Shown: piece after piece, positions 1 to 64,000 of the stretch
How the letters are laid out: the number at the start of each line of letters is the position of its first letter
Numbering within the stretch: the first letter of the stretch is position 1
Source: Fimbriimonadales bacterium
GTDB lineage: Bacteria > Armatimonadota > Fimbriimonadia > Fimbriimonadales > ATM1
Direction: 5' to 3'
Assembly: GCA_041744215.1 (NCBI GenBank)
Contig: JBGTLG010000004.1
Location: 1-64,000 of the forward strand
DNA: 64,000 nucleotides
Notes under the pieces: model-generated
What the model saw: only the letters and a program-made list of their open reading frames with translations
Database searches by the model: none
Told to the model about the DNA's origin: nothing
Program-made: the position numbers and the translations under genes

Positions 1-363
1 ATAGCGGCCTTGAAGCGAATCACCTCCCTTACGAAAGTAATCCGATCGTGCAGACCCGGTGACAATAAATTTGTGATCCTCCTTATGTTTGTCATAAAGA
101 CCTTTAATAAGATTTCGCCAGTTTCTGTATTTATGAATCTCATCCAAAACCGTAAGATTGCCATCCCACGCAAATTGATCTCTTAAAATCAGACTCTTGT
201 CGCTAACCCGATCCCAATTGAGATACGAGGCGTTTTTAACGCTAGGAGGTTTGAGAAACTGTAAAGCCAAAGTCGTTTTGCCTACCTGCCTTGGCCCCCC
301 GATAAAAACCATTTTCTTATCAAGGGCTTTTTCCACGGCCTGAGTTAAATAGCGATCTTTCAT
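1..363 (-). CDS. AAA+ ATPase (AAA_14/DUF4143-type), 5' part only, runs off the window
   Basis: My translation (not in the ORF track): MKDRYLTQAVEKALDKKMVFIGGPRQVGKTT...VLDEIHKYRNWRNLIKGLYD...FIVTGSAR. Walker A is GPRQVGKT and Walker B is VLDE. An alternative ATG lies at 369. GC is much lower than in the rest of the window. Confidence 0.85.
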   Translation of the reverse strand, partial: MKDRYLTQAVEKALDKKMVFIGGPRQVGKTTLALQFLKPPSVKNASYLNWDRVSDKSLILRDQFAWDGNLTVLDEIHKYRNWRNLIKGLYDKHKEDHKFIVTGSARSDYFRKGGDSLQGRY

Positions 364-445
364 ATACATATTAAAATACTCCGGACTAGTTTAAAGTCAA
401 TATTACAATGTTCCGTATTTGTTTAAGCTTGTTCTTTAGGAATTC

Positions 446-518
446 TGAGCCGTGTAGGGATCGAACCTACGACAAGCTGATTAAGAGTCAGCTGCTCTAC
501 CAACTGAGCTAACGCCCC
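446..518 (-). tRNA. tRNA-Lys(CTT), acceptor stem imperfect, no encoded CCA
   Basis: Reverse complement is GGGGCGTTAGCTCAGTTGGTAGAGCAGCTGACTCTTAATCAGCTTGTCGTAGGTTCGATCCCTACACGGCTCA. D, anticodon (CTT) and T arms are intact. G4.G69 is mismatched. Confidence 0.93.
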
Positions 519-530
519 ATGCGGAGCGAA

Positions 531-1298
531 TCATACCCCGAAAAACCGCTCAGCATTACCCGTCGACAGCGCACCGCACTCCTCGGCCGAAACCCCCAAA
601 ACACCCGCCAAACTCGCATTGATCAAACCAATCATCGCAGGCTCGTTTGGCTTGCCGCGATATGGCTCCGGCGACAAGTAAGGCGCATCTGTCTCAAGCA
701 TCAATCGCTCACGCGGCACAGAACCCAAAACCGAACGCAACCCATCGTTCTTCTTGTAAGTCACTGGCCCATCGACACCAAACCACATCCCAAGCTCAAC
801 CGCGCGAACTGCATCCACATCGTCGCCGCCAAAACAGTGCAGCACCATCTTATCAGGCGCAACAGACAACCCCGCAACCCAATCCAATAAATCCGAATAC
901 GCCTCGCGACAATGAAAAACCACAGGCATCCCAGATGAAACCGCCAGCTCCAAATGATCCGCAGTGCACGCGCGCTGCTGCTCAACGGTCGCATGATCCC
1001 AATGATAATCTAAACCGATCTCGCCAATACCAACAACCTTCGGATGATCGAGCATCGCTTCGATCGCGCCCAAATCCGAACGCGTATACTTCGCCGCATA
1101 GTTCGGATGCCAGCCGACAACCGCAAAAACACCATCAAACACATCCGACAACTCAACCGCGACACGCGAAGTCTCCGTATCACACCCAACAACAATAACG
1201 CGATCAACGCCATTAGCGCGAGCGCGATCCAATGTAATGGCAACAGAAGGAAACGCATCGCCAAAATTCAAATGACAATGCGTGTCGACTAAACGCAA
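531..1298 (-). CDS. tatD: TatD family deoxyribonuclease
   Basis: Motifs DTHCHL, GWHP, IGEIGLDY, HCREA, LHCF, ETDAPYL, NEP. Confidence 0.95.
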   Translation of the reverse strand: MRLVDTHCHLNFGDAFPSVAITLDRARANGVDRVIVVGCDTETSRVAVELSDVFDGVFAVVGWHPNYAAKYTRSDLGAIEAMLDHPKVVGIGEIGLDYHWDHATVEQQRACTADHLELAVSSGMPVVFHCREAYSDLLDWVAGLSVAPDKMVLHCFGGDDVDAVRAVELGMWFGVDGPVTYKKNDGLRSVLGSVPRERLMLETDAPYLSPEPYRGKPNEPAMIGLINASLAGVLGVSAEECGALSTGNAERFFGV

Positions 1299-1319
1299 AC
1301 AAGGCCCCCGAAAACAAAC

Positions 1320-1814
1320 CTATCCATGACCGCAACCATCGCCGCTAATCTGCGAAAGCAAGTGAGAAAGCAAACCGCCGATCGCCTCAACCCCCTCCCT
1401 CGCACCAGAAGGCGAACCCGGCAAACAAACGATCAATACAGAACCGCGAACACCAACAACGCAGCGAGACAAAGCGGCAAAAGAAGTCCGCTCCAATCCA
1501 TAACCCAATATCGAATGCTCAATGCCATTTGCGCGCTTATCCAAAAGCGGCAAAACAGCCTCGGGAGTTACGTCCCGAGGACTGAAGCCGGTGCCGCCGG
1601 TCAAAAAGACCGCAGAACAAGAATCGCACAAACCTAAAACCGCATCGCGAATCAGGTGCAGCTCATCAGCAACGATTCGAGTCTCAAAATGGATCGCGCC
1701 AAGCGCAGACAACGCCGACACAATCGCAGGGCCGCTCGCGTCATCGTCGACGCTCCGCGTGTCCGAAACGGTTATCACGCCGAAGCAAGCCCCGCTTATT
1801 CGTTCCGTGTCCAA
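1320..1814 (-). CDS. Molybdopterin adenylyltransferase (MogA/MoaB family)
   Basis: [30 protein letters not shown]; adjacent to moaC. Confidence 0.92.
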
Positions 1815-2260
1815 TCCTGCTTCCCTCCTGTCTTTTCCAACAGTCTTATCTCGCGAATCTCAATCCCATGACCTGCCGCCTTCAACATGTCATAAACCGT
1901 CAAAGCCGCAACAGAAACCGCAGTCAATGCCTCCATCTCAACCCCAGTCTGCGCCTCAGCCGAAGCGTCCGCAACGATCCGAACCCCGCCCCCCTCCAAA
2001 AAAAGCCGAACGCCAATGTGCGAAAGAGGAAGCTGATGACAAAGAGGAATCAACTCAAAAGTGCGCTTCGCAGCCTGAATCCCAGCAATCTGAGCAACAG
2101 AAAAAACATCCCCCTTCGGATGACCGTCGATCGCCGCAATATGCTCGCGCAATAGCGAAACGAAACCCTCCGCAACCGCCCGCCGACGAGACACGCCCTT
2201 CTCCCCAACGTCAACCATCCGCGCCTTCCCCTCAGAATCCAAGTGGCTCAACTCTGCCAT
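1796..2260 (-). CDS. moaC: Cyclic pyranopterin monophosphate synthase MoaC
   Basis: [51 protein letters not shown]. Confidence 0.96.
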
Positions 2261-2500
2261 AAATCCAGCGTACCTAACCCCCGCCTTTTCGTTCCCATCC
2301 GCAACGTCTGCATGTCACAAATCCCTGTTCGCCGCCCTAAAAATCTCTCAGCGCAACTACACTACTCTTGCACGCACAAAACGAGGGGGAGGCACCTCTC
2401 GCGTTCAACTGACGTGCCCGCTCGGTTGGAACCACACTCCGCGTCCCAGCGGATTCGCCCCGGCACCCTCGCACCTTGGGCCATACTCCGGATTGGCCGG

Positions 2501-5195
2501 ATGACTCCCCAGGAATTCATAAACAAGTGGCGCGACGCCAACCTTCGGGAGAGGCAGTTTGCACAAGAGCACTTTCTCGATATCTGCCGCCTTGTTGGTC
2601 ACCCGACCCCTGCACAGGTGGACAAGGACGGTTCAGAGTTCTGCTTCGAGCGTGGTGCTAAGAAGCGCGCTGGCGAGGATGGCTGGGCCAGACGTCTGGA
2701 AGCGTGGAGCCTTCGCGTGGGAGTACAAGGGCAAGCGCGCCTATCTGCAGCAGGCTCTCCATCAGGTCGAACAGTACCAGGCAGACCTCGAAAGTCCACC
2801 GCTGCTGGTAGCCGCCGACGCCCGCAAAATCCAGGTTCACACCCGTTTCACCAATACAGCAAGTGAAGTGATCGACATCGACTTGCTCAGCGTCGACCAG
2901 CCGGTCGTCCTGCAGTTACTCAGAAACGTCTTTCACAATCCCGAAGCCTTTCGCCCGAAAGCCACTCGCGACGAAGTCACGAAAGAAGCAGCGGCTACCG
3001 TGGGCGACTTGGCAAAGGTTCTGAAGAACCGAGGTGAGGATTCTCAGAAAGTCGCCCACTTCTTGGTGCAGTGCGTATTCTGCTTCTTTGCAGAAGACAT
3101 CGGACTCCTGCCCGACAAGCTCTTTCAACAGATACACGACAATGCTGGTCACAGCATCGAGCGATACGTCAAGGCAGTCACCAGCTTGTTTGAGCAGATG
3201 CGCGCCGGTGGCGATTTGTTCGCGCTCGAGATTCGATACTTCAATGGGCGGCTATTCGAGTCCATTGACCCGCCGAACTTGGCGAACGCCGACCTGCTGA
3301 TCCTCCAGCGCCTGGCCCGCATGGACTGGTCACAAATCCAGCCCGAAGTCATCGGAACGCTTTTCGAGCGGGGCCTCGATGACTCGAGCAAGGCTAAGCT
3401 CGGCGCACACTACACTAGCGCAGACGACATCATGGCGATCATCGAGCCAGTCGTATTGTGGCCGCTGCGCGACGAGTTCCAGGCTGCTCAAGATCGTGTC
3501 CAAAAGCACCCAAAGAAAGCCGCAGCCGAGATTCAATTGTTGATTGATCGAATAGAGAGGCTGCGCGTGCTTGACCCTGCCTGCGGTTCCGGAAACTTCC
3601 TTTATATGGCGCTGAAAGCTGTTAAGGACTTGGAACTCGAGATAGCCAACTGGGCGGAGCAATTCGGTCCCCGACCATCCCTCGTGTTCTCGCCGGAGCA
3701 ACTCTACGGAATCGAGATCAATTCTTATGCGCACGAGTTGGCAGGCATGGTGATTTGGCTTGGCTATCTGCAGTGGATGCACGCAAACGGTCAAGTTTTC
3801 GATGAGGAACCCGTCCTGAAGCCACTCGACAACATCCGGCAAATGGATGCTTTGCTGACCGACGACGATCAGATCCCGGACTGGCCCGAGGCCGATTTCA
3901 TCATTGGGAATCCTCCCTTTATCGGGTCAAAAAAAATGCGCAAAGAACTGGGCGACCAATACGTAGATCGCCTTTTCAAAGTCTATGACGGCACTGTGCG
4001 CCGCGAGTCCGATTTCGTTTGTTATTGGCACGAGCGCGCGCGCCAATTGGTCGTGCACAACCGGGCGCAGCGCGTCGGACTGCTTGCTACGAATTCCATC
4101 CGAGGCGGTGCGAATCAGGAGACTATTCGAAAGATCAAGGAAACTTGCAACTTGTATGCAGCGTGGTCAGACCGCCCATGGATTCTTGATGGCGCGGCCG
4201 TGCGATGCTCAATGGTCATGTTTGATCGTGGAAATGAGAAGCGACGGCAACTCGACGGGCGTAGGGTGACGACAATCAATGCGGATCTCACCGACGAGCC
4301 CGCCGACCTCACACAGGCGGTTATCCTAAGAGAGAATACTGGACTAGCATTCATGGGCGACACAAAGGGTGGATCTTTCGACATTTCCGTACAGGTTGCG
4401 GAACATTTGCTTGAGCAATCAAACCCTCACGGACGACCCAACTCTGATGTGGTTCGCCCATGGATCAACGGGAAGGACATCGTCCAGCGGCCCCGCAACA
4501 TGTGGATCATCGACTTTGGTGTTGACATGGCTCCATCGGACGCCGCAAGGTATGAGGCCCCATTCGAGTATGTAAAAGAACATATCTATCCGATTAGAAC
4601 GGAGAATCGAAGGGAAGCGTATGCGAAGAGATGGTGGCTCCATGTCGAACCTCGACCGGCGATGCGAGCAGCGCTATCGCCGCTCTCGCGATTCATTGTC
4701 ACGCCTCGTGTGTCCGAGCATCGACTTTTCGTGTGGGTTTTGCACCCGACGTTGCCTGATAGCGCCACGATCGCCTTCGCTCGCGAAGACGACTTTTTCT
4801 TCGGGATCCTCCATTCTCGGGTTCATGAGTTGTGGTCTAGGCGCCTCCGCACCTCCCTGGAGGATCGCTTTCGATACACGCCCACGACCTGCTTCGAGAC
4901 ATTCCCGTTCCCGACGATAGAACCTGGCGATCCACGCGCCCGAGAAGTGGCAGACGCAGCGGCTGAACTCGTCAACCTCCGGGACACCGCACTGACCGGC
5001 GACAAGAAACTGACGCTGACCAAGCTGTACAACAAACGACCAACCTGGCTCGCGAACGCGCATAGCAAAGTGGATGCGGCGGTTATCGCCGCCTATGATT
5101 GGCCATCAAGCGTATCTGACAGCGAGATCTTGGAACGGCTCTTGGACGAGAACAAGCGGCGCTCTCTAGCCGAGAGGGGGCTTGGGGGTAGGTAG
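2501..5195 (+). pseudogene. MmeI/YeeA-like type IIL restriction-modification enzyme (endonuclease plus N6-adenine methyltransferase) with a +1 frameshift near 2690
   Basis: ATG2501 MTPQEFINKW...EDGWA continues in the next frame as DVWKRGAFAWEYKGK (PD-(D/E)xK-like). Downstream: GAHYT, VLDPACGSGNFL (motif I), IGNPPF (motif IV), RYTPTTCFETFPFP and an LTLTKLYN..P.WL..AH..VD.AV..AY.W C-terminus. Confidence 0.85.
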
Positions 5196-5491
5196 GACCG
5201 CCAACATCTACAGCTTCCGATGCTCGCTGGTCGTACTTTGCCGCCAGCGGATTGCCGTGGTTGCTTTTCCAGAGGGAGCCCCTTCGCCCGCGCAAGCCCG
5301 AATGCCCCGCACCTCGCATGGCCGCCGACCGGAGCCAGATTGAAGCTAGGAGCAACGTTAAGGTCGAGTTCCGGTGCACCACACATCCGAGGCACTGACG
5401 TGGGACGGGCGGGATCGCCTCCGTCGCGTCGAACCCGATGACGGGTAATCTCCGTCCATTGACAGACGACTTATCAGAGAGCGATTCGAGA

Positions 5492-6235
5492 ATGAACACG
5501 GAGGTCTTTCCGAACGCGCCCATAGTTGAGGCGATCCTTGACATCCGGACTAACCTGCCGGAGGACATTGACCTCGCCGCCCTCGCGAAGTTCCAGGAGT
5601 CCGTCCGAGAGCGCTATCCCAAACGTGCCGATCGCGTTGTGTGGCAAAGTGGCTTTCAAGTGGGGCAAGCTGGTGCGGTGGCAACCCACGCCTCTCAAAA
5701 TACACACGGATACCAGTTTACTTCTGAGGACGGCAAGAAGGTAGCGCAAGCGCGATTGGATGGTTTCACGCATAACAAGCTGAAGCCTTACGATCGGTGG
5801 GGGCGATTTGTCGAGGAGGCGAAAGAGCTTTGGGGCATCTATCGAGAAGTTGCGCGCCCGATTAACATCACGCGCATCGCCATTCGCTACATCAACCGGA
5901 TTGAGGTGCCCATTCCGATTGAGGACATCAAGGAGTTTTTGCTGACTGGACCCGAGATCGCACAAGGCGCCCCCCGAGCCATGGCCTCCTACTTCATGCG
6001 CCTTGTTCTTGTGAAGCAACATGTGGACCACGTCGCAATCGTCACCGAAGCCACCGACCAAGCACCGGACGACCTGAGATTCATGCCGATCATCTTTGAT
6101 ATTGACGTTTACCTTGAGAGAGTTTTCCAGCCCGAAGACGACACTATCTGGTCGGAGTTCGAGGCCATGAGGGAAATGAGGAACGAAGTGTTTTTCAGCA
6201 GCGTCACGGATAAGTGCAAGGAGTTGTTTCGATGA
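5492..6235 (+). CDS. TIGR04255-like conserved protein of unknown function
   Basis: N-terminal FPNAPIVEAILDIR, Y..W..F, RIAIRYINRI, IIFDID, C-terminal F...VTD. Family recognised from memory. Start moved to ATG5492. Confidence 0.7.
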   Translation: MNTEVFPNAPIVEAILDIRTNLPEDIDLAALAKFQESVRERYPKRADRVVWQSGFQVGQAGAVATHASQNTHGYQFTSEDGKKVAQARLDGFTHNKLKPYDRWGRFVEEAKELWGIYREVARPINITRIAIRYINRIEVPIPIEDIKEFLLTGPEIAQGAPRAMASYFMRLVLVKQHVDHVAIVTEATDQAPDDLRFMPIIFDIDVYLERVFQPEDDTIWSEFEAMREMRNEVFFSSVTDKCKELFR

Positions 6236-6654
6236 GTGTTTTTGCGCCCAACAGGCCGATAAGGCGAGCATTTTCGGGATTTGGCCTCAGTACCGAGTAT
6301 AGCCAGATCGAAAAGTTGGAGCAAGACATCGAGCGCCACTACTGGGCTCCGGTGTCTCGAGTCTCCCCATCGAAGCGATTCGCGGAACTCAGCGCAACGT
6401 GGAGGAGCGATACTGCGTTCACTTCTTCTGCCCTTCAGATGGCCACTCACCCTGCGTACCAAGAAATAATCGGTATGGGACCCGATGCTCTTCCGCTGAT
6501 CCTGCGAGAGCTTGCCGAGCGCCCGGCCCACTGGTTCTGGGCCCTTACGTCGATCAGCGGAGTGAACCCCATTGAGCCAGCGATTCGCGGCAAGTTTTCG
6601 GATATGACAAAGGCTTGGCTCGATTGGGGGCGCAAAAGGGGCTACATCGAGTGA
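6232..6654 (+). CDS. Hypothetical small helical protein (HPAYQEIIGMG..ALPLILREL..WFWAL)
   Basis: ATGA overlap with the upstream stop and GTGA overlap with the downstream start; ordered globular sequence with a HEAT-like helical pair. Confidence 0.75.
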   Translation: MSVFAPNRPIRRAFSGFGLSTEYSQIEKLEQDIERHYWAPVSRVSPSKRFAELSATWRSDTAFTSSALQMATHPAYQEIIGMGPDALPLILRELAERPAHWFWALTSISGVNPIEPAIRGKFSDMTKAWLDWGRKRGYIE

Positions 6655-7085
6655 ATCCCCTTGAGGCGGCATTCCCCAAACTTGCGCAAGCTGGATACGC
6701 GATTACAAGCCCCGCCACCACTGATTACAACTGCATCGCCTGGGCCGCGCAAGATGTTTCGGCTTGGTGGTGGCCCGATCCTCATGGCCAATACTTCTGG
6801 CCGATCGGCGTACCGCGCGAAACAAGTTTGCAGGCATTTGAACTGGCGTACGAAGAGCTTGGATTTACCAGGTGCGCCGACGGCACTGTGGAACAAGGCC
6901 AAGAGAAAATCGCGATCTACGCAGATAGCCAAGGATTGCCAACCCATGCGGCACGACTGCTGCTATCCGGCAGGTGGACCAGCAAACTCGGTCCGTACGT
7001 GGACATTGAGCACGGCACCGTTCAAGGGGTCGAGGGACCCGACTATGGCACCGTCGCCTTTTTCATGCGCCGTCCGCTGCCTTAG
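6651..7085 (+). CDS. Hypothetical protein, putative papain/NlpC-P60-like Cys-His enzyme
   Basis: GTG start overlaps the upstream TGA; motifs YNCIAWA, THAAR, WTSKLG, IEH. Confidence 0.7.
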   Translation: MNPLEAAFPKLAQAGYAITSPATTDYNCIAWAAQDVSAWWWPDPHGQYFWPIGVPRETSLQAFELAYEELGFTRCADGTVEQGQEKIAIYADSQGLPTHAARLLLSGRWTSKLGPYVDIEHGTVQGVEGPDYGTVAFFMRRPLP

Positions 7086-7095
7086 TCCGGCGCGC

Positions 7096-7263
7096 CCCAT
7101 CCCCCGCGCCCCCGACGCCGACCGAGTCGCGATCCAATCCCTCGTCCAGCAAATCCTCGACCTCAAAGCCGCCGCCCCCACCGCCGACGTGAGCAAGCTG
7201 GAAGCCGAGATAGACATCGCCATCGAATCCCACGGCGGCTTGCCCGGCGCATTCGACGAGGGC
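7096..7263 (+). pseudogene. Fused relics: C-terminus of a type IIG R-M protein (7096-7215) and a possible Doc/Fic N-terminal fragment (7216-7263)
   Basis: PIPRAPDADRVAIQSLVQQILDLKAAAPTADVSKLEAEID resembles Eco57I/TaqI-like C-termini. IAIESHGGLPGAFDEG resembles the Doc GGLPGVRDEG motif. No start codon. Confidence 0.5.
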
Positions 7264-7351
7264 ATTCCACCCGTGACATGCACTCGATTTGGGCTATTGA
7301 GTGCATCCGCTCCGACTAATGCGCCCAATGCGTGCATACCCTGGCCACTCG

Positions 7352-7555
7352 TCACTCTGCAAGGCGCTTCAATGCCCTGCCGTATTCCTTGATCGTGCGC
7401 TCGGCGGCTTCCGTGACGGTGAGGGGCTTGCGGAGGATGATGCGGCCCGTCTCATAGACGACTTCGACCGTGTCGGTGATATCGAGGTGGTCCTGCATAG
7501 TCTTATCGATCGTGAGGGCCTTGCTGTTGCCGGTTCGGATGAGCTTGCGAGTCAT
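7352..7555 (-). CDS. AbrB/MazE-family antitoxin (Doc-partner type), no intact toxin adjacent
   Basis: RKLIRTGNSKALTI swapped-hairpin motif; C-terminal EYGRALKRLAE. Confidence 0.85.
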   Translation of the reverse strand: MTRKLIRTGNSKALTIDKTMQDHLDITDTVEVVYETGRIILRKPLTVTEAAERTIKEYGRALKRLAE

Positions 7556-7977
7556 AGTCTTGTCCGTACTCCATTATGACCCGTTTGGAGGCTCCTCTGT
7601 TCCCGGGTTCTTGCTGGGTTTGCCTCGCGCCAGGTTTACTGTCGCCACGCTTCCGCCGCGCGGCGACGCTCCCAACCCCCGGGCCCCACTATCCCCCGTT
7701 CTAAGCTCCTGGCCCTAACCGAAATCACCGTCCTGGCCATAACTCCCCACCCGTAAGCGCAACGCCCCAGGTTGACAATCCCCATCCCCGAGGCCCAATG
7801 CCGGGCGGCGCTATAACTTAAGAGCTGCCGAGCGGCCGCAACGCGCGCCACCCGCCAGCCGCAAACCCGCCCCGAGTAAGGTCAAACCGACCCCGTTAAC
7901 AATTAAACAGCGTGATGACTCCGATGAGTCCTGCGAGGCGGTAGCAAAACCCCAGCCACCCCGTCAACTGCCTCATC

Positions 7978-8003
7978 GAAACGTCGCCAGAACAAAGTGC
8001 GTC
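7978..8003 (+). promoter_or_regulatory. Putative ECF sigma promoter
   Basis: GAAAC-N17-CGTC, 32 nt upstream of ATG8036. Confidence 0.4.
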
Positions 8004-8035
8004 CGTAGGCCCGGTTGTGCGTCAAACTAACCGGA

Positions 8036-8890
8036 ATGCTCAGCCTCATCTTGGCGCTTCAGATTGGGTCGCTCGCCCCGCCCGTCACGTTCGCAAGTCC
8101 AGACGGGCCAGTCCAGATCGACTCGTTACGAGGGTCCTGGATCCTCATCGGATCTGGATTGTCGCCGGAGGCGAGCACATCGCTGCACGAGTTGAAGATC
8201 GACGGAGCTCGAATCCATTTCGAACATCTCGGAGCAGGCGATGCGTCGCTGCGCGACGCACTCGGCTTGGCAGGAGGGAAGAGGGTTCTCCTATTCAATC
8301 CCAATCTTAGGCTTGTCAAGGCTTGGGACTCCGAGCCCGAGCCAGGCTTTGCACAAGCGCTCCGGAACTGGTTCGAGAGAAGGGGAATCGAACCTGGCGA
8401 AACCGCTGTCGACCCTCGGCCGTTCTTGGTCGAGTCCGGAGCGATCACCCAACTTAATGCTCCGAAAGGCCTGGTAATCCTGTTCCTGCAGAGCGACGGC
8501 GCGGTCGACCAGCTGTATCGGGACCGGTTGAAAGCTGCCGGCGCAGCCGCAAAAGCGGCTGGGCTGGGTGTTCTTGGGCTTTTCCCCGCATTCGATGAAG
8601 AGATCGAAGCAGTTGCTGCTTGGTCCGAGGAGTTGGATTTCCAGTGCGCGGTCGACCCTGGGTCGGTATTCGCCGACGCGTATCGCGCCACGCGCACTCC
8701 AGAGGTGTTTGTGCTAAACAGCAGCGGCAAGGTCGTTTACACCGGATCCGTCGATTCAAACACCTGGGAAGATGACGGGATGAAGACGTACCTGTTGAAT
8801 GCAATCGCCGCTGTATCTGAAGGCAGGGCAGTTCGCCCGTCACGGACGTTTCCGTTTGGGACCACGATCCGGCGCACAGGGAACGAATAG
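8036..8890 (+). CDS. Exported tandem thioredoxin-fold (redoxin/AhpC-TSA-like) protein lacking catalytic Cys
   Basis: Short signal-like N-terminus; A.RTPEVFVL..G.VVY.G.VD and final FGTTI (usually GCxI). Confidence 0.7.
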   Translation: MLSLILALQIGSLAPPVTFASPDGPVQIDSLRGSWILIGSGLSPEASTSLHELKIDGARIHFEHLGAGDASLRDALGLAGGKRVLLFNPNLRLVKAWDSEPEPGFAQALRNWFERRGIEPGETAVDPRPFLVESGAITQLNAPKGLVILFLQSDGAVDQLYRDRLKAAGAAAKAAGLGVLGLFPAFDEEIEAVAAWSEELDFQCAVDPGSVFADAYRATRTPEVFVLNSSGKVVYTGSVDSNTWEDDGMKTYLLNAIAAVSEGRAVRPSRTFPFGTTIRRTGNE

Positions 8891-8950
8891 CTGTTTTTGA
8901 CTAACCTGAGGCTTTTGTTTCATAATTCCTAGCTTTCATAGGAAGTAGGA

Positions 8951-10108
8951 ATGAAATTCACCACAAAGGCACTCCATTCGGGCTCTCCAGCTGATCCACA
9001 AACCGGAGCAGTCACGTTTCCGATTTATCAGACCTCAACGTATGGTCAGGAAACACCGGGCAAGCCAAACAATTTTCAGGATCGGGAGCTGAACTACGGC
9101 AGAGGAGAAAATCCAACACGAACCGCGCTCGAGCAATCTCTGGCTGCATTAGAAGACGCTAAGTTTGCTCTCGCATTCTCGACGGGATTGGCGGGTGTAG
9201 CCGCGATGATGAACACTCTGAAGGCCGGTGACCACATTGTCGCCTGCCAAGACCTCTATGGCGGATGCTATCGGATGTTCTCGAAGGTCTATTCAAAGTT
9301 AGGTATCGAGTACACGTTTGTCGATGCAACTGATCTTGGGGCAGTGGAGGCAGCTATTCGTGAGAGCACTGTTTTGCTGTGGCTGGAGACGCCTTCCAAT
9401 CCGCTAATCAACGTCACAGACATTGAGAAATCTTCTCAGATTGCGAAACGGGTTGGTGCAAAAGTCTTGGTGGATAACACTTTCGCGACGCCGTACTTGC
9501 AGAACCCGCTTGATTTGGGCGCAGACATTGTTCTTCATTCGACAACAAAGTACATCAATGGACACGCTGACGTTCTGGGTGGCGCGCTCGTTACAAACGA
9601 CGAAGATGTCTATCGGCAACTTAAGTTCATTCAGAATGCTTGCGGGTTCATTCCAGGTCCTCAAGACTGCTTTCTTATATCGCGCGGGCTGAGAACGCTT
9701 GGCTTGCGGATGGATCGGCACTGCGCGAATGCACGCGAGATCGCATCCTGGCTATCAGCTCAAGCGAAAGTCTCGAAGGTGTTTTATCCAGGACTGAGTG
9801 ATCACTCCGGGCATGAACTTGCAAAAAAACAGATGCGTGACTACGGTGCGATGCTATCTTTCGAACTCAAAGGCGGTGTGGAAAAGGCGCAGACGTTCTT
9901 GGAGAGTCTCAATGTCTTTACTTTGGCCGAATCGCTCGGCGCTATCCAGTCTCTTGCGAATCATCCTGCGTCCATGACCCACGCAAGCATGGAGCCTCAC
10001 GTGCGTGAGTCTGTGGGTATAGGTGACGGACTGATCCGGCTTTCTATTGGCATCGAGGAGTCAGAAGACCTGATCGCTGATCTCGAAGGGGCATTGGCGC
10101 AAGTCTGA
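8951..10108 (+). CDS. PLP-dependent transsulfuration enzyme (cystathionine gamma-synthase/lyase, MetB/MetC family)
   Basis: PIYQTSTY, Y.R..NPTR, ETPSNP, DNTFATP, HSTTKYINGH, LAESLG, RLSIGIE. Confidence 0.93.
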   Translation: MKFTTKALHSGSPADPQTGAVTFPIYQTSTYGQETPGKPNNFQDRELNYGRGENPTRTALEQSLAALEDAKFALAFSTGLAGVAAMMNTLKAGDHIVACQDLYGGCYRMFSKVYSKLGIEYTFVDATDLGAVEAAIRESTVLLWLETPSNPLINVTDIEKSSQIAKRVGAKVLVDNTFATPYLQNPLDLGADIVLHSTTKYINGHADVLGGALVTNDEDVYRQLKFIQNACGFIPGPQDCFLISRGLRTLGLRMDRHCANAREIASWLSAQAKVSKVFYPGLSDHSGHELAKKQMRDYGAMLSFELKGGVEKAQTFLESLNVFTLAESLGAIQSLANHPASMTHASMEPHVRESVGIGDGLIRLSIGIEESEDLIADLEGALAQV

Positions 10109-11379
10109 TGGCGAAGACCGTTAGAATTGGTTTGATGGGGCTTGGCACCGTCGGCTCCGGACTCGTGTCCCTGATTCAGAAGAACGCTGAAATGATTGAA
10201 CGTCGGTCGGACGTCCGGCTCGAGATTGTTCGCGCGCTGGTGCAGGATCCCAACAAGATTCGGTCGCTGCCGAGTGAGCAAGTGACACTCAACCCCCGAG
10301 ACTTGTTCGACGATCCAAGCATCGACATCATCGTTGAAGTGATCGGTGGTATCGAGCCAGCGCGCTCTTACCTCTTGGAAGCGCTGAGAGCAAAGAAGAA
10401 CATCGTTACAGCGAACAAAGCTGTTCTTGCGGCGCACGGAGATGAAATCCTTTACCTCGCTGGCGAAAACGAGTGTCAGGTTGGCTTTGAGGCTTCGGTT
10501 TGTGGGGGAATTCCAATCATTCAGGCCCTAAGCAGCGGGCTGATTGCGAATCGTGTCGATGAGCTTGTAGGCATCTTGAACGGCACTAGCAACTACATAC
10601 TGACTCGTATGTCCGAGGATGAAAGCGCCTTTGAAGTGATCATGAACGAAGCGAAGGAAAAGGGGCTGGCGGAAGCGGATCCGACCTTTGATGTAAAGGG
10701 TATCGACGCCGCCCATAAGCTTCTTATCCTGGCGGAGCTGACATTTCAAGTCAAGGCTCAGCTGAACGAAATCACCGTTGAAGGGATCGATAGGATCACT
10801 CCGGAAGATATCAAGACGGCGAACGACTTTGGATTCGTCATTAAGCCGATCGCGATTGCGGTGAGAGAAGGGAACAACATGGACATGAGGGTGCATCCCG
10901 CACTGCTGCCCCGATTGCATCCGCTTGCGTCGGTGCACCATGAGTTCAACGCTGTCCTTGTAAAGGGGGATGCGATTGGCGAGATGATCTTTTATGGGAA
11001 GGGTGCCGGATCGCTCCCGACCGCGAGCGCTGTTCTGTCAGACATTGTTGAGATCGCCCGAAGCGATTACGTCGTCCCAGTGTGGAACCCACAAAAGAGT
11101 ATCAAGTTTGCTCCCGTTTCCTCAAAATCACGATACTACTTGCGTTTTCCAATCCTCGATAAACCTGGCATGATTGGGCGGATCGCAACTGCGCTTGGCG
11201 ATCACGGAATCTCGATAACTCACGCAATGGCTCTGCTCGTCTGCAATGAGACGAATCGTGGAAACGTGATGATCGTTACCCACGCTGCACGCGAGCAAGA
11301 CATACGTCAAGCGCTTGACGAAATCGAGCGTTCCGGCGCGCTCAACGAGCCGCCCCTTGCCATACGGATGCTGGAATAG
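10108..11379 (+). CDS. hom: Homoserine dehydrogenase with C-terminal ACT domain
   Basis: GLGTVG, VTANK, FEASVCGGIPI, GILNGTSNYIL, EADPTFDV.G.DAAHK, GAGSLPTASAV, DKPG. Confidence 0.95.
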   Translation: MAKTVRIGLMGLGTVGSGLVSLIQKNAEMIERRSDVRLEIVRALVQDPNKIRSLPSEQVTLNPRDLFDDPSIDIIVEVIGGIEPARSYLLEALRAKKNIVTANKAVLAAHGDEILYLAGENECQVGFEASVCGGIPIIQALSSGLIANRVDELVGILNGTSNYILTRMSEDESAFEVIMNEAKEKGLAEADPTFDVKGIDAAHKLLILAELTFQVKAQLNEITVEGIDRITPEDIKTANDFGFVIKPIAIAVREGNNMDMRVHPALLPRLHPLASVHHEFNAVLVKGDAIGEMIFYGKGAGSLPTASAVLSDIVEIARSDYVVPVWNPQKSIKFAPVSSKSRYYLRFPILDKPGMIGRIATALGDHGISITHAMALLVCNETNRGNVMIVTHAAREQDIRQALDEIERSGALNEPPLAIRMLE

Positions 11380-12870
11380 TCACTCGTTCTCAATGGGGCG
11401 CATCGTCGGAAAGAGGATGACGTCTCGAATGCTCTCTGCGCCTGAAAAAATCATTGCCAAGCGATCCATTCCGATGCCGAGTCCACCCGTTGGGGGCATT
11501 CCGCACTCAAGGGCATAGATGAAGTCTTCGTCGAGCGGCATCGCCTCGTGATCACCTTCAGCGAGCATCTTTTGTTGGCGCTCCATGCGCTCACGCTGAT
11601 CGAGCGGGTCATTCAATTCGCTGAACGCGTTGCACAGTTCTCTTCCAAGGACGTACCCTTCGAAGCGTCTTGTAAGGATTGGGTTTGCTGGATGCTTCTT
11701 CGCGAGCGGTGAGGTTTCAAGCGGGTAGTTCTCGACAAATGTTGGCTGTACGAGTGTTGGCTCAACAAACTTTTCGAGCAGCTTCTCAATGATTCCGCCG
11801 ACCGCCGTCTCTTCTTCGGAATAGAGACCCAGGCGGTCCATTGCCTTCTTCGCGGAAGCCAAGTCCGTCAGTTCGTCGGGCGCAACGCCGGCGTGCTTCT
11901 GGATTTCCGTTAGCAAATCGACGCGTGCCCACGGCTTGGAGAAGTCGAGCGTAACTCCACTTACTTGAAACACGGCGGAGCCATACACCTCGTGAGCGAC
12001 ATATCGGCACAATTCTTCTACAAGTGACTCGATGTCCTCCATCTTCACCCAGGCTTGATACAACTCGAGCAGCGTAAACTCTGGGTTGTGTCGTGTGCTG
12101 ACTCCCTCATTCCGAAACACTCGGCCGATCTCGTAAACCTTGTCGATGCCACCGACAACCAACCGCTTTAGGTGCAACTCAAGAGAGATGCGAAGCTTCA
12201 GCTCAAGATCGAGAGCGTTGTGGTAAGTGATAAATGGCCTTGCGGCGGCACCTCCGGCCTCTATCTCGAGGATTGGAGTTTCGACTTCGATAAAGCCTCG
12301 ATCATCTAAGAATCTACGTGTCGCAGAAACAGCTCGCGATCGCGCGAGCAAGACTTCACGACTTTCTTGATTGGCCAACAGGTCGAGGTACCGCTTCCGG
12401 TATCGTTCCTCGACATCTGTGAGGCCATACCACTGATGGCCGTCCTTCTCTTTTCCAATCGGCAGTGCGTGTAGGCACTTCGCGAGCACTTTCAAGTCGC
12501 GCGCGTGGATGCTAATTTCTTCTGTGCGCGTCTTGAATACCTCGCCGGACACGCCGACGATATCGCCAAGATCTACAAGACCGAAGATCTCCCAGAGCAA
12601 GTCACCGACGTCATCGCGCTTCACATAAACCTGAATCCGCTGTGCCTCGCGGGTTATGTCGAAGAACGCTGCCTTACCCATCTGTCTCAGGGCACTCACT
12701 CTGCCTGCCAGAGAGGCGGTCTTTCCCTCGAGCGAATCGTAGTTTGCCCTTATCTCATCGGGCAGGTGCGATTGAGGGTGCTCCTCGAAGGCGTAAGGAT
12801 CGTGACCAAGTTCGCGGAGTTGTTCGAGTTTGGATATTCTGAGGGATCGGACGTCGCCGTCGACCTTCAT
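11380..12870 (-). CDS. lysS: Lysine--tRNA ligase (class II)
   Basis: RYLDL, EVETP, GGAAARPF, LRIS.ELHLKRL, FRNEG, HNPEFT, GMPPTGGLGIG.DRL. Confidence 0.97.
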   Translation of the reverse strand: MKVDGDVRSLRISKLEQLRELGHDPYAFEEHPQSHLPDEIRANYDSLEGKTASLAGRVSALRQMGKAAFFDITREAQRIQVYVKRDDVGDLLWEIFGLVDLGDIVGVSGEVFKTRTEEISIHARDLKVLAKCLHALPIGKEKDGHQWYGLTDVEERYRKRYLDLLANQESREVLLARSRAVSATRRFLDDRGFIEVETPILEIEAGGAAARPFITYHNALDLELKLRISLELHLKRLVVGGIDKVYEIGRVFRNEGVSTRHNPEFTLLELYQAWVKMEDIESLVEELCRYVAHEVYGSAVFQVSGVTLDFSKPWARVDLLTEIQKHAGVAPDELTDLASAKKAMDRLGLYSEEETAVGGIIEKLLEKFVEPTLVQPTFVENYPLETSPLAKKHPANPILTRRFEGYVLGRELCNAFSELNDPLDQRERMERQQKMLAEGDHEAMPLDEDFIYALECGMPPTGGLGIGMDRLAMIFSGAESIRDVILFPTMRPIENE

Positions 12871-13364
12871 TTGCTGACCTTGCCGACTTTCTTAATTTCG
12901 TACACGATCCGGCCTAGCGGCGCGTCGACGCTTACCTTGTCGCCCTTGGCCTTGCCCATGATCGCGATTCCCAAGGGGGACTCATCGGACACGCAATTCA
13001 GTTCCGGGTCTGCCTCGGCGCTCGAGACCAGGGTGACCGTCATTGTCTGCTTGGCGTTCTTGGTGTTCGTCAAAGTGATGACGGAGCCAATCCCGATGGA
13101 CTTGGTAGAGATTGTGGTGGGGTCGAGCACTTGCGCGCCCGCTAGGACCGCCTGGAGTTCAGCGATTCGGTCTTCCACGAGCGACTGCTCGAATTTGATC
13201 TCGTCAAGTTCGGTGTTGTCCTCGCCGTATTCACCGTGCTCCATGTTCTCACGGATGCGCTCGGCGATTTCCGGCCGTTCAACTTTTGAAAGCCGTTCGA
13301 GTTCCTCTTTCAGGCGCTGCATGCCAGAGGGAGTAAGCCAAATAGTATCGTCGGCGTCTGCCAT
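12867..13364 (-). CDS. greA: Transcription elongation factor GreA
   Basis: LT..G...L.EEL..L...RP, S.ESPLG.A..GK..GD.V.V.AP.G; upstream of lysS. Confidence 0.9.
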   Translation of the reverse strand: MADADDTIWLTPSGMQRLKEELERLSKVERPEIAERIRENMEHGEYGEDNTELDEIKFEQSLVEDRIAELQAVLAGAQVLDPTTISTKSIGIGSVITLTNTKNAKQTMTVTLVSSAEADPELNCVSDESPLGIAIMGKAKGDKVSVDAPLGRIVYEIKKVGKVSK

Positions 13365-13553
13365 AGGGTGCTCCTAATCGGGGAACCAGATGCCTTGGTC
13401 TCCCCTTCAGGGGCGCGATTATAGCCGAACCGGACGCCATTTCGTTGGCACGCGCCATCCCTCCGAGGCCGTTGGCGCGGGTTTGGGCGGGAAGACCTGC
13501 AGAAATGAGCGGACACGCCGACCATCCAACTGTGCCGAGCTAGGCTTTGGCGC

Positions 13554-13592
13554 CGGAAGCAAGGATAGCCTCCGATTCACGACCAGGGACGG
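13554..13592 (+). promoter_or_regulatory. Tandem ANGGA sites in the flgB leader (CsrA-like)
   Basis: AAGGA (13561) in the loop of CGGAAGC/GCCTCCG and AGGGA at 13585. Confidence 0.35.
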
Positions 13593-13614
13593 CGACCCAC
13601 ATCAGGGCCGACGT

Positions 13615-14031
13615 TTGGAAATACTAAAGGGACTCTTTGGACCGCACGCAGATCGACTTCAGTCGTCGCTTGGCCGCGCCAGCCGCCGCCACCACGCACT
13701 GTTGGGCAATCTGGCAAATGTCAGTACGCCCGGTTTCAAGCGCCGCGACGTCGACTTCAACCTCTCATTAAAGGAGGCTGGCGTCGATGGCAGGACTCAG
13801 TTGCGCACGACACATCCAGACCACATTTCAAGTGCCCGTCCAAGCCGCGGCAGTCCCGGCAATGATCGTCTTGATACGGATGAACGATCGATTCGTCAGG
13901 ACGGCAGCAGCGTCGACCTCGAGACGGAGATCGCGGCTCTCACAGAAACATCTTTGCGCTACAGCGCGCTTACGATGCTCACGCGTCGCTATTTCCAAGG
14001 TCTCAAAGACGTCATCAAGGAAGGTAGATAA
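13615..14031 (+). CDS. flgB: Flagellar basal-body rod protein FlgB
   Basis: NLANVSTPGFKRRDV.F, R.DG.SVDLE.E; first gene of the operon. TTG start is approximate. Confidence 0.9.
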   Translation: MEILKGLFGPHADRLQSSLGRASRRHHALLGNLANVSTPGFKRRDVDFNLSLKEAGVDGRTQLRTTHPDHISSARPSRGSPGNDRLDTDERSIRQDGSSVDLETEIAALTETSLRYSALTMLTRRYFQGLKDVIKEGR

Positions 14032-14033
14032 GT

Positions 14034-14426
14034 ATGAGCCTTACTTCCTCATTTCGAGTTAGCGCAGGCGGGCTCAGCGCTGAGCGCTACAGAATGGACG
14101 TGATTTCGTCCAACCTCGCGAATGCAAATACAACCCGTGTGAACGGTCAAGACCCTTATCGCAGAAAGATGGTTGTTCTCATGCCGGAAGCGGACGGGGG
14201 AGTTCGCATTCAGAACACCGTTGCGGACGTGACTCCATTTCGGGAAGTCAATGATCCCGGAAATCCGTTTGCTGATGCGCGCGGGATCGTGATCTACAGC
14301 AATGTTGATCCGATCACTGAAATGGTCGATATGATCAGTGCGAGCCGCGCATACGAAGCGAATCTCAATGCGTTTCAGTTGACGCGACAAATGATTCAAA
14401 GCGCGATCGATATAGGACGAGTCTAG
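14034..14426 (+). CDS. flgC: Flagellar basal-body rod protein FlgC
   Basis: NLANANTT, PYRRK, NV....EMVDMISASRAYEAN. Confidence 0.95.
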   Translation: MSLTSSFRVSAGGLSAERYRMDVISSNLANANTTRVNGQDPYRRKMVVLMPEADGGVRIQNTVADVTPFREVNDPGNPFADARGIVIYSNVDPITEMVDMISASRAYEANLNAFQLTRQMIQSAIDIGRV

Positions 14427-14434
14427 TTCTGAAT

Positions 14435-14728
14435 ATGCGCATCAACAACATCACCTCGCTCCAGCCAGAATCCCTGGTCTCGAAGCCCGCGCAACAACGC
14501 GGTAGCGGCGATAACTTTGGGAATCTCCTGACGGACGCCTTGAAAGAGGTCAACGCATCGCAGCTAAGCGCTCGCGATATGCAGACTAACTTCATGGCGG
14601 GTCGGAACGTCGAACTGCACGACTTGCAGATCGCACTGGAGCGCGCCTCGGTAGCAATGCAATTGACCATGCAAGTGAGAAACAAACTGCTCGAGGCGTA
14701 TCAAGAAATCCAGCGAATGCAGATCTAG
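14435..14728 (+). CDS. fliE: Flagellar hook-basal body protein FliE
   Basis: QVRNKLLEAYQEI.RMQI. Confidence 0.95.
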   Translation: MRINNITSLQPESLVSKPAQQRGSGDNFGNLLTDALKEVNASQLSARDMQTNFMAGRNVELHDLQIALERASVAMQLTMQVRNKLLEAYQEIQRMQI

Positions 14729-14768
14729 TGTGAGAGTTCGCGATCCGGCCCAATTGGGATGATTCAAT

Positions 14769-16421
14769 ATGGGCGGAGCGCTTCTAAAAATCAGAACTTG
14801 GTGGGAAACTGCCGACAAAACAACGCGAACGGTAACGCTCGTCGGTACCGGGCTTTTGACGGCTTTGCTTGCAATCGTTTTCTACGCATCGAGTTCTCCC
14901 GACTTCAAGCAACTTTTCCCGCCAATGGACGTGGCGGAGCAAGGAAAAGTGATCCAGAAGCTTCAAGAGCTGAAGGTCCCTTACAAGCAAGAACAAGACG
15001 GCAGCATTCTTGTGCCGTCGCATCAGATAGCTGAAACGAGGGCGAAGCTTGCGATGTCGGGACTTCCATCTTCCACTGCGCTGGGGAATACGCGCCTTGG
15101 CAGCGTTTCGTTTACGACGCCGGCAGCGTTGCAAGATCAGGAGATTCGCGTCGCTTTAGAGGAAGAGCTGCAAAAGACCTTGGTGAGCATGGAACCCATC
15201 CTCGGCGCAAAGGTCCACATCGCACCCGGTGAAGACTCACCATTTGCCACGGCGAATCGAGAGACGAGCGCGAGCGTCGTGGTTCAAATGCGAGGCGGGT
15301 TGGTCGCAGAGCGCGATGTTGCGGATGCTGTAGTCAGGACGCTTGTAGGCGGAGTTCAGGGCCTTCGACCCGAGAACGTGTCGGTCAGCGACACGCGTGG
15401 GTTGGTTATCTGGGATGGCAGTTCAGATGGAGCAGGCGCAGGGAGCGCGCTCGCTTCGAAGAAGAGGGACGCCGAGTTGCAGGAGGCGGCGAGAATTCGC
15501 ACTGAAGTCGAGACGATGATCGCGAAGTCGGTTGGGCCAGGCAAGGCGATTGTCAGCGCACAAGTAGAACTCAACTTTGATAGGGAGGACGTGTCGACTG
15601 TAACCGAGACTCCAAGCAAGAATCCAGTTTCCAGCGAGAAGATTACGGAGACTTACAACAATGCAGGGGGGGCGGCACCGGGAGGTATTGCGTCTTCCGC
15701 TGCTCCTGCTGCAGCAGGGGTGGGTGGTGCGCCAACCGGACCTGGATATCAATCGACTCAAGAGGTCGCGAATTTTCCAACCGAACGGATGAGCAGCGTT
15801 AAGAGCGTTGCGCCGGGTAAGCGGCTTGGTGCGAGAGTGAGCATCATGCTCGATGAGAGTGTTGCTGCTTCAAAGGGACAGATCGAGCAATTCGTCACAA
15901 ACTACCTTGGTGCCGACACCGATCCCGAGAGATTTAAGGTCGCGGTACAGACAGTTCCTTTCGATACAACATTTGCGACAGAGGCTCAACAGCAGATTGC
16001 TGCACAGAAGTCGAGTCAGTTGATGCAGCAGATCATTTCGCTGATTCCTGTCGTCGCGCTGCTGATCGTCGGATTCCTGGTGATCCGATCTATCGGGAAA
16101 GCGGCCATCTCGAACCGCACGATGGTGTTGACGGCAGGATCGTTTGGCGCGGGCAGTACAGCTGCAATTGGAGGGCGAGTTGGGGGCGGTGCGCCTGCAG
16201 CAGAAGCGATCGCCTTGCCTCAGAACACCGATACGATGGAAAGCCTTGGCGGGGCGGCTCGTGCTCGAGCAGAAATGATCAAGCAGTCGTTGCAGCCTGA
16301 GGTGGAGGATATTCCCGAGAAGTTCGACGCCAGCCTCGTTCAGATACTGAGAATGTCGGACTCGAAACCTGAGGCCGTTGCAATGCTCATCAAGAGCTGG
16401 CTGTTGGAGGAAACAAGATAA
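14769..16421 (+). CDS. fliF: Flagellar M-ring protein FliF
   Basis: Two TM helices, ALEEEL, AKVHI, SASVVV, C-terminal PE.VA..IKSWL; synteny. Confidence 0.92.
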   Translation: MGGALLKIRTWWETADKTTRTVTLVGTGLLTALLAIVFYASSSPDFKQLFPPMDVAEQGKVIQKLQELKVPYKQEQDGSILVPSHQIAETRAKLAMSGLPSSTALGNTRLGSVSFTTPAALQDQEIRVALEEELQKTLVSMEPILGAKVHIAPGEDSPFATANRETSASVVVQMRGGLVAERDVADAVVRTLVGGVQGLRPENVSVSDTRGLVIWDGSSDGAGAGSALASKKRDAELQEAARIRTEVETMIAKSVGPGKAIVSAQVELNFDREDVSTVTETPSKNPVSSEKITETYNNAGGAAPGGIASSAAPAAAGVGGAPTGPGYQSTQEVANFPTERMSSVKSVAPGKRLGARVSIMLDESVAASKGQIEQFVTNYLGADTDPERFKVAVQTVPFDTTFATEAQQQIAAQKSSQLMQQIISLIPVVALLIVGFLVIRSIGKAAISNRTMVLTAGSFGAGSTAAIGGRVGGGAPAAEAIALPQNTDTMESLGGAARARAEMIKQSLQPEVEDIPEKFDASLVQILRMSDSKPEAVAMLIKSWLLEETR

Positions 16422-17434
16422 TGCGTGGTGACCCGAGGGCGATTCCCAATCGGAAGAAGGCCGCAGTAATGATGATGGTTCTTGGCGCAGAGCTAAGCGG
16501 CAAAGTCATGCAGTTTCTCGAGAACGAGCATGTTGAAGCTCTGACTTTGGAGATTGCGCGGCTCGACAGAGTGACACCGGAGATTCGGAACAAGGTTCTT
16601 GAGGAGTTTCACCAGATGGCGGTCGCTCAAGATTTCATAGCCGAGGGTGGCGTCGTTCATGCGAAGAAGATGCTCGAGAACGCTTTTGGCCAAGATCGTG
16701 CAGGTGAGATGATCAATTGGATCACGCAAACTCTGCAAGGTGTCCCCTTCGACTTTTTGCGTCGCGCTGATCCCGCGCAGTTAGCACAATTTCTATCCGA
16801 CGAGCATCCACAGACAATTGCTCTGATACTCGCGTACATACCGACACCACTTGCCGCGCAAGCACTGGCGCGGTTCCCCGCAGAGATCCGAGCGGATGTC
16901 GCTGAGCGCGTCGCTATGATGGATCGAACGCCACCGGAAGTTATCCGACAAGTCGAAATCGTTTTGCAGAGAAAGTTCAACGCTATCGGGCAGGCCAACC
17001 TGACCAGCGCAGGCGGTCCCCGCGCACTTGTCGACATCATGCACCACGTCGACCGTGCAACCGAACGCGGCATTCTCGAAGGCTTGACGAGCAAGAACCC
17101 TGATCTCGCAGAAGAGATCATGAACATGATGTTTGTGTTTGAAGACATTATCCAATTGGATGACCGCGCTGTCCAACAGATCTTGCGAGAAGTTGAGATG
17201 AAGGAGCTAGCGCTTGCGCTAAAGGGGACCGGCGAAGAGGTTCAACAGAAGGTGTATTCAAACATGTCGGAGCGAGCCGCGGAGATGGTCAAAGAAGACA
17301 TGGACTTTATGGGCCCCGTCAAGCTAAAGAATGTTGAAGACGCTCAGCAGAAAATTGTTTCTGTGATCAGGCGCTTAGAAGAAGCAGGCGAGATCAGTAT
17401 TGGCCGCGGAGGCGAGGAGGAAATGCTTGTCTAA
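16421..17434 (+). CDS. fliG: Flagellar motor switch protein FliG
   Basis: KAA, GG linker, EHPQTIALIL, MFVFED, NMS.RA, MGPV.L..VE.AQ. Confidence 0.96.
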   Translation: MRGDPRAIPNRKKAAVMMMVLGAELSGKVMQFLENEHVEALTLEIARLDRVTPEIRNKVLEEFHQMAVAQDFIAEGGVVHAKKMLENAFGQDRAGEMINWITQTLQGVPFDFLRRADPAQLAQFLSDEHPQTIALILAYIPTPLAAQALARFPAEIRADVAERVAMMDRTPPEVIRQVEIVLQRKFNAIGQANLTSAGGPRALVDIMHHVDRATERGILEGLTSKNPDLAEEIMNMMFVFEDIIQLDDRAVQQILREVEMKELALALKGTGEEVQQKVYSNMSERAAEMVKEDMDFMGPVKLKNVEDAQQKIVSVIRRLEEAGEISIGRGGEEEMLV

Positions 17435-18068
17435 GCGACATTCCTTCGATGTTTCCTCTGCCGAAAGCCTGGCTGATAGGCTCCCAGACGTGGGTCGAGG
17501 CGCGGCGTTTCCGATTGGAATTGGGAACCCGGCACTGCTCGATCCTTCTTCAGCGGTTCGTGAGCAGGCTTCTCAGATCGGCTTTGCTGCGGGCTACGAA
17601 GCAGGTTTTCGGCAGGGAATCGAAGATGCTCGTGAAAAAGAAGCGGAGTCGCTTGAGTCTTTTCGACGCGAACTTGCAGCTCTCGTCGACAGGATTGAGA
17701 AGTCGATGTCACTCTGGTACGAGAAGGCGGAGCATGGGCTTGCGGAACTATCTCTCGAGATTGCGCGACGAATCATCGGAGATGCCGTCTCAATGGATCC
17801 GGCTGCTGTTTTGCATGTAGTTAGGAACGCAATGGCTCGAGTGGAAATGGCAAACAAAGCAGTCATTCGCGTAAATGCACTAGATCTTCCAATGCTCGAA
17901 GAAAAGTATGCGGAGGTCGTTGCATCGGCTCGGTCAGTCAACGAAGTGCAGTTTGTTGGCGATGATTCTCTATCGCGTGGATCCGTAATCATCGAAACCG
18001 AGGAAGGGGTTGTCGATGCGAGCGTTGAGTCACAGGCGCTCAGACTCTTCCGGGGAGAGGCGGCGTGA
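17427..18068 (+). CDS. fliH: Flagellar assembly protein FliH
   Basis: GxxxG repeats (GFAAGYEAGFRQG), IRVN..D, G..IIET..G.VDA; lies between fliG and fliI. Confidence 0.88.
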   Translation: MSKRHSFDVSSAESLADRLPDVGRGAAFPIGIGNPALLDPSSAVREQASQIGFAAGYEAGFRQGIEDAREKEAESLESFRRELAALVDRIEKSMSLWYEKAEHGLAELSLEIARRIIGDAVSMDPAAVLHVVRNAMARVEMANKAVIRVNALDLPMLEEKYAEVVASARSVNEVQFVGDDSLSRGSVIIETEEGVVDASVESQALRLFRGEAA

Positions 18069-19387
18069 TTCGTGTTCCAGCAGCGGAGTTTGCAGAGGAT
18101 CGCATGCGCGTTGCGAGCAGCGATTCTATCGCGGTGTTTGGTCGGGTGAGGCAAGTTGTCGGTCTGGTGATCGAATCGAGTGGACCTGGCGCGAAAGTGG
18201 GAGATATCTGCGAAATTATCGGAGACGCACGGGTTCCCGTGTCCGCCGAAGTCGTCGGATTCAGAGGCCCAAACTTGCTGCTCATGCCATTTGGAGAAAT
18301 GAACGGAGTCCGCGTTGGCAGTATCGTGCGACCAGCGGGCGGTACACACCGAGTTCCGCTCGGGCGGGAGTTGCTTGGCCGGGTACTCAACGCGCTAGGC
18401 GAACCAATCGATGGACTGGGTTCTGTGTCGTGTGCAGATTCGCAGCCGGTGCACAACATCCCGCCTAATCCAATGCAGCGAAAGATGATCACTGAGCCGC
18501 TGCCATTGGGCGTCCGCGCAATCGACGCTCTCCTGACGACAGGTGTTGGTCAGCGCATCGGGATCTTCGCGGGATCTGGGGTAGGAAAGAGCACACTTCT
18601 TGGCATGATCGCCAGGAATGCCGTGGCTGACATCAACGTAATCGCACTCGTTGGTGAGCGCGGCCGGGAAGTCAGAGAGTTTATCGAGCGTGATCTCGGA
18701 GAAGAAGGCCTTGCGCGAAGCGTTGTTGTCGTCTCAACCAGCGATGAATCTGCGTTGATGCGAATCAAAGCAGCGTTTACTGCAACCGCGATCGCAGAGG
18801 GCTTCCGTGATCAAGGGGCCAGCGTGCTATTGATGATGGACAGCGTGACGCGCTTCGCAATGGCGCAGCGCGAGGTCGGGCTCGCGATCGGCGAGCCGCC
18901 AAGCACCAAGGGGTACACGCCGAGCGTTTTCGCTTTGTTGCCAAGGCTGATGGAGCGTGCGGGGAACTCAGATGTTGGTTCCATTACCGCGCTTTACACG
19001 GTGCTTGTTGAGGGCGACGACACGAACGAGCCCATTGCAGATACAGCGCGCTCGATTTTGGATGGACACATCGTTCTCAGCCGAAAACTTGCGCAGTCGG
19101 GCCACTATCCGGCCATTGACGTGCTCGCAAGCCTGAGTCGGGTGATGCCTATGATCGTTGACGAGGAGCAAGTCAACAATGCGAACCGAATCCGTGAGCT
19201 GATATCTGCATACAGAGATGTTGAAGACCTGGTGTCCATCGGAGCTTACAAAGAAGGCACCAAGCCAATCGCTGACACGGCTATAAGAATGTGGGGGGCC
19301 GTTAACGAGTTCTTGCGGCAAAAGGTCGACGACGGCGGATCACTGTCTGACGCAGTGACATCGCTGAAGGAAATCGCCCATGCGTAG
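18065..19387 (+). CDS. fliI: Flagellar export ATPase FliI
   Basis: GIFAGSGVGKS, GERGREV, MDSVTRFAMAQRE, DGHIVLSR, YPAID. Confidence 0.96.
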   Translation: MIRVPAAEFAEDRMRVASSDSIAVFGRVRQVVGLVIESSGPGAKVGDICEIIGDARVPVSAEVVGFRGPNLLLMPFGEMNGVRVGSIVRPAGGTHRVPLGRELLGRVLNALGEPIDGLGSVSCADSQPVHNIPPNPMQRKMITEPLPLGVRAIDALLTTGVGQRIGIFAGSGVGKSTLLGMIARNAVADINVIALVGERGREVREFIERDLGEEGLARSVVVVSTSDESALMRIKAAFTATAIAEGFRDQGASVLLMMDSVTRFAMAQREVGLAIGEPPSTKGYTPSVFALLPRLMERAGNSDVGSITALYTVLVEGDDTNEPIADTARSILDGHIVLSRKLAQSGHYPAIDVLASLSRVMPMIVDEEQVNNANRIRELISAYRDVEDLVSIGAYKEGTKPIADTAIRMWGAVNEFLRQKVDDGGSLSDAVTSLKEIAHA

Positions 19388-19799
19388 ATTTGAGTTCCGG
19401 TTGGAGAAAGTTTTGGCATATCGCTGTCTCCAGGAGGAGTGGGCGAAGGAGGCGTTGCGCGAAGCACAAGCGGCGCTCGGCGAGGCTGAGATTGAACTTA
19501 CGAGAATTGAGCGGGAGCGCGCAGCAGCATTGCTGAAGAAGCCGAAGTCGATCGAGGCGATGATCGATCTTGAATCCTACGTCGCCAAGCTCGAAGACGA
19601 TGCCGAAGCTCAAAAGAGTGTGATATCGATACTTGAAGACGAGGTTGAGAGGGCGCGACTCGAATACCTCGAAGCGAAGCGAGCTGTCGAGACGATGGAG
19701 AAGCTGAAGCAACGAGAACTCGAAGAGTGGGAAGCAGAACTGAATCGAGAAGAGCAAAAAAGCTTGGACGACTGGACTTCTACAAGGAGGCCCGCCTAA
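19380..19799 (+). CDS. fliJ: Flagellar export protein FliJ
   Basis: FEFRLEKVL..R, coiled coil, EQK.LD. Confidence 0.88.
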   Translation: MRRFEFRLEKVLAYRCLQEEWAKEALREAQAALGEAEIELTRIERERAAALLKKPKSIEAMIDLESYVAKLEDDAEAQKSVISILEDEVERARLEYLEAKRAVETMEKLKQRELEEWEAELNREEQKSLDDWTSTRRPA

Positions 19800-20452
19800 T
19801 GAGAATTCAACCTCTCGGAATAACAGGTGTGCAAAACAGGATCCGCGAAATTGAATCGAAGCTATCAGGCGTTTTTGGAAACACGCTCGACCAAGCAATC
19901 GGCGCAGACGCGTCATCCTTCTCGCCTCTTGCATCGCGTCCGATTTGGTCGGACTCGTTTCCTGCAGGCAACCCCTTGGCAATGAGCACGCCGCCCAGTT
20001 CGGGACTTGCGATCGGCGCAGGCGCGCTGGTACCTCTGAATCCGCTTGACCTGATTCCGAGTAACCAGGGAGTTGGGCTTTCCGAACTCCAAGCGCTGGC
20101 AGATACAACCGCTCAAGAGTTTGGGCTCGATGCCGCGCTGTTCCGAGCGCTGATCAATGCTGAGAGCGGATGGAATCCAAACTCGGTTTCGCCAAGGGGC
20201 GCGCAAGGCCTCGCTCAGCTGATGCCTGCGACTGCGCGAGAGCTAGGCGTGATCGACCCTTTCGATCCCCAAGAGAACCTCCGCGGTGGTGCGAAGTATC
20301 TCAAGCAAATGATCGAGCAATTCGGCTCCGTCGAGCTTGGGCTTGCCGCGTACAACGCCGGGCCTGGCGCAGTAAGGCGTCATAACGGAATCCCACCGTT
20401 TGCAGAAACGCAGAACTTTGTACGTCGAATCCTCGGGGAGGATAGATCGTGA
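19799..20452 (+). CDS. Lytic transglycosylase (SLT domain)
   Basis: AES.WNP..VS..GA.GL.QLMP.TA, AAYNAGPG, PPF.ETQ.FV. Confidence 0.92.
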   Translation: MRIQPLGITGVQNRIREIESKLSGVFGNTLDQAIGADASSFSPLASRPIWSDSFPAGNPLAMSTPPSSGLAIGAGALVPLNPLDLIPSNQGVGLSELQALADTTAQEFGLDAALFRALINAESGWNPNSVSPRGAQGLAQLMPATARELGVIDPFDPQENLRGGAKYLKQMIEQFGSVELGLAAYNAGPGAVRRHNGIPPFAETQNFVRRILGEDRS

Positions 20453-20919
20453 AACTGCTTGTACCGATTCTGTCGGCGATTGTCGTGCTCGGTGGGACTG
20501 TGATCGGGCTCGGATACGCGCGAGTGATCAACATTCCTGGGATAACACCTTCGAAGAAGGAGCAGCCGAAAGAGCCGACGAGCACAGAGAAGCCCGAACA
20601 ATCGAACGAAGGGCTCGGATCGCCACCTACGTCCCCGCCACCATCGACTGAAGTGTCTCAGCCGCCATCTGCGCAAGCGCAGCCGGAGGCGGTGATAACA
20701 GAGCGTGTCGACGGAACTGAGCGGCTGGCGAAACTGTGGTCCTCAATGGACACAGAAGCGTTGGTGAAAGTTCTTGACCAATGGAGCGACGGCGATGTCT
20801 TGCGAGTTTTGGCAAGAATGGATGACAAGAAGCTTGCAGAACTCCTGAGCGAGCTTGAGCCTGACAAGGCAGCAAGAATCAGCATGGGCATCAAATCGCT
20901 GGAGAAGGGCGGCAAGTAA
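20449..20919 (+). CDS. MotE/YlxF-like protein (MgtE-N-like domain, N-terminal TM helix)
   Basis: TM helix, Pro-rich linker, LAK.WS.M....L..M...K.AE.L..L.P.KAA.I. Confidence 0.7.
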   Translation: MKLLVPILSAIVVLGGTVIGLGYARVINIPGITPSKKEQPKEPTSTEKPEQSNEGLGSPPTSPPPSTEVSQPPSAQAQPEAVITERVDGTERLAKLWSSMDTEALVKVLDQWSDGDVLRVLARMDDKKLAELLSELEPDKAARISMGIKSLEKGGK

Positions 20920-20940
20920 TCGCCGAAGCGATCTCAGACT

Positions 20941-22998
20941 ATGCGAACTCTCGAGCGATTTCTAAAGCATACGGACATCCTGCTTGCGGTGGGAATACTG
21001 GCGATCGTCGCCATGCTCATTCTCCCGATTCCGCATTGGTTTCTCGATGCCATGCTTGTGCTGAGCATCGCGTCGGCTGTCGTCATAGCTCTGATCGCCA
21101 CAAACGTTAGCACCCCACTCCAATTCAGCACCTTTCCGTCGATCCTGCTGCTGACAACGCTGCTTCGCCTCGCACTAAGCATCGCTGCAACGAAGCTGAT
21201 CTTAGGCACCGCCAGTGCTGGGTCGGTGATCCAGACGTTTGGACAGTTCGTCATGGGCGGGGACTTCGTGGTTGGCATCGTAGCGTTCCTCATCCTTGTG
21301 ATTGTGCAGTTTGTTGTCATCACGAATGGTGCAGGTCGTGTGTCGGAAGTCGTTGCGAGGTTCACGCTCGATGCGATGCCTGGCAAACAGATGGCAATCG
21401 ATGCCGACCTCAACGCAGGGCTGATTACGGAGCCCGAAGCGAGACAGCGCCGCCAGGAAATCAAGCAGGAAGCAGACTTTTACGGTGCAATGGACGGTGC
21501 GAGCAAATTCATCAAAGGTGATGCGATCGCATCTATCTTGATTATCATCGTCAACATCATCGGCGGTGTCGTGATTGGATTCATGAAGAATCAAGGATCG
21601 ATCATGGACATTCTGCAAACCTATGCTTTGCTTAGCGTGGGAGAGGGTCTTGTCTCTCAGATTCCCGCTCTGCTTATCAGCACCTCTGCGGGACTTATGG
21701 TGACCCGATCTGGACAGGAGAGCGGGATGGGCACTGCGGTGCTAACCCAGATTTTCGGCCAACCGAAAGCGATGCTTGGCGCCGCGATTATCCTCGCAGC
21801 GATGGGGCTAGTTCCTGGATTCCCAACTTTGATTTTCTTCTTCTTTGCTGCAATTGCTTTCATGGTGTACCGAATTGTCGACAAGGGCGTCCCTCAAACG
21901 GCGAAGCAGAAAGAGCAAAAAGCGGAAGAGGCAAAGCAAGTCGCAGCCCCTTCGGGTCCGGAGTCAGTTCTGCCACTCCTCAATGTGGATCCGATCGAGT
22001 TAGAAATCGGTTATGGTCTTACTCGATTAGCAGATCCAAGACAAGGCGGCGATCTCACGCAGAGAGTCACCGCGGTTAGGCGTCAGCTGGCGATGGAGCT
22101 TGGGTTCGTGATGCCGAGCGTACGCATCCGAGACAATATGCAACTCGGAGCGAACGATTACGTTGTACGGATTCGCGGCGAAGAGGTAGCGCGCGCTCAA
22201 GCCTTCCCTGACTCGTGTCTGGCGATCGAAGGGGGCGTAGTGCTCAATCCTATTGCGGGAAGCCAGACAAAAGACCCTGTTTTCGGAATCGACGCGCTTT
22301 GGATTGACGCCAACCAGCGAGAGCAAGCTGAGCGTAGCGGCTACACCGTGATCGAACCGAACTCTATGATCAGCACACATCTAAGCGAGATTGTCAAGGC
22401 TCATTCCGCAGAGTTGCTGAGCAGACAAGACGTTCAATCTCTCATGGATAATGTCAAAGAGCACAACGCAGCTGTTGTTGAGGAGTTGGTGCCCGCGCGT
22501 ATGTCGCTAGGAGAGGTTCAAAAGGTATTGCAGCATTTGCTACGCGAGCGAGTGCCAATTCGCGACATGGTCACAATCTTGGAAACGCTCGCAGACTTTG
22601 CGGAACGAATCAAGGAACCCGATCAGTTAGGTGAGATTGTGCGCGCTTCTATCTCGCGTACCATCACCCGCCAACATATGGATGATGGCGGCAAGATGTA
22701 CTGCATAACCGTTGATCCACAGCTTGGCAAGTCACTTGCAGAGCAGTTGCAACAGACGCCGTACGGCGCTACGCTGGCGCTGGATCCAGAATCCACCGAA
22801 CGGCTGGTTCGTTCTGTCGCTGCAGAGACGGATCGTTCGACGTCGCTCGGTCATCCCGCAGTCGTATTGACGGGGAACACAATTCGGTTGCCGCTGAAGA
22901 GGCTTTTGGAACGGCACGCCGTTCAAACGCCGGTCCTTGCTTACAATGAAGTCGCAGCGAGCGCGGACGTCGAGTTTATTGGGCAGGTCGCTGCTTAA
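20941..22998 (+). CDS. flhA: Flagellar biosynthesis protein FlhA
   Basis: ARFTLDAMPGKQMAIDADL, FYGAMDGASKF.KGDA, GLVSQIPAL. Confidence 0.97.
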   Translation: MRTLERFLKHTDILLAVGILAIVAMLILPIPHWFLDAMLVLSIASAVVIALIATNVSTPLQFSTFPSILLLTTLLRLALSIAATKLILGTASAGSVIQTFGQFVMGGDFVVGIVAFLILVIVQFVVITNGAGRVSEVVARFTLDAMPGKQMAIDADLNAGLITEPEARQRRQEIKQEADFYGAMDGASKFIKGDAIASILIIIVNIIGGVVIGFMKNQGSIMDILQTYALLSVGEGLVSQIPALLISTSAGLMVTRSGQESGMGTAVLTQIFGQPKAMLGAAIILAAMGLVPGFPTLIFFFFAAIAFMVYRIVDKGVPQTAKQKEQKAEEAKQVAAPSGPESVLPLLNVDPIELEIGYGLTRLADPRQGGDLTQRVTAVRRQLAMELGFVMPSVRIRDNMQLGANDYVVRIRGEEVARAQAFPDSCLAIEGGVVLNPIAGSQTKDPVFGIDALWIDANQREQAERSGYTVIEPNSMISTHLSEIVKAHSAELLSRQDVQSLMDNVKEHNAAVVEELVPARMSLGEVQKVLQHLLRERVPIRDMVTILETLADFAERIKEPDQLGEIVRASISRTITRQHMDDGGKMYCITVDPQLGKSLAEQLQQTPYGATLALDPESTERLVRSVAAETDRSTSLGHPAVVLTGNTIRLPLKRLLERHAVQTPVLAYNEVAASADVEFIGQVAA

Positions 22999-23867
22999 GT
23001 CGAGAAGAAGTCCTTGTGTTTGCGCCGTTGCGCAATGAACCTTAGCTTCCGTAACGCCTGGATCTCGATTTGACGAATGCGCTCCCGCGAGAGGTTTAGA
23101 TCTTCACTAAGATCACGGAGCATGGATGGCTCACACGTTTCTTCCAAGCCCAATCGACGGCGCATGATCCTGCGTTCTCGCTCAGAGAGATCCTCCATGA
23201 GCTCATTCAGCTCGTCCAGCGTTTCGCGATTGATGGCGTGCAGTTCGGGATCCGACTCTCCGTTATCTGATAGCACCGACACCAGCGTCGTGTGATCATC
23301 TTTTCCGACTACAACATCTAGGGAGATTGGTTCGCGGGACGACTGGAGCAAACTCATTAGTTTGCGAACGGTGATACCGAGCGCAGCTGCGATCTCATCC
23401 GCACTGGCATCGCGGCCCAATTCACACCGCAAGCGAAGTCGCTCACGTTCTACCTTGCGGATCATCTCAGAGACGTGTGCGGGCAGTCGAATCGCCTTCG
23501 CCTTGTAGTCGAGGGCTCGTCCGATCGTTTGGCGAATCCAGTGGGTTGCATAAGTGCTGAAGCGATAGCCGCGATCTGGGTCAAATCGATCGACAGCATT
23601 CATGAGCCCGATAGCACCCTCCTGAATGAGGTCCTCAAACGGGATCGATCGGTTGCGATAGTGTTTCGCAATGTTAACGACGAGACGCATGTTCGCTTCG
23701 ATCAAGCGCTTCTTGGCAGATTCATCTCCTCGCTTGACGCGCTTTGCCAACTCCCTCTCCTCATCTGGAGTCAAGAGTGGTATCTGCGTCAGGCGCGACA
23801 GATACGACGGAATTCCGTCGCTGTGCGCGCCTCCCCTCTCTTCTGGGGGACCTGCCGGTTGTTGCAT
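22995..23867 (-). CDS. RpoD/RpoS-like (group 2) sigma-70 factor
   Basis: Region 1.2 YL..L..IPLL, ANMRLVV.IAK.Y, DLIQEG.IGL, FSTYATHWIRQ, SRERIRQIE..AL.KL. No region 1.1. Start placed at the ATG after a GGAG SD. Confidence 0.92.
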   Translation of the reverse strand: MQQPAGPPEERGGAHSDGIPSYLSRLTQIPLLTPDEERELAKRVKRGDESAKKRLIEANMRLVVNIAKHYRNRSIPFEDLIQEGAIGLMNAVDRFDPDRGYRFSTYATHWIRQTIGRALDYKAKAIRLPAHVSEMIRKVERERLRLRCELGRDASADEIAAALGITVRKLMSLLQSSREPISLDVVVGKDDHTTLVSVLSDNGESDPELHAINRETLDELNELMEDLSERERRIMRRRLGLEETCEPSMLRDLSEDLNLSRERIRQIEIQALRKLRFIAQRRKHKDFFST

Positions 23868-24067
23868 CAAACTCTCCGCTACCGGCCCCATCGCCCTGTC
23901 CTTGCGATAAGCACCGTTACGGTCAGCAGGCACACGTCCCTATGTGCCGGGCCGTCCAGCAAGCAATATACGTGCCAGCCAGGCTTCTTGCGTCTGGAAG
24001 TAGCGATTCTGCCGTCAAGGGCCCAGTGGCCGCTGAACCGGCGAGAGGCGCGCCCTCCTGTGGGTTG

Positions 24068-24092
24068 GACGATTCTCAACCCGCGTCAGTTC
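24068..24092 (-). promoter_or_regulatory. Putative ECF sigma promoter upstream of the sigma gene
   Basis: Minus strand GAAC-N17-CGTC. Confidence 0.4.
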
Positions 24093-24126
24093 TACCTGAA
24101 TTCCGAAGTACACTGAATTCTGGAAA

Positions 24127-25110
24127 ATGAACGAGAAGGACTTCGTTGCCAGGAGAAAGGGCGACTGGGACCGACTACTGATCCTGATTGACGCCTCGGA
24201 GGCGAGCATTGGCTCACTTTCGGGGGCGCAGGTGAGGGAGTTTGGGCGTCTCTACCGCCGAGTAGCTAGCGACCTCGCCTACGTTCGAACTCACTCCGCA
24301 AACCGCTCTATCGAGGGCTTTCTCAACGACTTGATCGCTCGCGGCCACGGCGTCTTGTATCGACACCCCCGCACGCCAATTGGGCAGGCGGTTGTCACCT
24401 TCTTCAGGGAGGCAGCTTCCGCCGTTAGGCGAAGGCAAGTCTTCATCTACGCCGCAATACTGGTGACTTTGCTGTCTGCGGCTTTTGCCGCTGATGCAGT
24501 CAGGAAAGACGAGACCTTGCTCGACACAGTTTTGCCGGCTGGGTTCGAAGGTGCGCTTGAGCATTGGAAGTCGAAGCAGTTCGAAGATCGCAGCGGCGAT
24601 CAGAACCTGGGGATGACCGGCTTTTATGTGTGGAACAATACGATGGCTACCCTGATGGTTGCCGCCGGTGGCGTGACCTTTGGGATGACTTCACTCTACT
24701 CTTTGTACATGAACGGTGCGATGCTGGGCGCATTCGTGGTCGAGATGCAGAAGGTTGGCGGTCTAGGGCACTTTCTTGGTGGGATCGCGGCCCATGGCGT
24801 CTCGGAGTTGGGCGGGATCTTCATCGCTGGGTCGGCTGGGTTCGTGATGGCATTCTCGCTCATCAATCCGGGTCGTCGCACGCGCGGTCAATCGCTAAGG
24901 AAGGCTGGGAAGGACGCGGTCTATCTAATCGGCATCGGCGTCCTGATGATTTGGGTAGCGGCGCCTATCGAGGGATGGATCAGCTTCGTTGACAGTGTGC
25001 CGATGTCGCTGAAGCTGGCTATCGCGTTCGTCACTTTCGTTGGGTGGATGCTTCTGTTCACGTTTGTTGGGCGCGATTTAGACCAGACGCGGCGTTTGGA
25101 ATCGGCCTGA
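24127..25110 (+). CDS. Stage II sporulation protein M (SpoIIM/DUF95) family membrane protein
   Basis: YR....DLAY..T, NN, NG.MLG, HG.SEL, AA.IEG.IS. Confidence 0.85.
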   Translation: MNEKDFVARRKGDWDRLLILIDASEASIGSLSGAQVREFGRLYRRVASDLAYVRTHSANRSIEGFLNDLIARGHGVLYRHPRTPIGQAVVTFFREAASAVRRRQVFIYAAILVTLLSAAFAADAVRKDETLLDTVLPAGFEGALEHWKSKQFEDRSGDQNLGMTGFYVWNNTMATLMVAAGGVTFGMTSLYSLYMNGAMLGAFVVEMQKVGGLGHFLGGIAAHGVSELGGIFIAGSAGFVMAFSLINPGRRTRGQSLRKAGKDAVYLIGIGVLMIWVAAPIEGWISFVDSVPMSLKLAIAFVTFVGWMLLFTFVGRDLDQTRRLESA

Positions 25111-25138
25111 AGGGGCTTGAGCCCCCAAAATCAGGCAG

Positions 25139-25147
25139 TGGTATAAT
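25139..25147 (+). promoter_or_regulatory. Extended -10 sigma70 promoter of the speD-speE leader
   Basis: TGgTATAAT; TTGAGC at 25117-25122 with a 19-nt spacer. Confidence 0.6.
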
Positions 25148-25204
25148 TCGCGCTCGCCGCCGAAACCCTATCGGACAAGAAGGCAGGGGCGGTTCTCACG
25201 CAAG

Positions 25205-25330
25205 ATGATGAATCAAGCGTTTTCGACTTTGGCCAGCCGGTTGCTAAGCTTTGAAGCGACCGGGGTTGGGTCGGCGCGTGGGCGCCTTTGCCATTGCCTG
25301 ATAGGAGGGACTTGGCGATGTATTTGCTAA
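25205..25330 (+). CDS. Putative leader peptide (uORF, 41 aa) overlapping the speD start
   Basis: MMNQAFSTLASRLLSFEATGVGSARGRLCHCLIGGTWRCIC*, inside a long structured leader. Confidence 0.4.
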   Translation: MMNQAFSTLASRLLSFEATGVGSARGRLCHCLIGGTWRCIC

Positions 25331-25926
25331 CGGGCTTTGCCTTGTGCTTCGTCCTGTTTGTGGTCGCCAGGCCGCGGACTTTTCCCCTGGCGAAACTGGG
25401 CCGTGTGTTGCGGCGCCTCTTTATGAAGAGCCAAGCTCTGGAACCAGTCCAGGTTGACGACGGCTGGACCGTTATTCCGGGAGAGGATCCAAGGCAGTTT
25501 TGCGAGTGGATCCACGACGACGATTTCAAAAGACCGCAGTGGGATGGTGTTGAGCCGTCATTAGGCTGCCATGTTCTCATCGAAATGTATGGCTGCGATC
25601 CAGAGATGCTTGAGATCGAGGAGAAGGTCAGTTTTGCGATGAACGACGCGGCGGCTCGCAGCGAAGCCACTGTGGTTACAAGTTCCTTTCATGAGTTCAA
25701 GCCATACGGCGTGTCGGGCGCAGTGATCATTCAGGAGTCGCACTACACGATTCACACTTGGCCTGAGCATCGATACGCAGCGATCGACCTCTTCTATTGC
25801 GGCGAGTCCGTCTTAGTTGATGAAGCAGTGCGGGCCCTTCGAGAACACTTCAAACCCACAAAGACACGGTTTCTTGTTGTTCGAAGGGGTCTACAGTCTG
25901 AAGTGGAAAAGGAATCACTAGCTTAA
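25318..25926 (+). CDS. speD: S-adenosylmethionine decarboxylase proenzyme (class 1B) with N-terminal extension
   Basis: LG.HVLIE.YGC, F.P.GVSG..II.ESH.TIHTWPE..YAAID.F.CG. SD AGGAGG at 25303-25308 precedes ATG25318; alternative ATG at 25423. Confidence 0.92.
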   Translation: MYLLTGFALCFVLFVVARPRTFPLAKLGRVLRRLFMKSQALEPVQVDDGWTVIPGEDPRQFCEWIHDDDFKRPQWDGVEPSLGCHVLIEMYGCDPEMLEIEEKVSFAMNDAAARSEATVVTSSFHEFKPYGVSGAVIIQESHYTIHTWPEHRYAAIDLFYCGESVLVDEAVRALREHFKPTKTRFLVVRRGLQSEVEKESLA

Positions 25927-25932
25927 ATCACC

Positions 25933-26853
25933 ATGTCATTTTCACAGCGTACAGGGATGTTCATCAGCGAAACTCACACCGATGCGATGGAGTGGTGTTT
26001 CACCGTCGAGAAGATGCTTGTGGAAGGGAAGACGAAGTTTCAGGAGTATCAAATCTGCGAAATTCCGAGATTCGGCAAAACGCTTTTTCTTGACTACTGC
26101 ATTCAAACAAGCGCGCTCGACGAACACATCTTCCATGAGTGTATGAGCTGCCCTGCGATGACGACTCACCCAAATCCCAAGAAGGTGTTCGTTGCAGGCG
26201 GAGGAGAGGGCGCAACGCTCAGAGAGGCGCTCGCACACAACACCGTCGAGAAAGCGGTGATGGTGGACATAGACGATGAACTCGTCGCGATGGTGAGAGA
26301 ACATATGCCCGAATGGCCAAAGGGCTCGTTCGAGGATCCGCGAACGACCCTTCTGCACATGGATGCGCGGAAGTATCTCGAAGAAACAGATGAGAAATTC
26401 GACGTCATCCTGAGCGATCTTCCCGATCCGCTGGAGGGCGGTCCAGCGGTATACCTGTTCACGAAAGAGTACTTCGAGCTATGCATGGATCGCCTGACCG
26501 ACGACGGGGTGTTTGCAATGCAGGCAGGTTGCGCAAACATGAACTATCCCGATTGCTTTGCCGCTTGCCTATCGACGGTCAAGGAAGTCTTCCCCATTGT
26601 TCGCCCCTACTGGGCGATTATCACGACGTTTCTTGTGCCGTGGGCATTCATTCTTTGCAGCAAGAAGCACGACCCGCTCGACCTAACGCAGGAAGAGATC
26701 GCCAAGCGATTCTCACAGCGCGGAGTTACGAACAGATACTACACACCGAGGTTTCATCAGAGCGTCTTCACGATCCCCGATTACCTGTACCAGGCAGCAG
26801 AAGAGAAGGGCCAAATCATGACTGACGCACAGCCTTTCATCTGGACAGCATAA
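25933..26853 (+). CDS. speE: Polyamine aminopropyltransferase (GGGEG type)
   Basis: T.FQ, FGK.L.LD, GGGEGATLRE, MVDID, D..DP; follows speD. Confidence 0.9.
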   Translation: MSFSQRTGMFISETHTDAMEWCFTVEKMLVEGKTKFQEYQICEIPRFGKTLFLDYCIQTSALDEHIFHECMSCPAMTTHPNPKKVFVAGGGEGATLREALAHNTVEKAVMVDIDDELVAMVREHMPEWPKGSFEDPRTTLLHMDARKYLEETDEKFDVILSDLPDPLEGGPAVYLFTKEYFELCMDRLTDDGVFAMQAGCANMNYPDCFAACLSTVKEVFPIVRPYWAIITTFLVPWAFILCSKKHDPLDLTQEEIAKRFSQRGVTNRYYTPRFHQSVFTIPDYLYQAAEEKGQIMTDAQPFIWTA

Positions 26854-26947
26854 GCAACAGATTTGCACGAAGTTTGATGAACTTGCGGTATCCTCGCTCG
26901 CCCAAGCCTTGAGGGTTTGGAAACTTCCAGGAGGAGCGATTCACATA

Positions 26948-27520
26948 ATGAAACCGAAGGTTTTTGGCGCCGCTGGCGTTACCGCTATCGTCGTTGGTCT
27001 CTACGCGATTGCATCGGGTTCCGGACATGAAAAGTCCGCAGAACAAGATAGGATTGAACGTGGGAAGTATCTCGTCACAATCATGGGCTGTGGAGATTGC
27101 CACTCCCCTATCGGCCCTGACGGAAAGCAGATCAAGGGCCTGGAATTCAGCGGTCACCCTGCTGGCGCCCCGTTGCCGAAGTGGGAGCCAAAAATGCTCG
27201 AGGATGGGATCCTCGCCACATTTGCCCTGACTGCGACCGCATTCGCAGGGCCGTTCGGTGTGAGCGTCGCAGGAAACCTGACCCCAGACGAAGAGACGGG
27301 CATTGGGCAACTTACGGAAGAGATGCTTATCGAAAGTTGGCGCACTGGGAATCACTGGAAAGAAGACAAGCGCCCGGTGCTCCCGCCGATGCCGATGGAG
27401 CCCTACAGCCATATCACCGACGAAGACATTCGTGCGATCCTTGCGTACTTGAAGTCGCTGAAACCGATCAAGAATCAGCCGCCGAAGTCCATTGTCGCCC
27501 CGCCACCCGTGGCGAACTAA
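26948..27520 (+). CDS. Exported c-type cytochrome
   Basis: Signal peptide, RGKYL, CGDCH heme motif, NLTPD.ETGIG, PPMP, D.RAI.AYLKSL. Confidence 0.88.
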   Translation: MKPKVFGAAGVTAIVVGLYAIASGSGHEKSAEQDRIERGKYLVTIMGCGDCHSPIGPDGKQIKGLEFSGHPAGAPLPKWEPKMLEDGILATFALTATAFAGPFGVSVAGNLTPDEETGIGQLTEEMLIESWRTGNHWKEDKRPVLPPMPMEPYSHITDEDIRAILAYLKSLKPIKNQPPKSIVAPPPVAN

Positions 27521-27534
27521 ACTGCGCGTTGGAA

Positions 27535-27558
27535 CGAAGCGGGCTGCGGCCCGCTTCG
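27535..27558 (+). terminator. Stem-loop after the cytochrome gene (terminator-like)
   Basis: CGAAGCGGGC-TGCG-GCCCGCTTCG followed by ACTTTCTT. Confidence 0.5.
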
Positions 27559-27583
27559 ACTTTCTTGCCATAATGCTCGGTCA

Positions 27584-28969
27584 ATGAAGACCGTTCGCAT
27601 CATTACGCTCGGATGTGCGAAGAACGATGTCGACTCCGAGGAGATCGCAGGTGTTCTCGCCCAGAAAGGCTATCTCGTCGATGCGACAACGGAGTTTGCA
27701 GACGTCACCGTTATCAATACCTGCGGCTTTCTGCAAGCTGCCCGAGACGAAGGAATTGAGACGATTCGTGCGGCCGTCAAGGACAAGAGACAGGGCAAGA
27801 CTGGGAAAGTGATTGTCGCTGGGTGCTTGGCGCAACGCATGGGCGAAGAAATGGCGAAGGTAGCTCCAGGAGCGGACGCGTACGTTGGCGTGGGTCACAT
27901 GGAGCGATTCGACGAGATAGTTGAACTCACGCTCGATGGCAATGAAACATACTTCGACATTCCAGCACCTCACCACCGGTGGGCGGACGTTCCGAGCCGA
28001 GCAAGGGTCGGCGCACCATGGAGCGCATATCTTAAGATCAGCGAAGGATGCGACCACAAATGCACGTTTTGCACAATTCCGTCATTTCGTGGACGACATC
28101 AGAGTAAGCCAATTGAGCGAGTTGTCGCCGAGGCGAGGCACCTTACCAAGACGGGAGCAAGAGAAGTCAACGTAATCGCTCAAGATGTGACGCAGTATGG
28201 GTACGACTTGTATCAGCAGTTTACATTGCCGAGGTTGCTCGGCGAGTTGAATGCGATTGATGGGATCGATTGGATTAGACTTCTCTATTTTTACCCGAAC
28301 CGACTAACCGATGAAGTCATCGAAGCGATGACGACTCTCGATAAGGTGCTGCCATACATCGACATTCCTTTGCAACACGTGCATCCAACCGTGTTGCGTG
28401 ATATGAAGAGGCCGTGGGACGGTGAACGCTATCTGCAACTCTTTGATAAGCTACGGTCAGCAATGCCGAACGCTGCGATCCGAACGACGTTCATCGTCGG
28501 ATTTCCGGGCGAAACTGAGGAGCATTTTGATTACTTACTTGCTTGGATGCGCGAAGCACGGTTGGACCGGGTCGGCGCGTTTATGTTTTCGCGAGAGCCT
28601 GGAACTCCTGCCCACGATATGGCGAGGCAAGTCTCTCCTCGCGAGAAACGACGCCGCTTTGATGCGCTAATGGTCGAGCAGCAAGCGATCTCACTAGAGA
28701 CAAACCGTGCATGGATAGGTAAGCCCATCGATGTGCTCGTGGAACAGCAGGGCGATGGGGATTGGGTGGTCGGAAGGTCCCATCGTGATGCGCCGGAGAT
28801 CGACGGACTTGTGTATCTGCAGGGTGCTGAGACTCCTGGCGAAATCATTCAAGCTGAAGTGATCGATGCAGCGGAGTATGATCTCTACGCGCGACCCGTT
28901 CGGCGTCTTGCCCGAACGCATCCACGCATAAAGCCGCTTCGAGTTGTTGCACCTTCGAATCCCCTGTAA
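27584..28969 (+). CDS. rimO: Ribosomal protein S12 methylthiotransferase RimO
   Basis: LGCAKN.VDSE, NTCGF, radical SAM CDHKCTFC, IRTTFIVGFPGET, DAPEIDG. Confidence 0.95.
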   Translation: MKTVRIITLGCAKNDVDSEEIAGVLAQKGYLVDATTEFADVTVINTCGFLQAARDEGIETIRAAVKDKRQGKTGKVIVAGCLAQRMGEEMAKVAPGADAYVGVGHMERFDEIVELTLDGNETYFDIPAPHHRWADVPSRARVGAPWSAYLKISEGCDHKCTFCTIPSFRGRHQSKPIERVVAEARHLTKTGAREVNVIAQDVTQYGYDLYQQFTLPRLLGELNAIDGIDWIRLLYFYPNRLTDEVIEAMTTLDKVLPYIDIPLQHVHPTVLRDMKRPWDGERYLQLFDKLRSAMPNAAIRTTFIVGFPGETEEHFDYLLAWMREARLDRVGAFMFSREPGTPAHDMARQVSPREKRRRFDALMVEQQAISLETNRAWIGKPIDVLVEQQGDGDWVVGRSHRDAPEIDGLVYLQGAETPGEIIQAEVIDAAEYDLYARPVRRLARTHPRIKPLRVVAPSNPL

Positions 28970-28993
28970 CCGCGCCAGCGTCATTAACATCTT

Positions 28994-29443
28994 ATGAAGC
29001 GCAAGCCCCCGGAAAGCCCCAGGACAATCGGTTGGGTTGAATATATCGACTTTCCGGAATGGGGTCTTTTTGGTGTGAAGGCTAAGTCTGATACGGGCGC
29101 CCGAACTAGCGTGCTGGACGTCAGCGAGTGGGAAGACTTAGGCGACGGAAATGTTCGGTTCGAAGCTGTGATTAGGCGGGACGCTGAGAAGGAGACTTTG
29201 ACCGTGGTTGCTCCAATCAAACGCAGAACACATGTTAAGAGCAGTTTCGGTAGCGGTCGCGATCGAATCACTGTTGAGGCAAAGGTGCGGATCGGTCCTG
29301 TCGAAAAGGTCATCGAGGTGGGGTTAGCCTCGCGGCGCAAACTGACGTGCCGAGCGCTACTGGGTCGGACTGCGCTCGCCAGTGACTTTGTAGTCGATTC
29401 AAGTCAGTCATACGTCTTCGGCAGGAAGCGCAAGCGCAGGTAA
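28994..29443 (+). CDS. RimK-associated retropepsin-like protease (RimB-like)
   Basis: IGW.E, AK.DTGARTS.L, LLGR.AL; directly upstream of rimK. Confidence 0.85.
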   Translation: MKRKPPESPRTIGWVEYIDFPEWGLFGVKAKSDTGARTSVLDVSEWEDLGDGNVRFEAVIRRDAEKETLTVVAPIKRRTHVKSSFGSGRDRITVEAKVRIGPVEKVIEVGLASRRKLTCRALLGRTALASDFVVDSSQSYVFGRKRKRR

Positions 29444-29473
29444 AACGGCGCATAATGCTCGGATTGAGCCGCT

Positions 29474-30640
29474 ATGAAAATTGCAATTCTTTCCAGAAGT
29501 CCCAATTGCTACAGTACGCGCAGACTTCGCGAAGCTGCAATCAAGCGCGATCTTGAAGTACGCGTTCTGGACGTGTTCAAGTTTGCGCTCGCAGTGGAGG
29601 GACGGAACCCAAGCCTGCTCTATCGTGGCAAAGCGTTGAGTCATTACGATGCGGTTTTGCCCCGCATAGGTGCCTCCGTCACGTTCTACGGAACGGCTGT
29701 TGTGCGGCAGTTTGAGCAGATGGGCATATTCACTCTGAACACTTCACACGCGATCAGCATATCGCGCGACAAGCTACGTTCGCTCCAGGTGCTAAGTCGG
29801 CATGACATCGGCATGCCAAACACCGCATTCGTTCACGAGCGACGACAGGTACTTCCTGCCATTGAGAGGCTCGGCGGCGCGCCTGTCATCATAAAAGTCC
29901 TTGAAGGTACGCAGGGTATTGGGGTGATCCTTGCGGAGACTAACAAGATTGCCGAAGCAATCATTGAAACGCTGCAGGGTGCAAAGCAAAACGTTTTGAT
30001 TCAGAAGTTTGTCCGAGAGAGCCAGGGCAAAGACATTCGCGCGTTGGTTGTTGGTGATCATGTTGTCGCCGCGATGAGGAGGAGCGCACAGCCCGGGGAG
30101 TACCGCTCAAACGTTCATAGAGGGGGGACGACAGAGCCGGTGGACCTGCCGGAAGACTATCAGAGAGTCGCCGTACACGCAGCGCACATTCTCGGTCTTC
30201 GAGTTGCAGGTGTCGATCTGCTCGAAACGAATGAGGGCCCCCAAGTTTTGGAAGTGAACTCAAGTCCAGGCTTAGAAGGAATCGAAACAGCTACCGGCAT
30301 CGATGTAGCTGGGGCAATCATCGCCCTCCTTGAGGAGCAGGCTTCGTTTCCTGACATCGATCTACGACAGAGACTTACGTTGGCGAAGGGATATGGTATC
30401 GCAGAAGTTCCTGTCTTGCCAAACTCGATGTTGGAGAACAAAACTCTTTCGGAGACTGGACTTCGGGACATGGATGTTCTCATCCTCAGCATCTCTCGGC
30501 AAGGGCTTGTCATACCCAACCCGCGTGGATCGCGAGAGATTCTGCCGGGAGACGTGCTCTTATGCTATGGGAAACTGCTCACACTTAAGGCGCTCGTCCC
30601 ACCTAAGAAAGCATCGAAGCGCAAGCAGGTCAAGACGTGA
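29474..30640 (+). CDS. rimK: RimK family alpha-L-glutamate ligase with C-terminal TrkA-C (RCK_C) domain
   Basis: YSTRRL.EAA, PRIGAS.T.YG, EGTQG.GV, RSNVHRGG, EVNSSPGLEGIE; extra ~90-aa domain with IPNP...ILPGD.L..YG. Confidence 0.93.
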   Translation: MKIAILSRSPNCYSTRRLREAAIKRDLEVRVLDVFKFALAVEGRNPSLLYRGKALSHYDAVLPRIGASVTFYGTAVVRQFEQMGIFTLNTSHAISISRDKLRSLQVLSRHDIGMPNTAFVHERRQVLPAIERLGGAPVIIKVLEGTQGIGVILAETNKIAEAIIETLQGAKQNVLIQKFVRESQGKDIRALVVGDHVVAAMRRSAQPGEYRSNVHRGGTTEPVDLPEDYQRVAVHAAHILGLRVAGVDLLETNEGPQVLEVNSSPGLEGIETATGIDVAGAIIALLEEQASFPDIDLRQRLTLAKGYGIAEVPVLPNSMLENKTLSETGLRDMDVLILSISRQGLVIPNPRGSREILPGDVLLCYGKLLTLKALVPPKKASKRKQVKT

Positions 30641-30742
30641 TATCAATGATAGGTGCGACGATTTGCGGTTAGGACTCATGCTGCAAACTCAGTTGCAAAC
30701 CAATTGTTCGCGCCAAGGCAGTACACTCTGCGGTAGCTTGCA

Positions 30743-31846
30743 ATGAGACTGATTTCCGCGACCCTCCGCACAGAATTCAGGAGGCGTATTGACTGGCCGC
30801 TCCTGGGGTCGGCGCTTGTGCTGCTTCTCGTTGGAATGGTTACACTCTGGAGTGCGAGTTCTGTCCAGCCCGGGCACGCCTCTTTCTGGAGCCAAACGAC
30901 ATGGCTCCTCCTCGCGGTTCCTGCGTTTGCGCTGTTTCTGTTCATGGATCCACGATCATGGGTGTTCCATCGAAAATGGGTCTACGGTGTCAACATCGCC
31001 CTGCTTCTCGCGGTAGAGTTCTTTGGCGTTGTACGAGGCGGGGCGCAACGGTGGCTTGACTTGGGGCCGTTTACCCTTCAACCAAGCGAGCTGGCCAAGC
31101 TACTGCTAGTCATCACTCTGGCCGACCTGCTATCTCGACACAGCGAAACTCTGCGCACACCTCGCGCATTCGCGATCAGTTTCCTGCACATTTTGCCAAT
31201 CTTCATTTTGGTGTTGATTCAACCAGACCTTGGCACCAGTCTCGTGTTCCTATGCATCTGGCTCGGAATGTCTCTTGTGGCTGGGCAGAGGCTGCGGTAC
31301 CTGTTCGGCTTCGTTGCGTCGAGTGCCGGATTGTTCCTGTTGGCGTGGAACACGGGCTTACTCTACGACTATCAGAAGCAACGCATTTTGGACATGATGA
31401 CCGGGAAAGGCAGCTACCATGCACAGGTTGCAGAACTGAGCATCGCTTACGGTCGAGTCGTCGGCGTTGGCTTCTCTCGAGGTGAGCTGAAGGAATCGAG
31501 ATTAGTACCTGAGCAAACGACGGACTTTATCTTTACGGTCGTCGCAGAAGAGGGCGGGTTCGTTGCATCATTCTTGATCGTTGCCGCTTACGCGCTCTTC
31601 TTATGGCGAGTATGGGCGGTAGTGTTGAGGTCTACGGTCCCGCTCTTTCGCTACATGTCAGCAGGGATCTTCGTCGTCTTCAGTTTCCACGTTCTCGTCA
31701 ATCTCGGGATGGTTGTTGGAGTTTTGCCAATCGTGGGAGTGCCTCTGCCGTTCATGAGTTATGGCAAAAACGCAATGATGCTTAACTTTGCGCTCCTCGG
31801 ACTACTCCTCAACCTGCGCAGCAGAGAAAAGAATCTCGTTTTCTGA
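30743..31846 (+). CDS. rodA: SEDS family peptidoglycan polymerase RodA/FtsW
   Basis: GAQRW..G...QPSE.AK, QPDLGT, PE..TDFIF, EE.G, G.PLPF.SYG. Confidence 0.88.
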   Translation: MRLISATLRTEFRRRIDWPLLGSALVLLLVGMVTLWSASSVQPGHASFWSQTTWLLLAVPAFALFLFMDPRSWVFHRKWVYGVNIALLLAVEFFGVVRGGAQRWLDLGPFTLQPSELAKLLLVITLADLLSRHSETLRTPRAFAISFLHILPIFILVLIQPDLGTSLVFLCIWLGMSLVAGQRLRYLFGFVASSAGLFLLAWNTGLLYDYQKQRILDMMTGKGSYHAQVAELSIAYGRVVGVGFSRGELKESRLVPEQTTDFIFTVVAEEGGFVASFLIVAAYALFLWRVWAVVLRSTVPLFRYMSAGIFVVFSFHVLVNLGMVVGVLPIVGVPLPFMSYGKNAMMLNFALLGLLLNLRSREKNLVF

Positions 31847-31867
31847 TGCCGCTATAATCCCTGGCTT

Positions 31868-32773
31868 ATGATCGTCAGCTACGGAACCCTCTGCCTTGAT
31901 CGTGTTCACCTGGTGCCAAACATGCCCCGCTACGGTGGTTACGTTGAAGCGACGGAGGTGCGACCGACACTTGGTGGGGAGGCTGTGAACACAGCACTCG
32001 CGCTACGATCGCTTGGAGTCGTTTCGCGCTTGCAATCGAATCCCATCGGGCGAGATGAGGCAGGAGATACCGTCCTCAAGTTAATGGAGGATCATCGTCT
32101 CGATCCTCCATTGATCGTCCATGGTTACATGACGCCTGTGACGGACATTTTCGTTACACCCGATGGTGAGCGCACCATGGTCGGCGCGGGCTTTGCCACA
32201 ATGGATCGATCCGACATTGCACTACCGGATGTTCGTGATGCATCGTGGTTGACGGCAGAGCCAAACATGCCGAACGCCTCTCGACGGGCTGTTGAGCACG
32301 CACAAAGCGCCGGCATCAAGACATACCTGATGGACTTCTACGCCACCGAACACGACACAATCGTTTCCAGATGTGACGTTTGGCAGTCGAGCACGGACTG
32401 GGTCGGCCAGCGTGGAGACACGGAGGAGAACCTTCGATGGGTCGAGGAACACGCACGGCGCTTCGGATGCGCGACCATCGTCACCGACGGGCCCCGCGGT
32501 TTGTTTGCGGCATCTAAGGATTTTGGCGCACGTGCGTTTCCGGCCCTAGTTGCGCCCGCTGTCGTCGACACGACGGGTGCTGGCGACGTTTTTCGCGCAG
32601 GTGTACTTGCTGCATTGGCAGACGGCCTACCACTTGCGAGGGCACTGCTTTTTGGGTCGGCTGCCTCTGCTTGCGCGATTGGCACCTTGGGAGCTACAAA
32701 CGGACTGCCGACGAGAGAGATTGTCGATGCTCTCATGAAGCAGAACGAGTTGCTAGTGCGCGCGTATGATTAG
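31868..32773 (+). CDS. PfkB family carbohydrate kinase
   Basis: GG.A.N.A, GERTM, VT.G..G, VDTTGAGD.F.AG. Confidence 0.9.
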   Translation: MIVSYGTLCLDRVHLVPNMPRYGGYVEATEVRPTLGGEAVNTALALRSLGVVSRLQSNPIGRDEAGDTVLKLMEDHRLDPPLIVHGYMTPVTDIFVTPDGERTMVGAGFATMDRSDIALPDVRDASWLTAEPNMPNASRRAVEHAQSAGIKTYLMDFYATEHDTIVSRCDVWQSSTDWVGQRGDTEENLRWVEEHARRFGCATIVTDGPRGLFAASKDFGARAFPALVAPAVVDTTGAGDVFRAGVLAALADGLPLARALLFGSAASACAIGTLGATNGLPTREIVDALMKQNELLVRAYD

Positions 32774-33689
32774 GCCTATCGCGATTAAGCCAGGTAATTT
32801 GGTTGCCTTTGTCGCTCCAGCATCACCGAGTGAATTGAGCAAGATCGAATACGCGATCTCGCTGTTCGAGTCGAGGGGATATCGCGTCACTTTGGGCAAG
32901 TGTTGTCTTGCTCCGACCGGCGGTACAACTTGGAGCGATTCTGTGCGTGCAGCTGAGTTGATCGATGCCTGGATGGATGTTGGTGTCCGCGCGGTCATCT
33001 GTGTTCGCGGAGGTTACGGTTCGGCGAGGTTGCTGAATCATCTTGACTTTGATCGTATGGTCGAGGAGCCGAAGGTTTTCGCGGGCTTTAGTGACATCAC
33101 GGCGCTTCATATCGCCCTGAATAGGCGCGGGCTTGTGACGTTCCACTCTCCAATGCCAGCGACGCTGAGTTCGGATACTCCCAGTTGGGTCGTGGATTCT
33201 CTGTTTGACAGTCTCGAAGGGCGTACGCCGAGCGTCCAACACCTCAATGGGTGTGAGACGATTTCACCAGGGGTTGCAACAGGTCGGTTGGTTGGAGGCT
33301 GCCTTCGATTAATCTGCGACTCTCTCGGGACACCTGACGAAATCGACACCTCGGGCAAGATTCTCTTGGTGGAGGATGTCGACGAGGAGCCCCACCGCGT
33401 TGACGCTATGTTTACGCATTTGCTGAATGCCGGGAAGCTTCAGCAAGTCGCAGGAATTGTCGTTGGTGGATTTTCTGGAACGGATGAGAAACGAAATCAG
33501 AAGAGTGATGGTCCAACTTGGCGAGAGATTGTACGTGAGCGACTCAATGGAATCCGGAAACCGTCCATAATGGACTTTCCAATTGGACATAGAGCGGAGA
33601 ATGCGACGTACCCCCTTGGGGCCAGCGTAAGGTTGGATGCGAAAGTAGGAAAAGTAGAATGTTTGGAGCCAGGGGCAAGATCGGACTAA
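32766..33689 (+). CDS. LD-carboxypeptidase (peptidase S66, LdcA-like)
   Basis: RGGYG, GFSDIT (Ser), EDVDE (Glu), FPIGH (His). Confidence 0.92.
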   Translation: MIRPIAIKPGNLVAFVAPASPSELSKIEYAISLFESRGYRVTLGKCCLAPTGGTTWSDSVRAAELIDAWMDVGVRAVICVRGGYGSARLLNHLDFDRMVEEPKVFAGFSDITALHIALNRRGLVTFHSPMPATLSSDTPSWVVDSLFDSLEGRTPSVQHLNGCETISPGVATGRLVGGCLRLICDSLGTPDEIDTSGKILLVEDVDEEPHRVDAMFTHLLNAGKLQQVAGIVVGGFSGTDEKRNQKSDGPTWREIVRERLNGIRKPSIMDFPIGHRAENATYPLGASVRLDAKVGKVECLEPGARSD

Positions 33690-35089
33690 AACTGACGACG
33701 TTAAGCATCGTCGGCTTCCTCTGTCTTGTTGCCCAAGGCGGAGCGAGCGGCTCTGTAGTTTCATGGACGAAGGAGCTACTCGGAGACGTCTCTTACCGAA
33801 GCGAGGTCCGCCTTGGCCTACCGATGGACGTTCACGTGGTTCGGTTCCGATATCCAGCGAGCGGCGTGAGGCTCGAAACCAAACTTGCAGGGGGAACTGT
33901 GCTGGCTGCTAACAATGTGACGACACGGGCTCGAGTATCGCAAATGGCGCGCGAGCGCGGCGCATTCCTTGCGGTCAACGCAGACTACTTCGCCCCGAGC
34001 GGAGACCCTCTCGGACTGTTCATTCAAGACGGCCAATTGATTAGTGAGCCGTTTCGGACACGATCCGCGTTCGGATGGAGTGAAACCAACACCTTTATCG
34101 ATCGACCGACCTGGACAGCTTCATTGGAAGCACCAAATGGAGTGAAGCTTCCGATTCATGCGGTTAATCGTGTCGCAGGCGCAAACGAGATCGTGCTGTT
34201 TTCGGAGATCGGAAGCACTGCGGTTGCTTCCGCAAACGCAATGATGTTCGTCTTTGAGACAAGCGCTTCGCCGATTCCAGATGGAACCGCCACCGCAGTT
34301 TTCAAGCACGTCACGCCTGACGTCCGATCGATGCCTGTCAAAAAGGGCCAGTGGATCGTTGCTGCGACAGGATCATTTCAATTGCGCCTACTGGCAGGGA
34401 TTCAGCAGAACACCGCATACCAGTTCAAGTTTAATCTGTCGGGCTCTGCCGACTGGGCAAAGGCGAGGTTTGCGGTTGGCGGTGGGCCAAGACTCATTCG
34501 CAATGGACGCGTGTCGGTTGAGTACTTGGAAGAGTCATTCGATAACAACTTTGCGCTCAAGCGACACCCTCGCACAGCGATCGGAATTGCAGATAACGGG
34601 GACGTCGTCATCGTGGTCATCGACGGGCGCTCAAGATTCTCGACTGGCGCGACACTGAACGAACTCGCGTGGATTATGCGGGGCTTAGGATGCGTCGAGG
34701 CGCTGAATCTCGACGGTGGCGGCAGCTCCACATTGTATGTCGGCGGCGCGATCCTAAATCGGCCCAGCGACGGCCAGGAGCGCCCTGTTGCAAACGCTCT
34801 GCTACTGTTCGTTCCTCCTTCGTCTGTATCGACGCTGGGGCTCAGAATCAGCGCGCCCGCGGCCGAGGTTTTCGAGGGGGAGTCTATACCTCTCAAAGCG
34901 CTCGCTCCCGACGGTTCCGAAGTTGCTCCCAATTCAGTGGTGTGGGTCGCAGAGTCTCCTAATGTGCGCGTGACCCAAGATGGGGTCCTCCTGGCGATCA
35001 AGGAAGGTAAAGCACGGGTGCGGGCGATCAACCAGGGGACGTCGACGTTCGCTGAGGTCACAGTCGTCGCCAAAAAACCGAGCCAGTAA
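33659..35089 (+). CDS. Phosphodiester glycosidase (NAGPA-like) family protein with C-terminal Ig-like domain
   Basis: AVNADYF, GGGPRL, HPRTAIG, IDGR, ALNLDGGGSS, RPVANAL. Start uncertain. Confidence 0.88.
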   Translation: MFGARGKIGLKLTTLSIVGFLCLVAQGGASGSVVSWTKELLGDVSYRSEVRLGLPMDVHVVRFRYPASGVRLETKLAGGTVLAANNVTTRARVSQMARERGAFLAVNADYFAPSGDPLGLFIQDGQLISEPFRTRSAFGWSETNTFIDRPTWTASLEAPNGVKLPIHAVNRVAGANEIVLFSEIGSTAVASANAMMFVFETSASPIPDGTATAVFKHVTPDVRSMPVKKGQWIVAATGSFQLRLLAGIQQNTAYQFKFNLSGSADWAKARFAVGGGPRLIRNGRVSVEYLEESFDNNFALKRHPRTAIGIADNGDVVIVVIDGRSRFSTGATLNELAWIMRGLGCVEALNLDGGGSSTLYVGGAILNRPSDGQERPVANALLLFVPPSSVSTLGLRISAPAAEVFEGESIPLKALAPDGSEVAPNSVVWVAESPNVRVTQDGVLLAIKEGKARVRAINQGTSTFAEVTVVAKKPSQ

Positions 35090-35091
35090 CG

Positions 35092-35119
35092 GGAACTCCC
35101 GCGCCGGATGCTCACGTAT
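35092..35119 (+). promoter_or_regulatory. Putative ECF sigma promoter
   Basis: GGAACT-N17-CGTAT directly after the upstream stop codon. Confidence 0.4.
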
Positions 35120-35122
35120 CTT

Positions 35123-35189
35123 CACACGAACTCACACAAAGTGCCTGCCTGCACTTGGGGGTCTCGCGATAGGTGGGACCCCCTTTTTT
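35123..35189 (+). ncRNA. Candidate ~65-nt small RNA
   Basis: ECF-like promoter, unpaired AC-rich 5' tract, hairpin AAGTGC/GCACTT, then an intrinsic terminator; no ORF. Confidence 0.35.
35157..35189 (+). terminator. Rho-independent terminator
   Basis: GGGGGTCTCGC/GTGGGACCCCC stem followed by T6. Confidence 0.85.
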
Positions 35190-35238
35190 CGTGTTTAGTC
35201 TGCGGCAGTTGCCTCCGTTGGGCAAAGATTAAGTGTGA

Positions 35239-36456
35239 ATGGCCCTCTTTTTGGCGGTCGCCTGGGCTGCCGCTGCTAACCTGATTGCCTTCGGCTTCGG
35301 CGCATTGGCGCGCCGCGCCGCAACGCGCCAAGATGCAGGGGCATCCTACTCGGCTGTTCGCAAGCTGATCAAGCTGTCCTCTATTGTCAACCTCTTTGTC
35401 GCAACCGCCGCTGCAGTTGGAGTTGCATTCCTGGTTGTTCCCACCACGTCTTTTTCAGCGCGTCTCATAGCTGCGGGACTCGCTTTCATGGCTGGTGCAG
35501 TGGCAGGGGAGTGGCTTATCGGTCATCGTATGTATCGCCCTTATGAGACCGTCCGGCCAGACCAGCTCACGTCACGGGCTTTTCGATTTCGATTGATCGC
35601 GACTGCTTTATCAATCGCGTTGCCGATTGGGGTCACGATGATCTTGATCGGGTCGATTGGAGACTTAGCACATACTGATGTAGGACAGCGCGGATCGACC
35701 GCGAACGCGATTGCATTTGTGCTCGCCCTGATGCTCTGGGTTGTCCAATGGAGCGCGATCAAGCTTGTCCTTCTGCCAGGTCGACCTGCCGACTTCCCAA
35801 TGCCAGACTGGGAGGAGGACGTAAAACGGCTTGCAGAGAGAATGGGAACCCGGCTGACCGACTTGCTTATACTTCGAACGGGCAGGTCGAGGATTGCGGG
35901 AGCGTATGCGCTGGGAGGTGGACGAATCGCGATAACGGATGACCTTTTGGCTGCGCTCTCAAAGGAAGAGTTCATGGCGGTCATGGCTCATGAGCTAAAG
36001 CACTTTACACAGCGACGAAAGACGACGCTATTTGCGTGTGCGTTCGTCGTCGGCGCGGGCGGTGCAGCAGCGCTGTCTGTGTGGGCCGCATCGGCTGGAG
36101 TGATTCCGATGCTCGCCGCGACGAGTATTGCCACTCTTTCTGCGCTAGTGCCGCTGTGGCGACTGACCAAACTGAGGGCCCTTCATGAAGATGAGGCTGA
36201 CTTGGCTGCCATCGAACAGATTGGCGCGATGCCGCTTATGTGTGCTCTCGCGAAAACTTATGCTGTGAATGGCCGGCTAGGAGATTCGACGACTGGGTCG
36301 ATCCATCGAGGGTTGCGGAATCGACTAAGTCTCTTGGCGGCTAGAGGACGCATTCCTGCCTCGGCTGTCGCCGACGCGGTCAGCTCAGGTGAAACATTCG
36401 ACCTGGCGGGAGCGCAGGTATCCTTTTCAAGCCAATGGAAAGGAACCTCGCCTTAG
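35239..36456 (+). CDS. M48 (HtpX/Ste24-like) membrane zinc metalloprotease
   Basis: Multiple TM helices, AYA.G, AVMAHELKH (HExxH), EDEAD. Confidence 0.8.
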   Translation: MALFLAVAWAAAANLIAFGFGALARRAATRQDAGASYSAVRKLIKLSSIVNLFVATAAAVGVAFLVVPTTSFSARLIAAGLAFMAGAVAGEWLIGHRMYRPYETVRPDQLTSRAFRFRLIATALSIALPIGVTMILIGSIGDLAHTDVGQRGSTANAIAFVLALMLWVVQWSAIKLVLLPGRPADFPMPDWEEDVKRLAERMGTRLTDLLILRTGRSRIAGAYALGGGRIAITDDLLAALSKEEFMAVMAHELKHFTQRRKTTLFACAFVVGAGGAAALSVWAASAGVIPMLAATSIATLSALVPLWRLTKLRALHEDEADLAAIEQIGAMPLMCALAKTYAVNGRLGDSTTGSIHRGLRNRLSLLAARGRIPASAVADAVSSGETFDLAGAQVSFSSQWKGTSP

Positions 36457-37388
36457 AATTCGTTCGAGTCACAGAAGCCGCAGCGCTCGCGTGCGCAAAA
36501 TGGGTTGGAAAGGGGGATCGGCATGCCGCTGACCAGGCGGCGTGCGACTCAATGCGCAGAACGCTCAATTCCATGGAGGTGAGCGGTGTCATCGTCATCG
36601 GTGAGGGCGAACGCGACGAGGCTCCGATGCTGTACATTGGCGAGGAGCTTGGCGCCGGAGGACAAGCTGTTGAAATCGCCGTTGATCCGCTCGAAGGCAC
36701 AAATCTCTGCGCGAATGGACTTCCGAATGCGATTAGCGTCATCGCAGCGGCAGGCGGCGGAGGAAAGCTTATGCACGCGCCCGACTGCTATATGGACAAG
36801 CTAGTTGTTGGCGAAGCTGCCAAAGGCGCAATCGACATTGATCTTCCTCCTGCGGTGAATCTTCGTTCAATCGCAAAGTGCCTGGGGAAAAGCGTGGATG
36901 AGCTAATGGTGGGGATCCTTGATCGACCGAGGCACGAAAAACTCATCAACGAGGTTCGCGCAGCTGGTGCCCGCATTCATCTGGTTAGCGACGGAGACAT
37001 AACGCTTGCGCTTGCAGCGATCGAAGAAGAGACTGGCATCGATGCACTTATGGGCATTGGCGGAGCGCCTGAAGGTGTAATCACCGCCGCGGCGATACGG
37101 TGTTATGGAGGCGACATGCGCGCACGGCTCGTGTTTAGGAACGATGAGGAGAGGCATCGCGCAGGAAAGATGGGTAACGGCGAGTTGGATCGAGTGCTTA
37201 CTGTTGACGATATGGCCGTTGGGAACGTGATGTTCGCCGCTACCGGCATAACATCTGGAGACTTCTTGAAGGGAGTGCGCTTCACGGCGGATGGCGCAAT
37301 CACGGAGTCAATCGTGATGCGGGCGGTAAGCGGAACGGTCAGGCGAGTCCAAACCCGCCATCGGTTTGAGGGCAGCCCAAACTACTGA
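36435..37388 (+). CDS. glpX: Class II fructose-1,6-bisphosphatase
   Basis: VRVTEAAA, VIGEGERDEAPML, AVDPLEGT, DRPRH, DGD, GIGGAPEGV. Confidence 0.96.
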   Translation: MERNLALEFVRVTEAAALACAKWVGKGDRHAADQAACDSMRRTLNSMEVSGVIVIGEGERDEAPMLYIGEELGAGGQAVEIAVDPLEGTNLCANGLPNAISVIAAAGGGGKLMHAPDCYMDKLVVGEAAKGAIDIDLPPAVNLRSIAKCLGKSVDELMVGILDRPRHEKLINEVRAAGARIHLVSDGDITLALAAIEEETGIDALMGIGGAPEGVITAAAIRCYGGDMRARLVFRNDEERHRAGKMGNGELDRVLTVDDMAVGNVMFAATGITSGDFLKGVRFTADGAITESIVMRAVSGTVRRVQTRHRFEGSPNY

Positions 37389-37498
37389 GCCACCGAAAAG
37401 TCGAGAGTTTTCTCTTTTTGTGGTTGGCAGATTCGAAATCTCGTGTTATAAAGAAGGGATGACGTCCAGTCAAAAGGCTGGCGTCGGAGGTGTAAACC

Positions 37499-38641
37499 GT
37501 GAATCTAAGGCATTTGGCCGCCGCAATGGTGGCCCTTTTCTGTGTGAGTTCGGCCGTGGGACAGGCAGACGCGAAGGATACAGTCCTCGTGAAGTTCCGA
37601 ACCGAGGCTTGGGGCGCAGGTTTGCTCCACGCTAGGGTGATAGGAGCAGTACCGGTGCAAAGGGTGACGGCGCTTCAAGTCGAAGTTCTCAAAACCCCTC
37701 CGGGCATGTCTGTTGAGCAAACTGTGAAGCAGTTCTCTGCACTCTCATCAGTTGAGTACGCGGAGCCAAACTTCACCTACCATAGGATGGTAGTTCCCAA
37801 TGACCAGCACTATGGCGTGCAGTGGGCGCTTCCGAAGATCAGCGCTCCTTCGGCGTGGGACATCACCACTGGCTCGACAACGATTCGTGTTGCAGTCCTG
37901 GACACAGGTTACGACACGTCCCATCCTGACTTGTACCCTCAGGTCGTTGCTGCAAAAGACTTCACGATTCTGAACGGGAGCCCGAATACTGTCCAAGATG
38001 GGCATGGTCACGGGACGCACGTTGCGGGAACCGTTGCTGCGATTACGAACAACAGTATCGGAGTCGCGTCAATTGGCTGGAACACGAAGTTGATGATCGG
38101 CAAGGTGCTAGGCGATAACGGCAGCGGTTACCTGTCGGAAATCGCCAACGGGATCACCTGGGCTGCCGATAGCGGCGCAAAGGTGATCAACATGAGCCTT
38201 GGTGGGTCGAGTGGCTCAACGACGCTCCAAAACGCAGTGAACTATGCTTGGAACAAGGGCTGCGTGCTTGTCGCGGCAGCAGGAAACGCAGGAAACACAC
38301 GGGCTACGTACCCTGCGTACTACTCTAACTGCATTGCAGTCGCGGCGACGACGTCGAGTGACTCCCGAGCGAGCTTCAGCACGTTCGGCAGCTGGGTTGA
38401 CTGTGCGGCACCTGGTGTTGATATCGCCAGTACCTATCGAGGTGGAGGCTACGCATACATGAGCGGAACGTCGATGGCTGCGCCACACGTTGCTGGGTTA
38501 GCTGGTTTGGTTTGGGCAACATCGCACGGAACGAACAATACAAACGTGCGGTCGCGAGTCGAGACCACCGGCGATCCTGTAAGTAGCGGGTTTCGGCAGT
38601 TCCCGACCAAGCGTATCAATGCGCGAAAAGCCGTTCAGTAG
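37499..38641 (+). CDS. S8 serine protease (thermitase-like) with signal peptide and propeptide
   Basis: Triad VAVLDTG, HGTHVAG, GTSMAAPHV; oxyanion AAAGN. Confidence 0.95.
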   Translation: MNLRHLAAAMVALFCVSSAVGQADAKDTVLVKFRTEAWGAGLLHARVIGAVPVQRVTALQVEVLKTPPGMSVEQTVKQFSALSSVEYAEPNFTYHRMVVPNDQHYGVQWALPKISAPSAWDITTGSTTIRVAVLDTGYDTSHPDLYPQVVAAKDFTILNGSPNTVQDGHGHGTHVAGTVAAITNNSIGVASIGWNTKLMIGKVLGDNGSGYLSEIANGITWAADSGAKVINMSLGGSSGSTTLQNAVNYAWNKGCVLVAAAGNAGNTRATYPAYYSNCIAVAATTSSDSRASFSTFGSWVDCAAPGVDIASTYRGGGYAYMSGTSMAAPHVAGLAGLVWATSHGTNNTNVRSRVETTGDPVSSGFRQFPTKRINARKAVQ

Positions 38642-38648
38642 ACGAGTA

Positions 38649-38679
38649 AAACGCGGTCGCTATCTTAGCGACCGCGTTT
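38649..38679. terminator. Bidirectional terminator between convergent genes
   Basis: Perfect 14-bp inverted repeat AAACGCGGTCGCTA/TAGCGACCGCGTTT. Confidence 0.8.
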
Positions 38680-38702
38680 CAGATTTTGAAACAGAAAACA
38701 AA

Positions 38703-39653
38703 TCAGCTCGTTTTGCGTCGTAGGATTGCACGGTGCTTTAGGCGATCCAGAGTAACCGCAAGGAGCAACACGGTTCCAGTTATCACTAACTTCCAAAAGG
38801 CAGGAATGTTCAGCAATCCCATCGCGTTTTCTAAAACACCCATGATGAGTACGCCGACGATGACGCCCGTGATCGTTCCAATGCCGCCAGTCAATGACAC
38901 TCCCCCGAGTACACAAGCGGATATAACCTGAAGCTCGAGTCCAAGGCCAGCTGTCGGTTGGCCACTTGTGACTCGCGAGGCCAAAATCACGCCCGCAAAA
39001 GCGGCGACCGCACCTTGGAGCGTGAAGATAATCATCTTCGTTCTTGATACGGCGATCCCTGCCAGGCGTGCGGCCTCGGGACTCCCGCCAACAGCAAGAG
39101 TGTTTCTGCCAAAGATAGTCCTATTGAGAAGCAGTCCAAAGATCACGAAGCACGCCAACATAATCCACACCGGCGACGGTAATCCGAACCACACCGATTG
39201 TCCGAGCGCAACGAACCCTTCATCCGAGATACCGATCGACGATCCTTCGGAAGCAAGTTGCGCGGACCCGCGCACAATCTGCATCGTGGCAAGCGTCGTT
39301 ATCAGCGCATTGATTCCAACTTTTGCAATGAAGAAGCCATTGACTAGCCCGACCAGCGCCCCGGCAGCCATCGGGATGAGCACGGCATATGCGACGCTGC
39401 CGGTTTGGGTGATTACGATCGCCGCTAAAACTCCCCCAAGAGCGACCGTCGACCCGACTGACAGATCGAAATCGCCGCCCGCGAGGCAAAACAGCATCGT
39501 ACATGCGACCATCCCTACGACTGAAACAGAAACCAAGATCGTCCGGATGTTGATTGCTGTAGCAAAGTTTTCCACACTCGCGGACAGCACCAGCACGAAC
39601 GCAACAAACACAACGAGCATGCCTGTCGTCTCCCAAAGCTGGCGAGGGGTCAC
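38703..39653 (-). CDS. araH: L-arabinose ABC transporter permease
   Basis: CTMLFCLA.GDFDLSV.S, INALITTLATMQIVRG, EL.VISACVLGGVSL.GG, as in AraH. Confidence 0.9.
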   Translation of the reverse strand: MTPRQLWETTGMLVVFVAFVLVLSASVENFATAINIRTILVSVSVVGMVACTMLFCLAGGDFDLSVGSTVALGGVLAAIVITQTGSVAYAVLIPMAAGALVGLVNGFFIAKVGINALITTLATMQIVRGSAQLASEGSSIGISDEGFVALGQSVWFGLPSPVWIMLACFVIFGLLLNRTIFGRNTLAVGGSPEAARLAGIAVSRTKMIIFTLQGAVAAFAGVILASRVTSGQPTAGLGLELQVISACVLGGVSLTGGIGTITGVIVGVLIMGVLENAMGLLNIPAFWKLVITGTVLLLAVTLDRLKHRAILRRKTS

Positions 39654-41164
39654 GCTATCTCATCCTCCGAATCGCCTGCGGGCAACGCAGCCTTCATGAG
39701 TAACTCTTGTGTTGCCTCGCTTCGATCGAACTGCGCAACTATGCGACCCTCTCTCATTACAAGGACGCGATCACAAACGCCGAGCACTTCTGGCAACTCA
39801 CTTGACACCAGGAGAACGCCCACACCGCTCTCAGCAAGATCGAAAATCACGTCGTAAATCTCTCGCTTCGCCCCAACATCGATTCCCCGCGTCGGTTCAT
39901 CAAGCAGCATGATACGGACGTTTTCGCTTAACCAACGACCTAAAACCACCTTCTGCTGATTCCCACCTGAAAGTAGTCCCACAGGCTGATCAATTGAAGG
40001 CGTGCGAACCCTCAATCGGTCGACCTGTGCTTGCGCGTTCTTTCTTTCCCACCGCTCATTAATGATGAACCCCAAGTTAGCATGCTTCCGCCGAGCGCTC
40101 AAGTTCTCATTCTCTTTCACAGACCTTAGGACCAAGATCCCTTCGTCTTTCCTGTCTTCGGGACACAATGCGATCCCTGCTCGTATCGCATCCGCGGTGC
40201 TCCGCAATTGGCGCGTCGAACCATCGACAAGAACCGTTCCGGATTTCGCTCGCGATGCGCCGCAGATGCCCTTCATCAACTCCGTTCTTCCCGCTCCTAC
40301 AAGCCCAAAAACGCCAACAATCTCACCTGAGCGAACCGTAAGCGACGCTGGAGACGAAAGTCCCGGGGCCACCAATTCCATAACTTGCAGTGCGACGCCT
40401 CGGCGTTCCCGCTCTCGAAAGCCGTAGATATCGTCGATCTCTCGGCCGACCATAAACCTCACAACATCCCGCGGCGAATGGTCCGATAGTTTGTCGGTCG
40501 TCAGGACGTGCTCCCCGTCTCGTAACACCGTGATGGAGTCGCATAGAGAGAAAACCTCACCCATTCGGTGGCTCACATACAAAATCACCTTGTCCCTGCG
40601 CTTCAACTCTTGAATGATTGCGAAGAGTCGGGCAACTTCGCGTGCGCTTAAGCTGCTGGTGGGCTCGTCGAATGCGAAAACCCTAGCGTCGTGTGATAGC
40701 GCTTTTGCGATCTCGACCATCTGCCGTTGCGCGAGTGGCAGCGTGCCAACCTTCGCACGAGGATCAACTTGAATGCCGACTTCTGACAGTTTGGCAGCTG
40801 TATTGTCGAACATCTCTGCAGGTTTCGTCCAGCCGAAGCGATTCGGAAGATGTCCAAGGAAGACGTTTTCAGCAACCGACAACTCTGGAACCAGATGGAG
40901 TTCTTGATAGATTACGGAAACACCAAGCCGGATCGCGGCAATCGGCGATGCGAACGACATGGCGTCGTTCCCAATGATGAGGCTCCCGGAGTCGGGTCGG
41001 CAGGCTCCACTCAAAATCTTTAAGAGGGTGCTTTTTCCCGCGCCATTCTCGCCTACGAGCGCGTGGACCGACCCTCTGTTAACTCCAAACGTAACATCAT
41101 TCAGCGCCTGCACGCCAGGAAAGCCCTTCGAGACCGACTCAAACCGAAGAAACTCGCCACTCAT
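39650..41164 (-). CDS. araG: L-arabinose ABC transporter ATP-binding protein
   Basis: GENGAGKSTL, IYQELHLVPE, AFDEPTSSLS, CPEDRK, LSGGNQQK. Confidence 0.9.
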   Translation of the reverse strand: MSGEFLRFESVSKGFPGVQALNDVTFGVNRGSVHALVGENGAGKSTLLKILSGACRPDSGSLIIGNDAMSFASPIAAIRLGVSVIYQELHLVPELSVAENVFLGHLPNRFGWTKPAEMFDNTAAKLSEVGIQVDPRAKVGTLPLAQRQMVEIAKALSHDARVFAFDEPTSSLSAREVARLFAIIQELKRRDKVILYVSHRMGEVFSLCDSITVLRDGEHVLTTDKLSDHSPRDVVRFMVGREIDDIYGFRERERRGVALQVMELVAPGLSSPASLTVRSGEIVGVFGLVGAGRTELMKGICGASRAKSGTVLVDGSTRQLRSTADAIRAGIALCPEDRKDEGILVLRSVKENENLSARRKHANLGFIINERWERKNAQAQVDRLRVRTPSIDQPVGLLSGGNQQKVVLGRWLSENVRIMLLDEPTRGIDVGAKREIYDVIFDLAESGVGVLLVSSELPEVLGVCDRVLVMREGRIVAQFDRSEATQELLMKAALPAGDSEDEIA

Positions 41165-41184
41165 ATTGTAATCGGTGGGAGATC

Positions 41185-41212
41185 GCAGCCGCGGAGGTTT
41201 TTCCGCGGCTGC
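41185..41212. other. Strong intercistronic stem-loop between araF and araG
   Basis: 11-bp stem GCAGCCGCGGA/TCCGCGGCTGC; typical position of an mRNA-stabilising hairpin after a binding-protein gene. Confidence 0.55.
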
Positions 41213-41258
41213 CCAACCTGTCCGGGAATCTTGCGCATGCCCTCCCGGTCGGCCAACT

Positions 41259-42272
41259 TTAGAGCAACCCCTCCTTGGCCATCAGGTCTTCAAAGTTCTC
41301 CCTCGTAATCAAGATGCCGCTAGTCCATGTTTCTTTGGGCGGTTCTGTGCCTTCGGTAATCCACTTGTACATCATGACTGCCGTGTCGTAACCATGCTTG
41401 CGCGGACTCAGTAGAACAGAGGCGAAAAAGCCGGTCGGATTGGGCTTCTTAAAATCGTCTACTCCGCTCGTGCCGTTGATCCCAACACCGATCACGTCGG
41501 TTGCGGCTAACCCCCGCGACTCTGTGGCCCGGACAAATCCTAACACACCATCATCGTTGGAACTGAATGCAATCCACTTTTTGACGGCTGGATACCGCGT
41601 AAGCGCGACGCTCGCAGCTTCGACCGCTGTTTCAATGTTATGCGGTGATTTCCACGGAGTCTTATGAATCCTGTCAATCGGAAAACCGTTTGCTGAGAGC
41701 ACCTCGATCGCCCCTTCGATGCGTTCCCTTGCTGTCTGTAACTCATCGACGGTTAGCGCCATGGCACCGACTTCAGCCATGCTCCATCCTCGGCTCTTCA
41801 TTTCGTCGATCAGTGCTTGACCAACCATCCTTCCAATGTCGCGCGCAGAGATCCCAAGATGATGAACGCTGGTTAGCGGTCCATCCGGCCCTTCGAGCCG
41901 GTCATCGACCGTCAAGAGCTTCATCCCGTACTCGTTCGCTTTAGATACGATCAGCGGCCCGAGCTTCGGATCAGGCGTGCAGATGATCAATCCCTGAGCC
42001 CCTTGCGATGCCAGATTGTCGATAGCGGAGATCACCTTCTCTCCGTCTTTGGCTTCAAGCTCGATCAGTTGAAAGCCGTGCTCTTTCGCAGCTTCGCGGG
42101 CAAACTTCCATTCAGTCTGGAACCACGGCTCTTGGGCGAGTTTGACGACGAAGCCGACCTTGACCTTTTTCCCATCGGGAGTAGTCGCTGCTGGAGCGTC
42201 GGACTTGCCACCGCATCCCGCCGCGACTAAGCTCGCCAGGGTAAGGCTGAGTAGAGGGAGAAAGTGCTTCAT
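41259..42272 (-). CDS. araF: L-arabinose-binding lipoprotein
   Basis: Lipobox-like LVAAGC; GFVVK..EPWFQTEWKFA, ICTPDPKLG, VDD, GVGING. Start moved to ATG42272. Confidence 0.88.
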   Translation of the reverse strand: MKHFLPLLSLTLASLVAAGCGGKSDAPAATTPDGKKVKVGFVVKLAQEPWFQTEWKFAREAAKEHGFQLIELEAKDGEKVISAIDNLASQGAQGLIICTPDPKLGPLIVSKANEYGMKLLTVDDRLEGPDGPLTSVHHLGISARDIGRMVGQALIDEMKSRGWSMAEVGAMALTVDELQTARERIEGAIEVLSANGFPIDRIHKTPWKSPHNIETAVEAASVALTRYPAVKKWIAFSSNDDGVLGFVRATESRGLAATDVIGVGINGTSGVDDFKKPNPTGFFASVLLSPRKHGYDTAVMMYKWITEGTEPPKETWTSGILITRENFEDLMAKEGLL

Positions 42273-42590
42273 AGTTCCCGGGCAGTTTACATGGTAGCGG
42301 CAGATGGTGCCCCGCCTCTGAAGCCTGTCACAGACGCGCTGGCCTCGCGAAGCGAGGTCAAGAACTCGGTTGACGGCGACTTGAGGTTTCGGGGAGTGGG
42401 GAAGATTAGTGAAGGCCGATCGCGCGAGGAACATTTTCGACCGGAACAGAGACGCAGCTAGTCACCTTTGCGCCATACGCACGTGTTCGTTCAGCGAAGC
42501 AGGGGGCGATCTCGGAGGCGGCGGGAGGAAAGGCGGTCTCCTTTGCCGAACTGAACGCCTTGCGGCCGATGCCGCGAAAGGTCAAGAAAG

Positions 42591-42989
42591 ATGTTCAAAG
42601 AGTTCAAAGAGTTCGCCGTCAAGGGCAATATGCTCGATTTGGCAATAGGTCTCGTTCTCGGCGCGGCCTTCGGCGCAGTGGTGAACTCCCTTGTCGGTGA
42701 TATCTTCACACCTCTCATTGGTCTGATCACCGGGGGTGTGGACTTCAAAGCTCTTGCTATCACGTTGAAAGCTTCGGATGGAGACAATCCACCCCTGCTA
42801 TTGAACTACGGGTCCTTTCTTCAGTTTGTCTTGAACTTTCTCATCGTCGCCCTCGCGCTCTTCTTTGTAATCAAGACTATCAACAGGCTGCGAAGAGCAA
42901 AGGAGCCGGAGCCGGTTCCTGAACCAGAGCCGCCGCGTGAGGAGATTCTGCTCGAAGAGATACGCGACATCTTGAAATCACGCACATGA
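42591..42989 (+). CDS. mscL: Large-conductance mechanosensitive channel
   Basis: FKEFAVKGN.LDLAIG...GAAFG..V.SLV.DI, LL.EIRD.LK. Confidence 0.96.
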   Translation: MFKEFKEFAVKGNMLDLAIGLVLGAAFGAVVNSLVGDIFTPLIGLITGGVDFKALAITLKASDGDNPPLLLNYGSFLQFVLNFLIVALALFFVIKTINRLRRAKEPEPVPEPEPPREEILLEEIRDILKSRT

Positions 42990-43008
42990 TGCGCGCACAC
43001 TCAGTTCC

Positions 43009-44571
43009 ATGCTATCGGTTCTGGTCTTACTTGCGATGAACGAGTTGCCGTATGAAATCCTGTCAATCATTCCGCAGCCTGTCGCTGTAACACAGAGCCC
43101 AGGCGAGTTTGTTCTGAACGAACACACGACAGTGTCCGTCGCCACCGAGTTCGAGGGCGTCGCTGACCTGCTTGACAAGTATCTAAAGCCAGCGACTGGA
43201 TTGCCGTTTGCACGAAAGGTCGGGGATGCGAACGCCATAAGTATCAACCGCGATCGGGATTTACCATCCGAGGGGTACGAGCTTGTCGTCTCGGAGCAGG
43301 GAATATCAATAGAGGCGAGTGACGCGGCAGGTGCTTTCTACGCCTTGCAATCTCTTCGTCAGCTCTTGTCCCCGAACATCTATCGCTCCACGAAGCAAGA
43401 GGGCGTTTGGAACATTCCTTGTGTGTCGATTCGTGACTACCCACGCTTTTCTTGGCGTGGATCTCACCTTGACGTCGCTCGGCACTTTATGCCAAAGACC
43501 TTTGTTCTTCGGTACCTAGACCTGCTCGCTTTGCATAAGCTGAACGTGCTGCACTTGCACCTCACGGATGATCAAGGTTGGCGAATAGAGATAAGGAAGT
43601 ATCCGAAGCTTACGGAAGTCGGCGCGGTTCGCAAAGATACGATGCTGTCTTATGACCCGAAAACATACGAAGGAAAGCCGCATGGTGGCTTTTATACGCA
43701 AGAGGAGATTCGCGAAATCGTCGCTTACGCAGCGGAGCGATTCATAACCGTTGTCCCAGAGATTGAAATGCCTGGACATGCGCAAGCAGCGATTGCTGCA
43801 TATCCAGAGTTGGGCAACACGGACAAGCAACTGGAGGTAGCCGTCGATTGGGGCGTGCATGAGAACGTCTTCAATGTGGAAGACTCTACTATTCGCTTCT
43901 TGCAGGTAGTGCTTGACGAGGTGCTGGAGTTGTTTCCGAGTCGATTCATTCATATCGGTGGCGACGAGTGTCCAAAGGCTCAGTGGCAGAAGAGTGAACG
44001 TGCACAAGTTCGCATGAAACAGTTAGGTCTGAACAATGAATATGAACTCCAGAGCTGGTTCATCCGGCAGATGGACGAGTACCTAACAAGGAAGGAACGT
44101 CGCTTGATCGGCTGGTCGGAAATCTTGGAGGGCGGCCTTGCGCCCTCTGCGGCGCTAATGGTCTGGTTAGGGGATGATGGGGCGATGCAGGCTGTCTCGT
44201 CTGGCCACAATGTCGTGATGGCTCAAACGACGCACACCTACTTCGATTACTATCAGGCGGAGGAGAAGGAAAAAGAACCTCATGCAATCGGGGGGTTTTT
44301 GCCTCTCTCGAAGGTCTATGAGTACGAGCCGATCCTCAAGCAGATGACGCAGGAACAGTCGAAACACGTGCTTGGTGTTCAGTTCCAGGTCTGGACAGAG
44401 TACATTCGAGATCCGATGCAAGTCGAGTACATGGTTTTTCCACGTGCTTGCGCGCTCGCTGAAGTGGCTTGGTCGACCAGTGAGTCGAAAAACTATCAGC
44501 AATTCTTGGAACGTCTCGAAACTCATCTGTTGCGCTTGGATGCCCTCGAAGTCAGCCACCGCCGAAACTAA
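43009..44571 (+). CDS. Beta-N-acetylhexosaminidase (GH20)
   Basis: D.PRF.WRG..LDVARHF, HLHLTDDQGWR, PEIEMPGH, HIGGDE, YFDY, WTE. Confidence 0.95.
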   Translation: MLSVLVLLAMNELPYEILSIIPQPVAVTQSPGEFVLNEHTTVSVATEFEGVADLLDKYLKPATGLPFARKVGDANAISINRDRDLPSEGYELVVSEQGISIEASDAAGAFYALQSLRQLLSPNIYRSTKQEGVWNIPCVSIRDYPRFSWRGSHLDVARHFMPKTFVLRYLDLLALHKLNVLHLHLTDDQGWRIEIRKYPKLTEVGAVRKDTMLSYDPKTYEGKPHGGFYTQEEIREIVAYAAERFITVVPEIEMPGHAQAAIAAYPELGNTDKQLEVAVDWGVHENVFNVEDSTIRFLQVVLDEVLELFPSRFIHIGGDECPKAQWQKSERAQVRMKQLGLNNEYELQSWFIRQMDEYLTRKERRLIGWSEILEGGLAPSAALMVWLGDDGAMQAVSSGHNVVMAQTTHTYFDYYQAEEKEKEPHAIGGFLPLSKVYEYEPILKQMTQEQSKHVLGVQFQVWTEYIRDPMQVEYMVFPRACALAEVAWSTSESKNYQQFLERLETHLLRLDALEVSHRRN

Positions 44572-44792
44572 TGGTCCGGCGCGTGGAAAACCGAGACGCC
44601 TGCGATTCGCGGCATGTAGTGCTTGTCGAGGATCCGAATCTCGATGCTAGTCGCGGTGGTGCTGGGGAGTCGCCACTCTGGCACGGCATCCTCCTCCAAA
44701 GACTCGCGCTTGAAACTGCTCGATTGCGGGGCCTTGACCCGGATGCGCCGCCAAACCTAACAAAGATCACAAAGACCTTATAACCAAACAAC

Positions 44793-44816
44793 GAAGCCGC
44801 CTGGAAAGGCGGCTTC
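44793..44816 (-). terminator. Terminator downstream of tRNA-fMet
   Basis: GAAGCCGCCT/AGGCGGCTTC stem followed by a T-rich tract on the minus strand. Confidence 0.75.
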
Positions 44817-44824
44817 AATCAAAT

Positions 44825-44901
<77 letters not shown>

Positions 44902-44922
44902 GCGTGGAGCGCAAATTATACC

Positions 44923-45594
44923 TTAGACGCTGGCGATTCGGTGCGCAGTAGGTGCGACGCCGTGAATCGCCCGGTATGCGCGGTAAAAGCTGCTGGAGTC
45001 TGCATAGCCAACTCGGTGGCACACCTCTTTTACGCTGAGGCTCGTTGTTTCGAACAGCTTTCTCGCCACATTCAATCGGTACTCGGTGACATATCGCTTG
45101 AACGGCATGCCCACGATCTCGCGAAACAGATATCGAAAATGAGACCGACTCAAGCACATCTCATTCGCGACCTTCTCGTCACTCAGGTTCTCGCCAAATC
45201 TCAGGGAAACGATCGTCTTTGCTTTCTCGACCATCTGAATTGCCATGCGATTGGCGTTCGGCCGGGCGCACATGGTTGCATGCAACAGGTAGCGAGTAGC
45301 GACGGCGATCATTTCCGCAGAAGTGCTTGAGTTGGTGGCGTCAAATGCGGCATCCGCTATCGTGCGCTCCACTTCTGGAGGTGCGCCTATCTCCATCGTT
45401 GAGAGAACGAGGATGGAGATGAGTGAAACAAATCGTGCACGAGCCATCACGAGATCGGCTTCGGCGATTACAGTCAAATCGGACAAGAATTGTCGAAGAT
45501 ATGCCTCCAACTCAACTCGCTGCCCGAGCCGCACCATAGCGTTGATTTCGCTATAGCTAACTTCACCGCTGGGCTCATATCGAGTTTTGGCCAT
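44923..45594 (-). CDS. AraC family transcriptional regulator
   Basis: C-terminal HTH: LS.SHF..LF....G..F..Y....RL..A..L, VGY.D.S.F.R.Y....G..P...R. Confidence 0.9.
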   Translation of the reverse strand: MAKTRYEPSGEVSYSEINAMVRLGQRVELEAYLRQFLSDLTVIAEADLVMARARFVSLISILVLSTMEIGAPPEVERTIADAAFDATNSSTSAEMIAVATRYLLHATMCARPNANRMAIQMVEKAKTIVSLRFGENLSDEKVANEMCLSRSHFRYLFREIVGMPFKRYVTEYRLNVARKLFETTSLSVKEVCHRVGYADSSSFYRAYRAIHGVAPTAHRIASV

Positions 45595-45642
45595 TTCCGC
45601 CTCTATTCTGACATCCTTCTGCCATCGAACGCGGGACAGTTG

Positions 45643-47064
45643 TCATGTGCGGCGGGTGAGCCGGGCACGAGGGGACGTCATCTCGTCCAATGCGAATCGG
45701 ACGCCCTCGCGCCCAAAGCCCGAATCTCCCTCTCCTCCATACGGCATGCCGTCGAACCGCAGGCTGGGAGACTCGTTTACGATCACACCGCCAAACTGCA
45801 GGCGCGCAAACGCTCGATCCACGAGTTCTTCATCACGGGTGAATATGGACGCTTGCAATCGATATCTTCCTTCATTGAGTTTCTCGAACAGCTTCTCGGA
45901 GCTGTCAAATGGTACGACGTTGAGAACGGGCCCGAAGACCTCCTCCGTGAAAAGTTCATCAGTTTCGTCGACTCCTTCCAGCAGCGTGGGCGGAATCAAG
46001 AGAGGGTGCGCCTCGGCAGGCGCCTCCGCAACGATGCGCCCCTTCGCTGCTTTAATGCGCGACAGCACCCGGTCGCGCGCCTTTGCGTCGATCATCGGTC
46101 CGCAAATCGTCTCCGGTAATGAAGGATCCCCCGCGGCGCAAGCGCGAGTTGCCTTGACAAGCAATGACAACGTCTTATCAAAAACGGAACGATGCAAGAA
46201 TACGTTCTGCGCGGAGATGCAAACTTGCCCTGCATAACCATAGCCGCTGATCGTCGTCCGAGAAACGGCAAGTTCCAGGTCAGCATCATTACAAATGATA
46301 ACTGGAGCGTTACCGCCGAGTTCCAACGTAACCCTCTTCTGAGGAACCATCCCCTTAAGCATCCATCCGACCTCGGGGCTGCCAGTGAAACTGAGCATGC
46401 GGATGCGATCGTCGACGAGCGCCTTCTGAGCTTGTTCGTTTGAGAGATGCAGCACACTCAAGCTGCCAGGCTGAACTCCGGACTCAACAAGCAGTTCGCC
46501 GAGCGCAAGCGTAGTGAGAGGCGCGAGCGGGCTGACCTTCATGACAATCGGACAGCCTGCGACAATCGCGGGCGCCAGCTTGTGTGCTGCGAGGTTGAGA
46601 GGCCAGTTATAGGGCACAAAACCCAGGGTCGGGCCGACACCAAATCGCTGCCATGCCCCCGTGAAACTCTCTCCGCGAGGATCATACGAAAAGTCGAGGT
46701 CATGAGCAACCATCTCATCGCCCGCCTCGGAAGCCAGCCAGAAAGTGCGTTGCATTCGTTCGACTTCACTAGTCGCAAACTGTCTCGGCTTTCCTGTTTC
46801 ATCGATCAGCAATTCGATGAGGGCGTCCTTGCGCTGATTAATCAGCTCAGCGGCGAGCGCGCAAACCGTTACCCGCTCGTTGAGGGGCATCGGCGATCGC
46901 CACGCACCGTCCGCGAGAGCGATTGCGGTCTCGAGATTGTGATCGGATGCGACCGACATAGAATCGATAGTTTCGCTTCTCCACGGTGATTCCGACAGTA
47001 TCCAATCTTTGGAAACTACCGGTTTACCGCCGACGATCATAGGTTTCGGTTGCACTTTGAACAT
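45643..47064 (-). CDS. Aldehyde dehydrogenase family protein
   Basis: PYNWPLNL, FTGS, LELGGN, GQVCIS (catalytic Cys), EEVFGPV, PYGG...SG.GREG. Confidence 0.93.
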   Translation of the reverse strand: MFKVQPKPMIVGGKPVVSKDWILSESPWRSETIDSMSVASDHNLETAIALADGAWRSPMPLNERVTVCALAAELINQRKDALIELLIDETGKPRQFATSEVERMQRTFWLASEAGDEMVAHDLDFSYDPRGESFTGAWQRFGVGPTLGFVPYNWPLNLAAHKLAPAIVAGCPIVMKVSPLAPLTTLALGELLVESGVQPGSLSVLHLSNEQAQKALVDDRIRMLSFTGSPEVGWMLKGMVPQKRVTLELGGNAPVIICNDADLELAVSRTTISGYGYAGQVCISAQNVFLHRSVFDKTLSLLVKATRACAAGDPSLPETICGPMIDAKARDRVLSRIKAAKGRIVAEAPAEAHPLLIPPTLLEGVDETDELFTEEVFGPVLNVVPFDSSEKLFEKLNEGRYRLQASIFTRDEELVDRAFARLQFGGVIVNESPSLRFDGMPYGGEGDSGFGREGVRFALDEMTSPRARLTRRT

Positions 47065-47101
47065 TTTGCACCACGCGCTGGCTGGTACACTTTGTGGCCG
47101 T

Positions 47102-47179
47102 CGGGGCGTAGCGCAGCCTGGTTAGCGCGCCTGCTTTGGGAGCAGGAGGTCGCGAGTTCGAATCTCGCCGCCCCGACCA
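47102..47179 (+). tRNA. tRNA-Pro(TGG)
   Basis: CGGGGCGTAGCGCAGCCTGGTTAGCGCGCCTGCTTTGGGAGCAGGAGGTCGCGAGTTCGAATCTCGCCGCCCCGACCA. Confidence 0.96.
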
Positions 47180-47187
47180 GTTCCATA

Positions 47188-47796
47188 ATGTCATCTATGG
47201 AACAAAGAGTCCTCCGCCTTGAGCGGGCAGTAATGACCCAGCGCCTGCTTTTGCTCGCTGCCATCGCCTTGATCGCAATCCTCGGCTTTCGCCAAAGCCC
47301 CGGCGAAATCAAGACAACCTCGCTCCAAATTGTCAACAAACAAGGCAAGCCTGCTGCGCTGTTCTACGGCACGGAAGAAGGCTTCGGGGGCTACCTGTAC
47401 GGCCGAGCGGTCGAAGGCGCGGACTATCAACCTGCGATCAAACTGGAAGGGAGTCGAGTAGGAGGACAGATCGATCTTTTCGATGAAAACGGACGACAAG
47501 TGATTGAGGTGACGCGGGGCACAGACGGTGGCGCAATCACGATTTTCAACAATAAAACGAATCGTCCGGTCGCAAGTGTCTACGCCGATCGTGACGATGG
47601 TGCGAGGATCGAGTTGAACGCAACCGACGGCTCAGAGAGACTCTTTCTTCAAAGCGACCTGATCGGCGCAGGCATGAAGATGATCCTTCCCCGCGGCATT
47701 CCTGCACTAAGTCTTTACTCCTCGCTCGACGGCGGCTACCTGGCTCTGTACGACGAGAAGGGCAACACGGTGCAGCGACTGCCTAAGAGCGACTGA
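47188..47796 (+). CDS. Hypothetical membrane-anchored protein with repeated beta-hairpin units
   Basis: Short coiled coil, TM helix, then repeats like GG.I.lf...G+.v..v. Confidence 0.65.
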   Translation: MSSMEQRVLRLERAVMTQRLLLLAAIALIAILGFRQSPGEIKTTSLQIVNKQGKPAALFYGTEEGFGGYLYGRAVEGADYQPAIKLEGSRVGGQIDLFDENGRQVIEVTRGTDGGAITIFNNKTNRPVASVYADRDDGARIELNATDGSERLFLQSDLIGAGMKMILPRGIPALSLYSSLDGGYLALYDEKGNTVQRLPKSD

Positions 47797-47804
47797 CGTG
47801 AAAG

Positions 47805-49490
47805 TTAGCGTCTCTCCATACTCTCAACCAACCGTTCGACAGCCTCGACGCCGGCATCTTCAAATGGCATAAAAACAAAGTTCGCACCTCGGTCGATGAG
47901 CCACTGCTTGTCGACGTCGTTGTGTGCGGTTACGGCTATGTTGCGTCGGTAGCTGTTCGATCGCAACGCGTGAACGAGCGATGCGCCGATATCTCTGTCC
48001 GGCACAGTGCTGACTATCCACTTGGCGGATGCCAATGGCAGGCTCGCAGCGAACTCCGCGTCGGTGGCATCGCCATATCTTACGGGAAAGCCATTTGCGG
48101 CGCAGGTTCGAATCGCAATTGGATCGAAGTCGATTCCGAGCCCCTCAAAACCCTTCTCCTTTAGTCCCCGCAGGATAGTTCTTCCAAACCTGCCAACGCC
48201 AAAAACTAAAACGTCTGGACGGACTGCTGATTCGACATCCTGTCGATCCTCGCGGTGGACGACGTTCCGCTCGAAGATCCGCAAATACGGCGATAGCTTC
48301 TCGTACAGAAAGTGTGAATACATGATCATGTAAGTTGATAGGCCTATCGTCGTGAGGCCCACCAGCGTGACGAGACCAACGTGATCATTTGTCACGTGCC
48401 CAATCGCCAGTCCGAGTGCGATCATGATGAGCGAGAATTCGCTGATTTGCGCAACCGTCAATCCGGCCAGGAATCCAGTTCGTTTTCGGTAGCCCATCGC
48501 ACCCATGATGATCATTACAATAAGCGGATTTCCTATCAGCACAAACGCGGACAGAGTTATTGCGGCTGGAACTTGAGCTCCCAGTTGTCCAAGCTGAAGC
48601 TGAGACCCCAAGTCGACAAAGAAGAACAGCAGCAAAAAATCGCGAACGCTGACGAGCCTCGACGCGACTGCCTCGCGATATGGAGTTGAGGCGATCGACA
48701 CACCCGCCAGAAAGGCACCAACTTCTTTACTGAATCCAAGGAGGTCGCCCGCCGCGCCGAGCGCGAACGCCCAAGCGATTGAAAACAGAACTAGCAGCTC
48801 CGGCGACTTCGCGATTACCTGCATCAGTTGCGGAAGCCCAATTCGCATCAGCAGCGAAACCAGGCCGAGAAACCCAAGGCCTTTTGCCAAGACTAGCCCA
48901 AACTCGGCGGTTGCGTTGCGATCGGCATCGCCTGTGCCAAGTGCAGCCAAGAAAATCATTGCCAGCACGACAACGATGTCTTGAACGATCAAGAAGCCCA
49001 CCGCGATCCGCCCGTGGAGCGAGTCGAGTTCTCGCTTGTCCGACAGCAGCTTGACAATGATGATCGTACTGGAAAATGTGAGCGCGACAGCAATGTAGAT
49101 AGCGGGGATCTGTTCGACACCCATCCCGATTAAGATCAGGTACCCAATGATCGAAGTAAAAGCAACTTGCCCCAACCCAGTCGCGAGAGACACCGGACCT
49201 AACGTCCTAATGAGGTGGACATCCAGCTTCAACCCGACCACAAAGAGAAGTATCGCAATCCCCATCTCGGAGAGTAACTTCATTTCGTGACCCTTTGCGT
49301 CCTGGCCCAATCCTTGCGTCTCGCCGACCAGGCCAAGCACCGAGGGTCCAGCAACTATCCCCACTGCGATGAAGATCACAATCAGGGGCTGTCGCAGCAG
49401 GAGGCCGATCGCCCCAAAGGTCGCTGCCAAAAGCACGAGAGCGGCGAACGTATGGAACGCGGTCTGCTGGAAGAACTCCACGGTCGGCAC
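47805..49490 (-). CDS. CPA2 family cation:proton antiporter with C-terminal TrkA-N (RCK) domain
   Basis: LLF.VGL.L, FSST.II.KLL, LIVQD, GAFLAG, QISEFS, G.GRFG, YGDA. Confidence 0.92.
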   Translation of the reverse strand: MPTVEFFQQTAFHTFAALVLLAATFGAIGLLLRQPLIVIFIAVGIVAGPSVLGLVGETQGLGQDAKGHEMKLLSEMGIAILLFVVGLKLDVHLIRTLGPVSLATGLGQVAFTSIIGYLILIGMGVEQIPAIYIAVALTFSSTIIIVKLLSDKRELDSLHGRIAVGFLIVQDIVVVLAMIFLAALGTGDADRNATAEFGLVLAKGLGFLGLVSLLMRIGLPQLMQVIAKSPELLVLFSIAWAFALGAAGDLLGFSKEVGAFLAGVSIASTPYREAVASRLVSVRDFLLLFFFVDLGSQLQLGQLGAQVPAAITLSAFVLIGNPLIVMIIMGAMGYRKRTGFLAGLTVAQISEFSLIMIALGLAIGHVTNDHVGLVTLVGLTTIGLSTYMIMYSHFLYEKLSPYLRIFERNVVHREDRQDVESAVRPDVLVFGVGRFGRTILRGLKEKGFEGLGIDFDPIAIRTCAANGFPVRYGDATDAEFAASLPLASAKWIVSTVPDRDIGASLVHALRSNSYRRNIAVTAHNDVDKQWLIDRGANFVFMPFEDAGVEAVERLVESMERR

Positions 49491-49621
49491 GGTGACGCGG
49501 TTATAGCATCGAATCTGTTGTGCCTTCTATCGGGGGATCCTCCAGGAAGTGTGGAAAAGACGTGGAAATGAGGTGGGGGACGGGTGGGAAGCAGATTTTT
49601 TGAAAATTGTCCTTGCTTCCC

Positions 49622-49673
49622 TTGACACGCGAGATATTGTGTGGCACACTATAGCAGTACCCAGATATGGGTA
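49622..49673 (+). promoter_or_regulatory. Sigma70 promoter overlapped by two NrdR boxes
   Basis: TTGACA-17-CACACT. Box 1 is ACGCGAGATATTGTGT (49627-49642), box 2 is TACCCAGATATGGGTA (49658-49673), 31 bp apart; both match acaCwAtATaTwGtgt. Confidence 0.85.
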
Positions 49674-49707
49674 CGCCCCCCTTCCCAGGAAGGGATAGGA
49701 ACCCCGA

Positions 49708-50205
49708 ATGAAGTGCCCCTGTTGCGGCTACCCCGAAGATAAGGTCATCGACTCTCGATCGGCTAGGGACGGGGCCGCCATCCGCCGCCGAAGAGAATGC
49801 CTAAAGTGCGGCTACAGGTACACAACGTTCGAAGAGGTTGAGCAAAGACGCCTGATCGTCGTCAAGAAGGATGGCCGGCGCGAGCCGTTCCAAAGGGCGA
49901 AGATTCTCTCCAGCATGGAGATAGCGTGCCGCAAGCGTCCAGTTCCCACAGCAATCTTAGCCGCTGCCTCGGAGGATGTCGAGAGGCGGCTGATCGAGAT
50001 GCCTGAAGACGAGTTCTCGAGCGTAGAAATCGGTGAGCTGATCCTTGAGCGACTTGGCGACATTGATCCGGTGGCCTACATCCGTTTTGCAAGTGTTTAT
50101 CGCGAATTCGACGATCCGGAAGAGTTTAGGGAATTCGTCGCTGCGCTCAAGCGCAGACGAAAACCTACCCGTGCTCGTGGCGTGCCGGAACCTATCGCGA
50201 AATAG
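49708..50205 (+). CDS. nrdR: Transcriptional repressor NrdR
   Basis: MKCP.C, VIDSR, IRRRRECLKC..RYTTFE, ATP cone, VAYIRFASVYR.F. Confidence 0.97.
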   Translation: MKCPCCGYPEDKVIDSRSARDGAAIRRRRECLKCGYRYTTFEEVEQRRLIVVKKDGRREPFQRAKILSSMEIACRKRPVPTAILAAASEDVERRLIEMPEDEFSSVEIGELILERLGDIDPVAYIRFASVYREFDDPEEFREFVAALKRRRKPTRARGVPEPIAK

Positions 50206-50263
50206 CAAAGGAAGAAACTGCGCAAAGGGCGATAGCCCCAACACTCCAGGGAGGACAAGGTAA

Positions 50264-53200
50264 ATGAAAATCAATCGACGGTTCACGAAGTCTGGCAGCG
50301 ATGCTTACGAGGGCATCGAGTTTGTCTCACGCAAATCGGAGATCCGAAACACGGATGGGTCCAGCGTGTTCTCGATGGAAGACATCATGGTGCCCACGGG
50401 ATGGTCGCAAGTTGCGACAGACATCCTTGCACAGAAGTACTTCAGAAAAGCAGGTGTTCCACAGGAGGACGGGTCGACCGGATCAGAACGAGATTCCCGG
50501 CAGGTTTTCAATCGCCTTGCAGGCTGCTGGCGGTTCTGGGGCGAGAAGCACGGCTACTTCGACACGGAAGCGGACGCCCAGGCGTTTTGCGACGAACTAT
50601 GCAACATGATGGCTCGCCAAATGGCTGCTCCTAACAGCCCGCAGTGGTTCAACACTGGACTTCACTATGCTTATGGGATCACCGGACCGGCGCAGGGGCA
50701 CTATTACGTCGACCCGGAGACCGGCGAAGTCAAAAAGAGCGAAAACGCGTACGAGCGACCGCAGCCCCACGCGTGCTTCATTCTTTCCGTCAAAGACGAT
50801 CTCGTAGGGCAAGGCGGTATCATGGACCTTTGGACGCGTGAGGCTCGCATCTTCAAATATGGGAGCGGCGTTGGGACAAATTTCTCGAGTCTCCGAGGTG
50901 AAGGTGAATCGCTAAGTGGCGGAGGAAAGTCGAGCGGGCTGATGTCGTTCCTGCGTGTCGGCGACAGGAGCGCGGGGGCGGTTAAGTCTGGCGGCACGAC
51001 TCGGCGCGCCGCGAAGATGGTCTGTCTCGATGTCGATCATCCAGATATCGAAGACTTTATAGATTGGAAAGTGATAGAAGAGCAAAAGGTCGCGTCGCTG
51101 GTGGCGGGATCAAAGCTCTGCAACCTTCACCTAAACGCAATAATCAAGGCATGCCATGGGTGGCGAAACGAAGATGAGAGGTTCGACGCCAGGAAAAACG
51201 ACGAACTGCGAGTCGCGATCGCTGCGGCGAAAGGAGCAGAGGTTCCACTCAATTACATTCAGAGAGTTATTCAACTTGCTGAGCAAGGCTACAAAGGCAT
51301 CGAGTTTCCCATCTACGATAGCGATTGGAACTCTGAAGCCTATCTCACTGTCAGCGGACAGAACTCGAACAACTCCATTCGAGTTTCGAATGACTTTCTC
51401 AAGACTGTCGAAGCAGGCGGCGATTGGAATCTCACTAATCGCACAACCGGCGAAGTGGCAAAGAAAGTAAGCGCTAAAGAGATTTGGGATTCGATTTGTT
51501 TCTCCGCATGGTCGTGTGCCGATCCAGGTCTGCAATACGATACTACAATAAACGAGTGGCACACTTGTCCGGAAGGAGGGAAGATCAACGCTAGCAACCC
51601 CTGCAGCGAGTATATGTTCCTCGATGACACTGCCTGCAATCTAGCGAGCCTCAATCTTTGCTCATTCTATGATCCGACCACGCAAACGTTTGATGTCGAA
51701 AGCTACAAGCACGCAATCCACCTCTGGACAATCGTTCTTGAGATCAGCGTGCTTATGGCACAGTTTCCCAGCAAGGAGATTGCACAGCTCTCATACGACT
51801 ATCGAACGCTTGGGCTGGGATATGCAAATCTCGGCGCGCTGCTCATGCAGATGGGCATACCTTACGACAGCCCTCAGGGCAACGCGATCACGGGCTGTCT
51901 GACCGCGATTCTTGGGGGCGAATCGTACGCGACGTCTTCCGAGCTCGCACGAGAAATCGGCCCGTTCCCTCGGTATCACAAGAATCGTGACCATATGTTG
52001 CGAGTGATTCGGAATCACCGGCGCGCAGCATACAATACTGGCCCGAACGAATACGAAGGCCTCAGTACGGCGCCAATGGGAATCGACCCCGACGAGGCAC
52101 CGACAGAGATGCTCAAAGCCGCACGCGTAGCGTGGGATCGCGCGCTTGAACTCGGCGAAGCACACGGATATCGGAATGCGCAAGTTACGGTGCTCGCGCC
52201 GACAGGAACGATCGGTTTGATCATGGACTGTGACACGACCGGGATCGAGCCTGACTTTGCCCTCGTAAAGTTCAAGAAACTTGCGGGTGGTGGCTACTTC
52301 AAAATCATCAACCAGTCCGTGCCGATAGCACTTGAACGGCTGGGCTACAACATGGAGCAAGTCGAAGACATCATCAGCTATTGCATGGGCTCAGGAACTC
52401 TCCTCGGATCTCCGACGATCACACACGATGACCTCAAACAACGGGGATTCGATGATGAAGCGATTGATAGGCTCGAGAAAGCGCTGGCATCCTCATTCGA
52501 AATCAACTTCGCCTTCAATCACTATGTCCTTGGGCGTGACTTCTGCATTGACAAACTCGGCCTATCAGCTGAGCAAATTGATGACTGGAGCTTCAATCTG
52601 CTCCTTGCGCTCGGGTTCTCACAGGACGACATTGATGAGGCGAACAACTACGTCTGCGGGACCATGACCGTCGAAGGTGCACCACACCTTCGCCTCGAGC
52701 ACTACTCCATTTTTGACTGCGCAAACAAGTGCGGCAAGATCGGAAAAAGATACATCACATATGAAGGACACATCCGAGCGATGGCGGCCGCACAGCCATT
52801 CATTAGTGGTGCGATTAGCAAGACCATCAATCTGCCGAGCAACGCGCTCGTTGATGATATTGCGAAGGCCTATGTGCTGAGTTGGAAGCTTGGGCTAAAA
52901 GCGAACGCACTGTATCGCGATGGCTCAAAGCTGAGCCAGCCCCTAAACAGCGCGCTTGACGATGCGGCGGCAGCGATCATGGAAATCGACTCGACCTTGT
53001 CTCTGCCCGCGCAGCACGCGCAGAAACTTGTGTACCGTTACATTGCCAAGCGGCGGTTGCTGCCTGCTCGTCGTCGCGGCTACACCCAGAAGGCGAGAGT
53101 TGGCGGACACAAAGTCTATTTGAGGACCGGAGAGTACGAAGACGGATCGCTCGGCGAAATCTTTGTCGACATGCATCGTGAAGGAGCAGCATTCAGAAGC

Positions 53201-53755
53201 CTTATGAATTGCTTCGCGATCTCAATCTCCCTAGGCTTGCAATACGGTGTGCCGCTCGAAGAGTTCGTCGATGCATTTTGTTTCACTCGATTTGAGCCCA
53301 ACGGAATGGTCGGCGGCAACGATCACATCAAGATGGCTACGTCCGTGATCGACTACATCTTCCGAGAACTTGCTGTAACGTACCTCGGTCGCGCCGACTT
53401 CATGCACGTTTCGCCGGAAGACCTGAGAAGTGACACGATCGGGAAACCGCAGCAGGAGGCCGACTTCACCGAGGAAGTGATTGTTGACGAGAACCACGGA
53501 GATCGCCCAGTACCAGGGCAAACAACCGAGAACCACGAGGGTGCGGGATTCAGACCGGATCGCCCTAATGGGCACGCTCTCTCGGAGCCAATTCGTGTGG
53601 CATCTGGAGGGGCCGAAATCGAGGCGAAGATTCGACAGGCGCGCCTTCAGGGTTATGAGGGTGATCCCTGTAACGAGTGCGGCCAATTCACGCTCGTTAG
53701 AAATGGCACATGCCTGAAGTGCCAGTCTTGTGGCGCTACGAGCGGATGCTCCTAA
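50264..53755 (+). CDS. nrdJ: Vitamin B12-dependent (class II) ribonucleotide reductase with TSCPD domain
   Basis: [45 protein letters not shown]-terminal C..C...C..CG.TSGCS. No intein seen. Confidence 0.96.
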
Positions 53756-53771
53756 CAAAGATAAGGCGAAA

Positions 53772-53796
53772 GCCCAGTATTTTTACTGGGCCTTTT
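53772..53796 (+). terminator. Rho-independent terminator after nrdJ
   Basis: GCCCAGTA/TACTGGGC stem followed by CTTTT. Confidence 0.65.
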
Positions 53797-53846
53797 GGCC
53801 GTCGTCTTGCCGTATCGTAGATACGCATAGGAGAGTGCATATCTAA

Positions 53847-55064
53847 ATGAGACAGGTCTTGCGTTTTTCGCTGGGCTCGGTAGCCCTCGCCCTTTGCTTT
53901 ATCCCGCGGGCGATCGTCCCTGACCTTCCAACGTCTAACTGGCCCTACGCCGGTCAGTTTGGGACAGCCACCCAGAAGTGGTCAGGCGTTGCGATTGGTG
54001 ATAGATGGGTACTGACCGCCCGTCACGTCGCGTTTATGGGTGACACTGAAGGCCGATTTGTGATGGACGGTGGTCCCGAGTACGCGAGCATTAGAGTCTA
54101 CAGGCACCCAACCGACGATCTTGCTGTCATCGAGTTTCCTAACCCTCTTCCCGGCTGGTACCCAATCTACACCGGATCGTCGGAGATCGGTATGGTCGGC
54201 GAAGTCATCGGTTACGGCATAACGGGAGAAATCGTAGGAGGAGAGTACCAGTACACTGGCAACGGCGGAACAAAACGGGCCGGCAGAAACCGCCTTTCAC
54301 TCTCACAGTTTGTTCAGTTTACTGAAATCCAGGGAGTGTTTCTGATATGCGATTTTGACGGAAGTGGTCGTGACACCTTCGGTGACGGCGGACCTGTTAT
54401 GAATGAGTGCACGCTTGGAAGCGGAGACTCGGGCGGACCTACGCTCGTCAACGATGGCGGAGTCTGGAAAGTTGCTGGAGTTCATAGCTGGGTGGGGAAC
54501 GTTACAGGCGGACCAACTGCGCCCAGGCATGGCTCTGTCTTCGGCGACATTCAGGTGTCAAATTACGCGGCGTGGATCAATTCGATTGTCCCCCAGCGCG
54601 TAACGCCGACTATCTTGAATGTGAATCCGGGCATCATTGTTGGCGGTGATGTCGGATCGCTCGCATTCAGCGACAACGTTCGCGTCCGAATCCGAGAGGT
54701 GCCGCCGCTCGCGCTCGGTGCGCCTTCGGTGCGCGCCGTCATTGACGGAGTGTCACCGATCCTCGCACCGGGCACTCTGACGTTTCGCATCGAGACCTCT
54801 ACGTCGGCTGTTCCCGCTTCGAGTTTGTTGCAACGCATAGAGATGCGGAACTTTCAAACAGGAGTCTGGGAATTGGTGGATCAACGGTCAACCACATCCG
54901 GCGACAATATGATCGTGATCACTCCGGCAGGCTCAGCTTCGAGGTTCGTGGAGCCTATCACTGGAGTTGTTCGCTCACGGGCATCCTGGTTCGACCCAGG
55001 CACGTTGTTTAGTTTCGGTTGGGAGGTGCGGATTGACATGGCCATTTGGGAGGTTCTGCCTTGA
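53847..55064 (+). CDS. Exported trypsin-like (S1) serine protease with a shared C-terminal domain
   Basis: Signal peptide; triad WVLTARH, DLAVI, GDSGGP. Confidence 0.9.
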   Translation: MRQVLRFSLGSVALALCFIPRAIVPDLPTSNWPYAGQFGTATQKWSGVAIGDRWVLTARHVAFMGDTEGRFVMDGGPEYASIRVYRHPTDDLAVIEFPNPLPGWYPIYTGSSEIGMVGEVIGYGITGEIVGGEYQYTGNGGTKRAGRNRLSLSQFVQFTEIQGVFLICDFDGSGRDTFGDGGPVMNECTLGSGDSGGPTLVNDGGVWKVAGVHSWVGNVTGGPTAPRHGSVFGDIQVSNYAAWINSIVPQRVTPTILNVNPGIIVGGDVGSLAFSDNVRVRIREVPPLALGAPSVRAVIDGVSPILAPGTLTFRIETSTSAVPASSLLQRIEMRNFQTGVWELVDQRSTTSGDNMIVITPAGSASRFVEPITGVVRSRASWFDPGTLFSFGWEVRIDMAIWEVLP

Positions 55065-55186
55065 GCCTCCTCGCAATCATGCCGGAAACCCTCGGTCCAA
55101 CGAGATTCGAAGACATCAGTATCACATAATGAACAACAGTTGATGCCGAGATTGGTCAACAACCAATCTGATAAAGGAGAACAAAA

Positions 55187-56248
55187 GTGAAGGTTTGTAG
55201 AATTCGATGGGCAGTCTTGGTGGCAGCATCTCTCGTGGCGGCGCTGGCCTCTGCGGTGACGCTCGGACAGGTTGATGACTTCCAAGACGGGACGCTCATG
55301 TTCTGGGGCGGCGGAGCGGCGTTGACGAACGTAGCGAATGGCGGGCCGAATGGCGCGGGCGACCGCTTCCTCCAGATTCAGTCAAATGGGGGCAGTGGAC
55401 CAGGGAGCCGACTCGCGACGTTGAACACGAACCAATGGTCGGGTGACTACATCGCAGCAGGTGTACAGGCGGTGGAAATGCACCTCAACAACTTCTCCGC
55501 ACAGGATCTTCACATGCGCATTGTCGTTTTTGGTCCAGGTTTGGCGACTCAGTGGACCTCAGCGCAGGCGGTTGTTCTGCCCGCTGGATCTGGTTGGAGA
55601 AGGGTAACGTTTCTTCTTACTCAAAGCGCATTGACACGAGTGTCAGGCACCGACAGTTACACGACATGCCTGAGTAACGCCTCCCAGCTGATGATTCGCC
55701 ACAATGTCAACGCTTCTTCCGGCGGAGACCCAATCGCCGCGACGATGGGCATGGACAACGTAACCGCTGTCGTAGGACCAACTCTGCTTCCTAATGTTTT
55801 CCAGATACTGACCGGTGTCCCTCAGTCCGGAAACGTGCAGTCACTTTGGTTCCAGGACACGGATCGACTGGTTGTGCGCGAGGCTCCTCCGATTGCTCTT
55901 GGCTTACCATCGGTAGACATTCGCATCGACGGAACATCGCTTCTTACAACTGTAAGCGGGATGAGCCTCCGCGTCGTCACATCGACCAGCGCGGTCCCTG
56001 CGGCTGCGACAACGCAGGTCGTTCAAATGCGTAACTTCTCGGCTAGCATCTGGGAAACGGTCGACACGCGTGCTGGGACCGGTAGTGACAACGCGATTGT
56101 CATCACCCCCACTGGGGACCCGAATCGGTTCATCCAAAGTGGCACGAGATTGGTTCAGGTTCGAATCCGCTGGTTCGACCCCGGCACTCTGTTCACTTTT
56201 GGGTGGGTCGGACGCATTAACCAAGTCAACTGGCTGACCACGCCGTAG
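55187..56248 (+). CDS. Exported protein of unknown function with the same C-terminal domain
   Basis: SD AAGGAG before GTG, signal peptide, beta-rich N-domain ending in MDNV, C-domain clearly homologous to that of the upstream protease. Confidence 0.85.
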   Translation: MKVCRIRWAVLVAASLVAALASAVTLGQVDDFQDGTLMFWGGGAALTNVANGGPNGAGDRFLQIQSNGGSGPGSRLATLNTNQWSGDYIAAGVQAVEMHLNNFSAQDLHMRIVVFGPGLATQWTSAQAVVLPAGSGWRRVTFLLTQSALTRVSGTDSYTTCLSNASQLMIRHNVNASSGGDPIAATMGMDNVTAVVGPTLLPNVFQILTGVPQSGNVQSLWFQDTDRLVVREAPPIALGLPSVDIRIDGTSLLTTVSGMSLRVVTSTSAVPAAATTQVVQMRNFSASIWETVDTRAGTGSDNAIVITPTGDPNRFIQSGTRLVQVRIRWFDPGTLFTFGWVGRINQVNWLTTP

Positions 56249-56307
56249 TTGAGGGAGCAAGGTGCGACGCCTCATCCCACACGCTGTGGTATGGGGCGAA
56301 CCGCCTA

Positions 56308-58044
56308 TTGGAAACCGATCGCGACCTTGAAGGGGTAGTTTACGCGGACATGGCCCAGGAAGGTGGCGAAGGATCCCCACAACTCGACGCAGCGCGGATG
56401 CTGGAGTTCGCGTCGTACGTGCGCGATTTGCCCACCGCCGCCGAGCAAGACCCTAGGGACCTCGCGAAGAGATTTGGGCTCCCAGAGGAACTCGTCCGGG
56501 AGTCCCTGCGAGTCGCGAGCAAGCGGGAAAGGCGAACGGAGAGGCAGCCCTCCGGAAGAACGAGGCGGAGCGTGCGATCCGCGATGTCGCGCTTCTGCAG
56601 CTTTCTCTATGCGAGGCCAGTCGTCAACTCAGCTTTTTTGGGCGTGTTCGCGTCGGTTGCCTCGGATGTCAGTTCGCGGCTGGATCAGGTAGCCGCAAAC
56701 ATCCTCCTCGCTTGCGCCTTCACGCTCGCTGGCGGGCTGCTCCTGTTGGTCAACGGCCTGCGTGGGCAGGCTCGTTACGCGGTGCTCACATCGTTCGCTT
56801 CAGTCGGCTGTTGGATGGGAGGCAGCATTCTGTTTAGGGTTCTCGATGGGCGATCGATGAGCTTGCTTCAAACGCTGTGGCTATCCGCCGTGGTTCTCTT
56901 CCTTACCGCCCTGCTTGCAATGTTTCTCAGTCTTGCTGCGATGCTCGGAGCATTCATCAAGATTCGGCGCGAAGCAAGCCATGAGGAGAAGCAGGACCGC
57001 CTTCAATTGCTCCAGCGGATCTTCTACCTGCAAGAGCAGCTTTCCGCTGCCCCAGCCTCGCGATGGCATCGTTCTAGGTGGGACTGGGTCGAGTCCGCGC
57101 GGAACCGGTGGCCCTGGATTGCACTCGCAGCGGGATTTGGCGTTGGCTTTATTCTTCTGCTTGAGAGAGTGACATTGGGATTGCCTACTATCGACGAAGC
57201 TCCTCAAACAGTCGCCTTTTTCGGCGTCGCAAACTTCTTACTCATCGCAATTGTTGTCCCATCCATTGGCTTTATCTCGGGCACGCTTTCACGCGGATTA
57301 GCGTCCGGCGTTCTATTCGCCGTGACAAAGTCGCTGTTTGATGTCATCGCAAACGGAGTCCCACAATCCTCCGCACTCTGGACGGAGTTGGTAATCACGT
57401 CCGCATGGTTTGTCCTCATTGCAGGTATTGGCGGCGTGGCAGGAACAATCGAGGAGCGGGGCCAACGATCACGGCGTCTTGCAGCAGCGGACCAAACAAC
57501 AATTCTCAGCGAGATTATCCGGCTCCAGCAGTTATTGCAGACGGGCTCGGCCGAAATCTTCGTAATGTTTGCCGATGTCGTCAAAAGCACACAAATCAAG
57601 GCTGGCAAAGATCCGCTCAAGATAGAAGCATCATTTCGCGCCTTCCACGACTTCATTGGTCGTACGGTGCGCCAGCACGGTGGGTCGATACACAGCGTTT
57701 CTGGAGACGGCGCAGTCGCAAAGTTTAGCGTCGCCGCAGACATCTTAGCTGCGGCACGCGCTGTCCAACGGGACATCGACGGATTCAACACAGCCGCAAA
57801 TCGCCTCGACCTGCCGTTTCGAGTCCGAATCGGATTGCATTGTGGCGAAGTCCATGGAGAATTGGATCAAGTCGTGTTCACCAATGTCGTCGACATCGCG
57901 GCGCACATCGAAAAGTACGCGCCGCCGGGGGGGATTGTAGTTACAGACAACCTGAAGGAACAGCTTCCGAATGAGCGCTTCGCCCAACTCGAGGAGGCAG
58001 TCGACGGGCATAGCGTTTACCTCGTTCTCGACCTTGGCCCTTAG
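56308..58044 (+). CDS. Multi-TM class III adenylate/guanylate cyclase-domain protein with atypical active site
   Basis: MFADVVKST, GDG, RVRIGLH.GEV; about 8 TM helices. Confidence 0.85.
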   Translation: METDRDLEGVVYADMAQEGGEGSPQLDAARMLEFASYVRDLPTAAEQDPRDLAKRFGLPEELVRESLRVASKRERRTERQPSGRTRRSVRSAMSRFCSFLYARPVVNSAFLGVFASVASDVSSRLDQVAANILLACAFTLAGGLLLLVNGLRGQARYAVLTSFASVGCWMGGSILFRVLDGRSMSLLQTLWLSAVVLFLTALLAMFLSLAAMLGAFIKIRREASHEEKQDRLQLLQRIFYLQEQLSAAPASRWHRSRWDWVESARNRWPWIALAAGFGVGFILLLERVTLGLPTIDEAPQTVAFFGVANFLLIAIVVPSIGFISGTLSRGLASGVLFAVTKSLFDVIANGVPQSSALWTELVITSAWFVLIAGIGGVAGTIEERGQRSRRLAAADQTTILSEIIRLQQLLQTGSAEIFVMFADVVKSTQIKAGKDPLKIEASFRAFHDFIGRTVRQHGGSIHSVSGDGAVAKFSVAADILAAARAVQRDIDGFNTAANRLDLPFRVRIGLHCGEVHGELDQVVFTNVVDIAAHIEKYAPPGGIVVTDNLKEQLPNERFAQLEEAVDGHSVYLVLDLGP

Positions 58045-58065
58045 GTCGCGGTAACCTATCGCCTC

Positions 58066-59166
58066 ATGACATTGAACGGAGTGGACGCGGTCGACCTCGT
58101 TCTAGTCGGCGTCGGACTTGTCGCCCCTATACTCGTGGCGGCCGGCATCGCTGGCTGGCTAAAGAGTCTCGCGAGAAGGGCGTCCCAGGTTTCTGGAGTC
58201 GCTCCGGCAGAGACGATTGCCTCAATCTTCAGGTGGCCCGTCGTTTTCGCGGGCGTGCTTGCTGGGCTATACCTCTCATCGCTCTGGGCACGTGAACTTT
58301 CAGTCGAGCTCCTTCGAAATCGAAACTGGCCGCTCTTCGAGCGGTGGCTGATCGCCGCGGCAGTACTTCTCGCGTTCTACGTGGGCTACCGCCTTGCAGT
58401 GTCTGCGTTTCGCTTCGCCGCGCGCAGAGCCAATCGTGACCCGCGCGATTTCTTCTTCATCAGCAAACTTACAGCTGCGGTAATCAGTGCGATCGCCGCA
58501 GTGACTGCGCTCAATCTCTTGGGCGTTAACATCGGCCCAGTCCTGGCCTCATTGGGAGTAGCCGGAATCGCCGTGGCGTTAGCCCTCCAAGACACCCTCG
58601 GCAACTACTTTGCATCACTCTCCATTACCGTTGATAAGGCGCTCAAGCCGGGCGATTACATACGGCTCGAATCAGGACACGAGGGATTTGTCGAGGCGGT
58701 CGGATGGCGAACCACGCGGATCAGGCCGTATGGAGAGACGATGCTCATCGTTCCAAACTCCAAACTGACGTCGTCTATCGTCACTAACTTCTACCTTCCA
58801 GAGAATTCAGTGCGAGTCTACATCGATTTTGGAGTCGGTTACGAAGAGAACTTGGAGGAAGTGGAAGAAGTGCTGATCGAGACGGCCAAAGAAACGATTC
58901 ACCGAGTGCCGGGCGCGGACACGGAGTTTGAGCCCATCGTCCGATTCAAGGAGTTCGCAGACTCGAACATTGCTGGAACGCTGACCTTGCGCGCGAGCGA
59001 CTTCGAAATGAGCTTTCGTTTGAAGCACGAGTGTATAAAGGCGATACACAGGAAGTTTGCAGAGAAGGGAATTGCAATCAACTACCCGGTGCGGCAGATC
59101 GTTCCTATGGTAGTCGACACCGGGCCAAAATATCCGCCGCCAGACGTACCTCGGGACGTCATCTGA
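58066..59166 (+). CDS. MscS family mechanosensitive channel
   Basis: LASLGVAGIAVALALQDTL.N, GD.I, G.VE..GWRTT.I, VPNSKL. Confidence 0.93.
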   Translation: MTLNGVDAVDLVLVGVGLVAPILVAAGIAGWLKSLARRASQVSGVAPAETIASIFRWPVVFAGVLAGLYLSSLWARELSVELLRNRNWPLFERWLIAAAVLLAFYVGYRLAVSAFRFAARRANRDPRDFFFISKLTAAVISAIAAVTALNLLGVNIGPVLASLGVAGIAVALALQDTLGNYFASLSITVDKALKPGDYIRLESGHEGFVEAVGWRTTRIRPYGETMLIVPNSKLTSSIVTNFYLPENSVRVYIDFGVGYEENLEEVEEVLIETAKETIHRVPGADTEFEPIVRFKEFADSNIAGTLTLRASDFEMSFRLKHECIKAIHRKFAEKGIAINYPVRQIVPMVVDTGPKYPPPDVPRDVI

Positions 59167-59171
59167 ACGAC

Positions 59172-59924
59172 ATGATCAAACCAGACTGGCAATACGCAAT
59201 GGTCATTGGCGCGTCAAGTGGCGTCGGTGAGCAGATAGCGCGGCAGCTCGCCGCGACGGGGTGTAGAGTGGCGCTCGTTGCTCGGCGAGAAGATCGGGTG
59301 AGGAAGATCTCAATGGACATAAATGGACCTTCACTCCACCTCGCCGTTCCGTTTGCACACGATGTGCTTGACTTTACCAACGCCTCGACTCATTTCGATC
59401 ATGTTGTGCAGGACTTGGGTGGCCTTGATATAGTTTTCTATGCTGCAGGTGTCATGCGGCGGGTGGGCCCGACCGAATACGACATTGAGAAAGATCAGAC
59501 CATTGTGGAAACGAATCTCATCGGCGCCATGGCGTGGCTTAATCCGGCTGCAAAACGGTTTGAGCGCGCGAAAGCGGGAGTTATTGTTGGGATTGGTTCC
59601 GTTTCCGGCGACAGAGGTCGCCGAGGGAACCCGGCGTATGCCGCAAGCAAGGCTGGCCTGGAGTGCTATCTGGAATCCTTGCGCAATCGACTTGCCCAGT
59701 TGGGAGTGAGCGTCGTCACCGTAAAGCCCGGACCGATCCTCACGGAGATGACTGCTGCGCTCGGAAAGCAGCCAATGATGATCCCTGCAGAGCGAGCCGC
59801 TGAACTGATCATCAAGGCTGCAAAGAAGTCAAACAAAACAGTGTACGTGCCAGGCAGGTGGTGGCTAGTCTCAAGAATTCTAAGAGCAATCCCTTCAGTT
59901 TTATTCAGGAGACTGCGGATTTGA
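59172..59924 (+). CDS. Short-chain dehydrogenase/reductase (DprE2-like)
   Basis: GASSGVG, SV.GDRGR..N..YAASKAG, VKPGP..T.MT. Confidence 0.85.
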   Translation: MIKPDWQYAMVIGASSGVGEQIARQLAATGCRVALVARREDRVRKISMDINGPSLHLAVPFAHDVLDFTNASTHFDHVVQDLGGLDIVFYAAGVMRRVGPTEYDIEKDQTIVETNLIGAMAWLNPAAKRFERAKAGVIVGIGSVSGDRGRRGNPAYAASKAGLECYLESLRNRLAQLGVSVVTVKPGPILTEMTAALGKQPMMIPAERAAELIIKAAKKSNKTVYVPGRWWLVSRILRAIPSVLFRRLRI

Positions 59925-61390
59925 AACCGCCCACTCAGCGTCTCGAGCGCGTCGAGGCGTGGGGTATGTCCTCCAGTAGCGTCGCGTATCTTTATAAGCC
60001 CTCGTCAGTCGATGGGATTCTTGAAGCCTTCGCTGAGGCGCGAAGCTTGGGAAAGACCATCGCGCTTAAGGGCGCAGGCAACAGCTACGGGGATGCCTTT
60101 CAAAACGCCGAAAACGTCGTGATCGACCTCTCTCGCATGACGAGAGTCCTCAAATATGACCCCGTTGAAGGGCTGATCACTTGCGAGCCAGGCGCAACGA
60201 TTAGGGATATCTGGAGATATGTGATCGGTGATGGTTGGTGGCCGCCAGTCGTGAGCGGAACAAGCCATGTGACGATCGGAGGTGCCTTGGCTGCGAACAT
60301 CCATGGCAAAAACAACGTTCATGCCGGACCGATTGGAGAACATGTTGTTTCCTTTGACCTCTTGCTTCCCTCGGGCCAAGTTGTCCATTGTGATCCGCTT
60401 ACCGAGCCCGAACTGTTCTACTCAGTCATGGGATCATTTGGCCTCTTAGGCGTTATCGTTTCAGCGACGTTGCGACTGAAGAGAGTTCACTCAGGTCAGT
60501 TAAACGTCGAAGCGATCGCGGTGAAATCGCTCACGTCAGCGTTTGAGGTCTTCGAATCTCGAGCGGACCGTCATGATTACATCGTCGGGTGGATCGATGC
60601 ATTTGCCTCGGGAAGTAGGTGCGGCCGTGGCCTGATTCATGTTGCAGACTACGCCGAAGAGGGGGAAGATCCACATCCTGAGGAATCACTACGTGTCGAG
60701 GCGCAACAATTGCCGGATACCTTCGGCGGTTGGCTCGCGCGGTCAAAGCTTTGGAGGATCATGAGGCCGTTCGTACGTCCGAGTGGAATGCGGCTTGTAA
60801 ACTATGCGAAATGCGTGGGAGCGAAGCGCGAGCATGGCAAGCAGTATAAGCAATCATTGGTTGCATTCAATTTCCTTCTCGATTCCGCGCCAAATTGGAA
60901 GTGGAGTTACCGACCCGGCGCGCTCATCCAGTACCAATCATTCATCCCCAAGGAAAATGCGTCTGTGGCGTTCGAGCGTATCATCACTCTATCTCAGGAT
61001 CGGGGCCTTGTTCCTTACCTCGCTGTGATGAAGCGGCATCGAAGTGACAGTTTTCTGCTGAGCCATGCGGTTGATGGGTACTCGCTCGCGCTCGACTTCC
61101 ACGTTACGCGCAAGAATCAAGAGAGGGTGAAGGAACTGACACGCGCCCTCGATGATATCGTCCTCGCAAATCAAGGCAAGTTCTACTTCGCAAAAGACAG
61201 CACTCTTATTCAGGGGGGAGCTAAGCTCTTTCTCGGGGAAGATCTCGTCGATAGGTTTACAGCCCTTAAAAAGCGGCTCGATCCCGAAGCTATCCTTCAG
61301 ACCGAACTCTCTAAGCGTGTGTTTGGTGAGTTCGAATCTGCAGCCGCACAGCTTTCGCCAGACGATGAGAACGCGGAACCGATGCGCTGA
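59921..61390 (+). CDS. FAD-binding oxidoreductase (DprE1-like)
   Basis: G.G.SYGD, PV..GT..VTIGGA.A..IHGKN, GL.G.I, WID, QYQ, LAV.K, GYSLALDF, YFAKDS. TTG start overlaps the SDR stop. Confidence 0.85.
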   Translation: MKPPTQRLERVEAWGMSSSSVAYLYKPSSVDGILEAFAEARSLGKTIALKGAGNSYGDAFQNAENVVIDLSRMTRVLKYDPVEGLITCEPGATIRDIWRYVIGDGWWPPVVSGTSHVTIGGALAANIHGKNNVHAGPIGEHVVSFDLLLPSGQVVHCDPLTEPELFYSVMGSFGLLGVIVSATLRLKRVHSGQLNVEAIAVKSLTSAFEVFESRADRHDYIVGWIDAFASGSRCGRGLIHVADYAEEGEDPHPEESLRVEAQQLPDTFGGWLARSKLWRIMRPFVRPSGMRLVNYAKCVGAKREHGKQYKQSLVAFNFLLDSAPNWKWSYRPGALIQYQSFIPKENASVAFERIITLSQDRGLVPYLAVMKRHRSDSFLLSHAVDGYSLALDFHVTRKNQERVKELTRALDDIVLANQGKFYFAKDSTLIQGGAKLFLGEDLVDRFTALKKRLDPEAILQTELSKRVFGEFESAAAQLSPDDENAEPMR

Positions 61391-61409
61391 ATCGTGTCAA
61401 AATCGTGGA

Positions 61410-62267
61410 GTGAGTACAGATGGCGCGGCAAAGTACATTGAGTACCCGATAAGGTCCGACAAGCTCTCGATGCGGGCTGAGATAGGTGAACAAATTGCCT
61501 GCGTTCAGTCAGATTTCCAATTGATCGAGATTTTCGAAACTCCTGCTTTCGGCCGCATGCTGTTTCTCGATAAGCACGTCCAACTCGCTGAGTTAGACGA
61601 ACGTGCATACCACGAATCACTCGTTCATGTGCCGATGCTGAATATCAGGAACCCCAAACGCGCGCTCATCATTGGCGGTGGAGATGGCGGGGTGCTTCGC
61701 GAAGTCCTACGACACTCAAGCGTCGAACGCGTCGACATCGTTGAGATTGATCCGGAAGTCATCGAAGTCTGCCGGAGGCAGTTGCCGTTTCTCAACGCCG
61801 GAGTCTTCGAGGATTCAAGAGTACAACTCACAATTGGCGACGCCTTCGATTTTGTCCAATCCCCGAGAGAGTCGTACGATCTAATCGTCGTTGACTGCAC
61901 TGATGTGTATGAAGAAGAGAATGGCGCCCTCAGCGAGCAGTTGTTCACCGAATCATTTTATCGGCGACTGCTCGAAATGACATCCCAGGAGGGATTCGTC
62001 GTCACACAAGCCGACAATTTTGTCTTTTGCCCTTACTCGCTTGACGCAATCCGAAAGAGCTTCGCGAAGGTGTTTCCAAAAACGGGCGATTACTTTGCAG
62101 TGGTGCCCTCGTTCGGCGGATTCTCAGCGTTCTGTTGGGGAAGCAAGGATCCTGTGGTACGTCCGCGGTGGACGGACTTGCGAGCAGACCCCGGCGAATT
62201 GTCTTACCTTGGCAGCGAAGCGTATGACTTCGGGCAATCAAAGCTTACCTTTGTCGATATCAAGTAG
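61410..62267 (+). CDS. speE: Spermidine synthase (GGGDG type), second paralog
   Basis: S.FQ.I, FGR.L.LD, DE..YHE.LVH, IIGGGDGG.LRE, VEID, D.TD. Confidence 0.88.
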   Translation: MSTDGAAKYIEYPIRSDKLSMRAEIGEQIACVQSDFQLIEIFETPAFGRMLFLDKHVQLAELDERAYHESLVHVPMLNIRNPKRALIIGGGDGGVLREVLRHSSVERVDIVEIDPEVIEVCRRQLPFLNAGVFEDSRVQLTIGDAFDFVQSPRESYDLIVVDCTDVYEEENGALSEQLFTESFYRRLLEMTSQEGFVVTQADNFVFCPYSLDAIRKSFAKVFPKTGDYFAVVPSFGGFSAFCWGSKDPVVRPRWTDLRADPGELSYLGSEAYDFGQSKLTFVDIK

Positions 62268-62385
62268 CTGCGGAACCACATCGGCAGGAGAGGATTGACG
62301 AGCGGTCTGCTCTGCAGTGGTTGGTGTTTGGGCACAAGCCTCGGGAGAAGTGTGCCCAAACAAGCACAAGAAGATAAAACCCGGT

Positions 62386-62411
62386 CGAACCTCCATCGCT
62401 CCGTATTCGTC
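62386..62411 (+). promoter_or_regulatory. Putative ECF sigma promoter
   Basis: CGAAC-N17-CGTC, 30 nt upstream of ATG62442. Confidence 0.4.
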
Positions 62412-62441
62412 AGAACGGTGAATCCTAAGGGGAATCGCGCT

Positions 62442-63254
62442 ATGTTCGAAACACGGCAGTATCGTGGCTTTACTGTAATTGAGTTGCTGGTGGTGGTCGC
62501 GATCATCGCGATTTTGGCCGCGATACTGTTTCCGGTCCTCAAGCAGGCGAGGGATGTTGCGAAGCGGACTGCCTGTATGAGCAACATGCACCAAATCGCA
62601 ACGGCGATGCGCCTTTACCTCATTGACACGGACGAGAAGTGGTTCCCGTGCAGCTACTACGAGGAGGCTGGACCTGAGTTTGCTCCCCAAAAGGTTTGGC
62701 TGGGTTACGACAACAACAACGGGCCGCTCGTAGAAGGATTCTATGGTCGATCGAATGCCAGTGCACAGAACCGGCCGCGCCCGGGAATCATAGAACCCTA
62801 CATCAATAGCCTTGAGATAAAAAGGTGTCCTGCGATGCCGAACTCGTGGCAGACTTCCTATGCGCTCAATTGGTTCAGCACGATCTGGCCAAGTGCATAC
62901 TATGCAACGAATCCAGCAGCGGAGGGGAAAGAGTTTGGGCCGGCTTCAAAAACCGTCCTGACTGCGTCCGACGGCAGCATGGTCGGTGAAGGTGCGATGG
63001 ACTCTGAGATAGAAGAGCCATCCATGACGGTCGTCCTTTGGGAACACGATGCGCGTGCCCCAGTGTGCAACTGGCTACAGGGCTACGACTGGTTCGAAGC
63101 GCCGCCAGACGATCCCACGCTTCGAGGACACTTTCACTTTTTGCACCACAGCGGCACAAACACGATCTGGGCGGACACCCACGCCAAATGGATGCAATAC
63201 CGGCAACTACGCCGCCCAATGTTCTCGGTGTACAAGCACATCTACCCGGACTGA
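62442..63254 (+). CDS. Prepilin-type N-terminal cleavage/methylation domain protein (DUF1559-like)
   Basis: RGFTVIELLVVVAIIAILAAILFPV..QAR, C.SN..QI, C-terminal H..G.N..WAD.HAK. Confidence 0.9.
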   Translation: MFETRQYRGFTVIELLVVVAIIAILAAILFPVLKQARDVAKRTACMSNMHQIATAMRLYLIDTDEKWFPCSYYEEAGPEFAPQKVWLGYDNNNGPLVEGFYGRSNASAQNRPRPGIIEPYINSLEIKRCPAMPNSWQTSYALNWFSTIWPSAYYATNPAAEGKEFGPASKTVLTASDGSMVGEGAMDSEIEEPSMTVVLWEHDARAPVCNWLQGYDWFEAPPDDPTLRGHFHFLHHSGTNTIWADTHAKWMQYRQLRRPMFSVYKHIYPD

Positions 63255-63257
63255 TAA

Positions 63258-63875
63258 TCAGTTGATCTGACCAAACAGCGGAACACTAAGTAACTGAGCG
63301 TAGAGTTTAGCGTTTGCTACGAAGTCGCCCTGGCTCGAGTCCAGCGCGCCATAACTCGCTGAAGAATGCAGGTGCTCGACGACTGGCGGATAACGACTCG
63401 CATCTTTCCACCAAAGCCGAAGAACGTACACATACCCAAAGCCGACTCCCGCTGGGACCGAACCTGGAGGAGACCACGTCCCTCTCGCAGTCTTGGATAA
63501 CGCGGGTAACAATCCCGTGTACCTCTCGAGGCCGAGGCAATTGACTTCGTCCATTGTTCCCGTTCGAGACTGCGAAATCATTCCGTGACGAAATCGGTGG
63601 AAGTAAGTTCGCTTTCGCAAATCAAATCGAAGGTACTGAAATCGCAGATACGCCCAAACGCCGGCTCCCAGAAACATCGGCCCAAAGAAGAGGTGCCAAT
63701 AGGGCATACCTGTATCAGGAATTCCAAAGAAGATGTCGCTTCCGCCGCTCACAATCATCGCGATACCGACACAAACAGCGGCATAAGCTCCATAAACCTC
63801 CAGCGAGCGTTGGCGGAAGGTGAGGACCGTGCGCTCGCGATTAAGATGAGCCCTGAGAGGATTCTCCATCTGCAT
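63258..63875 (-). CDS. Hypothetical membrane protein
   Basis: 205-aa ORF with two N-terminal TM helices, GAGG SD, convergent with the prepilin gene. Confidence 0.6.
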   Translation of the reverse strand: MQMENPLRAHLNRERTVLTFRQRSLEVYGAYAAVCVGIAMIVSGGSDIFFGIPDTGMPYWHLFFGPMFLGAGVWAYLRFQYLRFDLRKRTYFHRFRHGMISQSRTGTMDEVNCLGLERYTGLLPALSKTARGTWSPPGSVPAGVGFGYVYVLRLWWKDASRYPPVVEHLHSSASYGALDSSQGDFVANAKLYAQLLSVPLFGQIN

Positions 63876-64000
63876 GGCGCTACCTCATATCGAAGCGACC
63901 AAGCTTTCCATCTCCGCGCAGTGGTCCTCCATAGATTTCAACAAGGCGAACTGAGCGCGTGTCCGTTGCAGGTTTTGCGCCGGAAATGCTTGCCGATAGT

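Follow-up and report, generated by a model that had tools for sequence, protein, structure and literature searches.

The window (the whole analyzed stretch of 64,000 nucleotides from a Fimbriimonadales bacterium) contains a 1.6 kb cassette of three genes, of which genes 2 and 3 form the conserved unit and are near-obligate neighbors across related loci. Gene 1 is optional and lies outside this conserved core. On balance, we lean towards reading the cassette as a toxin-antitoxin-like conflict module in three parts, with the two-gene core as its basis. All three proteins belong to families without a studied member. The features of the cassette and its immediate surroundings are as follows.

2559..5195, + strand: MmeI-family (type IIL) restriction-modification (R-M) gene, directly upstream of the cassette (Pfam MmeI_Mtase, 2.6e-33; MmeI_hel, MmeI_TRD, Eco57I)
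5492..6235, + strand: gene 1, TIGR04255 family, 247 aa; optional accessory gene of the cassette
6232..6235, + strand: ATGA overlap of the gene 1 stop and the gene 2 start, read directly from the sequence
6232..6654, + strand: gene 2, whole open reading frame, 140 aa
6232..6369, + strand: N-terminal extension of gene 2 (residues 1-46), with the motif HYWAPVSR at 6337-6360
6370..6654, + strand: conserved core of gene 2 (residues 47-140 plus stop codon), predicted gene-3-binding/inhibitory domain
6651..6654, + strand: GTGA overlap of the gene 2 stop and the GTG start of gene 3, read directly from the sequence
6651..7085, + strand: gene 3, DUF7689 (PF24738), 144 aa, GTG start; putative Cys-His effector enzyme
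6732..6734, + strand: Cys28 codon of gene 3
6945..6947, + strand: His99 codon of gene 3
7352..7555, - strand: small orphan open reading frame, 67 aa, AbrB/MazE-type antitoxin-like (TIGR02609 doc_partner, sub-threshold)

The first-pass annotation had described three uncharacterized open reading frames coupled by ATGA and GTGA overlaps. Both overlaps are present and the frames of 247, 140 and 144 aa are open. The chosen starts of gene 1 (5492) and gene 3 (6651) match the homolog starts in the alignments; longer open reading frames, from 5438 (gene 1) and 6615 (gene 3), exist too. The four-base overlap between genes 1 and 2 was also found in 28 out of 34 gene-1-bearing loci (maximal open reading frames; best 80 of 594 relatives). 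A promoter scan of positions 5100-7700 returned no promoter-like sites, and a terminator scan of the same region returned two terminator-like sites, both within gene 2 and no more numerous than in shuffled sequence.

A conserved gene pair and an optional third gene

The locus set comprises the best 80 of 594 DUF7689 relatives; remoter DUF7689 genes may therefore have other arrangements. According to the record titles, these 80 loci originate from Nitrospirota, Planctomycetota, Cyanobacteriota, Armatimonadota, Acidobacteriota, Thermodesulfobacteriota, Chloroflexota and others. In 79 of them a gene-2 homolog is located immediately 5′ of the DUF7689 gene on the same strand, and the lone exception (L041) is a locus cut off at base 2, i.e., at its edge. 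Adjacent, co-directional small genes are thus retained across genomes, as is expected of type II toxin-antitoxin systems. The full triplet, with gene 1 located 5′ of gene 2, occurs in 34 out of 80 loci; among the 74 loci where this could be judged, gene 1 is present in 34 and absent in 40. The arrangement exceeds chance, since the pair recurs in 79 and the triplet in 34 of the 80 related loci.

The 80 loci are scattered over many phyla in a sporadic, multi-copy manner, without a conserved metabolic neighborhood. Several genomes contain two copies (L023 and L031, L019 and L055, L029 and L047, L040 and L064). Decayed copies were found as well: gene 3 is split into two pieces in L061, while L030 combines a truncated gene 2 with a 46-aa remnant of gene 1. 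Two distant matches on Bacteroidales plasmids are located within larger proteins. Upstream open reading frames of 227-264 aa in loci lacking gene 1 (Nostoc, L010, L044, L060, L077/L079) were considered as gene-1 analogues and rejected, because they match neither TIGR04255 nor any other family.

The resemblance of gene 1 to TIGR04255 noted earlier turned out to be full-length and well above the curated cutoff (NCBIfam E = 3.5e-42, 145 bits versus a cutoff of 30, model positions 2-251 of 252), while no Pfam family matched. Its AF2 model (pLDDT 91.7) displays two beta-alpha-beta4-alpha repeats, corresponding to a duplicated alpha+beta fold. A profile search against the PDB gave no matches, and Foldseek against viral structures gave unnamed or TBP/CYTH-like remote matches with TM values of 0.43 at most, which are uninformative. 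In the ESM Atlas, genes 2 and 1 retrieved just ‘hypothetical protein’ and ‘TIGR04255 family’ clusters.

Gene 1 co-occurs with the short N-terminal extension on gene 2. A strict regular expression for the HYWAPVSR-type motif is matched by 22 of the 35 gene-1-linked gene-2 proteins versus none of the 45 without gene 1, counts that ignore phylogeny; on a quick tree the presence of gene 1 is clustered (14 changes versus 26.4 in shuffles). Locus L006 lost gene 1 along with the gene-2 extension, whereas its close relatives L020 and L003 retain both at the same guaB-guaA site.

In addition, we inspected seven other contexts of TIGR04255 genes (six plasmids and one phage). In all seven, the TIGR04255 gene comes first in a cassette of small, unrelated genes that share its strand, and five of these cassettes consist of three genes. 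The cassette of a Vibrio plasmid terminates in a gene with a Zeta_toxin domain (Pfam, 3.1e-12), preceded by a 179-aa unknown protein, and the second gene encodes an HTH protein in the Rhodococcus and Acinetobacter cassettes. The middle proteins of the seven cassettes do not match the HMMs of genes 1, 2 or 3, and inspection by eye revealed no convincing common N-terminal motif among them.

The putative enzyme and its predicted partner

Gene 3 covers the complete DUF7689 model (Pfam PF24738, E = 4.2e-41, 140.8 bits versus a gathering threshold of 22.6, model positions 2-118 of 118), a family of 4,482 clusters at 50% identity (E ≤ 0.001). Residues S20, Y26, N27, C28, H99, W109, S111, K112, D118 and H121 are invariant in the alignment, with the invariance of C28, H99, D118 and H121 judged on 36 sequences; the Cys/His enzyme signature proposed for this gene is hence conserved among homologs. 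In the AF2 model (pLDDT 94.7), Cys28 opens a helix (residues 28-32), His99 lies in a strand (97-103) and D118 and H121 lie in a further strand (118-121). The modeled gene 3 thus appears to share the layout of NlpC/P60 and papain-like hydrolases, with a Cys where the helix begins and a His plus a third polar residue on neighboring strands.

NlpC/P60 and papain-like enzymes also make up most of the top of the Foldseek list (3h41, 2hbw, 1ukf, 9l5u, 8ssm), with TM values of 0.3-0.4 and identities of 9-20%. The best match (3h41; E = 0.067, probability 0.77, TM 0.36) is not significant, and neither sequence nor structure gave significant similarity of gene 3 to an established papain or NlpC/P60 member: a profile search against the PDB had no matches at E ≤ 10, and Pfam gave no NlpC/P60 or CHAP domain at E ≤ 1.

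Gene 2, for which 215 homologs were collected, has no family: searches of Pfam, NCBIfam and PADLOC gave no match. A profile search against the PDB gave noise alone (ClpB at an E-value of at least 0.19). The invariant residues of its core include F50, W57, S65, Y76, Q77 and W101-F102-W103, and this core is always found at the C-terminus of longer proteins. Antitoxin-type DNA-binding modules (RHH, GntR or HTH_XRE) are present in 3 of the 120 gene-2 homologs listed, the protein at one locus (L019) is an HU fusion, and 2 of 79 gene-2 homologs have weak Phd/YefM matches. The gene 2 protein of the window has no DNA-binding domain in Pfam or NCBIfam and thus lacks the module expected for autoregulation by a type II antitoxin.

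A natural fusion (P0278) joins a gene-2 core (residues 63-153) to a DUF7689 domain (residues 160-300). Complex prediction of genes 2 and 3 gave ipSAE values of 0.81, 0.80 and 0.78, versus 0.00 for the best of three controls; the runs have at least 98% of contacts in common and partner pLDDT values of at least 92. The ipSAE mark applied is attained by 116 out of 157 solved complexes and 2 out of 215 mismatched pairs, a calibration that holds roughly, since the alignments were made in-house. The predicted interface on gene 3 comprises residues 27-29 (including Cys28), 96-100 (including His99) and 112-116, and the gene 2 core is predicted to cap the Cys/His site. The idea of an inhibitor and an enzymatic effector thereby gains computational support from the linkage in 79 of 80 loci, the P0278 fusion and a complex prediction that passes its controls.

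Genomic neighborhood, proposed mechanism and alternative explanations

The cassette had been placed in a defense island, with a type IIL R-M gene on one side and remnants of a type IIG R-M gene and of a toxin-antitoxin pair on the other. The MmeI-type gene upstream is clear. The open reading frame at 7352-7555 has a sub-threshold match to TIGR02609 (E = 5.9e-5, 23.4 bits, below the cutoff of 55.9), a match to an AbrB/MazE/SpoVT protein in the PDB (7d2n, E = 0.14) and no Pfam match, while neither Pfam nor NCBIfam gave a match for the supposed type IIG relic (7096-7392). Because housekeeping genes are found on both sides of the stretch, it represents a small islet and not a large defense island, which weakens the island claim for this window. 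Across the best 80 of 594 relatives, an R-M, toxin-antitoxin, defense or IS gene is among the four nearest open reading frames in 23 loci (an uncontrolled raw count). The four nearest open reading frames of the other 57 loci contain no conflict-type match, and many of these neighbors are housekeeping genes (guaB/guaA, psaB). The claim that the cassette matches no named system was upheld: none of the three proteins matches PADLOC-DB 2.0.0 (2023), with no family at E ≤ 1, and a full-text literature search found no paper mentioning TIGR04255 or DUF7689.

According to the toxin-antitoxin-like reading, gene 3 would be a small enzyme of the cytoplasm whose center, Cys28-His99-(Asp118/His121), is papain/NlpC-P60-like, and we infer that its free form is toxic by cleaving or modifying a cellular target. 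Gene 2 would be its dedicated inhibitor, whose conserved C-terminal domain of ~95 residues is predicted to close over the Cys/His cleft. If gene 2 were lost or sequestered, e.g., when a phage infects or the element disappears, gene 3 would be released and growth would cease. Gene 1 would be an optional third partner that binds the gene-2 extension and governs how stable or available gene 2 is. If it does so, it would be a stabilizer or sensor like the SecB-like chaperone of toxin-antitoxin-chaperone (TAC) systems. The sensor or chaperone role suggested earlier is plausible; a role as transcription regulator seems less likely.

Several observations argue for the toxin-antitoxin-like reading: the linkage in 79 of 80 loci, the P0278 fusion, the complex score, the invariant Cys/His/Asp/His residues, the toxins in the Foldseek list, the DNA-binding modules in gene-2 relatives, the paired and decayed copies, the link between gene 1 and the extension, the other TIGR04255 cassettes including that with Zeta_toxin, and the conflict or IS neighbors in 23 loci. 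Counted against it are the non-significant fold match, the approximate calibration of the complex score, the lack of a DNA-binding domain in gene 2, the dephospho-CoA kinase (CoaE) fusions described below and the 57 neighborhoods free of conflict-type genes.

A dedicated anti-phage abortive infection system, which is a specific sub-case of the toxin-antitoxin-like reading, is possible although we give it clearly less credence. Here, gene 1 would sense a phage protein and release or destabilize gene 2, after which gene 3 would kill or arrest the cell. Such a role fits the position of the cassette directly after the MmeI-type gene, the R-M parts flanking 13 of the 80 related loci, the location of L063 and L066 within type I R-M operons (hsdR...hsdS) and the TIR, NACHT, caspase-iSTAND, Fic and HEPN/MNT neighbors in other loci. 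It also fits a three-gene TIGR04255-led cassette located terminally in the record of a P2-like Ralstonia phage and another on a Methylocystis plasmid, adjoining an ‘abortive infection family protein’. TAC systems operate in this way, as far as the available parts of two reports describe (10.1101/2024.02.24.581848, PMC11618068). The absence of PADLOC-DB 2.0 matches for all three proteins and the 57 loci without a conflict-type gene in the four nearest open reading frames argue in the opposite direction.

Rather unlikely is a non-conflict function, in which gene 3 would be a housekeeping or niche hydrolase or transferase (e.g., an amidase or a thiol-dependent acyl-/CoA-related enzyme), gene 2 a subunit for its regulation or assembly, and gene 1 an accessory protein that binds a ligand. 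Metabolic genes often adjoin the loci, and two DUF7689 clusters among the best 150 (P0260, P0305) are fusions to CoaE, which could hint at a metabolic role for gene 3. Fusions of the gene-2 core to a response-regulator receiver (P0408) and an N6 methyltransferase (P0412) likewise represent regulatory and enzymatic contexts. This explanation sits poorly with the sporadic, multi-copy spread over many phyla without a conserved metabolic neighborhood, with the antitoxin-type N-terminal modules in some gene-2 relatives and with the decayed copies; moreover, the partner is predicted to cover the catalytic Cys/His and not a distal surface.

Gene 1 might instead be the transcriptional regulator of the operon, replacing the DNA-binding N-terminal domain that gene 2 has in other lineages, but we regard this as improbable. 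Separate regulators exist in comparable operons (omega in omega-epsilon-zeta, PaaR in PaaR-PaaA-ParE), and one TIGR04255 cassette terminates in a zeta toxin. The gene-1-linked gene-2 proteins lack a DNA-binding Pfam domain, whereas a small number of other gene-2 homologs have one. The remote Foldseek matches listed for gene 1 include the DNA-binding TBP (E = 2e-3) and the RepDE initiator besides McsB, but their TM values are ~0.3 and the top match is an enzyme, AdoMetDC (E = 1.5e-4). The Rhodococcus and Acinetobacter cassettes already have an HTH second gene, which would make a second regulator redundant, and the link to a short linear motif in gene 2 suits protein-protein recognition better. 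Finally, an orphan interbacterial effector-immunity pair, as a remnant of a polymorphic toxin system, is very improbable. The gene 3 Foldseek list does contain 9l5u, a papain-like toxin with its immunity protein, and the CDI toxin 8ssm (each at E ~0.15). Among the 150 best DUF7689 clusters, however, 143 stay below 240 aa, and no trafficking or Rhs/CdiA-type N-terminal domain was seen in the 10 longer or extended clusters that were read; moreover, a putative immunity gene upstream of the effector corresponds to the type II toxin-antitoxin order.

We also entertain, tentatively, a broader version of the toxin-antitoxin-like reading. TIGR04255 would then be a promiscuous, non-SecB third component that gates unrelated toxin-antitoxin pairs via a disordered N-terminal antitoxin extension, and DUF7689 (~4,500 clusters at 50% identity) would constitute a new family of cysteine-hydrolase toxins, both together making up widespread, undescribed tripartite abortive-infection/addiction modules. 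The pairs gated in this manner would include those with DUF7689 and with a zeta toxin, plus five or more further pairs of unknown kind.

Comparison with known systems

The cassette resembles type II toxin-antitoxin systems in its small overlapping genes, antitoxin-then-toxin order and sporadic multi-copy distribution, in a protein partner predicted to occlude the active site, and in the RHH, HTH or Phd-like N-termini of some gene-2 relatives. It differs in that the candidate toxin would be a papain-like enzyme of the Cys-His type and the antitoxin candidate of the window has no DNA-binding domain. To our knowledge, a papain-like fold has not been described for any type II toxin, and literature searches for papain-like toxin-antitoxin and tripartite toxin-antitoxin systems returned analogies only. 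If the toxin-antitoxin-like reading is correct, gene 3 would represent a new enzymatic toxin class for toxin-antitoxin biology and the cassette would open a first way into the function of TIGR04255, for which NCBI had no name other than a number.

Three genes are also found in omega-epsilon-zeta and PaaR-PaaA-ParE systems, and the Vibrio plasmid cassette includes a zeta-toxin family gene; unlike their regulators, gene 1 has no RHH or HTH domain in Pfam. PrrC is a stand-alone effector embedded in the type Ic prr R-M locus, which is mirrored by the position of our cassette right after the MmeI-type gene and within the hsdR...hsdS operons of L063 and L066. There is no sequence or fold relation to PrrC, however, and R-M linkage is limited to 13 of 80 loci. 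A further comparison is offered by interbacterial papain-like toxins with immunity proteins, as covered by the available part of PMC12136450. In contrast to NlpC/P60 and papain-like toxins, gene 3 has no signal peptide or trafficking domain.

An organizational parallel is found in TAC systems, such as HigBA-SecB of Mycobacterium and CmdTAC (PMC5105189, PMC6377645, PMC11618068, 10.1101/2024.02.24.581848), here taken as the accessible portions of these reports present them. Both have three co-directional genes, a core pair that can stand without the third gene, and a third protein tied to a short antitoxin extension; moreover, TIGR04255 is combined with unrelated toxin families (DUF7689, zeta toxin and others), as is the SecB-like chaperone of TAC. 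Differences are that gene 1 comes first in the operon and is not SecB-like but belongs to TIGR04255, with an alpha+beta fold that is duplicated; Pfam and NCBIfam searches at E ≤ 1 did not retrieve SecB, nor is SecB among the Foldseek matches listed. In addition, the gene-2 extension is N-terminal (residues 1-46) and its core runs to the C-terminus, whereas the chaperone-addiction extension of TAC antitoxins is C-terminal in the same accounts. If the toxin-antitoxin-like reading holds, the cassette would suggest a second, SecB-independent route to an antitoxin-gating third partner, a design that TAC, according to those accounts, uses for phage sensing.

The cassette and its surroundings

The cassette comprises three same-strand genes joined by two stop/start overlaps, which were proposed by the first-pass annotation and were read in the sequence. 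The start codons picked match the homolog starts in the alignments. The genes and their junctions are:

5492-6235 (+), gene 1, 247 aa, TIGR04255
6232-6235 (+), gene 1/gene 2 junction, ATGA
6232-6654 (+), gene 2, 140 aa, no family
6651-6654 (+), gene 2/gene 3 junction, GTGA
6651-7085 (+), gene 3, 144 aa, Pfam DUF7689

TIGR04255 spans gene 1 over its full length (NCBIfam, E=3.5e-42, 145 bits against a cutoff of 30), confirming the resemblance suspected earlier, while no Pfam family was found in this gene. Gene 3 is a DUF7689 protein (E=4.2e-41) and gene 2 has no match in Pfam, NCBIfam or PADLOC. None of the three proteins is matched in PADLOC-DB 2.0 (2023), so the statement that the cassette could not be matched to a named system holds. 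Neither ‘TIGR04255’ nor ‘DUF7689’ occurs in the full-text literature searched.

Three flanking features are relevant:

1-369 (-), partial gene at the window edge, AAA_14 (1.3e-22) with weak nSTAND3 matches
2559-5195 (+), MmeI-family (type IIL) R-M gene, upstream of the cassette on the same strand
7352-7555 (-), 67-aa ORF, sub-threshold TIGR02609 doc_partner, AbrB/MazE-type antitoxin-like

The R-M gene is the type IIL gene that had been placed beside the cassette. It is an 878-aa ORF starting from TTG at 2559 with helicase-spacer, methyltransferase, TRD and C-terminal domains; its N-terminal nuclease part has no Pfam match. A 207-aa ORF without family (2243-2866, +) overlaps its start in another frame. 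TatD-type and MoCF-type genes and the partial AAA_14 gene precede it, the latter encoding an ATPase type that is frequent in conflict systems. Downstream of the cassette, about 900 bases without a clear gene are followed by redoxin, a Cys/Met PLP enzyme, homoserine dehydrogenase, lysS, greA and a flagellar cluster. Of the two relics proposed for this side, the type IIG R-M gene found no match in Pfam or NCBIfam at ~7096-7392 and is abandoned. The toxin-antitoxin relic stands in part, as the 67-aa ORF resembles the AbrB-type doc_partner antidote family below threshold (E=5.9e-5, 23.4 bits against a cutoff of 55.9; PDB 7d2n, E=0.14). No recognisable toxin gene adjoins this ORF, which may therefore represent either an orphan antitoxin or what is left of a pair. 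With one R-M gene and this surrounding gene content, the locus is a small islet beside a single R-M gene rather than a large defence island.

Conservation of the gene 2-gene 3 pair

A word-indexed search returned 559 DUF7689 homologs, and an exhaustive search 4,482 clusters at 50% identity (E<=0.001). The proteins are shorter than 240 aa in 143 of the best 150 clusters, and the domain is therefore nearly always stand-alone. A profile built from the gene 3 alignment found 594 relatives in a species-representative genome set, of which the best 80 loci were kept. Their ORFs were searched with HMMs of genes 3 and 2, with gene 1 by phmmer and, in a further round, with an HMM built on the gene 1 matches. 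Among these best 80 of 594, a same-strand gene 2 homolog lies directly upstream of DUF7689 in 79 loci, the sole exception (L041) starting at base 2 of the locus, and gene 1 directly precedes gene 2 in 34. Of the 46 loci lacking gene 1, six have less than 800 bases upstream (L026, L041, L046, L065, L070, L078) and are too short to judge, which leaves gene 1 in 34 of 74 judgeable loci. The 4-base gene 1/gene 2 overlap recurs in 28 of the 34 loci (on maximal ORFs). The conserved unit is thus the gene 2-gene 3 pair, with gene 1 as a facultative third member. The 80 loci spread over many phyla according to their record titles, and several genomes carry two copies. Since they are the closest of the 594, more distant DUF7689 members may be arranged differently.

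Larger hypothetical proteins on two Bacteroidales plasmids include remote DUF7689-like segments with 29% identity and E about 1e-5 (L088, 72-1058; L089, 2274-4322), one adjoining a T9SS sorting-domain gene and neither with an annotated gene 2-like neighbour. Two loci are decayed: in L061 (7950-8450) gene 3 is in two pieces, and in L030 (7326-8004) gene 2 is shortened to 60 aa downstream of a 46-aa gene 1 remnant. Nostoc loci L016, L018, L035 and L043 (also L032) contain a conserved 227-229-aa ORF (~6713-7498) at the gene 1 position between psaB and gene 2; it was rejected as gene 1, having no TIGR04255 match and no family.

A Pfam scan covered the nearest pair of ORFs on either side (274 ORFs in total). 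R-M components occur in 13 of the 80 loci (L003, L009, L016, L018, L023, L024, L032, L034, L041, L058, L061, L063, L066), some being near-duplicates of each other. In L063 and L066 the three-gene cassette is embedded in a type I hsdR...hsdS operon, between hsdR-type and hsdM/hsdS-type genes (L063, 3951-11232; L066, 1392-7163), and L034 and L041 have an hsdS-type gene directly downstream. At least one R-M, toxin-antitoxin, defence or IS neighbour is found in 23 of the 80 loci, the latter types including Fic, PIN, NACHT, TIR, caspase-iSTAND, HEPN/MNT, ParE, BrnT and IstB; the remaining 57 have housekeeping or no-family neighbours. These raw, uncontrolled counts suggest a possible enrichment of conflict-type neighbours.

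Predicted structures and the possible role of gene 1

The Cys/His enzyme signature previously ascribed to gene 3 is borne out by 36 sequences in which S20, Y26, N27, C28, I29, A30, P42, W50, P51, H99, W109, S111, K112, G114, D118, H121 and G133 are invariant. In the AF2 model (pLDDT 94.7), helix 28-32 begins with Cys28, strand 97-103 carries His99 and strand 118-121 contains D118/H121, an arrangement that as modelled is the papain/NlpC-P60 one. Foldseek against the PDB mainly returned NlpC/P60 enzymes, AvrPphB, phytochelatin synthase and two papain-like interbacterial toxins (best E 0.067, TM 0.3-0.4), and the sequence profile found no PDB relative. We therefore describe gene 3 as a putative Cys-His enzyme with a papain-like layout, superfamily membership being not proven. 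One 528-aa homolog (P0386) has Ser instead of the invariant Cys (motif FNSVAFA), and its DUF7689 domain follows 380 N-terminal residues that match no family.

Gene 2 has 215 homologs, which share the C-terminal ~95 residues (motifs HPAYQEIIGMG and HWFWAL) and vary at the N-terminus. RHH, GntR or HTH_XRE domains occur in 3 of 120 listed homologs, and weak Phd/YefM matches in 2 of 79 gene 2 proteins. At L019 (3436-4044) the core is followed by an HU-type domain in the same ORF (Bac_DNA_binding, 1.6e-18), and in cluster P0278 it is fused directly to DUF7689. Eighteen homologs are longer, and in all ten checked the core is C-terminal. It forms the C-terminal module of an 877-aa N6 DNA methyltransferase (P0412), of a response-regulator receiver protein (P0408), and of ~320-aa proteins with a ~230-aa N-terminal domain without family (P0400, P0402, P0405, P0410).

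Complex prediction with gene 3 and residues 47-140 of gene 2 gave ipSAE values of 0.81, 0.80 and 0.78, whereas the best of three controls scored 0.00; the runs have at least 98% of contacts in common, and the partner pLDDT is at least 92. Among 157 solved complexes, 116 meet the ipSAE mark, as do 2 of 215 mismatched pairs; this calibration is only rough for user-supplied alignments. The predicted interface joins gene 3 residues 27-29, 96-100 and 112-116 (Cys28, His99, Lys112) to gene 2 residues 62-69, 98-103 and 119-123 (invariant Ser65, WFW motif). As it covers Cys28 and His99, gene 2 caps the putative active site in the model as an inhibitor would, and binding is supported, not proven.

For gene 1, the AF2 model (pLDDT 91.7) contains two beta-alpha-beta4-alpha repeats with remote Foldseek relatives (TM ~0.3; AdoMetDC/prozyme E=1.5e-4, TBP 2e-3, then McsB and RepDE); a viral structure library yielded nothing further. 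Residues conserved across TIGR04255 are P43, Y100, R132(Y133), D203(D205), F234 and T239. Gene 2 proteins linked to gene 1 have in common an N-terminal extension containing an H-Y/F-x-x-P-x-S/T-R-like motif, which as a strict regex is present in 22 of 35 linked proteins versus 0 of 45 others (Fisher p=5e-11, kinship ignored); several of the 13 misses are near-variants by eye. At a guaB-guaA site in Nitrospirota, gene 1 and a gene 2 of 147 aa are present in L020 and L003. The closely related L006 lacks gene 1 together with the first 46 residues of gene 2 at the same site, and retains a gene 2 core 83% identical to theirs and an intact gene 3 (L006 7617-7980 compared with L020 6724-7980 and L003). 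In this joint loss, gene 1 and the extension behave as a single unit that can be removed. On a quick gene 3 tree (L061 left out) gene 1 presence is clustered, not a single clade, with 14 changes versus 26.4 in shuffles (0 of 500 as low), and well-supported branches force at least three changes.

By tblastn, TIGR04255 genes were also found on seven plasmids and one phage record. Seven of these eight records were inspected (H9 left out):

Vibrio parahaemolyticus plasmid: TIGR04255, 179-aa no-family protein, zeta-toxin family gene (Pfam Zeta_toxin 3.1e-12)
Crinalium plasmid: TIGR04255, 182-aa and 171-aa no-family proteins
Methylocystis plasmid: TIGR04255, 70 aa and 192 aa, adjoining an ‘abortive infection family protein’
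Acinetobacter baumannii plasmid: TIGR04255, 189-aa HTH/Xre-like protein, 273 aa
Ralstonia phage YO139_2 record (L087), 371-2061: TIGR04255, 165-aa and 146-aa ORFs, with a 4-base overlap and a 9-base junction
Rhodococcus plasmid: TIGR04255, HTH regulator
Thermus plasmid: TIGR04255, 147-aa no-family protein

The phage cassette is located close to an end of a P2-like record that lacks annotation, and neither of the cassette's downstream ORFs has a Pfam family. A small same-strand gene follows TIGR04255 in all seven (spacing -14 to +118 bases), with a third gene within 10 bases in five, and HMMs of genes 1, 2 and 3 matched none of the downstream proteins. These records suggest that TIGR04255 serves as a modular first gene in small mobile cassettes whose downstream pairs are exchangeable.

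Interpretation and comparison with known systems

The best-supported reading, which we consider somewhat probable, is a toxin-antitoxin-like pair with an optional TIGR04255 partner. Gene 2 would inhibit gene 3, gene 3 would act as a Cys-His effector, and the partner, where present, would exert its effect via gene 2's N-terminal extension; toxicity, trigger, substrate and gene 1 binding are what we infer here. A dedicated anti-phage system would be a sub-case of this reading and is doubtful. A non-conflict enzyme-regulator pair is unlikely; it is hinted at by two of the best 150 DUF7689 clusters (P0260 and P0305), in which a dephospho-CoA kinase (CoaE) follows at the C-terminus (Pfam 1.6e-40 and 2.9e-16). 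These could be real fusions, possibly hinting at a CoA-linked activity, or read-through gene calls. Less likely still is that gene 1 is the operon's regulator, and an orphan effector-immunity pair is very improbable.

The general scheme, in which an inhibitor gates an effector and a third protein is accessory, is known from other systems; the searched literature and PADLOC-DB 2.0 (2023) contain no description of the three protein families or of their combination. For the toxin-antitoxin-like reading, the closest analogy is the design of toxin-antitoxin-chaperone systems (PMC5105189, PMC6377645, PMC11618068, 10.1101/2024.02.24.581848). Compared with those systems, the third protein here (gene 1) is not SecB-like, the extension is N-terminal on gene 2, and the gene order differs.

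Follow-up and report, generated by a model that had tools for sequence, protein, structure and literature searches.

The speD gene in the stretch of DNA analysed here (64,000 nucleotides from a Fimbriimonadales bacterium, referred to as the window) is preceded by a leader that we interpret, with moderate confidence, as a cis-acting element for the control of speD(-speE) translation, in which a conserved upstream open reading frame (uORF) gates translation via a hairpin that sequesters the ribosome-binding site (RBS). A first-pass annotation of the sequence had described the region as a leader-peptide/anti-Shine-Dalgarno (anti-SD) attenuator-like element controlling speD-speE. A leader ORF plus an anti-SD element controlling speD(-speE) translation is a fair label, as the hairpin, the anti-SD pairing and the uORF are all conserved.

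The first-pass annotation had named the gene behind the leader as speD, followed by speE, and both were identified as such by Pfam. The speD product carries the AdoMet_dc domain at residues 85-191 (E = 4.9e-37). A search for SpeD homologues yielded 932 sequences at E ≤ 0.001; among the 120 listed, most are about 200 amino acids long and cover most of the query, and where they are named, they stem from Fimbriimonadales (Armatimonadota). In an alignment of 32 homologues, a hydrophobic N-terminus and a GW..DDF block are conserved N-terminal to the catalytic domain. Because homologues of the same length exist and the N-terminus is conserved, the long (~200-aa) form of SpeD is real, and the full-length homologues support the ATG at 25318 as the start codon.

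Relatives of speD were collected with one genome per species, which gave 376 confirmed relatives, and leaders were compared in the best 80 of these 376. Among the latter, 11 Fimbriimonadales loci have a leader of the same kind as that in the window and form class A together with it. Class A comprises two subgroups, A1 (the window and L001-L005) and A2 (L011, L020, L031, L043, L058 and L071). The other loci among the best 80 of 376 were assigned to class B1 (40 loci), class C2 (19 loci) and the intermediate class C1 (three loci) or are unclear (seven loci). In the window and in all five further A1 loci, speE is located immediately 3' of speD. The features discussed in the following are, with coordinates in the window:

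24127-25110: SpoIIM-family gene, the 5' neighbour of the speD leader region.
25139-25147, plus strand: -10 box with upstream TG (TGGTATAAT), from the sequence and the aligned box in relatives.
25153-25317, plus strand: speD leader RNA (class A), predicted to form one long rod-like hairpin (minimum free energy (MFE) folding, z-scores, covariation and strand-swap test).
25156-25161, plus strand: segment 1, GCCGCC, the 5' strand of the basal helix; four of its six positions (GCCG) are invariant in alignment A2.
25167-25174, plus strand: anti-SD stretch CCTATCGG, inside the 5' interior (25162-25187); MFE partner 25298-25305.
25188-25193, plus strand: segment 2, GGCGGT; four of six positions (GCGG) are invariant; MFE partner is segment 3 in 11 of 12 leaders.
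25195-25200, plus strand: 5' arm of P2, CTCACG, 5 nt 5' of the uORF ATG; partner 25277-25282.
25205-25330, plus strand: uORF of 41 codons plus TAA (25328-25330), in the +1 frame; it overlaps the SD as well as the start of speD, its last 13 nt being inside the gene.
25237-25263, plus strand: apical hairpin (CCGGTTGCT / AGCGACCGG), from the MFE fold; variable among relatives.
25265-25275, plus strand: P4 mini-hairpin (GTTG-GGT-CGGC) with four pairs; 95.8% of cells paired.
25277-25282, plus strand: 3' arm of P2, CGTGGG, within the uORF.
25283-25286, plus strand: segment 3, CGCC, within the uORF and an invariant GGGCGCC block; MFE partner is segment 2 in 11 of 12 leaders.
25298-25308, plus strand: speD SD region, CTGATAGG overlapping AGGAGG (25303-25308), 9 nt before the ATG.
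25314-25317, plus strand: segment 4, GGCG, directly 5' of the speD start codon; conserved.
25318-25926, plus strand: speD, S-adenosylmethionine decarboxylase proenzyme of 202 aa with an N-terminal extension of 84 aa.
25933-26853, plus strand: speE, spermidine synthase (Pfam Spermine_synth, E = 3.4e-43), beginning 6 nt past the speD stop.

The SpeD proteins of the 12 class-A loci fall into one clade in a quick tree (SH-aLRT 99), with SpeD identities down to about 50%, and the leader class tracks the SpeD clade. A covariance model built from class A (R1) was run on the window and the 80 loci and finds just its 12 training sequences, with a single copy in the window. As R1 matches its own 12 members only, we rejected the idea that class A is homologous to the leaders of B and C. 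By eye, GGGTT-type motifs look similar in class A and in B/C leaders. Judged by these sequence comparisons among the best 80 of 376 loci, the class A leader is specific to one clade of Fimbriimonadales.

The first-pass annotation also claimed an extended -10 promoter. The letters are present: TG at 25139-25140 is followed, after one base, by TATAAT at 25142-25147, an arrangement that we take to be an extended -10 box. At the aligned position, all 12 class-A leaders have a GGTAnnnT box, 151-187 nt 5' of the speD start, and a clear TTGACA -35 is found in some class-A relatives. The alignment of the class-A upstream regions breaks down 5' of the -10 box, and the leader itself has invariant blocks. 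As a scan of the region with a two-hexamer sigma-70 consensus found no promoter here, we can only infer the start of transcription, which we place at about 25153-25156. A terminator scan detected no intrinsic-terminator-like site in 25139-25317; the sole such site of the scan, 25400-25414, lies inside speD, and the count is not above that in shuffles.

The MFE fold of 25139-25330 is a single long hairpin of -78.6 kcal/mol (z = -2.22; 3 of 200 shuffles were as good), in agreement with the first-pass description of the ~165-nt leader. For the stretch of the window from the transcription start to +14, z amounts to -3.23, and 1 of 200 shuffles was as good. The z-scores are negative for 12 of 12 class-A leaders (mean -2.08) and weaker than -1.5 in four of them. 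Every stretch named by the first-pass annotation was found at its place, the pairings included. The stretch CCTATCGG (25167-25174) is complementary to CTGATAGG (25298-25305), which overlaps the AGGAGG SD, and this pairing is present in the letters as well as in the MFE fold. TCGCC (25154-25158) pairs with GGCGA (25314-25318), i.e., up to the A of the speD ATG, and two of the inner stems are formed by CTCACGC (25195-25201) with GCGTGGG (25276-25282) and by CCGGTTGCT (25237-25245) with AGCGACCGG (25255-25263).

The relatives fold in much the same manner. Segment 1 pairs with segment 4 in the MFE folds of 10 of the 12 leaders, an alternative local pairing of segment 1 with segment 2 being possible. 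At least three of the six SD columns are paired with the 5' interior in 11 of 12 MFE folds, at least one base of the speD start codon is paired in all 12, and the GGAGG of the speD SD is invariant across the class-A alignment. P2 is present in the MFE folds of 10 leaders and shows compensatory changes between A1 and A2 in two of its six pairs. The closing pair of P4 is G-C in A1 and C-G in A2, and the apical hairpin changes its length among relatives only by multiples of 3 nt. In the alignment of the 12 sequences, 93.8% of the cells of helices P1, P2, P4 and P5 are paired compared to 35-57% with slid partners. An alignment of speD leaders for covariation had been proposed as a check of the first-pass annotation, and it did reveal compensatory changes, located in P2 and the mini-hairpin P4. 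Four pairs have changed on both sides, and none of 500 shuffles matches the covariation score, in a sample of 12 sequences from eight lineages and two subgroups in which most compensatory changes trace back to the single split between A1 and A2.

Because the interiors of the rod cannot be aligned column by column, a strand-swap test was used for this part of the leader. Cognate 5' and 3' interiors pair with -16.75 kcal/mol versus -11.46 ± 3.66 kcal/mol for non-cognate combinations, a gain of 5.3 kcal/mol (permutation p = 0.0003, eight lineage representatives). According to these folding calculations, the two strands of the hairpin co-evolve, and the anti-SD pairing is supported by the swap test as well as by the MFE folds. 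A local P1+P5 consensus obtained with RNAalifold was rejected as the main structure, as the rod exceeds it in stability by 8-22 kcal/mol. The sole singleton compensatory change for P1+P5 (in L031) fits the rod too, and energetically P1+P5 may at most be a possible transient conformer. The unpaired probability of the speD SD (0.00-0.53) did not differ from that in leaders with a shuffled upstream part. When ribosome footprints were masked in equilibrium folding models, a ribosome placed anywhere upstream of the RBS hardly altered RBS accessibility (0.1-0.4). This simulation lent no support to an erm-like relay, i.e., to opening of the RBS by a ribosome that has paused further upstream. Under equilibrium folding, ribosomes would thus have to pass through the site itself.

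The 41-aa uORF, which according to the first-pass annotation crosses the 3' arm and ends 13 nt into speD, is indeed present. Its ATG is found in the same AU-rich region in all 12 class-A leaders, and the frame has a length of 36-47 codons. It is free of stops in 12 of 12 leaders, and each other frame has one to five stops in 12 of 12. The uORF stop is located at +11 to +13 of speD in every case, all three of TAA, TAG and TGA are used, and in six of eight lineages it depends on CTA or GTA at speD codon 4. Distances of 48, 51, 63, 66 and 81 nt between the ATG and GGGTC and of 47 and 50 nt between GGGTC and the speD start are all in frame. Assuming a probability of 1/3 per independent length change, the chance that the frame is kept through all of them is about 0.004. 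Dinucleotide shuffles were stop-free in the uORF frame in 19-45% of the cases per sequence. The start of the uORF coincides with the most AU-rich and least paired part of the leader, with an unpaired probability of 0.49 around the uORF AUG compared to 0.31 for the whole leader and 0.25 for the speD RBS; the region is AU-rich in 12 of 12 leaders. No SD-like motif was found upstream of the uORF ATG. In a crude census that includes spurious ORFs, 26 of 62 long ORFs in the window likewise lack an SD, which suggests that SD-less starts are common in the source genome.

A different picture emerges at the level of the codons. Variable sites are spread over the first, second and third codon positions as 18/20/22 in A1 and 13/12/14 in A2, so there is no third-position excess, and columns with synonymous variation only account for 4 of 26 in A1 and 4 of 21 in A2. 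A peptide block, G(V/L)GS(A/S)xGR(L/H), is conserved 12-13 codons before the stop in 12 of 12 leaders, and the replacements that distinguish A1 from A2 in this block (V-to-L, A-to-S and R-to-V) are at the same time the compensatory base changes of P4 and P2. At its C-terminal end, the peptide varies (C, L, G, M), and the residues there are determined by the speD codons overlapping them. A common N-terminus, MNTLG, with synonymous differences is shared by L004 and several A2 members. The codon-level conservation suggested as a check by the first-pass annotation is found in part: frame, start and stop are kept, and conservation of codons or peptide is absent. Because variable sites are even over the codon positions, it is translation rather than the peptide that seems to be under selection, more precisely the act of uORF translation reaching the speD start.

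Two further possibilities were rejected. Met or Arg codon runs conserved in the 12 uORF peptides were looked for and not found, and codon-run attenuation was excluded on this ground. A uORF-SpeD fusion by frameshift or read-through was discarded as the uORF is in the +1 frame and there is no slippery context for a -1 slip at its last codon. By argument rather than computation, a fusion product would furthermore place about 40 residues ahead of the hydrophobic N-terminus.

In the mechanism that we propose, the first ~45 nt of the leader would pair with the last ~45 nt, so that base-pairing would enclose the flank of the SD, a portion of the start codon and the GGCG in front of it. The 5' strand has a weakly paired, AU-rich bulge directly inside P2; the uORF would start there, and its path would lead over the tip, down the entire 3' strand and through the speD SD and ATG to the stop 13 nt inside the gene. 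Ribosomes translating the uORF would unzip the hairpin and probably terminate on top of the speD start. These ribosomes could then re-initiate on speD, the strong SD/ATG of which lies 11 nt upstream, or new ribosomes could initiate at the site while it is transiently open. The output of SpeD would follow initiation at the uORF, which would itself be set by the openness of P2 and the rod. The input signal could be ribosome pausing, a specific ligand or a stabilising effect of polyamines or Mg2+ on the helices. Where a stop overlaps the start of the next gene in a coupled pair, the two are typically closer together than here, and the stop 13 nt past the speD start counts against coupling for this reason. 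The arrangement expected of uORF coupling is otherwise found, with the stop between +11 and +13 in 12 of 12 leaders and AGGAGG or GGAGG 9 nt before the ATG or GTG.

The leaders of the other classes are of interest in this context. In class B1, an ORF of 45-69 codons begins at the first ATG 3' of a conserved AGGAGA-type motif. Of the 40 B1 loci, 37 were scored, the motif search having missed the other three, and the ORF extends to the speD start region in 35 of the 37. The exceptions are L038, with an ORF of two codons, and L079, with a leader devoid of ATG. The B1 ORFs end at -11, 0 or +22/+26 relative to the speD start. Control frames reach the speD start in 6 and 15 of 37 loci, each count including the mis-scored L079. 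Stops are available in all three frames, and the frame of the B1 uORF relative to speD differs even between close relatives, for which reason its C-terminal half is not conserved. The B1 uORF provides independent support for uORF-gated translation. The C2 leaders look like riboswitches and are devoid of an ATG-initiated uORF; they do contain long open frames that lack an ATG.

Three rival explanations have to be weighed against a uORF that gates speD translation by being translated. The peptide itself could be the sensor: the nascent chain would stall the ribosome with spermidine or another metabolite and so open or block the speD start. The stop on the speD initiation site would suit such a role, as a ribosome held there would occlude the speD start, and the strictly kept frame of the class-A uORF would be in keeping with it. 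The conserved block in 12 of 12 leaders and the MNTLG N-terminus with its synonymous differences in L004 and several A2 members speak for a peptide as well. Set against this, the replacements R-to-V, A-to-S and V-to-L in the block occur exactly where P2 and P4 need compensation, variation lacks a third-position excess, the residues before the stop are set by speD codons, the frame of the B1 uORF shifts between close relatives, and in silico, the RBS is not opened by parking a ribosome upstream of it. We regard an arrest peptide as distinctly unlikely, and the peptide-based sensor envisaged by the first-pass annotation is disfavoured by the even spread of variable sites in both subgroups and by block changes that P2 and P4 explain.

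Somewhat less improbable, and still rather unlikely in our view, is a pure RNA switch, i.e., a riboswitch or a hairpin that responds to polyamines, Mg2+ or temperature and acts directly on the speD SD/start, with the ORF as an untranslated by-product of a stop-poor, GC-rich RNA. Few conserved unpaired nucleotides of the aptamer kind are seen and no Rfam family matches, even though the RNA structure is conserved and contains invariant GC-rich segments. An open frame as such could arise by chance, considering the proportion of stop-free shuffles and the long frames without ATG in C2 leaders, and chance does not readily account for all seven distinct segment lengths keeping the uORF frame, for a stop held at +11 to +13 by three different stop codons or for CTA/GTA at speD codon 4 in six of eight lineages. 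The uORF lacks an SD; its conserved ATG nevertheless sits in an accessible AU-rich bulge. Likewise, the riboswitch-like C2 leaders, which do without an ATG-initiated uORF, have to be set against the independent uORF of B1 with the same end point. Least likely is transcription attenuation, in which translation of the uORF would shield the leader from Rho or other premature termination and allow the speD-speE transcript to be completed. Enterobacterial speF, a polyamine gene with a translated leader ORF that acts through Rho, offers a precedent, and a long structured leader would be accessible to Rho if it were untranslated. Here, however, the uORF overlaps the speD start and leaves no untranslated gap for Rho, the leader is free of intrinsic terminators (the sole site, inside speD, does not exceed shuffles), and pairing co-evolves at the SD and around the start, an indication of control at the level of translation.

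Beyond uORF-gated translation as such, it can be speculated, as a tentative idea with a small chance of being right, that spermidine (or dcSAM/SAM) controls SpeD synthesis through the uORF, which would make the leader a bacterial counterpart of the eukaryotic AdoMetDC uORF. Classes A, B1 and C2 might then be alternative solutions for sensing the same metabolite, with C2 as a new riboswitch class for a ligand of the polyamine pathway. Two routes of action are conceivable for the effector in class A. By tightening P2 and the rod, it could prevent initiation at the uORF; alternatively, it could delay ribosomes as they terminate at the uORF stop, which is located over the speD start.

AdoMetDC catalyzes the committed step to spermidine, and the eukaryotic enzyme is a textbook case of uORF control. 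The speD uORF and its co-evolving RBS hairpin provide a compact and testable model of uORF-gated translation in a little-studied phylum. Within one order, speD is found behind three leader designs: the frame of the uORF is fixed in one and free to vary in another, and the third is a riboswitch-like leader without an ATG-initiated uORF. These designs represent a natural experiment on the exchange of cis-regulators, and they may point the way to a new ligand-sensing RNA.

Among known systems, the erm and cat attenuators share with the speD leader a short leader ORF and alternative GC-rich pairings that hide the SD/start of the regulated gene. In erm/cat, translation of the leader ORF terminates before the regulated RBS is reached, and the ribosome stalled by the drug exerts its effect remotely via a specific peptide, whereas the speD uORF crosses the RBS and its peptide is not conserved at the codon level. 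As in these attenuators, the leader ORF is conserved as an ORF, with start, frame and stop kept in 12 of 12, and the SD/start lies in a conserved helix; yet SD accessibility is not below that of shuffled controls. A stalled ribosome does not free the RBS, the accessibility of which stays at 0.1-0.4 for all upstream positions in the equilibrium model, so a distant ribosome has no effect in silico. SpeFL/orf34 of enterobacterial speF acts through a conserved arrest peptide or Arg-codon sensing with a Rho-dependent read-out. The likeness lies in a polyamine-pathway gene with a leader ORF inside alternative mRNA structures (translation of the speD uORF being predicted), and the difference in the lack of any sequence or Rfam similarity between the two leaders. 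Purifying selection on amino acids, a hallmark of arrest peptides such as SpeFL and MAGDIS, is not seen in the speD uORF.

In eukaryotic AdoMetDC uORFs, e.g., the mammalian MAGDIS, it is the sequence of the peptide that acts, with ribosomes of a scanning system stalling in a polyamine-dependent manner. Here, too, the gene for this enzyme lies behind a conserved uORF, suggesting translational feedback on polyamine synthesis. The speD system is bacterial, however, its hairpin co-evolves with the site at the RNA level, and no evidence points to a functional peptide. The likeness is at most one of functional convergence. Conserved uORFs (CPuORFs) have also been described for plant AdoMetDC (PMC2075485).

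With regard to known RNA families, the Rfam search at the gathering score over the whole window gave no match in the leader, and at E ≤ 10 over 24900-25700 a chance snoRNA match (E = 5.6, other strand) was the only one. In 20 related loci at gathering thresholds, and in four loci with permissive E-values, no match was found in any leader. The collection, Rfam 15, presumably contains an ldcC model. The first-pass annotation had seen a likeness to ldcC and proposed an Infernal search of Rfam for ldcC and SAM-I variants, and this search returned no covariance-model match in the leader. The ldcC RNA motif, a small bulged hairpin with a possible pseudoknot, is described for Firmicutes and Spirochaetes (PMC5737381), i.e., for other phyla, and the spermidine riboswitch is presented as a SAM-I variant with a terminator (PMC10853860). 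As far as these descriptions go, both resemble the speD leader in being cis-regulatory RNAs upstream of polyamine genes, including that for SAM decarboxylase (PMC5737381, PMC10853860). Membership in ldcC was rejected for a ~165-nt rod with a uORF from Armatimonadota that matches no model, and membership among the SAM-I-variant spermidine riboswitches was rejected as neither a SAM-I nor another riboswitch model matches and no terminator is present in 25139-25317.

The closest parallels in mechanism come from other bacteria. Expression of Mycobacterium tuberculosis ppe2, located behind a B12 riboswitch, is reported to require translation of a leader uORF, and termination-reinitiation has been proposed (PMC11260477). 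What is described there resembles the speD leader in that a translated uORF resides in a structured 5' leader and ends close to the main start (PMC11260477), translation being predicted in our case. Unlike ppe2, the speD leader has no recognised aptamer, and its uORF continues across the main SD and ATG up to a stop 13 nt inside speD. Phylum and gene differ too, and the dependence of speD on its uORF is a prediction. For Sinorhizobium meliloti, uORF coupling and RBS occlusion have been reported (PMC13285730). Full-text literature searches found neither a bacterial speD uORF nor a leader of such a kind in Armatimonadota. The type of mechanism is known, and the leader family and a uORF that is threaded, independently of its sequence, through the RBS of a polyamine gene appear to be new.

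A comparison of the window with the loci of subgroups A1 and A2, which together make up the uORF-bearing hairpin leaders of class A, showed that this leader goes with speD and not with speE. While speE lies directly downstream of speD in the window and in all five A1 loci, among the six A2 loci (L011, L020, L031, L043, L058 and L071) it is located 1.5-2 kb downstream in three and is absent from the 2.5-kb flank in the remaining three. A SpoIIM-family gene upstream of speD is common to A1 only, where it is encoded in four of the five loci.

The following further features were recorded upstream of speD and elsewhere in the window:

446-518, minus strand, tRNA gene (Rfam)
20941-22998, 685-aa ORF, putative flhA, upstream of the speD locus
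22995-23933, minus strand, sigma-70-family gene with Pfam regions 1.2, 2, 3 and 4, upstream of the speD locus
25113-25126, GC-rich hairpin (GGGGCTTGAGCCCC), just 3' of the stop codon of the SpoIIM-family gene and 13 nt upstream of the -10 box of speD
44828-44901, minus strand, tRNA gene (Rfam)
47102-47176, plus strand, tRNA gene (Rfam)

Apart from the three tRNA genes, Rfam gave no match anywhere in the window. The hairpin at 25113-25126 is not followed by a T-run on the plus strand and was not reported by the terminator scan. The 685-aa ORF is taken to be flhA, going by its own sequence alone.

In SpeD itself, the AdoMet_dc domain is preceded by an N-terminal extension of about 84 amino acids (residues 1-84, window 25318-25569), which is made up of a hydrophobic helix (residues ~2-17) and a conserved GW..DD..F..W..DDF block and which the SpeD homologues of about 200 amino acids from Fimbriimonadales have in common. 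This S-adenosylmethionine decarboxylase may be membrane-anchored.

The speD loci L012 and L039 probably stem from mis-binned contigs. They are labelled as Methyloversatilis (Pseudomonadota) and Methanoregulaceae archaeon, respectively, and are near-identical to L013 and L037, both of which are from Armatimonadota.

Among the best 80 of 376 confirmed speD relatives, 40 loci within the range L008-L079 form class B1 (e.g., L048:2155-2431 and L021:2260-2500), a leader of about 250 nt and of distinct design with conserved 5' hairpins, in which an AGGAGAGATCC element is complementary to GGGTTTCTC further downstream, as judged by eye and from MFE folds. Its uORF comprises 45-69 codons, differs among relatives in its frame relative to speD and ends at -11, 0 or +22/+26 with respect to the speD start. 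The speD start codon is TTG and sits immediately 3' of a stop codon, the arrangement ATG-TGA-TTG being frequent.

A third leader type, class C2 (19 loci, e.g., L010:2243-2491 and L022:2266-2503), lacks an ATG-initiated uORF. An Rfam search of three of its loci (L007, L010 and L022) returned no match for the leader in any of them. Its SD region, GAGGGAAAC, is complementary to a conserved GGGTTTCTC, and RNAalifold, applied to 16 sequences, yielded a multi-helix structure in which 35 of the 54 pairs are changed on both sides. The class C2 leader is a candidate for a new riboswitch-like RNA.
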